Source of the DNA: Gemmatimonadales bacterium
GTDB lineage: Bacteria; Gemmatimonadota; Gemmatimonadetes; Gemmatimonadales; GWC2-71-9
Length of the DNA: 29,993 bases
Reading direction: 5' to 3'
NCBI GenBank assembly: GCA_035249765.1
Contig: DATFGC010000176.1
Location: 1 to 29,993 of the forward strand
Part shown: positions 1-29,993 of the stretch, piece by piece
How the letters are laid out: the number at the start of each line of letters is the position of its first letter
Numbering within the stretch: position 1 is the first letter of the stretch
Translations under genes and position numbers: made by a program
The notes under the pieces: model-generated
What the model saw: the letters and a program-made list of their open reading frames with translations, nothing else
Database searches by the model: none
What the model was told of the DNA's origin: nothing

Positions 1-307
1 GATCAATCCCTGGTACAGCAACATTGATCTCCGGATCCTTCAGGATCTTGCATTCGGCTCGGGAGCCCGCCGGCACACTTTCCAGCTCAGCGTCGACATG
101 CTCAACTTCGCCAACCTCTTCAATTCGAGCTGGGGCGTCCGGAAGGTCGCGAATCCCGCGGCGACCTCGCCGCTCCGGTTTGTGGATTTCGACGCCAGCG
201 GCGCCCCGCGGTTCAATTTCACCGGACCGGCGGAGACCTTCATCGACAATCCCAGCCTGCTCTCCCGCTGGAGAATGCAGGTGGGGCTACGGTATTTCAT
301 TCAGTAG
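1..307 (+). CDS. TonB-dependent receptor (Oar-like), C-terminal fragment, 5'-truncated by window edge
   Basis: Frame open from position 2: INPWYSNIDLRILQDLAF...FQLSVDMLNFANLFNSSWG...SRWRMQVGLRYFIQ*. The ending resembles the last beta-strand of Oar-type TonB-dependent receptors. Confidence 0.7.
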   Translation, partial: INPWYSNIDLRILQDLAFGSGARRHTFQLSVDMLNFANLFNSSWGVRKVANPAATSPLRFVDFDASGAPRFNFTGPAETFIDNPSLLSRWRMQVGLRYFIQ

Positions 308-319
308 GCGCTGGCGCGG

Positions 320-380
320 GTGAGCGGTGAGCGGTTAGCGGTGAGCGGGGGGCGGAGCTTCCCGCTCACCGCTCAACGCT
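320..380. repeat. Inverted heptamer array (GTGAGCG)x4 ... (CGCTCAM)x2
   Basis: gtgagcg gtgagcg gttagcg gtgagcg at 320-347, then cgctcac cgctcaa cgct at 363-380, just after the receptor stop codon. Confidence 0.9.
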
Positions 381-484
381 TACTGCTCACCTACCAGTAT
401 GCCGCTCTTGCGGCTATCTTTACCCATCTCATAACTCATTGCAGCACTTGACGCTTCGCCTCGCCGGGCGGGGCCGGGAGCCGG

Positions 485-1108
485 ATGAAGCTGGTCACCA
501 AGTCGCTCGAACGCGGGTTTTTCGCGGTGACCAATCCGATCTCGGAGTGGCTGCTCCGGGCGCACGTGCGGCCCAACACCCTGACCACCGCCGGCGCCCT
601 GCTGGTGGTGATCTCCGCGGTGGCCTACGCATTCGGGTGGATTCGCACCGGAGGCATCCTGCTGCTCGCCTCCGGCGTGGTGGACACCTTCGACGGGCAG
701 GTGGCGCGTCGCGGCGGCATGGTCTCCAAATTCGGGGCGTTCTACGATTCGACCCTCGACCGGGTCGGAGATGGCGCCACCTTCATCGGGATCGCCGCCT
801 ACCTGCTGTACGCGCCCGACGTCGCCTGGCGGGTGGAGACGGCGGTGCTCTGCATGGTCGCGGTGCTGAGCTCGCTGCTGGTCTCCTATGCCCGGGCCCG
901 GGCCGAAGGCCTGGGCATCGACTGCAAGGTGGGGATCGTGCAGCGGGCCGAGCGGCTGCTCGCCATCGGGGTGCCCTCGGTGCTGGTGGGCGCGGGACCC
1001 CGGGGCATCGTGCTCCAGGTCATCGTGGCCCTGCTGGCGGTGCTCTCCACCGTGACCGTGATTCAGCGGTTCGTGTATGTGTATCGGGTGACCCGCGACC
1101 CCGCCTAG
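485..1108 (+). CDS. CDP-alcohol phosphatidyltransferase, probably phosphatidylinositol-phosphate synthase type
   Basis: Family motif DxxDGxxARx8GxxxDxxxD (DTFDGQVARRGGMVSKFGAFYDSTLDR), hydrophobic helices, YARARAEGLG segment, directly upstream of ino1. Confidence 0.85.
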   Translation: MKLVTKSLERGFFAVTNPISEWLLRAHVRPNTLTTAGALLVVISAVAYAFGWIRTGGILLLASGVVDTFDGQVARRGGMVSKFGAFYDSTLDRVGDGATFIGIAAYLLYAPDVAWRVETAVLCMVAVLSSLLVSYARARAEGLGIDCKVGIVQRAERLLAIGVPSVLVGAGPRGIVLQVIVALLAVLSTVTVIQRFVYVYRVTRDPA

Positions 1109-1151
1109 GCGGGTCGCTGCCTCATGGAACTTCGGAAAGGATTCTGACGCA

Positions 1152-2486
1152 ATGGCCGAGACGACTCCCCGCACCATCGCTCCCGCCAAGGGCAAGCTCG
1201 GAGTGCTCTGCGTGGGGCTCGGCGCGGTGGCCTCCACCTTCATCGCCGGGGTGGAGCTGGCGCGCCGGGGCAAGGCGCGCCCGATCGGCTCCCTGACCCA
1301 GCTCGCCACCATTCGGCTGGGCAAGCGCACCGAGAACCGGACCCCCCTGATCCGGGATTTTGTGCCGCTGGCCGGCCTCGGGGATCTGGTCTTCGGCGCG
1401 TGGGATCCGATCCCGGACAATGCCTACGAGTCCTGCCTCAAGTGCGGGGTGCTGGACAAGTACGAGCATGTCGAGCCGATCCGGGAATTCCTCCAGGGCA
1501 TCGTACCGATCCCCGCGGTGTTCGACCAGTACTACGTCAAACGGCTCTCGGGACGGAACCTCAAGCCGGGGAAGTCCAAGCGGGAATGGGCCGAGGCGCT
1601 GCGCCAGGATATCCGGCAATTCAAGCAGGCCAACGGGTGCGACCGGCTGGTCGTGGTGTGGTGCGCTTCGACCGAGATCTTCATTCAGCCCGGCGCCAGC
1701 CATCAGACCCTGGCCGCCTTCGAGCAGGCCATGGACGCCGACGACGTGTCCATCGCCCCCTCGATGCTGTATGCCTGGGCCGCCCTGATGGAAGGGGTGC
1801 CCTTCGCGAACGGGGCGCCCAATCTGACCCTGGACTTCCCTGCGCTGGAGCAGCTCGCCCTCGACCGGCGGGTCGCCATCGGCGGCAAGGACTTCAAAAC
1901 CGGCCAGACCATGCTCAAGACCGTGCTCTCGCCGATGTTCAAGGCGCGGATGCTCGGGGTGGCGGGCTGGTACTCGACCAACATCCTGGGCAACCGGGAC
2001 GGCGAGGTGCTGGACGATCCGGAGAGCTTCAAGACCAAGGAAGAATCCAAGCTCGGCGTCCTGGAGTACATCCTCCAGCCCAAGATGTATCCCGAGCTGT
2101 ACGGCGAGCTTTACCACAAGGTGCGAATCAACTACTACCCTCCGCGGGGCGACAACAAGGAGGGATGGGACAACATCGACATCTTCGGGTGGTGCGGCTA
2201 CCCGATGCAGATCAAAGTGGACTTCCTCTGCCGGGACTCGATCCTCGCGGCGCCCCTGGTGCTCGACCTGGCGCTGTTCTTCGATCTGGCCCAGCGGGCG
2301 GGGTTTTCCGGGGTGCAGGAGTGGCTCTCGTTCTATTTCAAGAGTCCCCAGGTGGGACCGGGACTCTATCCCGAGCACGATCTGTTCATTCAGCATACCA
2401 AGCTCAAGAACACCCTGCGCTACCTGATGGGGGAGGAGCAGATAACCCATCTGGGGGTGGAGTACTATGAGTACGGGAAGGAGTGA
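1152..2486 (+). CDS. ino1: myo-inositol-1-phosphate synthase
   Basis: Rossmann GLGAVA, NGAPN, GKDFKTGQT, NILGNRDG and DSILAAP motifs; 444 aa. Confidence 0.95.
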   Translation: MAETTPRTIAPAKGKLGVLCVGLGAVASTFIAGVELARRGKARPIGSLTQLATIRLGKRTENRTPLIRDFVPLAGLGDLVFGAWDPIPDNAYESCLKCGVLDKYEHVEPIREFLQGIVPIPAVFDQYYVKRLSGRNLKPGKSKREWAEALRQDIRQFKQANGCDRLVVVWCASTEIFIQPGASHQTLAAFEQAMDADDVSIAPSMLYAWAALMEGVPFANGAPNLTLDFPALEQLALDRRVAIGGKDFKTGQTMLKTVLSPMFKARMLGVAGWYSTNILGNRDGEVLDDPESFKTKEESKLGVLEYILQPKMYPELYGELYHKVRINYYPPRGDNKEGWDNIDIFGWCGYPMQIKVDFLCRDSILAAPLVLDLALFFDLAQRAGFSGVQEWLSFYFKSPQVGPGLYPEHDLFIQHTKLKNTLRYLMGEEQITHLGVEYYEYGKE

Positions 2487-2559
2487 GCGGTAAGCGGTGA
2501 GCGGTAAGCGGTGACAGGGATAAAGCCTTCCCGCTCACCGCTCACCGCTCACCGCTCAC
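2483..2559. repeat. Inverted heptamer array (GTRAGCG)x4 ... (CGCTCAC)x4
   Basis: Units at 2483-2510 (the first contains the ino1 TGA) and 2532-2559; same family as 320-380. Confidence 0.9.
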
Positions 2560-2569
2560 CCGACAACGC

Positions 2570-2860
2570 ATGAAGTATTTCCATCGAACCTCCTTGCCCC
2601 CCGACGCCGTGATTCGCCGCGCGGCGGGATTTTTCTCGCCCTCGCTCGCGCCGGTGGAGGAGGGCCCCCGGCGGCGCCGGTTCTCGGGGGCGCTGGGGCA
2701 GCTGGTGGTGCTGGTAGAGCCCGAAGGCGGGCACTATACCCGGGTCACCGTCGAAACCAACCAGCCGGGCGAGAGCGAGCTGGACCGCCGGGCCAAGCGG
2801 TTTCTCGCCGAGGTACACGCCGAGGCCGAGCCGGGCCACGTGGTCCGGGGAGCCTACTGA
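2570..2860 (+). CDS. Hypothetical protein (96 aa)
   Basis: ATG start, typical GC3-rich codon usage, fills the gap after ino1; no family recognised. Confidence 0.7.
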   Translation: MKYFHRTSLPPDAVIRRAAGFFSPSLAPVEEGPRRRRFSGALGQLVVLVEPEGGHYTRVTVETNQPGESELDRRAKRFLAEVHAEAEPGHVVRGAY

Positions 2861-2895
2861 CTGGCCGGAGTTCGGTCCGGCGCAATTTCGCACGC

Positions 2896-2924
2896 TTGCG
2901 GCACTCGTGATGGGTTGATACCCT
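2896..2924 (+). promoter_or_regulatory. sigma70-like promoter upstream of RNA motif copy A
   Basis: TTGCGG (2896-2901) - 17 nt - TACCCT (2919-2924). Confidence 0.5.
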
Positions 2925-2940
2925 GACTCTATCCAATGGC

Positions 2941-3042
2941 GCTCGGGCAACTGGCCCGGGCCGCCTTGGCGGATGGAGGCAGTGGATTCAGTCCGTCGAA
3001 GGCGCGCACGGCGCTCCCCCCGGGAGTGCGGTCGCGCCTTTT
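2941..3042 (+). ncRNA. Candidate structured leader/sRNA motif, copy A
   Basis: P0 2941-2948/2954-2961; P1 GCCUU-GGCGGA / UCCGUC-G-AAGGC (2963-3003); overlapping terminator-like hairpin AAGGCGCG/CGCGCCUU followed by UU (2999-3042). Shares cores with 4835-4930 and 8749-8847. Confidence 0.5.
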
Positions 3043-3084
3043 TGACGTCGCTGCCCAGACCAACTTTTTCTGGAGGATCGCTCC

Positions 3085-3519
3085 ATGCTGAAGCTTACCG
3101 CGCTCGCGGCTCTGGCCGGAGTTTCCCTGGTGGGATTGCCCCTGGTGGGTGACAAGCAGTGGAAGGCCTCGCTCGCCGGGCGCAACGGATCGCCGATCGA
3201 AGGGACCGCCGAAGTGGATGCCAAGTCCGCGGACTCCACCAGGATGGACGTCGAGATCAAGAAGGCCGTCGCGTCCACCAGTTACGCCTGGCACATGCAC
3301 AACGGGAACTGCGCGGCGAACGGATCGGTGGTAGGAGCCATGGACGCTTACCCGATGCTCAAGACCGATGAGAAGGGCTCCGGAGAGATCGAGGTGACTC
3401 TGGCTCTGCCCGCGCCCTCCGCCGGCGAGTATTCGGTGCACGTGCATGCGCCCAGCGCCGATACCGCCGCTGCTGGACAGGCGGTTGCCTGCGGCGATTT
3501 GAAGCCCGCGGAGAAGTAG
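3085..3519 (+). CDS. Secreted Cu/Zn-SOD-like / CHRD-like beta-sandwich protein
   Basis: Signal-peptide-like N-terminus; WHMH-NGNC ... SVHVH ... VACGDL pattern; GGAGG RBS upstream. Confidence 0.75.
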   Translation: MLKLTALAALAGVSLVGLPLVGDKQWKASLAGRNGSPIEGTAEVDAKSADSTRMDVEIKKAVASTSYAWHMHNGNCAANGSVVGAMDAYPMLKTDEKGSGEIEVTLALPAPSAGEYSVHVHAPSADTAAAGQAVACGDLKPAEK

Positions 3520-3656
3520 GAGGGGAAGAGGAGAAGGAGAAGGAGGGAAAAAGATAGGCCCCGCCGACCACGGACCGGGGAGGTCACGTGGACGGCGGTA
3601 GGGCGAGCGCCTCGCGAGGGTAGGGAGCGAGTCGTCGGGCCTATCGAACTACTCTA

Positions 3657-4187
3657 TTACGCCTGCCGGAGAATGGGCCCCTGGTGGAGCCGGACGTCGT
3701 TCGATTCCGCCGGGGCGTCCATGGGCTCATCCAGCCGCCCGAGGGTCTCGATGGTGTTGCGCTCCTCCTGGAGCGAGTCGGCCAGCAGATCCGCAACGGT
3801 GCGCTGTCCCAGCAGCTTGGCATAGGCAATCGCGCGGCTGTAGGTGGCCATCGCGTAGCGGGCGACCCGCTGCGCGCTGGCCACCGTGGCCGCATCCAGG
3901 AAAACCCCGCGCCCACCGCGCCGCGCGGCCCGGTCCGCTTCATCCAGAAAGGACTGGATGCCGGGACAGTAAGCCCCGCGCGGAGGTTTCCCGAGGGCGG
4001 CGAACGCTTCGCCGAGCCGGTCGATCTGGCGCTCGGTTTCCTGGAACTGATCCGACAGGGCGAGGCGCAGGGAGAGCGAGGTGGTCTGCCAGATCAGCTT
4101 GGGCAGCTCGGCGGCGAACTGCCGCTCCGCCCCGTAGATCTCCCGCAACTGATCTTCCAGCAGGTCTTCCATCGTCTCGATCTGCAC
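3657..4187 (-). CDS. DUF892 (YciE/YciF) ferritin-like protein, degenerate metal site
   Basis: GTG start with GGAG RBS; DQLREIYGAERQ...LPK...QETERQIDRL...CPGI...LDAA...AKLLG...LLADSLQEE pattern. Confidence 0.85.
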   Translation of the reverse strand: MQIETMEDLLEDQLREIYGAERQFAAELPKLIWQTTSLSLRLALSDQFQETERQIDRLGEAFAALGKPPRGAYCPGIQSFLDEADRAARRGGRGVFLDAATVASAQRVARYAMATYSRAIAYAKLLGQRTVADLLADSLQEERNTIETLGRLDEPMDAPAESNDVRLHQGPILRQA

Positions 4188-4233
4188 GGTCTCCTGCTCC
4201 TCTCCGGTCGGTGGGTTGCGTCCTGCTATGACT

Positions 4234-4479
4234 TCAGGCGCTGTTACGGCGCCGCTTGTCGTCGAGATACCGGATCTGGGTGGACGGGGCGGTTCGGCCT
4301 CCCCGAACGGTCTTGACCGATGTCAGCCTCAGCTGCCCGTCCTGGTTGGGAAGCACCAGGCGCCGGCGCCAGTCCCCCTTGATCAGCTCCTCCGGGACCA
4401 CCGGCGCTCCAGCATCCCGTACCGGCTCCTTCCGGTCGTTCCCAGTCTCGGCGGGCTGCTGGTCGGGTGGCTTCCGCAT
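4234..4479 (-). CDS. Hypothetical small protein (81 aa)
   Basis: ATG preceded by GAGAGG; starts 9 nt after the stop of the DUF1328-like gene and sits in the same-strand run with DUF892. Confidence 0.5.
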   Translation of the reverse strand: MRKPPDQQPAETGNDRKEPVRDAGAPVVPEELIKGDWRRRLVLPNQDGQLRLTSVKTVRGGRTAPSTQIRYLDDKRRRNSA

Positions 4480-4488
4480 AACCTCTCG

Positions 4489-4668
4489 CTACGACGCCGG
4501 CTTCCGGCCGGTGACCGCTTCGAGGAGAAGGGTCACGCAGAAAACCAGAACCAGCACATAAGCCACGGAGCGGTTGATGTCTCCGAAATCGGCGGCGGCG
4601 CGGCTGAATCCGATCACCGCTGCGACCAAGGCCACGACCAGTGATGCCAGCGCCAGACGAATCAGCAT
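4489..4668 (-). CDS. DUF1328/UPF0391 (YtjA-like) small membrane protein, 59 aa, absent from the ORF track
   Basis: Hand translation: MLIRLALASLVVALVAAVIGFSRAAADFGDINRSVAYVLVLVFCVTLLLEAVTGRKPAS*. Two hydrophobic helices, ALVAAVIGF motif, GGGGGA RBS. Confidence 0.75.
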   Translation of the reverse strand: MLIRLALASLVVALVAAVIGFSRAAADFGDINRSVAYVLVLVFCVTLLLEAVTGRKPAS

Positions 4669-4834
4669 ATTCCCCCCAGAGGGCCCGGTGTCCGATCAGG
4701 ATGGGCCGGCGAAAGTACGAGGGCGCGAAGGACCCCCGGCCTGCAGGAATCCCCTCGCGCCCTCGACTTCCAGAGCCGCTTCGCTCCGGCCGACAGGGCA
4801 ACCCGCACCGCTCTGCGAGCGCCATGTTTGTACG

Positions 4835-4930
4835 AAAAAAGGCGCCACCGCGTCTCAATCGACGGGTAGCGCCTTCGTCTGATGGTTCTGCTGCTCCATC
4901 CGACAAGGCTGACGCCCTGGTTCCGGCGTC
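4835..4930 (-). ncRNA. Candidate structured leader/sRNA motif, copy C
   Basis: On the minus strand: P0 GACGCC/GGCGUC; P1 GCCUU-GUC-G-GAUGG / CCAUC-A-GAC-G-AAGGC; terminator-like AAGGCGCUACC/GGUGGCGCCUU ending in a U6 run. Confidence 0.55.
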
Positions 4931-4940
4931 TGCTCGAATC

Positions 4941-4969
4941 ATTCTACAAACTTGAGTTCCACCACGCAA
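4941..4969 (-). promoter_or_regulatory. sigma70-like promoter for motif copy C / DUF1328 cluster
   Basis: Minus strand TTGCGT (4969-4964) - 17 nt - TAGAAT (4946-4941). Confidence 0.65.
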
Positions 4970-4980
4970 GCCCCCAACTT
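4952..4980 (+). promoter_or_regulatory. sigma70-like promoter of the histidine kinase (probably leaderless)
   Basis: TTGAGT (4952-4957) - 17 nt - CAACTT (4975-4980), 5 nt before ATG 4986; no SD. Confidence 0.45.
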
Positions 4981-4985
4981 CGAGC

Positions 4986-7955
4986 ATGATTCCGCCCGAA
5001 CGAACCCAGGAACGGCGGGAAGTGACCGACATTCGGCCAGTCCCCCCGACTGCGCGCTGGCGGCCGTTCTGGACGGCGAGTGGATGGGCCCTGATCGCCA
5101 TGGGCGGAGCTGCGGTCATCGGGTGGATTCTCACCGTCCGGATCCTGGTCCAGCCCATCGAAACCCGGGCTCCCCTTCGTCCGGCGGCCGCGCTCGGACT
5201 CTTTGCCCTCGGTGTGGCGGCGCTGGCCTTCGATCGGGGACTCCGCCGCACCGCGCTGGTTCTGGCCACCACCGGCGCGGGCATCGGTCTCATCGGTCTC
5301 TTCGAGCTGGTCACCGGCAGCAGTCTTGGCCTCGACGGGCTTCCCCTTCGTCCCGACCTCGAAGCGCTGATTGGGAGGCCTGGTTCGTCTCAGGTGCCGT
5401 TCTCCACTGCCTGGGGGCTTATTCTGGGCGGCGCCGGCATCGTCGCAGTCGTTACCGGTCTCAAGCGGCCCTCCGGCGCCTTCGTCGTCGGCGTCATCGC
5501 ATCCGTCCTCGGCGCGCTCGGGTTTGCCCTGTTGCTGGCCCAGGCGATCGGGTTCTCGCCCGGGATCCAGTTCGGTCCGGTGGTGGGATCGGGCCCGCAG
5601 GCGGCGATCGGCCTCTTGTTGCTCGGCCTCGCGTTGGGATCGTCCGCCTGGACCCGGGACTGGACTCCCGCCACCTACCCCGCGTGGATTCCGCCGGCTG
5701 CGGGACTCGCCAGTCTCACGGCGGTGCTGTTCCTCTGGCGGGCCATGATTCAGGGACAGGATGCCGACGCCCGCACCCTCCTGGCGGCGGCGGCGGAGCG
5801 CGCCGAGACCCGGATCGGGGAGGGCATCAACCTGGTGAACTCCGCCCTTCGGCGGGTGGCCTGGTTCTCCTTTCCCTCGGTGGTCGGCACCGAGGAGTGG
5901 AACCGCTCGGTCCAGACCATGGTCAGCTCGGTGCCGGGGATGAGCGGCATCGCCTGGGTCGACGGCAACGGCAGTCGGGCCCTCCTGGTGCCGGTGCCGG
6001 AAGATTCTCTGACCCTGGTGACGCAGCTCAAGCTTCAGGTGGCGTCGCGCTCACCGCCGGCGCTGAGCCGTCCCGATTCGGTCTGGCATTTTTCGCTGGC
6101 GGATTCGGCCCAGACGCTGGGGATCGCGGTGCCCCGCTGCGATCTCTCGACCTGCGATGGTTTCGTGATCGGACTGATCCGGGGTGACCGGCTGCTCCAG
6201 CCGATCCTGGCGGACACCGTGGACGGCTACCATCGCATGGTCTCCTGGCGAGGCCGGACCATCGTGACATCGGGATTCGGGCCAGCCCGAGGCAGTGAGA
6301 TGGTTCATCGCGGCTTGATGTCGGTGGATGAAATGGCCTGGGAGGTGGTGGTCTGGCCCACCGGTGGAGGCTCTCCCGGTCCGGGGGGAGGTCTCTCCGG
6401 CCTGGTCCTCGCGTTCGGCCTGCTGCTTTCCGGGTTGCTCCCCGTCTCGCTCCAGCTGGGCCGGACGCTCCAGACCAATGCTCGCACCGCCGAGCTGGCC
6501 CGGCTCCAGCTCCTGCTGGGACGCTCGATGGACCGGGCCTGGTCCTGGGAAGTTCCCGCCCGCGCCGACGGCGAGCCCGCGCTCGAGTCCTCCACCCGCG
6601 GACAGGAGCTCCGCAAGGGGCGCTGGACCGAGCTGGTGCACCCCGACGACCGGCGCAGGGTCGAAGCGCTGCTTTCCGCCCATCTCGACGGCTGGAGCCA
6701 CGTCTTCGAGGCGCAGTACCGGATTCAGGACGCCGCCGGCGAGTGGAGCTGGCGGGTCGACCGGGGGCACGTATCCGAGCGGGGGCCCTACGGGACTCCG
6801 CTGCAGATGCTCGGAGTGAGCGGAGACGTCAGCGAACGCCGGCGGGTGGATGAGGAACGGGAACGCAGCGAGCGGCGGTTCCGGGCCATGTTCGACAGTG
6901 CCTATCAGTTCCAGGCGCTGCTCGACCTTGAGTGCCGGATCCTGGAAGCCAATCCCACCGCGCTCGAGCTGCTGCGGAACGAGACCAGCATCGACGCCCT
7001 GCGCGGGGTGGCGTTCTGGGACGCGGGCTGGTGGCCCGGCCCCGACGCCTCGGCCTGGGCCAGGACCGCCTGCGAGGCCGCGAAGTCGGGGCGCATCGTC
7101 AAGCAGGAGCTGGAAATGGCGACCCGCACCGGCCAGCGGGTGGTGATGGATTTCTCGGTCAAGGCGATTCGCGACGCGGAAGGCCGGGTGGCCCAGCTCC
7201 TGGTGGAAGGGCGGGACATTACCGCCCGGCGCCGCGCCGAGGCCGAGCTGCGGGAGGTGGAGACCCTGACCACGATGGGCAGGATCGCGGCCCGGGTGGC
7301 GCACGAGATCAATAATCCGCTGGCCGGCATCCAGAATTCGTTCCTGCTGCTCCGCGACGCGATCCCGACCGACCATCCCCACTATGCCTACGTCGGCGCG
7401 ATTGAGCGGGAGATCCGGCGGATCGCCGACGTCACCCGGCAGCTCTACGAGACCTACCGCCCCGATACCGACGGCACCGGACAGTCCGGCGTCCGCACTC
7501 TGATCGGCGACGCAGTCGCCTTCCTGCAGCAGGTCAACCGTCCCACCAAGGTCCGGATCCACGCCGAGCTCGTGGGAGTCCCCTCGCTGGTCGCGATTCC
7601 CGAGTCGGTGCTCCGGCAATCGGTGTACAACCTGGTCCAGAACGCCGTCGAAGCCTCGCCCCCCGGCGGCCTGGTGACGGTCCGGGCCCACACGGAGAAC
7701 GGCTATTTTGTACTCCGGGTCCGCGACCAGGGCCCCGGTGTGCCGGCCGCCGCGCGCGGCCGGATCTTCGAGCCCTTCGTCACCACCAAGGGACGGGGTG
7801 CCGCGACCGGGGGCATGGGCATAGGATTGTCTCTGGTGCGCCGGTCGGTCGAAGCGATGGGCGGCACCATCGAGATCGAGGACCCGCCCGATGGCGGGGC
7901 CGAATTCGTCATCAGAATCCCCGTCGCTCAGGCGACGAACGGAGGCAACTCGTGA
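4986..7955 (+). CDS. Membrane-bound PAS-domain sensor histidine kinase
   Basis: Multi-TM N-terminus, extracytoplasmic segment, two PAS-like regions (VHPDDR...YRI; LDLECRILEAN), H-box AHEINNPL, N-box NLVQNA, G1 DQGPG, F/G2 FEPFVTTK..GMGIGL. Confidence 0.93.
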   Translation: MIPPERTQERREVTDIRPVPPTARWRPFWTASGWALIAMGGAAVIGWILTVRILVQPIETRAPLRPAAALGLFALGVAALAFDRGLRRTALVLATTGAGIGLIGLFELVTGSSLGLDGLPLRPDLEALIGRPGSSQVPFSTAWGLILGGAGIVAVVTGLKRPSGAFVVGVIASVLGALGFALLLAQAIGFSPGIQFGPVVGSGPQAAIGLLLLGLALGSSAWTRDWTPATYPAWIPPAAGLASLTAVLFLWRAMIQGQDADARTLLAAAAERAETRIGEGINLVNSALRRVAWFSFPSVVGTEEWNRSVQTMVSSVPGMSGIAWVDGNGSRALLVPVPEDSLTLVTQLKLQVASRSPPALSRPDSVWHFSLADSAQTLGIAVPRCDLSTCDGFVIGLIRGDRLLQPILADTVDGYHRMVSWRGRTIVTSGFGPARGSEMVHRGLMSVDEMAWEVVVWPTGGGSPGPGGGLSGLVLAFGLLLSGLLPVSLQLGRTLQTNARTAELARLQLLLGRSMDRAWSWEVPARADGEPALESSTRGQELRKGRWTELVHPDDRRRVEALLSAHLDGWSHVFEAQYRIQDAAGEWSWRVDRGHVSERGPYGTPLQMLGVSGDVSERRRVDEERERSERRFRAMFDSAYQFQALLDLECRILEANPTALELLRNETSIDALRGVAFWDAGWWPGPDASAWARTACEAAKSGRIVKQELEMATRTGQRVVMDFSVKAIRDAEGRVAQLLVEGRDITARRRAEAELREVETLTTMGRIAARVAHEINNPLAGIQNSFLLLRDAIPTDHPHYAYVGAIEREIRRIADVTRQLYETYRPDTDGTGQSGVRTLIGDAVAFLQQVNRPTKVRIHAELVGVPSLVAIPESVLRQSVYNLVQNAVEASPPGGLVTVRAHTENGYFVLRVRDQGPGVPAAARGRIFEPFVTTKGRGAATGGMGIGLSLVRRSVEAMGGTIEIEDPPDGGAEFVIRIPVAQATNGGNS

Positions 7956-8683
7956 GTTCTCGCGGTCGCATATTGCTCGCCGATGATGAAGCCACCTTTC
8001 TGAACTCCACCGCCGAGCTCCTGCGGCGCGAAGGCTACGAAGTCGAGACCGTGTCGGATGGGGCCACCGCCCTGGAGCGCGCCGGAGCCGAGCGGTTCGA
8101 TCTCTTGATTACCGACCTGGAAATGCCCGGGAACTCCGATCTGGAGCTGGTCCGGCGGATCGCCGAGACCAGCGGTGGCCTGCCGGTCATCATCCTCACC
8201 GGTTTTCCGGCGGTGCGTTCCGCAGTGGCCTGCATCGAGCTCCCGGTCGCGGCCTACCTGGTCAAACCGGTGGTGTTTCCCGAGCTGCTCTCCCGGGTGG
8301 ATGCCGCGGTGGCGCGGTTCCGGTCCTACCGTGCGCTGGAGAGCGCCGAGCACCGGCTGCGGGACTGGCGGCGGGAGTTCGAGGGTCTGAGCAAGGTCCA
8401 GCGCGGCCCGCAGGCCGACGGGCCGGCAGTGGACATGTTCCTGTCGCTCACCCTGAGAAACGTGATGGGATCGCTGGTGGACCTGGACCAGCTGGGGCGG
8501 GCGCTCACCGGCCACTCGGTCAAGGAGCATCCCTGCCAGTTGATGAACTGCCCCCGGGGCTCCCAGCTGGAAGAGGCGGTGCGGGAAGTCATCGCGGTGC
8601 TGGAAGAAACCAAGAGCGCATTCAAATCGAAGCGCCTGGGCGAGCTGCGCCACAAGCTTGAGCTTCTGCTGGAGCATGTCTGA
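7952..8683 (+). CDS. Response regulator: receiver domain + unrecognised helical C-terminal domain
   Basis: ILLADDE...LLITDLEMPG...IILTG...YLVKP receiver; GTGA overlap with the kinase stop. Confidence 0.92.
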   Translation: MSSRGRILLADDEATFLNSTAELLRREGYEVETVSDGATALERAGAERFDLLITDLEMPGNSDLELVRRIAETSGGLPVIILTGFPAVRSAVACIELPVAAYLVKPVVFPELLSRVDAAVARFRSYRALESAEHRLRDWRREFEGLSKVQRGPQADGPAVDMFLSLTLRNVMGSLVDLDQLGRALTGHSVKEHPCQLMNCPRGSQLEEAVREVIAVLEETKSAFKSKRLGELRHKLELLLEHV

Positions 8684-8748
8684 AACCGGGCTGTGCAGGC
8701 CGGGGGCAGTGAGGCGTCTTATCGGATTGCCAGAGCAAAAATAGAGTT

Positions 8749-8847
8749 GCTCCCCTGCGGGTGGAGCCACCTTGTCGGACGACGGCCCTGGGCCGCGTGA
8801 GACGAAGGCGCGTCGGTGCTCTCCTGGCGGAGAGCGCTCGCGCCTTT
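8749..8847 (+). ncRNA. Candidate structured leader/sRNA motif, copy B
   Basis: P0 GCUCC/GGAGC; P1 CCUU-GUC ... GAC-G-AAGG (8770-8808); hairpin AAGGCGCG..GUGCUCUCC/GGAGAGCGC..CGCGCCUUU (8805-8847). Confidence 0.45.
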
Positions 8848-9065
8848 GCTGCTGCTGATCACCCGGCGTGGCGATTGCGAGCTCGGTCGTGCTGACGCGA
8901 TCCCCGCCGTGCTTCAATAGATGCTGTCGTCTCTGGACCAATCCGCCCTTCGCCGCGATCCCGAGCTGTCGCGCCGGAGGGCGGATTTGGCATGGCTCCT
9001 TGACTCCGGGCCCCGGCGGATAAATCTTTACCCGCTTTCGAGTTACGCTCTCGAACCCCGGCCCG

Positions 9066-10115
9066 ATGACCACGACCGCAGAGCGCCCGGCCCCCCCGAT
9101 TCCCGCCGGGCTCACCCGGGACCAGCTGATCGAGCTCTATTACTTCATGCGGCTGACCCGGTCGCTGGAGGAGAAGCTGGTCAATCTCTACCGGCAGACC
9201 AAAGTGGTCGGGGGACTGTTCCGCTCGCTGGGGCAGGAGGCCGACGCAGTGGGAAGCGCGTACGCGCTGGACCGCTCCCAGGGGGACATCCTCTCCCCCC
9301 TGATCCGGAACCTCGGCTCCATGCTGGTGCAGGGAGCCACGCCGCTCGAGGTGCTGCGGCAGTATATGGCCAAGGCGGAGAGTCCGACCCGGGGCCGCGA
9401 GCTGAACATCCATTTCAACGACCTGGAGCGCGGTTTCCTGGGGCAGATCTCCCACCTGGGCGACATGGTTCCCGTCATGGCGGGGGTCACCCTGAGCTTC
9501 AAGATGCGGCGGCAGCGCCGGGTGGGTCTGGTGTACGTGGGCGACGGGGCCATGAGCACCGGGGCGTTCCACGAAGGGATCAACTTCGCGGCGGTGCAGC
9601 GGCTCCCGCTGGTGGTGATCGCGGAAAACAACGGCTACGCCTACTCCACCCCGCTGTTCCGGCAGACCGCGGTCGGCCAGCTGGTGGAAAAGGCCGCCGG
9701 CTACGGAGTGCGCGGAGAGCAGGCCGACGGCAACGACGTGCTGGCGGTGTACCAGGTGACCCGGGCCGCAGTGGAGCGGGCCCGGGCGGGCGAAGGCGTC
9801 ACCCTGATCGAGTTGCTTACCTACCGGCGCAAGGGACACGCGGAGCACGACAACCAGTCCTACGTCAGCCCGGAAGAGCTCACGGCCTGGGCCGCCAAGG
9901 ATCCGATCGACCGCTACCTGCGCCAGCTCACCGAATCGGGCTGGGCCACGCCCGACGAGCTTTCCGCCATCGACCAGCGGATTGCCGCGGAGATCGACGC
10001 CGCGGTCGCGCGGTGTGAGAACGAGCCGATGCCGGAGCCCGGCACCGCGCTCGATGGGGTGCTGGTGACGCCCTCGAGGGCCGAGCTCGAGTGGTACCGG
10101 AGGCTCGATGCCTGA
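9066..10115 (+). CDS. 2-oxoacid (pyruvate/branched-chain) dehydrogenase E1 alpha
   Basis: TPP motif GDGA...ENN, YRRKGHAEHD loop; substrate cannot be decided from sequence. Confidence 0.92.
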   Translation: MTTTAERPAPPIPAGLTRDQLIELYYFMRLTRSLEEKLVNLYRQTKVVGGLFRSLGQEADAVGSAYALDRSQGDILSPLIRNLGSMLVQGATPLEVLRQYMAKAESPTRGRELNIHFNDLERGFLGQISHLGDMVPVMAGVTLSFKMRRQRRVGLVYVGDGAMSTGAFHEGINFAAVQRLPLVVIAENNGYAYSTPLFRQTAVGQLVEKAAGYGVRGEQADGNDVLAVYQVTRAAVERARAGEGVTLIELLTYRRKGHAEHDNQSYVSPEELTAWAAKDPIDRYLRQLTESGWATPDELSAIDQRIAAEIDAAVARCENEPMPEPGTALDGVLVTPSRAELEWYRRLDA

Positions 10116-11088
10116 GGTCACCTACCTCGAAGCCCTGAAGGACGGGCTCGCCGAGGAGATGGCCCGGGACGAGAGGGTGTTCGTCCTGGGCGAGGATGTC
10201 GGCGCCTTCGGGGGCGCATTCAAGGTGACCGAAGGACTCCAGCAGCGCTTCGGCGAGGACCGGGTCATCGATACGCCGATCGCTGAAACTGCGATCGTGG
10301 GTGCGGCGGCCGGCGCCGCCCACATGGGGCTCCGCCCGGTGTGCGAGATGCAGTTCATCGACTTCATCTCCTGCGCCTACTCCATCCTGACCAACTACGT
10401 GGCGACCGCGCGCTACCGCGCCGGGCTCGCGACCCCGATGGTGGTGCGGGGCCCCTCGGGTGGGTACGTCCGGGGTGGCCCCTTTCATTCCCAGAATCCG
10501 GAAGCGGCGTTCCTCCACACCCCGGGGCTCAAGATCGTCGCCCCGGCGACCGCCCGGGACGCCAAGGGCCTGATCAAGGCGGCGATCCGCGATGAGGACC
10601 CGGTGCTCTACTTCGAGCACAAGTACCTCTACCGCCGGATCAAGGAAGACCTGCCGGCCGGCGAGGACCTGCTGACCCCGATCGGCGAGGCCCGAGTGGC
10701 CCGGGAAGGCCGGGACCTGTCGGTGATCACCTGGTCGGCCATGCTCTGGAAATCCCTGGAGGCCGCCGAGCGGCTGGAGCGGGAAGACGGACTCTCGGTC
10801 GAAGTGCTCGACCTCCGCACCCTGATGCCGATGGACGACGCCGCGATCGCGGCGACTGTGCGCAAGACCAACCGGGTCCTGATCGTGCACGAGGATACCC
10901 GGACCGGTGGCGTCGCGGGGGAGATAACCGCGCGGATCAACGACCTGGCGTTCGAATGGCTCGACGCGCCGGTCAAGCGGGTCTGTGCCCACGACGTGCC
11001 GCTGCCTTACGCGCCGACCCTGGAAGATTTCGTGCTGCCGCAGGTGGACGACGTGGTTGCGGCGGCGCGCTGGCTGGCCAGATACTAG
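10108..11088 (+). CDS. 2-oxoacid dehydrogenase E1 beta
   Basis: LGEDVG..GGAF, RVIDTPIAE, EMQFIDF, FHSQ, FEHKYLY, EVLDLRTL. Confidence 0.93.
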   Translation: MPEVTYLEALKDGLAEEMARDERVFVLGEDVGAFGGAFKVTEGLQQRFGEDRVIDTPIAETAIVGAAAGAAHMGLRPVCEMQFIDFISCAYSILTNYVATARYRAGLATPMVVRGPSGGYVRGGPFHSQNPEAAFLHTPGLKIVAPATARDAKGLIKAAIRDEDPVLYFEHKYLYRRIKEDLPAGEDLLTPIGEARVAREGRDLSVITWSAMLWKSLEAAERLEREDGLSVEVLDLRTLMPMDDAAIAATVRKTNRVLIVHEDTRTGGVAGEITARINDLAFEWLDAPVKRVCAHDVPLPYAPTLEDFVLPQVDDVVAAARWLARY

Positions 11089-11147
11089 GGGCTGGATGCT
11101 GGATGCTGGTGAGGCGACTCCAGCAACAAGCATCCAGGGTCCAGCCC
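11088..11147. repeat. Inverted heptamer array (GCTGGAT)n ... (CCAGCAW-like)n
   Basis: gctggat gctggat gctggt at 11091-11110; ccagcaa caagcat ccagggt ccagccc at 11120-11147, between E1b and E2. Confidence 0.8.
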
Positions 11148-11167
11148 CCAAACTTGGAGTTCCGCGC

Positions 11168-12559
11168 ATGGCAAAGATCGACGTCCCCATGCCCCAGATG
11201 GGCGAGTCCATCGCCGAGGGCACCCTGTCCAAGTGGCTCAAAAAGGTGGGCGACCCGGTCAAGCGCGACGAGCCGATCTTCGAGATCTCCACCGACAAGG
11301 TGGACGCCGAGATCCCCGCGCCCGCGGCCGGTGTGCTGGCCGAGATCCTGGTTCAGGAAGGGCAAACCGTAGCGGTCCAGACGGTGGTCGCCCGGCTGGA
11401 GACCGACGCGGCGGCGCAGCCTTCAGCCGTCAGCCCTCAGGCCCCCCCCGAGCGGAGCGAGGGGCCGTCCAGCCGTCCAGCCGTCAGTCCGCAGCCTGCG
11501 GCTGCGAGCCCTCAGCCATCAGCCGTGAGCCCTCGGCCGGCAGCCGTCAGCCCTCAGCCATCAGCAATCAGTCAAAAACCGGCGCCACCGTCCCCAGTCC
11601 CCAGTCCCCAGTCCCCAGCCCCCAGCTCACTGGAGGAGCGCCTCCGCACCAAGTCCAGCCCGCTGGTCCGCAAGATCGCCGCGGAGCACAACCTCGACAT
11701 CACCGGCATTCCGGGATCGGGCCTCGCCGGGAGGGTCACCAAGAACGACGTCCTGTCGTTCCTCGAAGCCGGGCCGAAATCCCCGGCCCCCAGTCCCCAA
11801 CCCCCCAGCCCCGACGGTGTCCGCGTCGTCGCCGGTCCCGTGGTCGAGCCGTGGGAAGGCGACCGGGTCGAGCCCTGGTCGCGGATCCGCAAGCTGACCG
11901 CCGATCACATGATCATGTCGCGCCGGGTCTCGGCGCACGTGTACAGCCTGATCGAGGTGGATTATACCCGGGTCGCCGGGGTCCGCGGCCGCCAGAAGGC
12001 GGCCTACGCCGAGCGGGGGGTCAATCTGACCTTCCTGGCATTCATCGCGTCGGCGGTCGCCCGGAATCTCCGCAAGCATCCGGTCGTGAATGCCTGCGTC
12101 ATGGGCGAGAGCACCATCTACCGCCGCGATGTCAATCTCGGCATCGCGGTGGCGCTCGACTGGGGCCTGATCGTGCCGGTGATCCGGCACGCCGACGAGC
12201 TGAACCTGCTCGGCACCGCCCGGGCGATCAACGACCTGGCGGAGCGGGCCCGCGCCAAGAAGCTCTCTCCCGATGAAGTGCAGAAGGGCACCTTCACGAT
12301 CACCAACCCCGGAGTCTTCGGGACCCTGGTCGGACTGCCGATTCTCAATCAACCCCAGGCTGCCATTCTCGCGGTGGGGGCGATCGTCAAACGCCCTGCG
12401 GTGGTGCAGGCGGCCGACGGCAGCGACAGCATCGCGATCCGGACGATGGGAACCCTGGCGATGTCGTTCGATCACCGGATCGTGGATGGGGCCGACGCCG
12501 ATCGCTTTCTCGCCGATCTGCGCAAGACACTGGAGGAGTTTCCGGAAGACGCGGGGTAA
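11168..12559 (+). CDS. Dihydrolipoamide acyltransferase E2 (one lipoyl domain)
   Basis: Start taken at ATG 11168 (MAKIDVPMPQMGES). Lipoyl motif STDKV, E3-binding SPLVRKIA..GSG..GRVTKND, catalytic FDHRIVDG. Confidence 0.93.
   Translation: MAKIDVPMPQMGESIAEGTLSKWLKKVGDPVKRDEPIFEISTDKVDAEIPAPAAGVLAEILVQEGQTVAVQTVVARLETDAAAQPSAVSPQAPPERSEGPSSRPAVSPQPAAASPQPSAVSPRPAAVSPQPSAISQKPAPPSPVPSPQSPAPSSLEERLRTKSSPLVRKIAAEHNLDITGIPGSGLAGRVTKNDVLSFLEAGPKSPAPSPQPPSPDGVRVVAGPVVEPWEGDRVEPWSRIRKLTADHMIMSRRVSAHVYSLIEVDYTRVAGVRGRQKAAYAERGVNLTFLAFIASAVARNLRKHPVVNACVMGESTIYRRDVNLGIAVALDWGLIVPVIRHADELNLLGTARAINDLAERARAKKLSPDEVQKGTFTITNPGVFGTLVGLPILNQPQAAILAVGAIVKRPAVVQAADGSDSIAIRTMGTLAMSFDHRIVDGADADRFLADLRKTLEEFPEDAG
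11417..11626 (+). repeat. In-frame heptamer tandem repeats in the E2 linker (CAGCCNT and CCCCAGT)
   Basis: cagcctt cagccgt cagccct...cagccat cagcaat at 11417-11576; ccccagt x3 + ccccagc x2 at 11592-11626; a further degenerate block at 11781-11812. Confidence 0.85.
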
Positions 12560-12594
12560 TCCACCGGGGGGGGCTTCGGCCCGGGAGGAGGGTC

Positions 12595-12861
12595 ATGGCG
12601 GGACGCACCATCGAGGTGAACGGCGAGCAGTGGGAGGTCTCTTCCACCGGCCGGATCACCCAGTACGGGAAGGATGAATTCGGGCTCCGCTTCACCCGCC
12701 GGGTTCCCGAGCCGGTGGTGGACCGGGTGGTCCGCTATTCGCCCCGGCTCTCGAAGAATCGCGAATCGGCGCTGGCCCAGCTGAGCGATGCCGATCTCGC
12801 CGGGCTGCTCAAGGTGTCCCAGCCCGGGTGGACCACGCCGGACCTGGGGTACCTCCGCTGA
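12595..12861 (+). CDS. Hypothetical protein (88 aa)
   Basis: Strong GGAGGAGG RBS, ATG start, typical codon usage. Confidence 0.8.
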   Translation: MAGRTIEVNGEQWEVSSTGRITQYGKDEFGLRFTRRVPEPVVDRVVRYSPRLSKNRESALAQLSDADLAGLLKVSQPGWTTPDLGYLR

Positions 12862-13709
12862 ACCCCACCGCGCCGATCGATCTGCATCTCCACTCGAACG
12901 CCTCCGACGGGTTGCTCCCGCCGGCCGGCGTGGTGCAGCGCGCCGCCGCGCTCGGGCTCGCCGCCATTGCGCTCACCGATCACGACACCATCGCGGGCGT
13001 GGCCGAGGCGCAGGCCGAGGGGGCGCGCCGGGGGGTGCGGGTGGTGAGCGGCTGCGAGTTCTCCACCGCGGCGCCCTGGGGCGAGATGCACGTGCTGGGG
13101 TATTTCCTGCCGATCAACGACCCCAGGCTGGAGGAATTTCTGGTCCGCTGCCGGGAGGACCGGGTGCGCAGGGGCCGGGAAATGGTGGAGGGCCTGCAGG
13201 CCTGGGGAGTGGACGTGTCGTTCGAAGATCTGGCGCTGGAGGCATCCAACGCCGCCATCGGCCGGCCCCACCTGGCCCGCGTGCTCGTCAAGCTCGGCAA
13301 GGTCGCCAGCATCGACGATGCCTTTCATCAGTGGCTGGGACGGGGGCGGCCGGCCTACGTGGAAAAGCGGCTCCCCACCTTCCGCGATGTGGCGGAGCTG
13401 GTGCACAGCGTGGGCGGCATCGTGTCGGCGGCCCACCTCAAGGAACGGGGAACCCGACCGATTCTCACCGCCTTCAAGGCCGAGGGGCTGGACGCCGTGG
13501 AGACCCGCCATCCCAGCCACAGCGAAGAGGCCCGGGCCCGGATCACCGGGCTCGCGGCCGCGCTGGGATTGCTCCGCACCGGCGGGAGTGACTGGCACGG
13601 CGAGGCCGCCGGGGAAGGCTCCCACGCCATGCTGGGCTCGCAGCAGGTCCCCTCGGAGTGGCTCGAGATTCTCGACCAATCCCAGCGAAAGCGAGGCGCT
13701 GTGGGATGA
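12858..13709 (+). CDS. PHP-domain phosphatase/nuclease (TrpH/YciV-like)
   Basis: DLHLHSNASDG, LTDHDT, GCE, HVLGY, AHL, TGGSDWHG. Start uncertain: CTG 12858 (CTGA overlap) or GTG 12828. Confidence 0.9.
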   Translation: MNPTAPIDLHLHSNASDGLLPPAGVVQRAAALGLAAIALTDHDTIAGVAEAQAEGARRGVRVVSGCEFSTAAPWGEMHVLGYFLPINDPRLEEFLVRCREDRVRRGREMVEGLQAWGVDVSFEDLALEASNAAIGRPHLARVLVKLGKVASIDDAFHQWLGRGRPAYVEKRLPTFRDVAELVHSVGGIVSAAHLKERGTRPILTAFKAEGLDAVETRHPSHSEEARARITGLAAALGLLRTGGSDWHGEAAGEGSHAMLGSQQVPSEWLEILDQSQRKRGAVG

Positions 13710-14461
13710 GCGGCCCGCCCGCCCCGCTGCGCGATGTGGCCATCATCGGGGGCGGGTGCTACGGCAGCTTTTACGCCGGCCAGCTGCTGACCGCCTGCCG
13801 GCGGGGCGGGCTCTCGGTCCGCCGCATCCTGGTGGTCGATCACGATCCCCAGTGCGCCGGCGCCAGGCTTTCGGGCAGCGAGCTGGTGGTTTCCGACTGG
13901 GCCGGGTTCCTGCGCGGTTTTCTCGACGCCGAGCCTCCCGCTCCGGGCCAGCCCGACGACGCCGTGGTGCCCTCACCGCTCATGCCCCACCTGATGGCCG
14001 GATGGCTGGCGGAAACCGCGGCCCAGCGGTGGCCCGATCGGTCGGTGGCGCTGGTCCCGCCGGATCAACCGCTCGGCACGCCCTACGACACCCTGGGGCC
14101 CGACGGGACCCGGTACGTATCGTTTGCCGACTGGATCTGTCCCACCCACTGCATCGAGCCGCTGGTGTGCCCGATGATCCGGGCCCCCCGGACCTGGGAA
14201 ATGTCGGAGGCGCTCGCCAGCTATACCGCAACCCTGGCGCTCCGGCGGCCGACCGCCGGGCCTGCGCTGTTCACGACCCGGCATCACGCCTACGGGGTCG
14301 GGATGTTCGGCGCCGGGGAAATCCGCGCCAGCCGGGCCGAGGTGCTCGCCGCGGGCGCGGCCCATGTCGCGGTGGACGTCGTGGTCGGCACGATCTCCGC
14401 CTGTCACGGCGCGGTCAGCCTGCTTCGGATCGGAGCCCCTCGTGACGGGTCACCCGATTAA
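13706..14461 (+). CDS. Hypothetical Cys-rich protein with N-terminal Rossmann-like motif (251 aa)
   Basis: ATGA overlap with the PHP stop; VAIIGGGCYG..ILVVD, WICPTHCIEPLVCP, GTISACHG. Confidence 0.8.
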   Translation: MSGPPAPLRDVAIIGGGCYGSFYAGQLLTACRRGGLSVRRILVVDHDPQCAGARLSGSELVVSDWAGFLRGFLDAEPPAPGQPDDAVVPSPLMPHLMAGWLAETAAQRWPDRSVALVPPDQPLGTPYDTLGPDGTRYVSFADWICPTHCIEPLVCPMIRAPRTWEMSEALASYTATLALRRPTAGPALFTTRHHAYGVGMFGAGEIRASRAEVLAAGAAHVAVDVVVGTISACHGAVSLLRIGAPRDGSPD

Positions 14462-14473
14462 ATTGATCCGCTC

Positions 14474-15421
14474 ATGACATCATCCGATCTCGATCTCCTC
14501 ATCGTCGGCGGCGGGCCCGCCGGCCTCTGCGCCGCCATGTACGCCGGCCGGGGCATGCTGAAGGCGGTGCTGCTGGAGCGGGGCATTCCCGGCGGCGAGC
14601 TCCTCAACACCGAGAAAGTGGAGGACTATCCCGGCTTCAGCACCATCCTGGGCCCCGAGCTGGCGGCCCGGATGACCGAGCATGCCCAGGCCTTCGGCGC
14701 CGATATCCGGATGGAAAACGTCGAAGGCATCTATCGCCTGTCGGACGGCACTTTCCGGGTGACCACCAGCTCGGGCGCCGAGTTCCTCGCCCCCACCGTC
14801 ATCCTCACCGCGGGAGGGACCCCCACCAAGCTCGGGGTTCCCGGGGAGCTCGAGTTCGCCGGGAAGGGAGTCTCCTACTGCGCGGTGTGCGACGGCGCCT
14901 TCTTCAAGGGGGAGACCATCGCGGTGGTCGGGGGCGGCGACGCGGCGGTGGAAGAGGCCGACTACCTGACCCGCTACGCCGCCAAGGTGTACATCATCCA
15001 CCGGCGGGACGAGTTCCGGGCCTCCAGGCTCATCCAGGAGCGGGCCCTGGCCAATCCGAAGATCGAGCCGATCTGGAACACCCGGGTTCTCGAGATGCGG
15101 GGCGACGCGCGCGGACTCAAGGAGCTGGAGCTGGAGAGCACCCTCACCGGCAAGCGGATGCTGCTCACCGCCACCGGCTGTTTCGTATTCATCGGCTTCA
15201 AGCCGAACACCGGGCTGGTGATGGATCACGCCGAGCACGACGCCAACGGCTATCTGCGCACCGACGACCGGATGATGACCAGCATTCCGGGGCTCTTTGC
15301 CGCGGGCGACCTGCGGGCCCAGCTGACCCGCCAGGTGTCCACGGCGGTCGGCGATGCCACGACGGCGGCGATCGCGGTCGAGAAGTACCTCACCGAGCGC
15401 CGCTCGCTGGCGGGGGCCTAG
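14474..15421 (+). CDS. trxB: Thioredoxin-disulfide reductase
   Basis: GGGPAG, GVSYCAVCDG, GGGDAA..EA, HRRD..RA, FAAGD. Confidence 0.95.
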   Translation: MTSSDLDLLIVGGGPAGLCAAMYAGRGMLKAVLLERGIPGGELLNTEKVEDYPGFSTILGPELAARMTEHAQAFGADIRMENVEGIYRLSDGTFRVTTSSGAEFLAPTVILTAGGTPTKLGVPGELEFAGKGVSYCAVCDGAFFKGETIAVVGGGDAAVEEADYLTRYAAKVYIIHRRDEFRASRLIQERALANPKIEPIWNTRVLEMRGDARGLKELELESTLTGKRMLLTATGCFVFIGFKPNTGLVMDHAEHDANGYLRTDDRMMTSIPGLFAAGDLRAQLTRQVSTAVGDATTAAIAVEKYLTERRSLAGA

Positions 15422-15444
15422 CGATTCCGGACCGGACGGGGGAA

Positions 15445-16074
15445 TTGCTCCAGGTCATCCCGCTTCCCAACGGCTCGTTCGACGAGAACTGCTACCTGGT
15501 CTACCAGCCCGGGTCTCCCGACACGGTGCTGGTCGATCCGGGAGAGGAGGCCGAGCGGTTTCTCGCGGAAGCGGCCCGGCGGGACCGCCGGATCACCGCG
15601 ATCTGGCTCACCCACGCCCACCTCGATCACATCGCCGGCGTGTCCGCGGTGCACCGGGCCTCCGGCGCCACGATTCACCTTCACCCCGCCGATCGCCCGC
15701 TCTACGAGGGCCTGCCGGAGCAGGGGCGCTGGTTCGGGCTCGAGCTGGATCCGCCCCCGTCTCCCGACGTGATGCTGCACCACGGCCAGCCTCTCGGCGT
15801 CGGCGACTTCTTTTTCGAGGTCCGGCACCTGCCCGGCCACTCGCCGGGGCACGTCTGCTTCACTGGGGACGGAATGGTGCTGGGCGGAGACGTGCTGTTC
15901 GAGGGCTCGATCGGGCGGAGCGATCTCCCCGGCGGAGATCTCGAGGCCCTGCTCAGCGGGATTCGGAGAGAGCTGCTGGTCCTTCCCGATGCCACCATCG
16001 TGTATCCGGGGCACGGGCCCGCCACCACCATCGGGCGGGAGCGGGAGGGGAATCCCTTTCTGGTGGGGCGGTAG
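15445..16074 (+). CDS. MBL-fold metallo-hydrolase (YcbL/glyoxalase II-like)
   Basis: THAHLDH, PGHSPGH, GDVLF, YPGHG; start uncertain (TTG 15445). Confidence 0.88.
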   Translation: MLQVIPLPNGSFDENCYLVYQPGSPDTVLVDPGEEAERFLAEAARRDRRITAIWLTHAHLDHIAGVSAVHRASGATIHLHPADRPLYEGLPEQGRWFGLELDPPPSPDVMLHHGQPLGVGDFFFEVRHLPGHSPGHVCFTGDGMVLGGDVLFEGSIGRSDLPGGDLEALLSGIRRELLVLPDATIVYPGHGPATTIGREREGNPFLVGR

Positions 16075-16101
16075 GTTGAAGGGCGGCTGGACGGTAGGTT
16101 T

Positions 16102-16132
16102 GCTGAAGGCTGATGGCTGACGGCTGACGGCT
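16102..16132. repeat. Heptamer tandem array (GCTGANG)x4
   Basis: gctgaag gctgatg gctgacg gctgacg gct; the reverse complement is the same family as the E2-linker heptamer. Confidence 0.8.
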
Positions 16133-16149
16133 TCACCCCACAGGACGAC

Positions 16150-17568
16150 ATGGAATTCCGGACTGAGAAGGATCCTCTCGGCGAAAAACAGGTTCCCGCC
16201 GACGCGCTCTACGGCATTCAGACCCTGCGGGCGGCGGAGAACTTCCCCATCTCCGGCCTCCGGCCGCTGCCCGCCTTCGTGGACGCGGTCATCTGGATCA
16301 AGAAGGCCGCGGCCCTCACCCACCGCGATACCGGGCGGCTGGACCCCCGGCTGGCCGACGCGATCGTGCAGGCGGCCGACGAGGTGCTTGCGGGGCAGCA
16401 CCGCGACCAGTTCGTGGTGGATGTCTACCAGGCGGGCGCCGGCACCAGCCACAACATGAACTGCAACGAGGTGCTGGCCAACCGGGCCAACGAGCTGCTC
16501 GGCGCCGCGCGGGGCAGCTACGCGCCGGTGCATCCGAACGACCACGTGAACATGGCCCAGAGCACCAATGACGTGATCCCGACCGCGATGCGGCTCGCCA
16601 CGCTGGCGACCCTGCCATCGCTGCTCGACGCGATGCAGGGGCTGGCGGAGTCGTTTCTCGCCAAGGGGCAGGAATTCGACGATATCATCAAGTCGGGCCG
16701 CACCCACCTGCAGGACGCGACGCCGATTCGTCTGGGCCAGGAGTTCATGGCCTGGGGCCGCACCGTGGCCCGGCACCGGGCCAAACTGGCCGAGGCCAGC
16801 GAATGGCTCCGGCCGATGAACATCGGCGGGACCGCGGTCGGCACCGGGCTCAACGCCGAAGCCGATTATCCTCGCCTCGTGGTGGAGCATCTCCGCAGCA
16901 TCACCGGGCTGGACCTGCGGGAAGCCCAGGACCGGATCCAGCTCATGCAGTCCATGGGCGACATCGCCACCATGAGCGGGGCGGTGCGGGCCTGGACCCT
17001 CGATCTCAACAAGATCGCCAACGACCTGCGGCTGCTGGCGTCCGGGCCCCGGACCGGGCTGGCCGAACTGCTGCTTCCGGCGGTCCAGCCGGGCTCCAGC
17101 ATCATGCCGGGCAAGGTGAATCCCTCCATTCCGGAAATGGTGAATCAGGTGTGTTACCAGGTCCTCGGCTTCGATACCACCGTCGCGCTGGGGTCCGAAG
17201 CCGGTCAGCTCCAGCTCAACGTGATGATGCCGGTCATCACCCACAACATGGTGTTCGGGCTCATGATCCTGGCCAATGCCACCCGGGGGCTCGACCAACG
17301 CTGCGTGCAGGGCATCGCGGCCGACGCGGAGCAGTGTGCCCGCTGGCTGGAGCGGAGCCCGGCGCTGGTTACCGCGCTGGCGCCCAGGATCGGCTATGCG
17401 GCCGCGGCGGCTCTCGCCAAGGAGGCGCTCGCCACCGGCCTCACGGTGAAGGAGCTGGTGATCCGGAAAAAGCTGCTGGAGGGAAAGGAGCTCGAGGAGG
17501 TGCTCGATCTCCGGGCGATGACCGAGCTCGGGGTGCCGGGCGGAAAGGGGCTCCCCGGGGGCGGATGA
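16150..17568 (+). CDS. aspA: Aspartate ammonia-lyase
   Basis: Fumarase/aspartase signature GSSIMPGKVNP; GAGTSHNMNCNEV is the AspA-type rather than FumC-type (SGTQSNMN) segment; GRTHLQDATP. Confidence 0.85.
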   Translation: MEFRTEKDPLGEKQVPADALYGIQTLRAAENFPISGLRPLPAFVDAVIWIKKAAALTHRDTGRLDPRLADAIVQAADEVLAGQHRDQFVVDVYQAGAGTSHNMNCNEVLANRANELLGAARGSYAPVHPNDHVNMAQSTNDVIPTAMRLATLATLPSLLDAMQGLAESFLAKGQEFDDIIKSGRTHLQDATPIRLGQEFMAWGRTVARHRAKLAEASEWLRPMNIGGTAVGTGLNAEADYPRLVVEHLRSITGLDLREAQDRIQLMQSMGDIATMSGAVRAWTLDLNKIANDLRLLASGPRTGLAELLLPAVQPGSSIMPGKVNPSIPEMVNQVCYQVLGFDTTVALGSEAGQLQLNVMMPVITHNMVFGLMILANATRGLDQRCVQGIAADAEQCARWLERSPALVTALAPRIGYAAAAALAKEALATGLTVKELVIRKKLLEGKELEEVLDLRAMTELGVPGGKGLPGGG

Positions 17569-17572
17569 GCGC

Positions 17573-18628
17573 TCAGCGGGAGAGGGTGTCCACCGGGGTC
17601 CGTCCCAGGAAGGCGGACCGCACCAGCAGCCAGCGCTCGACCACCACCCTGGGCGGCACGGTGCGGTGGGCGTGGACACAGGCGGCCTGGAATTCCTGGA
17701 CCAGGGTCGGCGCGATCGGATTATAGAAGACGGTGCAGGTGGCCGAGGTGAAGGTGGTTCCCCTGGGCGGCAGATTCACCATCCGGGCCTCGGAGCGCAT
17801 CAGCCGCATCGTCAGCGAATCGATCAGAAACGACCCCGCCCAGTCCACGCTCCGGATCTCGGCGCGCGGCGCGAACTCGATCCGGTACCCGGGAAAGCCC
17901 TCCACCGTGGTATCCCGACCGGCGTACCAGAAGCAGTGCGACTTGCGGAATTCCTCCCGGGCCAGGTCCGAGGTCGTGAAATACTTGGCGTTCTCGGTGC
18001 GCCCCCGGGGCGGGTTGAGAGGAAGCACCCGCCCTTTCCGGTATCCCGTCAGGCTTCTGCTGTCGTAGTGCACCGTATCGATCCAGCCGCCGACCCGCTG
18101 CCGGGTCGAATCGAGGATGGTGGTGGCCCGCTGGAAAGCGACCCGGAACGGATAGGAGCGCTCCATCGCGAGGAGCCGCTCGGCGTTCTTGAAGGCCTCG
18201 TCGAGGATGGATCCCCCTTCCGCATCCGCTCCCAGCTCCTCGACGCCGGTGCACACGCTCCCGTGGACCACCACTTCGGGGAGCACCACCGCCTGCCGGG
18301 CGAGGTGCACGGTGAGGGAGGTGGTCCGGTCCCGGGCGCCCGGCACCGTGATCCGCACCGGACGGTACCCGATCTGCTGAACCCGCAAGGTGATCTCGCC
18401 GCGGCCCAGGCCGGTCAGCGTGAAACGTCCCGATTCTCCCGCGAACACCTGCTGATCCTTTCCTACCACGATCACCAGCGCGTAGCTCACCGGCGCGCCC
18501 GAAGCGCTGTCGCGCACGATGCCGGTGAGCACCGCTTCGTCCCGCTCCTGGGCCGCCAGGCCGGCGACGGATCCCCCGGCGGGCACCAGCAGGGCAGCGA
18601 GGAAGACGGATGGAACGGTGATGCCCAT
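17573..18628 (-). CDS. Secreted protein with carboxypeptidase-regulatory-like N-domain, paralog 1
   Basis: Signal peptide; LTGIVRDSASGAPV..G.F.LTGL..GEITLRVQQIGY; unknown C-terminal domain shared with the neighbour. Confidence 0.85.
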   Translation of the reverse strand: MGITVPSVFLAALLVPAGGSVAGLAAQERDEAVLTGIVRDSASGAPVSYALVIVVGKDQQVFAGESGRFTLTGLGRGEITLRVQQIGYRPVRITVPGARDRTTSLTVHLARQAVVLPEVVVHGSVCTGVEELGADAEGGSILDEAFKNAERLLAMERSYPFRVAFQRATTILDSTRQRVGGWIDTVHYDSRSLTGYRKGRVLPLNPPRGRTENAKYFTTSDLAREEFRKSHCFWYAGRDTTVEGFPGYRIEFAPRAEIRSVDWAGSFLIDSLTMRLMRSEARMVNLPPRGTTFTSATCTVFYNPIAPTLVQEFQAACVHAHRTVPPRVVVERWLLVRSAFLGRTPVDTLSR

Positions 18629-18637
18629 GCGGGAAAG

Positions 18638-19702
18638 CTACCGCTCTTCCCCGGGTATGGGAGCGCCCGGATCTTTCCCGAGGAACTCGCGATTCACCAG
18701 CAGCCAGCGCTCGACCACAATCCGCCGGGGCGGACCCCGCCTGGTCGACACGCAGCGGGCCTCATGCTCCTGGGGAAGACTCGGGAGGATCGGCCGGTAG
18801 AAGATGGTGCACACCACCGAGAGGACCTCGGTGCCCCGCCGGGGCAGGTTCACGACGCGGGCCTCGGTCCGGAGCAGGGACATCGAGGCCGAGTCCACCA
18901 GCAGCGAGCCGGCCCAGTCCACGGTGCGGACCTCGGGCCGGGGCGCAAACCCGATCCGGAAGCCGGTGAAGCCGGCCACGCTGTCCCGGCCGGAGTACCA
19001 GAAGCAGTGGGTGCGCTGGAACTCCGCTCGCGCGATGTCGGATGTCGTGAACGCGTTGATCCGCTCGAGGCGGGTCCCGGGCCGCTCCACTACCCTGCCG
19101 GCACGATAGGCAGACAAGGTGCGACTGTCCCGCCGAATGGTGTCGATCTCGCCGCCGATCCGCGCGTAGCTGGAGTCGAGGATGGTGGTGCCCAGCTGGT
19201 AGTGGAGCACGAACGGAAAGGCCCGTTCCAGGGTCAGGATGCGCTCGGCATTCTGATAGGCTTCCTCGAGAATCGTGCCGCCCTCGGGGGCCAGGGTGCC
19301 CGCTTCCCGCATTCCGGGACAGGCGCCCCCCAGTGCGACCAGCTCGGGAAGCACCAGGGCTCGCCGTCGCATCGACACCGCGAGCTCGGCCGTCGCCGCT
19401 CCCGCTTCCGTCTCGGCCGCCACCCGGAGGTCGAGGGTAACCGGGTGATAGCCGATCTGGCGTACCCGGAGACCGACCCGGCCCGCGCCGACTCCGCTCA
19501 GCCGGAACCGGCCGGACGAGCTCGCAAACACCTGCTGTTGTCCCCCGGCCAGCTCCACCAGGGCGTACCCCACCGGCTCCCCGGTGCTGCTGTCGCGAAC
19601 CACGCCGCTCAGAATGCCCCGCCGCGCCACGACCGGGACCTGAGCTTCGCCGGGAACCGCCCGAAGCGCGAGGAGGAGCAGCAGCAGCGGGGGCAGGCGC
19701 AT
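18638..19702 (-). CDS. Secreted protein with carboxypeptidase-regulatory-like N-domain, paralog 2
   Basis: Start at ATG 19702 (MRLPPLLLLLLALRAVPGEAQ); collinear similarity to 17573-18628 (HCFWY.GRD, VDWAGS.L.DS, VVERWLLV). Confidence 0.85.
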   Translation of the reverse strand: MRLPPLLLLLLALRAVPGEAQVPVVARRGILSGVVRDSSTGEPVGYALVELAGGQQQVFASSSGRFRLSGVGAGRVGLRVRQIGYHPVTLDLRVAAETEAGAATAELAVSMRRRALVLPELVALGGACPGMREAGTLAPEGGTILEEAYQNAERILTLERAFPFVLHYQLGTTILDSSYARIGGEIDTIRRDSRTLSAYRAGRVVERPGTRLERINAFTTSDIARAEFQRTHCFWYSGRDSVAGFTGFRIGFAPRPEVRTVDWAGSLLVDSASMSLLRTEARVVNLPRRGTEVLSVVCTIFYRPILPSLPQEHEARCVSTRRGPPRRIVVERWLLVNREFLGKDPGAPIPGEER

Positions 19703-19731
19703 GGGGAGAAAGCTACCGGGCCGAGGCCGGG

Positions 19732-19760
19732 TTGTCCCGCCCTGCCCGGGAGGGGATATT
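19732..19760 (+). promoter_or_regulatory. sigma70-like promoter of the Rrf2 gene (probably leaderless)
   Basis: TTGTCC (19732-19737) - 17 nt - GATATT (19755-19760), 6 nt before ATG 19767. Confidence 0.45.
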
Positions 19761-19766
19761 GCATGC

Positions 19767-20228
19767 ATGCGGGTGACCACCTGGACTGAATACAGCCTGA
19801 TCATCGCCCTGCACCTCGGCAAGCGCCGGCGCGGAGCGCCCGATCCGATCGCGGCTCGCGAGCTGGCGGAAATCGAGCGGCTTCCCTCCGACTATGTCGA
19901 GCAGATCCTGCTCCGGCTGCGCCGGGCGGGGCTGGTGGAGAGCGTCCGCGGGGCGCGGGGCGGCTATTACCTCGCCCGGGATCCGGTCAGCATCACGGTG
20001 CACGACGTGATGGCGGCCTCGGAGCACCAGACCTTCGAAATCAACTGCCTCAATCACCCGGTCGATGCCGAACGGTGCAGTCCGGGCACCGCCTGCTCGA
20101 TCCGCCCGGTGTGGCACGCGCTGCAGCGGCGGGTCGACGAGCTGCTCTCCGGCATCACCCTCGCCGATCTCCTCACCGATCAGCCGGCGGCTCCCGAGCT
20201 GGTGACGATCGCCCCGTCGGAGAGCTGA
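19767..20228 (+). CDS. Rrf2-family transcriptional regulator (IscR/CymR-like, three C-terminal Cys)
   Basis: EYSL..., YVEQILLRLRRAGLVESVRGARGGYYLAR, C-x9-C-x5-C then RPVW. Confidence 0.92.
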   Translation: MRVTTWTEYSLIIALHLGKRRRGAPDPIAARELAEIERLPSDYVEQILLRLRRAGLVESVRGARGGYYLARDPVSITVHDVMAASEHQTFEINCLNHPVDAERCSPGTACSIRPVWHALQRRVDELLSGITLADLLTDQPAAPELVTIAPSES

Positions 20229-20229
20229 A

Positions 20230-21354
20230 ACGCTCACTTCCCAGGAGCTGATTCGCTACGCCCGGCACCTGACGCTCGGAGAAATCGGCGTCGCCGGGCA
20301 GGAACGGCTGGCTGGCGCGCGGGTGCTGCTGGTGGGAGCCGGCGGGCTCGGCTCGCCCGCGGCGCTGTACCTTGCCGCCGCGGGCGTGGGCACCCTGGGC
20401 ATCGTGGACGCCGACCGGGTGGACCTGACCAACCTCCAGCGCCAGGTGCTTCACGGGACGGCCGCGGTGGGCAGCGCGAAGACCGAATCGGCCCGGGAGC
20501 GGCTCGCTGATCTCAATCCGCACGTGCAAGTCGTTCCCCATCCGGTCCGGCTCACCTCGGAGAACGCGCTCGAGATCCTCGGGGCCTATGACTTCGCCCT
20601 CGACGGGAGCGACAATTTCCCTACCCGCTACCTCGTGAACGACGCCTCGCTGCTGCTGGGCAAGCCCTACGTCTACGGGAGCATCTTCCGGTTCGACGGA
20701 CAGGTGTCGGTGTTCGGTGCGCCGGACGGTCCCTGCTACCGCTGCCTCTTTGCCGAGCCGCCTCCCCCCGATCTGGTGCCCGGCTGCGCCGAAGCGGGGG
20801 TCCTCGGCGTGCTGCCCGGCATGGTCGGGAGCCTGCAGGCGCTGGAAGCGATCAAGTGGATTCTCGGGGTGGGCGAGTCCATGGTCGGCCGCCTCCTCCT
20901 GGTGGACGCGCTCCGGATGCGCTTCCGGGAGATCGCCCTGCGGCGGGACCCGGAATGCGCGGGGTGCGGCCCCCATCGCAGCATCACCGGTCTGATCGAC
21001 TACGAGGCCTATTGCGGCTTGGGCTCACCGGAGAGCGATCAGCAGCCCGAGGTGAGCGTGGGCGAGCTGCGGCAGGGGCTCCAGAGCCGGGAGCTGCTGG
21101 TCGTCGACGTGCGGGAGCCCTGGGAATGGGAAATTGCCCGAATTGAGGGGAGCCGGCATCTGCCGCTGGGTGAGCTGCCCGGCCGGCTGGGCGAGCTGGA
21201 TCCGCATGCCGAGATCGTCACCGTCTGTCACAAGGGAAAGCGCTCCCTCCAGGCGCAACAGCTTCTGCAAGGTGCGGGATTCCGGGTCCGAAGCCTGGCC
21301 GGCGGGATCGATGCGTGGGCGGAGGTGGCGGAGCCGGGGATGGCGAGATACTGA
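20230..21354 (+). CDS. moeB: MoeB/ThiF adenylyltransferase with C-terminal rhodanese (MoeZ-like); start codon anomalous
   Basis: RYARHL..EIG..GQERL, GAGGLG, DLTNLQRQ, CYRC, CAGC, rhodanese DVRE..EW and VCHKGKRS. The conserved N-terminus extends upstream of the ORF-track start (20323). Confidence 0.9.
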   Translation, partial: TLTSQELIRYARHLTLGEIGVAGQERLAGARVLLVGAGGLGSPAALYLAAAGVGTLGIVDADRVDLTNLQRQVLHGTAAVGSAKTESARERLADLNPHVQVVPHPVRLTSENALEILGAYDFALDGSDNFPTRYLVNDASLLLGKPYVYGSIFRFDGQVSVFGAPDGPCYRCLFAEPPPPDLVPGCAEAGVLGVLPGMVGSLQALEAIKWILGVGESMVGRLLLVDALRMRFREIALRRDPECAGCGPHRSITGLIDYEAYCGLGSPESDQQPEVSVGELRQGLQSRELLVVDVREPWEWEIARIEGSRHLPLGELPGRLGELDPHAEIVTVCHKGKRSLQAQQLLQGAGFRVRSLAGGIDAWAEVAEPGMARY

Positions 21355-21355
21355 A

Positions 21356-21471
21356 AACGCAAAGACCGAAAGACGCAAAGACGGAAAGACGCAAAGAGGG
21401 GTTGAGCCGGGGGCGGGGAGGGCGGACTCAACGCGGAGTGAAACGTTGCGTCCTTGCGTCTTTGCGTCTTC
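21356..21471. repeat. Inverted octamer array (GACGCAAA-like)x5 ... (TTTGCGTC-like)x3
   Basis: Units at 21356-21395 and 21446-21469, between the convergent moeB and tRNA-Leu. Confidence 0.88.
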
Positions 21472-21477
21472 TGACTG

Positions 21478-21566
<89 letters not shown>

Positions 21567-21576
21567 TTGGGCGCCA

Positions 21577-21605
21577 AAGGTAGGGGACCCCTCCCCGGGG
21601 GTCAA
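21577..21605 (-). promoter_or_regulatory. sigma70 promoter of tRNA-Leu
   Basis: Minus strand TTGACC - 17 nt - TACCTT followed by a GC-rich discriminator. Confidence 0.7.
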
Positions 21606-21613
21606 GCTGCGCG

Positions 21614-21642
21614 TTGCCCGCCCCGTTCGAGTGGCCTATCTT
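21614..21642 (+). promoter_or_regulatory. sigma70 promoter of smpB, divergent from the tRNA
   Basis: TTGCCC (21614-21619) - 17 nt - TATCTT (21637-21642). Confidence 0.6.
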
Positions 21643-21660
21643 CCGATTCCAGAGCCACTT

Positions 21661-22146
21661 ATGAACGAAAAACGCGGTGCCGCCGACCCCAAAGCCAGGA
21701 TCTCCGTGGCACGGAATCCGCGGGCGACCTACGACTACCACCTCCAGGAGCAGTGGGAAGCGGGGATCGTTCTCACCGGCACCGAGGTCAAGAGTCTCCG
21801 GACCGGAAAGGCATCCATCAAGGAAGCATACGCGGTGCTCCGCCACGGCGAAGTCTGGCTCGAAGGGATGCACATCACCCCCTACGAGCAGGGCAACCGG
21901 TGGAATCCCGCCTCGCCGGTCCGGGCCCGCAAACTCCTGATGCACCGGCGGGAGATCGAGCGGCTGATCGGCGGGGTGGAGCAGAAAGGATTCACGCTGG
22001 TGCCGCTGGAGCTGTACTTCAGCCGGGGCCGCGCCAAGGTCGCCCTGGCGCTGGCCAAGGGGAAGAAGAGTCATGATCGTCGCGAAGACATCAAGCGCCG
22101 GATTGCCGACCGCGAAATGTCCCGGGCCCTGAAGAGCCACCGCTGA
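21661..22146 (+). CDS. smpB: SsrA-binding protein
   Basis: NPRATYDY..EAGIVLTGTEVKSLR, RKLLMHRREI, LAKGKKSHDRRE; start at ATG 21661. Confidence 0.96.
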   Translation: MNEKRGAADPKARISVARNPRATYDYHLQEQWEAGIVLTGTEVKSLRTGKASIKEAYAVLRHGEVWLEGMHITPYEQGNRWNPASPVRARKLLMHRREIERLIGGVEQKGFTLVPLELYFSRGRAKVALALAKGKKSHDRREDIKRRIADREMSRALKSHR

Positions 22147-23366
22147 TGCTCGCAGTCCTCCTGCTGGCGCTGGCGGGACCCCCGCCGCCCGGAAGCCCGG
22201 CTCCCCTTTCCATCGTGATCCGGTCCTCGCGGGGCGAGTCCCGGATCCCGGTGCAGCTCGATGCGTCCTCGGGCCCGGTCCTGCCCGCGCCCGCGGTTCT
22301 CCGTGCCCTGGGGGCCAGCGCCGCGCGGGGTGAGGGATGGGCCGAGGTCGCGATCACGGGACGCTCGTTCCGGTTCCTGCTGGGCGCGCCGCTCTACACT
22401 TTCGAAGGCAAGCTCCGGCCGCTCGCCGGGGCCGCCTCGGTCCGCCGGGATACCCTGCTGCTTCCCCTGCAGTTTCTGTCCGAAGTGCTTCCCCGGATCC
22501 TGGCCGACCGGTTCCGCTACGATGCCCGCGCCGCCCGGCTGATCGACAACGCCCCCGCGGCGGCCGCGGTGGATCCCGAGGCGCGCGACCCGAACCGGCT
22601 TCCCAACGGGCTCCGCACGGGTCATGTGGTGACGGTGGACGCCGGGCACGGCGGGGTCGATCCCGGCAATCCCGGTCTCTATTTCCCCCGCGGGCTCAAG
22701 GAAAAGCACATCACCCTGGAGCTGGCGCTGCTGCTCCGCGACGAGCTGCGGCAGCGCGGGGTGAAGGTGGTCATGACCCGCTCGCGGGATACCCTGATCG
22801 ACCTCTACCAGCGGGGCAGCTACTGTACCCAGGAGTGCGACCTCTTCATCAGCATCCACATCAATTCGCTCAACAAGCGTCCCGGGTACACCAGGGTGCG
22901 CGGGTTCGAAACCTACTTTCTGGCCGAGGCGAAGACCGAGGACGCCGCCCGGGTGGCGCGGATGGAAAACGAAGCCGTGCGCTTCGACCGGTCCGGCAGC
23001 GACGCCGCGCGGCTCGGAGGACTCGACTTTCTCCTCAAGGATCTGCAGCTCAACGAGCACCTTCGGGAATCGGCGCGTGCGGCCGAGCTGGTGCAGTCCT
23101 ACCTGCAGGAGGCCCACACCGGTCCGGATCTCGGCGTCAAACAGGCCGGACTCGTCGTGCTCACCACCGCCCGCCGTCCGTCCATTCTCGTCGAGGTCGG
23201 CTTCAGCACCAACCCGGAGGACGCCAAGCTGCTGACCACCCGGGCGAGCCAGAAGAACCTCGCCGCTTCGATGGCGGACGCGGTGGTGGCCTACCTCCTC
23301 GAATACGAGCGCAAAGTCGGGGAAGGCTCCGCCTCCGCCGTGACCGGGCGCGCGGGCACGCCGTGA
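22146..23366 (+). CDS. N-acetylmuramoyl-L-alanine amidase (Amidase_3)
   Basis: Signal peptide; VDAGHGGVDPG, EK..TL, FISIHIN, GFETY, SILVEVGF. Confidence 0.9.
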   Translation: MLAVLLLALAGPPPPGSPAPLSIVIRSSRGESRIPVQLDASSGPVLPAPAVLRALGASAARGEGWAEVAITGRSFRFLLGAPLYTFEGKLRPLAGAASVRRDTLLLPLQFLSEVLPRILADRFRYDARAARLIDNAPAAAAVDPEARDPNRLPNGLRTGHVVTVDAGHGGVDPGNPGLYFPRGLKEKHITLELALLLRDELRQRGVKVVMTRSRDTLIDLYQRGSYCTQECDLFISIHINSLNKRPGYTRVRGFETYFLAEAKTEDAARVARMENEAVRFDRSGSDAARLGGLDFLLKDLQLNEHLRESARAAELVQSYLQEAHTGPDLGVKQAGLVVLTTARRPSILVEVGFSTNPEDAKLLTTRASQKNLAASMADAVVAYLLEYERKVGEGSASAVTGRAGTP

Positions 23367-24232
23367 CGGCGCTGGATCTTTCCCGCGAACTCTTCGGCCA
23401 CCGCTTTCAGAATCCGATTCTCCTCGCCGCCGGCACCGCCGGATACGGGCGCGAGCTCGATGGCGTGATGGACCTGGACCGGCTTGGCGGCCTCGTCACC
23501 AAGGCGGTGTCTCTTATGCCCCGGGCCGGCAACCGGGCGCCCCGGGTCGCCGAGTTTCCCGGCGGGATGCTCAACTCGGTGGGGCTCGCCAATCCCGGTC
23601 TCGCGGAGGTCCGGGCCCGGGATCTTCCCTGGCTGATCGGGCGGCTCCGCCGGGCCAGGATCCTGGTGAACATCGTCGGGTTCACCGAAGCCGAATACGC
23701 CGAGGTGATCGCGGGTCTGGAGGATCTCGAGGGCATCACTGCCTGGGAGCTCAACTTGTCCTGCCCCAATACCTCCGCTGGAGGGATCGAGTTCGGCGCC
23801 GACCCCGTTGCGGTGGCCCGGATTGTTTCCGGGTGCCGGGCGGTTACCCGGCGCGCGCTGATCGCCAAGCTCTCGCCGGTGCTCCCCGACATTCCGTCCA
23901 TCGCGGCGGTCGCGGTCGGCGCCGGGGCCGACGGTATATCGGTCGTGAACACCATCCCGGGCTTCCTTGCGCGGGAGGGACTGCCGCGTCTGGGGAACGG
24001 CAGCGGCGGGGTGAGCGGGCCGGCCCTGCTTCCGGTTGGGCTGCTCGCGGTGCAGAAGGTAAAAGCCCGGCTGCCCGATATCCCGGTGATCGGGGTCGGG
24101 GGAGTGCGGAGCGGGGACGACGTCCGGCAGTACCTCGCGGCCGGCGCTTCCCTGGTGGCCATCGGAACCGCGCAGCTCGCCGATCCCCGGCTGCCCGAGC
24201 GGATCGTGGAGGAGCTGATGACCCATGGCTGA
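23363..24232 (+). CDS. pyrD: Dihydroorotate dehydrogenase (class 1)
   Basis: GTGA overlap start; NPILLAAGT, TKAV, NSVGLANPG, ELNLSCPN, AKLSP, NT..GG.SG, GVGG. Confidence 0.92.
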   Translation: MTALDLSRELFGHRFQNPILLAAGTAGYGRELDGVMDLDRLGGLVTKAVSLMPRAGNRAPRVAEFPGGMLNSVGLANPGLAEVRARDLPWLIGRLRRARILVNIVGFTEAEYAEVIAGLEDLEGITAWELNLSCPNTSAGGIEFGADPVAVARIVSGCRAVTRRALIAKLSPVLPDIPSIAAVAVGAGADGISVVNTIPGFLAREGLPRLGNGSGGVSGPALLPVGLLAVQKVKARLPDIPVIGVGGVRSGDDVRQYLAAGASLVAIGTAQLADPRLPERIVEELMTHG

Positions 24233-24905
24233 GCTGATCCTCGCGCTCGATCTCCCGGATCGCGGATCGGCGCTCGCCATGCTCGACCGGCTGCCCGCGC
24301 TCCGCTGGGTCAAGGTGGGCTCCCAGCTCATGACCGCCGAAGGACCGCCGCTGGTGCGGGAGCTGGTGTCGCGGGGACTCCAGGTGTTTCTCGATCTCAA
24401 GTGGCACGACATCCCCCACACCGTGGAGGGCGCGATCGCCGCCGCGCGGGTCCTGGGGGTGCGGATGGCGACGGTGCACACGCTGGGGGGACCGGTGATG
24501 CTGCGGGCTGCGGTCCAGGCTGCGGGCGGCCAGCTCGCGATCGTCGGAGTCACGGTGCTCACCTCGCACGACGAAGCCGAGTACGCCGCCACGCTCGACC
24601 GTCCCTCGGTCCGGCTGCTCGACGAGACCGCCCGGCTGGCGCGAAGCGCGATCGCCGCCGGCGTCGGCGGGGTGGTGTGCAGTCCATTCGAAGTGGAGCG
24701 GCTGCGCGCCGGCCTGGGTCCGGAGCCGTTGATCGTGGTGCCGGGGATCCGGCGGAGCGCCGACGGGGTCGGGGATCAGCGGCGAACCGCCACTCCGCGC
24801 GAAGCCGCCGCGGCCGGGGCCACCCACCTGGTCGTGGGACGGCCGATCCTCTCGGCCTCCGATCCCGGCGCGGCGCTCCAGGAATTCCTCTCCGCAGTGC
24901 AATAG
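24225..24905 (+). CDS. pyrF: Orotidine-5'-phosphate decarboxylase
   Basis: ALD, VKVG, FLDLKWHDIPHTV, VTVLTS, VPGIR, VVGRPI. Confidence 0.95.
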   Translation: MAELILALDLPDRGSALAMLDRLPALRWVKVGSQLMTAEGPPLVRELVSRGLQVFLDLKWHDIPHTVEGAIAAARVLGVRMATVHTLGGPVMLRAAVQAAGGQLAIVGVTVLTSHDEAEYAATLDRPSVRLLDETARLARSAIAAGVGGVVCSPFEVERLRAGLGPEPLIVVPGIRRSADGVGDQRRTATPREAAAAGATHLVVGRPILSASDPGAALQEFLSAVQ

Positions 24906-25140
24906 CCGGCAAACCTCCCGGAACGTTGCGGCGCTCCCGCACTCCGGACTCCGCCGTCGATTCGCAAACTCCCTTCAGCACAGCAGTTCAAATCCGGCAC
25001 GGTTATTGAGTTTTGAGCCTGCAAGTGAGGCCGCTCACTCCACTAACCCGGGGCGCCTGGTGACCAAACCGCTCAGGAATCTGTCACTCCAACCCACCTC
25101 GGCCTTCGAGCGAATGGGCCCCGGGCGTCCCGCGGGCTAC

Positions 25141-26187
25141 ATGCCGCTCCGGGGAAGGGAGGACCTGCTCTCGGCCCGGATTCTGGTGATCGACGATGAA
25201 GAGGCCAACGTCGTCCTGATGCGCCGGATCCTGGAGCGCGCCGGGTACGCGACCATCGCCGACACCAGTGACCCTGAGGAGGCCGCCGACCTGTGCCGGG
25301 CCTTTCAGCCCGATCTGATTCTTCTCGACCTGCACATGTCCCCGCTGGACGGATTCGGGGTGCTGGAACAGCTCGCACCGGTGATCCCCCGGGCCAGCTA
25401 CCTCCCGATCCTGATGCTGACCGGCGACAGCTCGACCCCCTCGAAGAAACGGGCCCTCTCCCTGGGCGCCAAGGACTTCGTCACCAAGCCGTTCGATGTC
25501 CACGAGGTGCTGCTCCGGATTCACAATCTTCTGGTGCCTCGCTTCATGCACCTCGAGATGGCCGGGTACAACCAGCTGCTGGAGCGGCAGGTGCTGGAGC
25601 GCACCCTCGAGCTGGAGGAATCGCGGCTCGAGGTGCTGGAGCGGCTGGCCCGCGCGGCGGAATTCCGGGACGACGACACCGGGCAGCACACCCGCCGGGT
25701 CGGGCGGATTGCGCGAAGCATCGCCGAGGGGGTGGGCGCCAGCCGGTCGGAGGTGGATGTGATCGCCCGCGCGGCTCCGCTGCACGATGTCGGGAAGATC
25801 GGTGTCCCCGACCAGATCCTGCTCAAGCCCGGGAAGCTTACGCCCGAGGAATTCCAGGTGATGCAGCAGCACTCGAGCATCGGGGCGGAGATTCTGGCCG
25901 GGGGCCGCTCCTCCCTGATCCAGATGGCTGCCGAGGTGGCCCGGCACCATCACGAGCGATGGGATGGCAGCGGCTATCCGGCCGGCCTCAGCGGGAACGC
26001 GATTCCCCTGGCCGCGCGGGTGGTGGCGCTGGCCGACGTGTTCGACGCGCTGGCCCACACCCGGCCCTACCGGAAGGCCTGGCCGCTGGACGAGGTCCTG
26101 GCGGAGATCTACCGGCAGGCGGGAGCCCACTTCGATCCCCGGCTGGTGGACGCCTTCCGGCGCCTCCCCCACGCGGAGCTGATCTAG
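25141..26187 (+). CDS. Response regulator with HD-GYP domain (RpfG-like c-di-GMP phosphodiesterase)
   Basis: Receiver (IDDE, LLDLHM, KP) + [25 protein letters not shown]. Start uncertain (25141 or 25114). Confidence 0.92.
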
Positions 26188-26293
26188 GCCGGGATTTTGT
26201 TCGGTATTTGTTCGCCAACCACTCCGGTCTTCCCCCGGTTTTTCCCTTTTCCCGTTTCCTCGCCAACTCGCTGGAACTGCTTCATCTAGCTCC

Positions 26294-26322
26294 TTGCGTG
26301 GGGGGTGGGTGCTGCCTATACT
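26294..26322 (+). promoter_or_regulatory. sigma70 promoter of the rpmJ-rplQ (alpha) operon
   Basis: TTGCGT (26294-26299) - 17 nt - TATACT (26317-26322). Confidence 0.7.
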
Positions 26323-26360
26323 TCCGTGCTCTTCACCAAACGCCTTTGGGAGAAATTTCT

Positions 26361-26477
26361 GTGAAGGTGCGCTCGAGCGTCAAACCGATCTGTGAGCATT
26401 GCAAAGTGGTGAAGCGCCAGGGCGTGATCCGGGTGATCTGCAAGCGCAACCCCAAGCACAAGCAACGGCAGGGTTAA
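26361..26477 (+). CDS. rpmJ: 50S ribosomal protein L36 (Zn-binding form)
   Basis: GTG start, GGGAG RBS; [38 protein letters not shown]. Confidence 0.96.
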
Positions 26478-26479
26478 CG

Positions 26480-26860
26480 ATGGCTCGTATCTCCGGGGTT
26501 GACCTTCCGCGCGAGAAGCGCATCGAAATCGCGCTCACCTACATCTACGGGATCGGACGGCCCACCAGCAACCGGCTGCTGGCCGACTCCGGGATCGGGC
26601 CGGATACCCGGGTTCGCGATCTCTCGGATTCGGAAGTGGCGCGGCTTCGCCAGCTGATCGAGCGGAGCACCAAGGTGGAGGGCGCCCTGCGCACCGAAAT
26701 CGCCATGAATATCAAGCGGCTCATGGATATCGGCACCTACCGGGGCTCTCGCCACCGGAAGGGTCTGCCGGTCCGGGGCCAGCGTACCCATACCAACGCG
26801 CGCACCAAGAAGGGGCCGCGCCGCGCCATCGCGGGCAAGAAGAAGGCGACGAAGAAGTAA
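26480..26860 (+). CDS. rpsM: 30S ribosomal protein S13
   Basis: [10 protein letters not shown]...IYGIG...[26 protein letters not shown]. Confidence 0.97.
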
Positions 26861-26863
26861 CCT

Positions 26864-27310
26864 ATGACCAATCCCGAAACGCCGGCCCAGTCCGCTGCGC
26901 CTGTCCCGTCTGTCCCGCCCGCCGCGCCGGTCAAGGCGCCGGTCAAGAAGGGCAAGAAAGTCGTCGAGTCCGAGGGCATCGCCCACATCTCGGCGACGTT
27001 CAACAACGTGCTCATCACCATCACCGACATGCGGGGCAACACCATCGCCTGGGGGACTGCCGGGAAGGCGGGCTTCAAGGGCTCCAAGAAGAGCACGCCC
27101 TTCGCCGCCACAGTGGCCGCCGAGAACGTCGGCCGGGAGGCGATGAACCTGGGGGTGCGGAAGCTGCACGTCCTGGTGCAGGGCCCCGGCAGCGGCCGGG
27201 AGTCCGCCATCCAGGCGCTGGCCTCGGTCGGCCTCCGGGTGGTCTCGATCAAGGACGTCACCCCGATTCCCCACAACGGGTGACGCCCGCCCAAGAAGCG
27301 CAGGGTCTGA
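26864..27310 (+). CDS. rpsK: 30S ribosomal protein S11 with in-frame TGA at codon 140 (conserved Cys position; possible Sec)
   Basis: [32 protein letters not shown]-[TGA 27281-27283][11 protein letters not shown] (27308-27310), then rpsD ATG 3 nt later. Confidence 0.95.
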
Positions 27311-27312
27311 GC
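27298..27312 (+). promoter_or_regulatory. Candidate bacterial SECIS hairpin
   Basis: GCGCA-GGGUC-UGAGC; the loop starts 19 nt after the UGA; compare E. coli fdhF UUGCA-GGUC-UGCAC 18 nt after its UGA. The stem is short and has one G.A mismatch. Confidence 0.4.
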
Positions 27313-27313
27313 C

Positions 27314-27955
27314 ATGTCGCGATATACCGGTCCCGCCTGCCGGCTTTGCCGCCGCGAAGGCACCAAGCTGTTCCTCAAGGGCTCCCGCTGTCTCACCGAG
27401 AAGTGCGCCGTCGAGCGCCGGGGCTATCCGCCGGGACAGCACGGCCAGGCCACCAGCGGCCGGGGCGGGCGCAAGATGTCGGAGTACGCGCGCCAGCTGC
27501 GTGAAAAGCAGAAGGTCAAGCGGATTTACGGACTGTCGGAGACCCAGTTCCGCAACACCTTCGATCGCGCCAGCCGGGAGCAGGGGGTCAAGGGCACCAA
27601 CCTGCTGATCGCCCTGGAGACCCGGCTGGACAACATCGTGTATCGCATGGGCTTCGCCACCAACCGCAAGGGCGCCCGCCAGCTGGTGCGCCATGGCCAC
27701 GTCCAGGTGAACGGGGAACGGGTGGACATTCCCTCCTACCGGGTCGTCCCGGGCGAGGAAGTGCGGGTGGCCCCGGAGAGCCGGGATCTGGTGCCGGTCA
27801 AGATCGCGCTGGAAGGCGCGACCCGCGGTGCGCCGATGACCTGGCTGTCGGTGGACACCGGCAAGGTCGCCGGACGGGTCACCATGCTCCCGACCCGCGA
27901 CGGCATTCCGATCAACGCGCAGGAACAGCTCATCGTCGAGCTTTACTCGAAGTAA
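27314..27955 (+). CDS. rpsD: 30S ribosomal protein S4 (Zn-binding form)
   Basis: RYTGPACRLCRREG.KLFLKG.RC...KC, QLREKQK, ETRLDN, ARQLVRHGH, IVELYSK. Confidence 0.97.
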   Translation: MSRYTGPACRLCRREGTKLFLKGSRCLTEKCAVERRGYPPGQHGQATSGRGGRKMSEYARQLREKQKVKRIYGLSETQFRNTFDRASREQGVKGTNLLIALETRLDNIVYRMGFATNRKGARQLVRHGHVQVNGERVDIPSYRVVPGEEVRVAPESRDLVPVKIALEGATRGAPMTWLSVDTGKVAGRVTMLPTRDGIPINAQEQLIVELYSK

Positions 27956-27972
27956 CCCGGGATGGATTGCGC

Positions 27973-29028
27973 ATGACGATTGACATGACCGGCCTGGTTC
28001 GCCCGTACATGGTCGAGATGACCAAGCGGGAGGACAACCCCAACATCGCCGAATTCCGGCTCCAGCCCCTCGAGCGCGGTTTCGGGTACACCCTGGGCAA
28101 TTCGCTGCGGCGCCTGCTGCTTTCCTCGCTGCGCGGCTCGGCGGTATGGGCCTTCCGGATGGACGGCGTGGTGCACGAGCACCAGACCGTGGCGGGGGTG
28201 CTGGAGGACGTGCACCAGATCATTCAGCGGCTCAAAGCGCTGACCCTGGTCCTCGACGAGGACAAGGACGAGGCCATCCTGCGGATCCGCCGGGAGGGCC
28301 GAGGCCCGGTGTACGCGCGGGACATCCAGGAGTCGGCCGGGGTGCGGGTGGTGAACCCGGATCACCTGCTGTTCACCCTCCAGGACGACAAGGACGTGAA
28401 CTGCGACCTGTACGTCAACAAGGGCCGCGGCTACGTCGAGTCGGAAATGCACGTGGTGGACCGCTCCATGCCGGTGGACTCGGTGCGGATCGACGCCATT
28501 TACAATCCGGTCCGCCGGGCCAACTTCACCGTGAGCGAGACCCGGGTCGGGCAGCGCACCGACTACGACCGGCTCGCGGTCATGGTGGAGACCAACGGCA
28601 CCATCAGCCCCGAGGACGCCATCGCCTATGCGGCGGCTCTCGCCACCGAGCACTTCCGCTACTTCATCGACTTCGGCCGGGTGCCCCAGCAGCGGGCCCT
28701 TCCCGCCGAAGGCGTGAGCATCAGCGGCGGCCTCCGGCTCAAGCTGGAGCGGCTGATCGATGACCTCGGCCTTTCGGTCCGGTCGCTCAATTCCCTCAAG
28801 AATTCCAACATCCGTACCCTGCGCGATCTGGTCGAGTTCAGCGAGGAAGAGCTGCTCAAGGTCAAGAACGTGGGCGAGAAGGCGGTCGCCGAAATCGCCG
28901 AGCTGCTCCAGCGCGAGGGGCTCCGGTTCGGGATGGCGTTCGAAGAGGTCGAGGGTGAGCTCCGCGTGGTCCGGAGCGGCGGGGCGGCTGCCGACGCGTC
29001 CAGCAGCACCAATGGGGAGAGCGCGTAA
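27973..29028 (+). CDS. rpoA: RNA polymerase subunit alpha
   Basis: [36 protein letters not shown], alpha-[19 protein letters not shown]; start ATG 27973 or TTG 27967. Confidence 0.97.
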
Positions 29029-29384
29029 TGCGGCATCGCGCCAAGGGGCGTCAGCTCTCCCGCACCGCCACCCACAAGAAGGCGCTGCTGCGCAACATGG
29101 CGGCCAGCCTCTTCAAGCACGACGCCATCGTGACCACCGAGGCCAAGGCCAAGGAGCTCAGGCCCTACGCCGAGCGGCTGATCACCCTGGCCCGGCGGGG
29201 GGATCTCCACGCCCGCCGACAGGTGGAGCGCCGGATTCCCGACCGCGAAGTCCTGGGGCGGCTCTTCAAGGAGATCGGGCCCCGCTTCGCCACCCGGCCC
29301 GGCGGCTACACCCGGATCCTCAAGCTGGGGCACCGGGTGGGAGACGGGGCCGACATCGCCCGGATCGAGCTGCTGTCCGAGTGA
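29028..29384 (+). CDS. rplQ: 50S ribosomal protein L17
   Basis: [36 protein letters not shown]. Confidence 0.97.
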
Positions 29385-29410
29385 CCCGCTGCGCGGTCCG
29401 AAAAAACGAC

Positions 29411-29437
29411 GAAGGGGACCGAGTGGTCCCCTTTTTT
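29411..29437 (+). terminator. Rho-independent terminator between convergent rplQ and rpmB
   Basis: AAGGGGACC-GAGT-GGTCCCCTT followed by further T (T6 run); an A6 run upstream allows use on the other strand. Confidence 0.85.
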
Positions 29438-29465
29438 GCAGCCCCGAGCGCCGGCTCCGGCGGCG

Positions 29466-29657
29466 TCAGCTCGCCTTCTTGATCTTGTTGCCCTTGATGC
29501 ACTGGGTGCAGACCCGGACCCGCTTGACCTCGCCGGCCACCATGGTGCGGACGGTCTGGAGGTTGGGATACCAGCGGCGCTTGACCCGGTTGTTGGCGTG
29601 GCTCACATGGTTGCCGGTCGTCGGCCCCTTGCCACAGACGGTACACACGCGAGCCAT
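29466..29657 (-). CDS. rpmB: 50S ribosomal protein L28 (Zn-binding form)
   Basis: [34 protein letters not shown]...VCTQCIK. Confidence 0.96.
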
Positions 29658-29696
29658 GATTCGGAACTCCGTTGAGGGCTTGGTTAAGAGCCCCGA

Positions 29697-29993
<297 letters not shown>

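What the first reader, a model, noticed from the sequence alone, without database searches (positions are those of the whole stretch)
2941..8847. Three copies of an unrecognised ~100-nt structured RNA motif with a switch-like overlap with a terminator
Seen at A 2941-3042 (+), C 4930-4835 (-) and B 8749-8847 (+), each 96-102 nt and intergenic. Shared cores: CCUUGKCGGAYG and GWCGAAGGCGC. Shared layout: a short P0 hairpin of variable sequence; then P1, in which CCUU pairs with AAGG across a conserved bulged G and GUC/GAC (B, C) becomes GGC/GUC (A; U-A vs G.U); then a variable apical hairpin; then a longer hairpin starting AAGGCGC and ending GCGCCUU + U-run (U4, U6, U3). AAGG(C) is used by both P1 and the last hairpin, so the two compete. 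A and C have sigma70-like promoters just upstream (TTGCGG-17-TACCCT; TTGCGT-17-TAGAAT). Inference: an attenuator/antiterminator leader, riboswitch-like element, or a family of paralogous sRNAs. It does not match the glycine, c-di-GMP, SAM, TPP, cobalamin, RAT or ANTAR consensus as I know them.
Basis: partly seen in the sequence, partly recalled or inferred. Interest (0 to 1): 0.75.

Follow-up and report, generated by a model that had tools for sequence, protein, structure and literature searches.

The report
New regulator-linked RNA antiterminator switch
The repeats are an uncatalogued RNA on/off switch in front of stress and signalling genes; it nearly always occurs with a neighbouring signalling protein of unknown type that probably binds it, which would be a second, non-ANTAR way for two-component systems to control genes through RNA.

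Summary
Confirmed and extended. Copies A, B and C are real. A fourth copy (D, 4822-4716, minus) lies in tandem behind C, and four more occur on other contigs. No Rfam match.

About 190 homologues show a covarying irregular hairpin (P1) whose 3' strand also pairs into an intrinsic terminator. The terminator is the most stable fold in 189 of 191 copies, so the default is OFF. In Gemmatimonadota the leaders follow sigma70-like promoters and precede CsbD, DUF1328, DUF892 and kinase genes.

The RNA tracks the window's response regulator (7952-8683), whose helical output domain (TKSAFKSK motif) matches no Pfam, NCBIfam or PDB entry. Presence agrees in 38 of 40 relatives and 136 of 140 phylum genomes (138 after inspection). 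The RNA flanks this regulator's gene in 41 of 65 loci, mostly Planctomycetota, Armatimonadota and other phyla.

Best reading (0.65): the phosphorylated regulator binds P1 and antiterminates, working like ANTAR but failing ANTAR membership. Binding, transcription and termination are inferred, not shown.

Earlier scan notes flagged the odd regulator in another genome and guessed this link in this window; none reported the RNA family elsewhere.

The parts
2896..2924 (+). sigma70-like promoter of leader A (TTGCGG-17-TACCCT)
   Evidence: sequence; family-wide promoter enrichment 62/144 vs 4.2 shuffled; not tested experimentally
2941..3043 (+). Leader A: P0 2941-2961, P1 antiterminator 2964-3002, terminator 2999-3043
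   Evidence: model R1 68.6 bits; folds
3085..3519 (+). Target of A: 144-aa protein with a hydrophobic N-terminus (likely secreted), weak Cu/Zn-SOD-like match; homologues follow the element in other genomes
   Evidence: Sod_Cu E=0.059 only; cluster 8
4941..4969 (-). sigma70-like promoter of leaders C and D (TTGCGT-17-TAGAAT)
4835..4930 (-). Leader C: P0 4930-4911, P1 4908-4872, terminator 4875-4835 with U6
   Evidence: 65.2 bits; folding z=-5.64
4716..4822 (-).
   Evidence: 46.8 bits with R1, 64 bits with R2; folds
4489..4668 (-). DUF1328-like small membrane protein, first gene behind C and D
   Evidence: Pfam E=0.0039, below the curated cut-off; clusters with clear DUF1328 proteins
4234..4479 (-). 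81-aa ORF of no known family, probably co-transcribed
   Evidence: a homologue follows the element in L145
3657..4172 (-). DUF892 ferritin-like stress protein, probably the same operon
   Evidence: Pfam E=2.4e-31
4986..7955 (+). Membrane PAS-PAS-HisKA-HATPase sensor kinase, presumed partner of the regulator; similar kinases in relatives carry the leader directly upstream
   Evidence: cluster 1; 4-nt overlap with the regulator gene
7952..8683 (+). Response regulator: receiver (D55), long helix 109-149, uncatalogued all-helical output domain (about residues 150-243) with a Cys-x4-Cys-Pro motif; proposed RNA-binding antiterminator
   Evidence: co-occurrence
8609..8632 (+). TKSAFKSK loop (residues 220-227) between the last two helices, the most conserved part of the domain; candidate RNA contact
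   Evidence: T220 94%, K221 92%, F224 97%, K225 88%, S226 99%, and nearby R233 96% in 104 homologues; loop in the model
8749..8848 (+). Leader B: P0 8749-8767, P1 8770-8808, terminator 8805-8848 (U3); 65 nt after the regulator stop, the position kept across phyla; its target here is unclear (pdhA starts at 9066)
   Evidence: 69.5 bits; position in 39/65 distant loci

Best explanation
The element is a cis-acting transcription attenuator read by the neighbouring response regulator. (1) Shown by sequence comparison: transcripts start about 30-40 nt upstream of P1 and can form either P1 or a terminator that takes P1's AAGG strand; the terminator fold is about 6 kcal/mol more stable, so the default is OFF. 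(2) Inferred: the sensor kinase phosphorylates the receiver at D55. (3) Inferred: the activated regulator binds the conserved stem of P1 (C-G, G.A, a mismatch-tolerant pair, a bulged G, CCUU/AAGG) through its basic TKSAFKSK helix-loop-helix. (4) Inferred: this holds AAGG in P1, blocks the terminator and gives read-through. In Gemmatimonadota the output is a dispersed general-stress regulon that often includes the kinase-regulator operon itself. In other phyla it is a local module gating the next signalling gene, and in some Armatimonadota the regulator itself.
For: RNA structure: 12 of 15 P1 pairs and 3-4 of 4 inner terminator pairs show two-sided changes; 0/500 shuffles and no slid register reach the score (these alignments were fitted to the structure). 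The shared strand pairs both ways, with three-way compensated variants CCCU/AGGG/CCCU, CCUG/CAGG/CCUG and CCUC/GAGG/CCUC. The terminator is the MFE in 189/191, median gap 6.2 kcal/mol. Link to the regulator: among 40 relatives 17 have both, 21 neither, and 2 fragmented assemblies have RNA only. Among 140 phylum genomes 13 have both, 123 neither, 4 are discordant. On inspection, G105 has a diverged regulator with a diverged CUCG/CGAG/CUCG element right after it, G142 is a terminator-only false hit, and G043 has lost the TKSAFKSK motif and has no element. Copies on other contigs, up to 13 per genome, are also not found where the regulator is missing. A model trained only on Gemmatimonadota plus one Armatimonadia copy hit 40 of 65 regulator loci from other groups. 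The refined model puts the RNA directly after (39) or before (7) the regulator gene in 41 of 65 loci. In one planctomycete order 9 have both, 66 neither, 5 regulator only, 1 RNA only. Leaders precede the regulator or its kinase, as autoregulation predicts. The output domain has no HTH or enzyme match, is all-helical behind a long helix like EutV and conserves basic residues. ANTAR was not found in four of five element-bearing genomes tested and CAT in none of five.
Against: No direct evidence of binding, transcription or termination. RNA and regulator often lie in one island, so part of the co-occurrence is linkage, and kin are not independent. G149 (97% complete, 3 contigs) has two elements and no regulator, and G185 has one element and no regulator. 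20 of 65 distant regulator loci have no detectable element, and none was found in two whole regulator-bearing genomes, so the domain may have other jobs. In three distant genomes searched whole, the RNA was found only beside the regulator. Some terminators have weak U-tails (B and D). Copy B has no clear target here.
Confidence: 0.65

Rival explanations
1. Indirect link: the RNA is an attenuator of the same regulon, but another protein binds it. The regulator acts through a partner protein or on DNA at the promoters.
For: Co-occurrence does not show contact. About a third of distant regulator loci lack the RNA. A CRP/FNR-like box sits upstream of 15 of 144 leaders. G149 keeps the RNA without the regulator.
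Against: No other gene was seen beside the RNA in all phyla examined, though no systematic search for one was run; downstream genes differ completely. The domain has no HTH match. Motif loss goes with RNA loss in G043, and divergence with RNA divergence in G105.
Confidence: 0.16
2. A small-molecule riboswitch. P1 binds a ligand, possibly a second messenger or metal whose level depends on this two-component system or is made by the unknown domain.
For: Aptamer-plus-terminator layout, tandem copies (C and D), multi-copy stress and signalling regulon as with c-di-GMP riboswitches, and conserved non-canonical positions.
Against: Only about 14 nearly invariant nucleotides in one helix and no multi-helix pocket. 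No metabolic theme downstream. Strict dependence on one regulator family. The 120-aa helical domain matches no enzyme family.
Confidence: 0.11
3. The terminated ~105-nt transcripts are the product: paralogous sRNAs or decoys that titrate the regulator or pair with mRNAs.
For: Own promoter and terminator. Copy B and several Gemmatimonadaceae copies have no convincing ORF behind them.
Against: Most copies lie a short way ahead of same-strand genes of recurring families. The conserved bases are paired in a helix that competes with the terminator. Armatimonadota copies without a terminator place P1 over a ribosome-binding site.
Confidence: 0.06
4. A DNA-level repeat or small mobile element, or a palindromic DNA-binding site.
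For: Copies cluster in islands in both orientations.
Against: Orientation follows the downstream gene. G.U-tolerant covariation, a U-tract and low identity between copies outside the core. No terminal repeats were seen.
Confidence: 0.02

Closest known systems
ANTAR response regulators and their dual-hexaloop RNAs (EutV/EutW of Enterococcus faecalis, PdtaR, AmiR, NasR; PMC3369931, PMC12591593)
   Different: No PF03861 match and no profile similarity to an ANTAR domain (probability 0.1%). The output domain is about 95-120 aa with a Cys pair and TKSAFKSK. RNA conservation is in a long irregular stem, with loops variable in length and sequence, not 3-bp stems with A1/G4 hexaloops.
CAT-domain antiterminators and RAT elements (BglG, SacY, LicT; PMC12591593)
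   Same: A single hairpin with internal irregularities that overlaps the 5' arm of a terminator and would be held by a protein (RAT structure from own knowledge).
   Different: No CAT_RBD in five element-bearing genomes. The candidate protein is a receiver-domain regulator, not PTS/PRD-controlled. The sequence does not match RAT as recalled.
Second-messenger riboswitches and riboswitch candidates (c-di-GMP-I/II; yjbJ motif upstream of a csbD-like gene in Streptococcus, PMC11109978)
   Same: Leader with a terminator ahead of stress or signalling genes.
   Different: No Rfam hit. The yjbJ motif is Streptococcus-only. That paper screened Gemmatimonas aurantiaca, but no matching motif was found in the passages of its text and supplement that were read.

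Membership tests
ANTAR antitermination system | ANTAR domain (PF03861) in the regulator | tested here: not met
   0 of 75 output domains list ANTAR among the families shown; none in the window protein; hhalign probability 0.1% against an ANTAR domain; PF03861 not found in the own genome (69% complete)
ANTAR antitermination system | Two 3-bp hairpins with hexanucleotide loops, A at position 1 and G at 4 (PMC3369931) | tested here: not met
   P0 loops are 3-11 nt and variable; P1 is a ~15-pair irregular helix with conserved stem and variable loop
ANTAR antitermination system | Downstream hairpin overlaps and excludes an intrinsic terminator | tested here: met
ANTAR antitermination system | Three-helix ANTAR fold of the output domain | tested here: inconclusive
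ANTAR antitermination system | Phosphorylation-dependent RNA binding and read-through | not testable with these tools
   D55 conserved in 84% of homologues; needs biochemistry
CAT/RAT (BglG/SacY) | CAT RNA-binding domain protein in the genome | tested here: not met
   PF03123 in 0 of 5 element-bearing genomes, while 4 control genomes ring
CAT/RAT (BglG/SacY) | Protein-stabilised hairpin overlapping the terminator's 5' arm | tested here: inconclusive
   Overlap shown; stabilisation by a protein inferred only
Known riboswitch class | Match to an Rfam model | tested here: not met
Metabolite riboswitch (any) | Protein-free ligand binding changes the fold | not testable with these tools
   needs in-line probing
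Metabolite riboswitch (any) | Downstream genes share a metabolic theme pointing to a ligand | tested here: not met
   General stress, kinases, regulators, chemotaxis and HPt genes

The most novel reading that the evidence does not exclude
An independent second class of phosphorylation-controlled RNA-binding antiterminator: an uncatalogued, possibly metal-binding helical domain that reads an RNA stem (not loops), spread over several little-studied phyla, and serving in part of the Gemmatimonadota as a general-stress master switch acting through RNA.
Probability: 0.45. Interest if true: 0.87.

Novelty: new variant of a known kind. Interest (0 to 1): 0.76.

Why it matters
In the reviews consulted, ANTAR is the only antiterminator output domain described for response regulators (PMC12471899, PMC12591593). 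This finding supplies a matched pair that no searched library holds: a new RNA family and a new protein domain, with matched divergence and loss in single genomes. If binding is confirmed, two-component control through antitermination arose at least twice. It would also explain how part of an abundant, poorly cultured soil phylum gates its general-stress genes (CsbD, DUF1328, DUF892). The parts are small, so the claim can be tested in E. coli or in vitro, and it could give an orthogonal phosphorylation-controlled RNA switch.

Tried and rejected
Rfam at E<=1 on the window and 11 homologue loci: only tRNAs and chance matches to miRNA, P26 and plastid models. Promoter/terminator scan: listed neither the promoters nor these terminators, its rules being too strict for bulged stems and this promoter type. 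About half of the first pattern-scan hits were chance matches in unrelated taxa without a terminator and were dropped. A relaxed core pattern alone is unspecific, 15 real vs 6 in the reversed control. Homodimer prediction of the regulator gave no answer, score 0.20, not used either way. Soil metatranscriptomes hold only small shares of the stretch, as assembled contigs of relatives. They cover the genes behind A and C/D and one contig spans D into the downstream genes, but contigs show no strand, ends or level, so this is not counted. Literature searches found no description of the RNA or the protein motif; subscription papers and the full IGR tables of PMC11109978 were not searchable. A variant pattern for more G105-type copies gave background-level hits apart from the one beside the regulator. 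Fisher tests were computed but overstate, because kin are not independent. Genome searches score only the top candidates, so copy numbers are lower bounds.

Full report
Observation. The three copies are present as described. A strict two-core pattern finds only these three in the 3.58-Mb, 69%-complete own genome. Each folds better than its shuffles (z -3.95, -5.64, -4.12). Truncated before the last hairpin they form P1 (CCUU paired with AAGG across a bulged G); at full length AAGG moves into the terminator. Rfam has no match. The host is a Gemmatimonadales bacterium: the closest named record carries copies B, C and D and a regulator domain 99% identical to the window's.

The family. A pattern scan of GTDB gave 54 full-architecture homologues, nearly all Gemmatimonadota plus one Armatimonadia. 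A covariance model built from 50 sequences found a fourth window copy, D, in tandem behind C (46.8 bits), and four more in the own genome: two on C253 before a DUF1328 gene, one on C434 before csbD, one on C377 before a probable secreted protein. In 144 distinct homologues 91% of paired cells are standard pairs and 15 of 19 pairs change on both sides; neither shuffles nor slid registers come close (similar). These alignments were fitted to the structure, but the unfitted first alignment also exceeded its controls on paired cells and covariation score. Nearly invariant positions lie in the lower P1 stem: CCUU/AAGG, the bulged G, a C-G pair and a G.A pair, next to a pair that is mismatched in a third of copies. 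P0 is a hairpin of free sequence, 0-3 nt before P1 in 134 of 144.

The switch. At each of its four positions the shared strand pairs with the P1 5' arm in 190-194 of 194 sequences and with the terminator 3' arm in 187-193. Three-way compensated variants exist. The terminator is the most stable fold in 189 of 191, by a median 6.2 kcal/mol. Promoter-like pairs lie upstream in 62 of 144 against 4.2 in shuffles, placing the start near P0. By a heuristic ORF picker over redundant kin, the next gene is CsbD or DUF1328 in 50 cases, a sensor kinase in 18, DUF892 in 13, a sigma54-type regulator in 9 and an outer-membrane beta-barrel protein in 8. This is a default-OFF attenuator that something must hold open.

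The candidate factor. The copies bracket a PAS kinase (4986-7955) and a response regulator (7952-8683). The regulator's C-terminal half matches nothing in Pfam, NCBIfam or PDB sequences. With a diverse alignment it folds confidently (pLDDT 90) as a long helix, a second long helix, a Cys-x4-Cys-Pro segment, and a final helix-loop-helix whose loop is TKSAFKSK. That loop, R233 and the two cysteines are the most conserved positions across 104 homologues. The domain has 531 relatives at 50% clustering, in records labelled Planctomycetota, Armatimonadota, Verrucomicrobiota, Ignavibacteria, Zixibacteria and others; some of these MAG labels may be wrong.

RNA and regulator go together. Among 40 relatives, 17 have both, 21 neither and 2 fragmented assemblies RNA only; five genomes of the own genus lack both. 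Among 140 phylum genomes at least 90% complete, 13 have both, 123 neither and 4 disagree. Inspection resolved two. G142's hit is a bare terminator. G105's diverged regulator is followed by a diverged element with CUCG/CGAG/CUCG in place of CCUU/AAGG/CCUU that still competes with its terminator. G043 has a regulator whose TKSAFKSK motif has decayed, and no element. G149 has two elements and no regulator, a true exception. The Gemmatimonadota-trained model hit 40 of 65 regulator loci from other groups. The refined model, trained partly on those hits, places the RNA on the same strand directly after the regulator gene in 39 and directly before it in 7, 41 loci in all; 20 have none. In an order of Planctomycetota 9 genomes have both, 66 neither, 5 regulator only and 1 RNA only. 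There the genes behind the RNA are HPt-like, CheW, HAMP/MCP-like, LuxR-type or FliM-like proteins, or the regulator itself, and in three distant genomes searched whole the RNA occurs only at the regulator locus. The regulator is thus the only neighbour seen in all groups examined. Linkage and shared ancestry inflate these counts, so they are descriptive.

Mechanism. Shown: the RNA family, its two exclusive folds, its position between promoter and gene, and its association with the regulator. Inferred: kinase-to-D55 phosphotransfer, binding of the output domain to P1, and read-through. I put this at 0.65. An indirect link through another factor is 0.16, a small-molecule riboswitch 0.11, sRNA or decoy 0.06, DNA repeat 0.02. 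In three Armatimonadota loci the copy after the regulator has no terminator, and P1 covers a ribosome-binding-site-like AAGGGAG just before an ATG, which suggests the same hairpin can gate translation.

Comparison. It works like ANTAR antitermination (EutV/EutW), but is not a member. The ANTAR target is defined by 3-bp stems with A1/G4 hexaloops (PMC3369931), which this RNA lacks, and the protein has no ANTAR similarity by sequence or profile. EutV leads the fold list only through the receiver and long helix and is tied with receiver-only hits, so fold membership is inconclusive. The RNA is closer in spirit to a RAT hairpin, but no CAT protein was found. Reviews name ANTAR as the antiterminator output of response regulators (PMC12471899; PMC12591593). 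A 50-genome RNA screen that included G. aurantiaca describes no such motif in the passages read (PMC11109978); its full tables were not available.

Earlier scan notes. One noted the unassigned output domain in another genome and one in this window. A note on this window proposing a two-component antitermination system was seen only, after the tests above. All are unchecked AI notes and were not used as support.

Verdict. A real, apparently undescribed leader-RNA family with a probable new cognate RNA-binding response regulator. New variant of a known kind, interest 0.76; 0.87 if binding and the stress-switch role are confirmed.

Noticed in passing
window 8908-8925 (+) and 23 homologue loci, e.g. 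L008, L050, L029: A short AUAGA(U) motif, often in CUGCAGUCAUAGAU, lies 3-103 nt after the terminator in 24 of 144 leaders. In several Gemmatimonadaceae loci no convincing ORF follows, so these leaders (and copy B) may gate a small non-coding RNA.
   Followed up: partly
about 85 nt upstream of P1 in L008, L033, L036, L085, L111 and others: CRP/FNR-like TGTGA-N6-NCAC box in 15 of 144 leaders, abutting the -35 (class II-like position), suggesting a second, initiation-level input.
   Followed up: no
L191 8421-8503, L192 7055-7141, L194 7214-7329: Armatimonadota copies after the regulator lack the terminator; P1 covers an AAGGGAG ribosome-binding-site-like sequence before an ATG of a FliM-like ORF.
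   Followed up: partly
G171:C42 5247-7525 and 11 other genomes of the same planctomycete order: Two paralogues of the regulator family sit within 1-3 kb of each other, one close to the profile (about 130 bits) and one diverged (66-90 bits).
   Followed up: no
L204 8447-8603, L213, L231, L234 (Pirellulales/Planctomycetaceae): Copies with a ~45-nt extension of the P1 apical hairpin, showing the loop is free to vary; they precede LuxR-type regulators.
   Followed up: partly
protein P0204 (1741 aa): Carries seven stretches similar to the middle of the output domain (query residues 30-65); not examined.
   Followed up: no
window 317-394, 2475-2562, 11478-11623, 16100-16132: Short tandem 7-mer arrays (GGTGAGC-like, CAGCCGT/CCCCAGT-like), several as inverted pairs between or within genes.
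   Followed up: no
window 485-2860 (+): CDP-alcohol phosphatidyltransferase-like gene, inositol-1-phosphate-synthase-like gene and a 96-aa ORF without Pfam match, upstream of leader A; names from sequence resemblance and earlier notes.
   Followed up: no
window 21483-21566 (-): tRNA gene with a long variable arm (Rfam 47.9 bits).
   Followed up: no
L171 8001-8512 (G011:C37 18918-19444): The regulator match is split in two pieces by an interruption in this relative, which still has 10 RNA copies.
   Followed up: no
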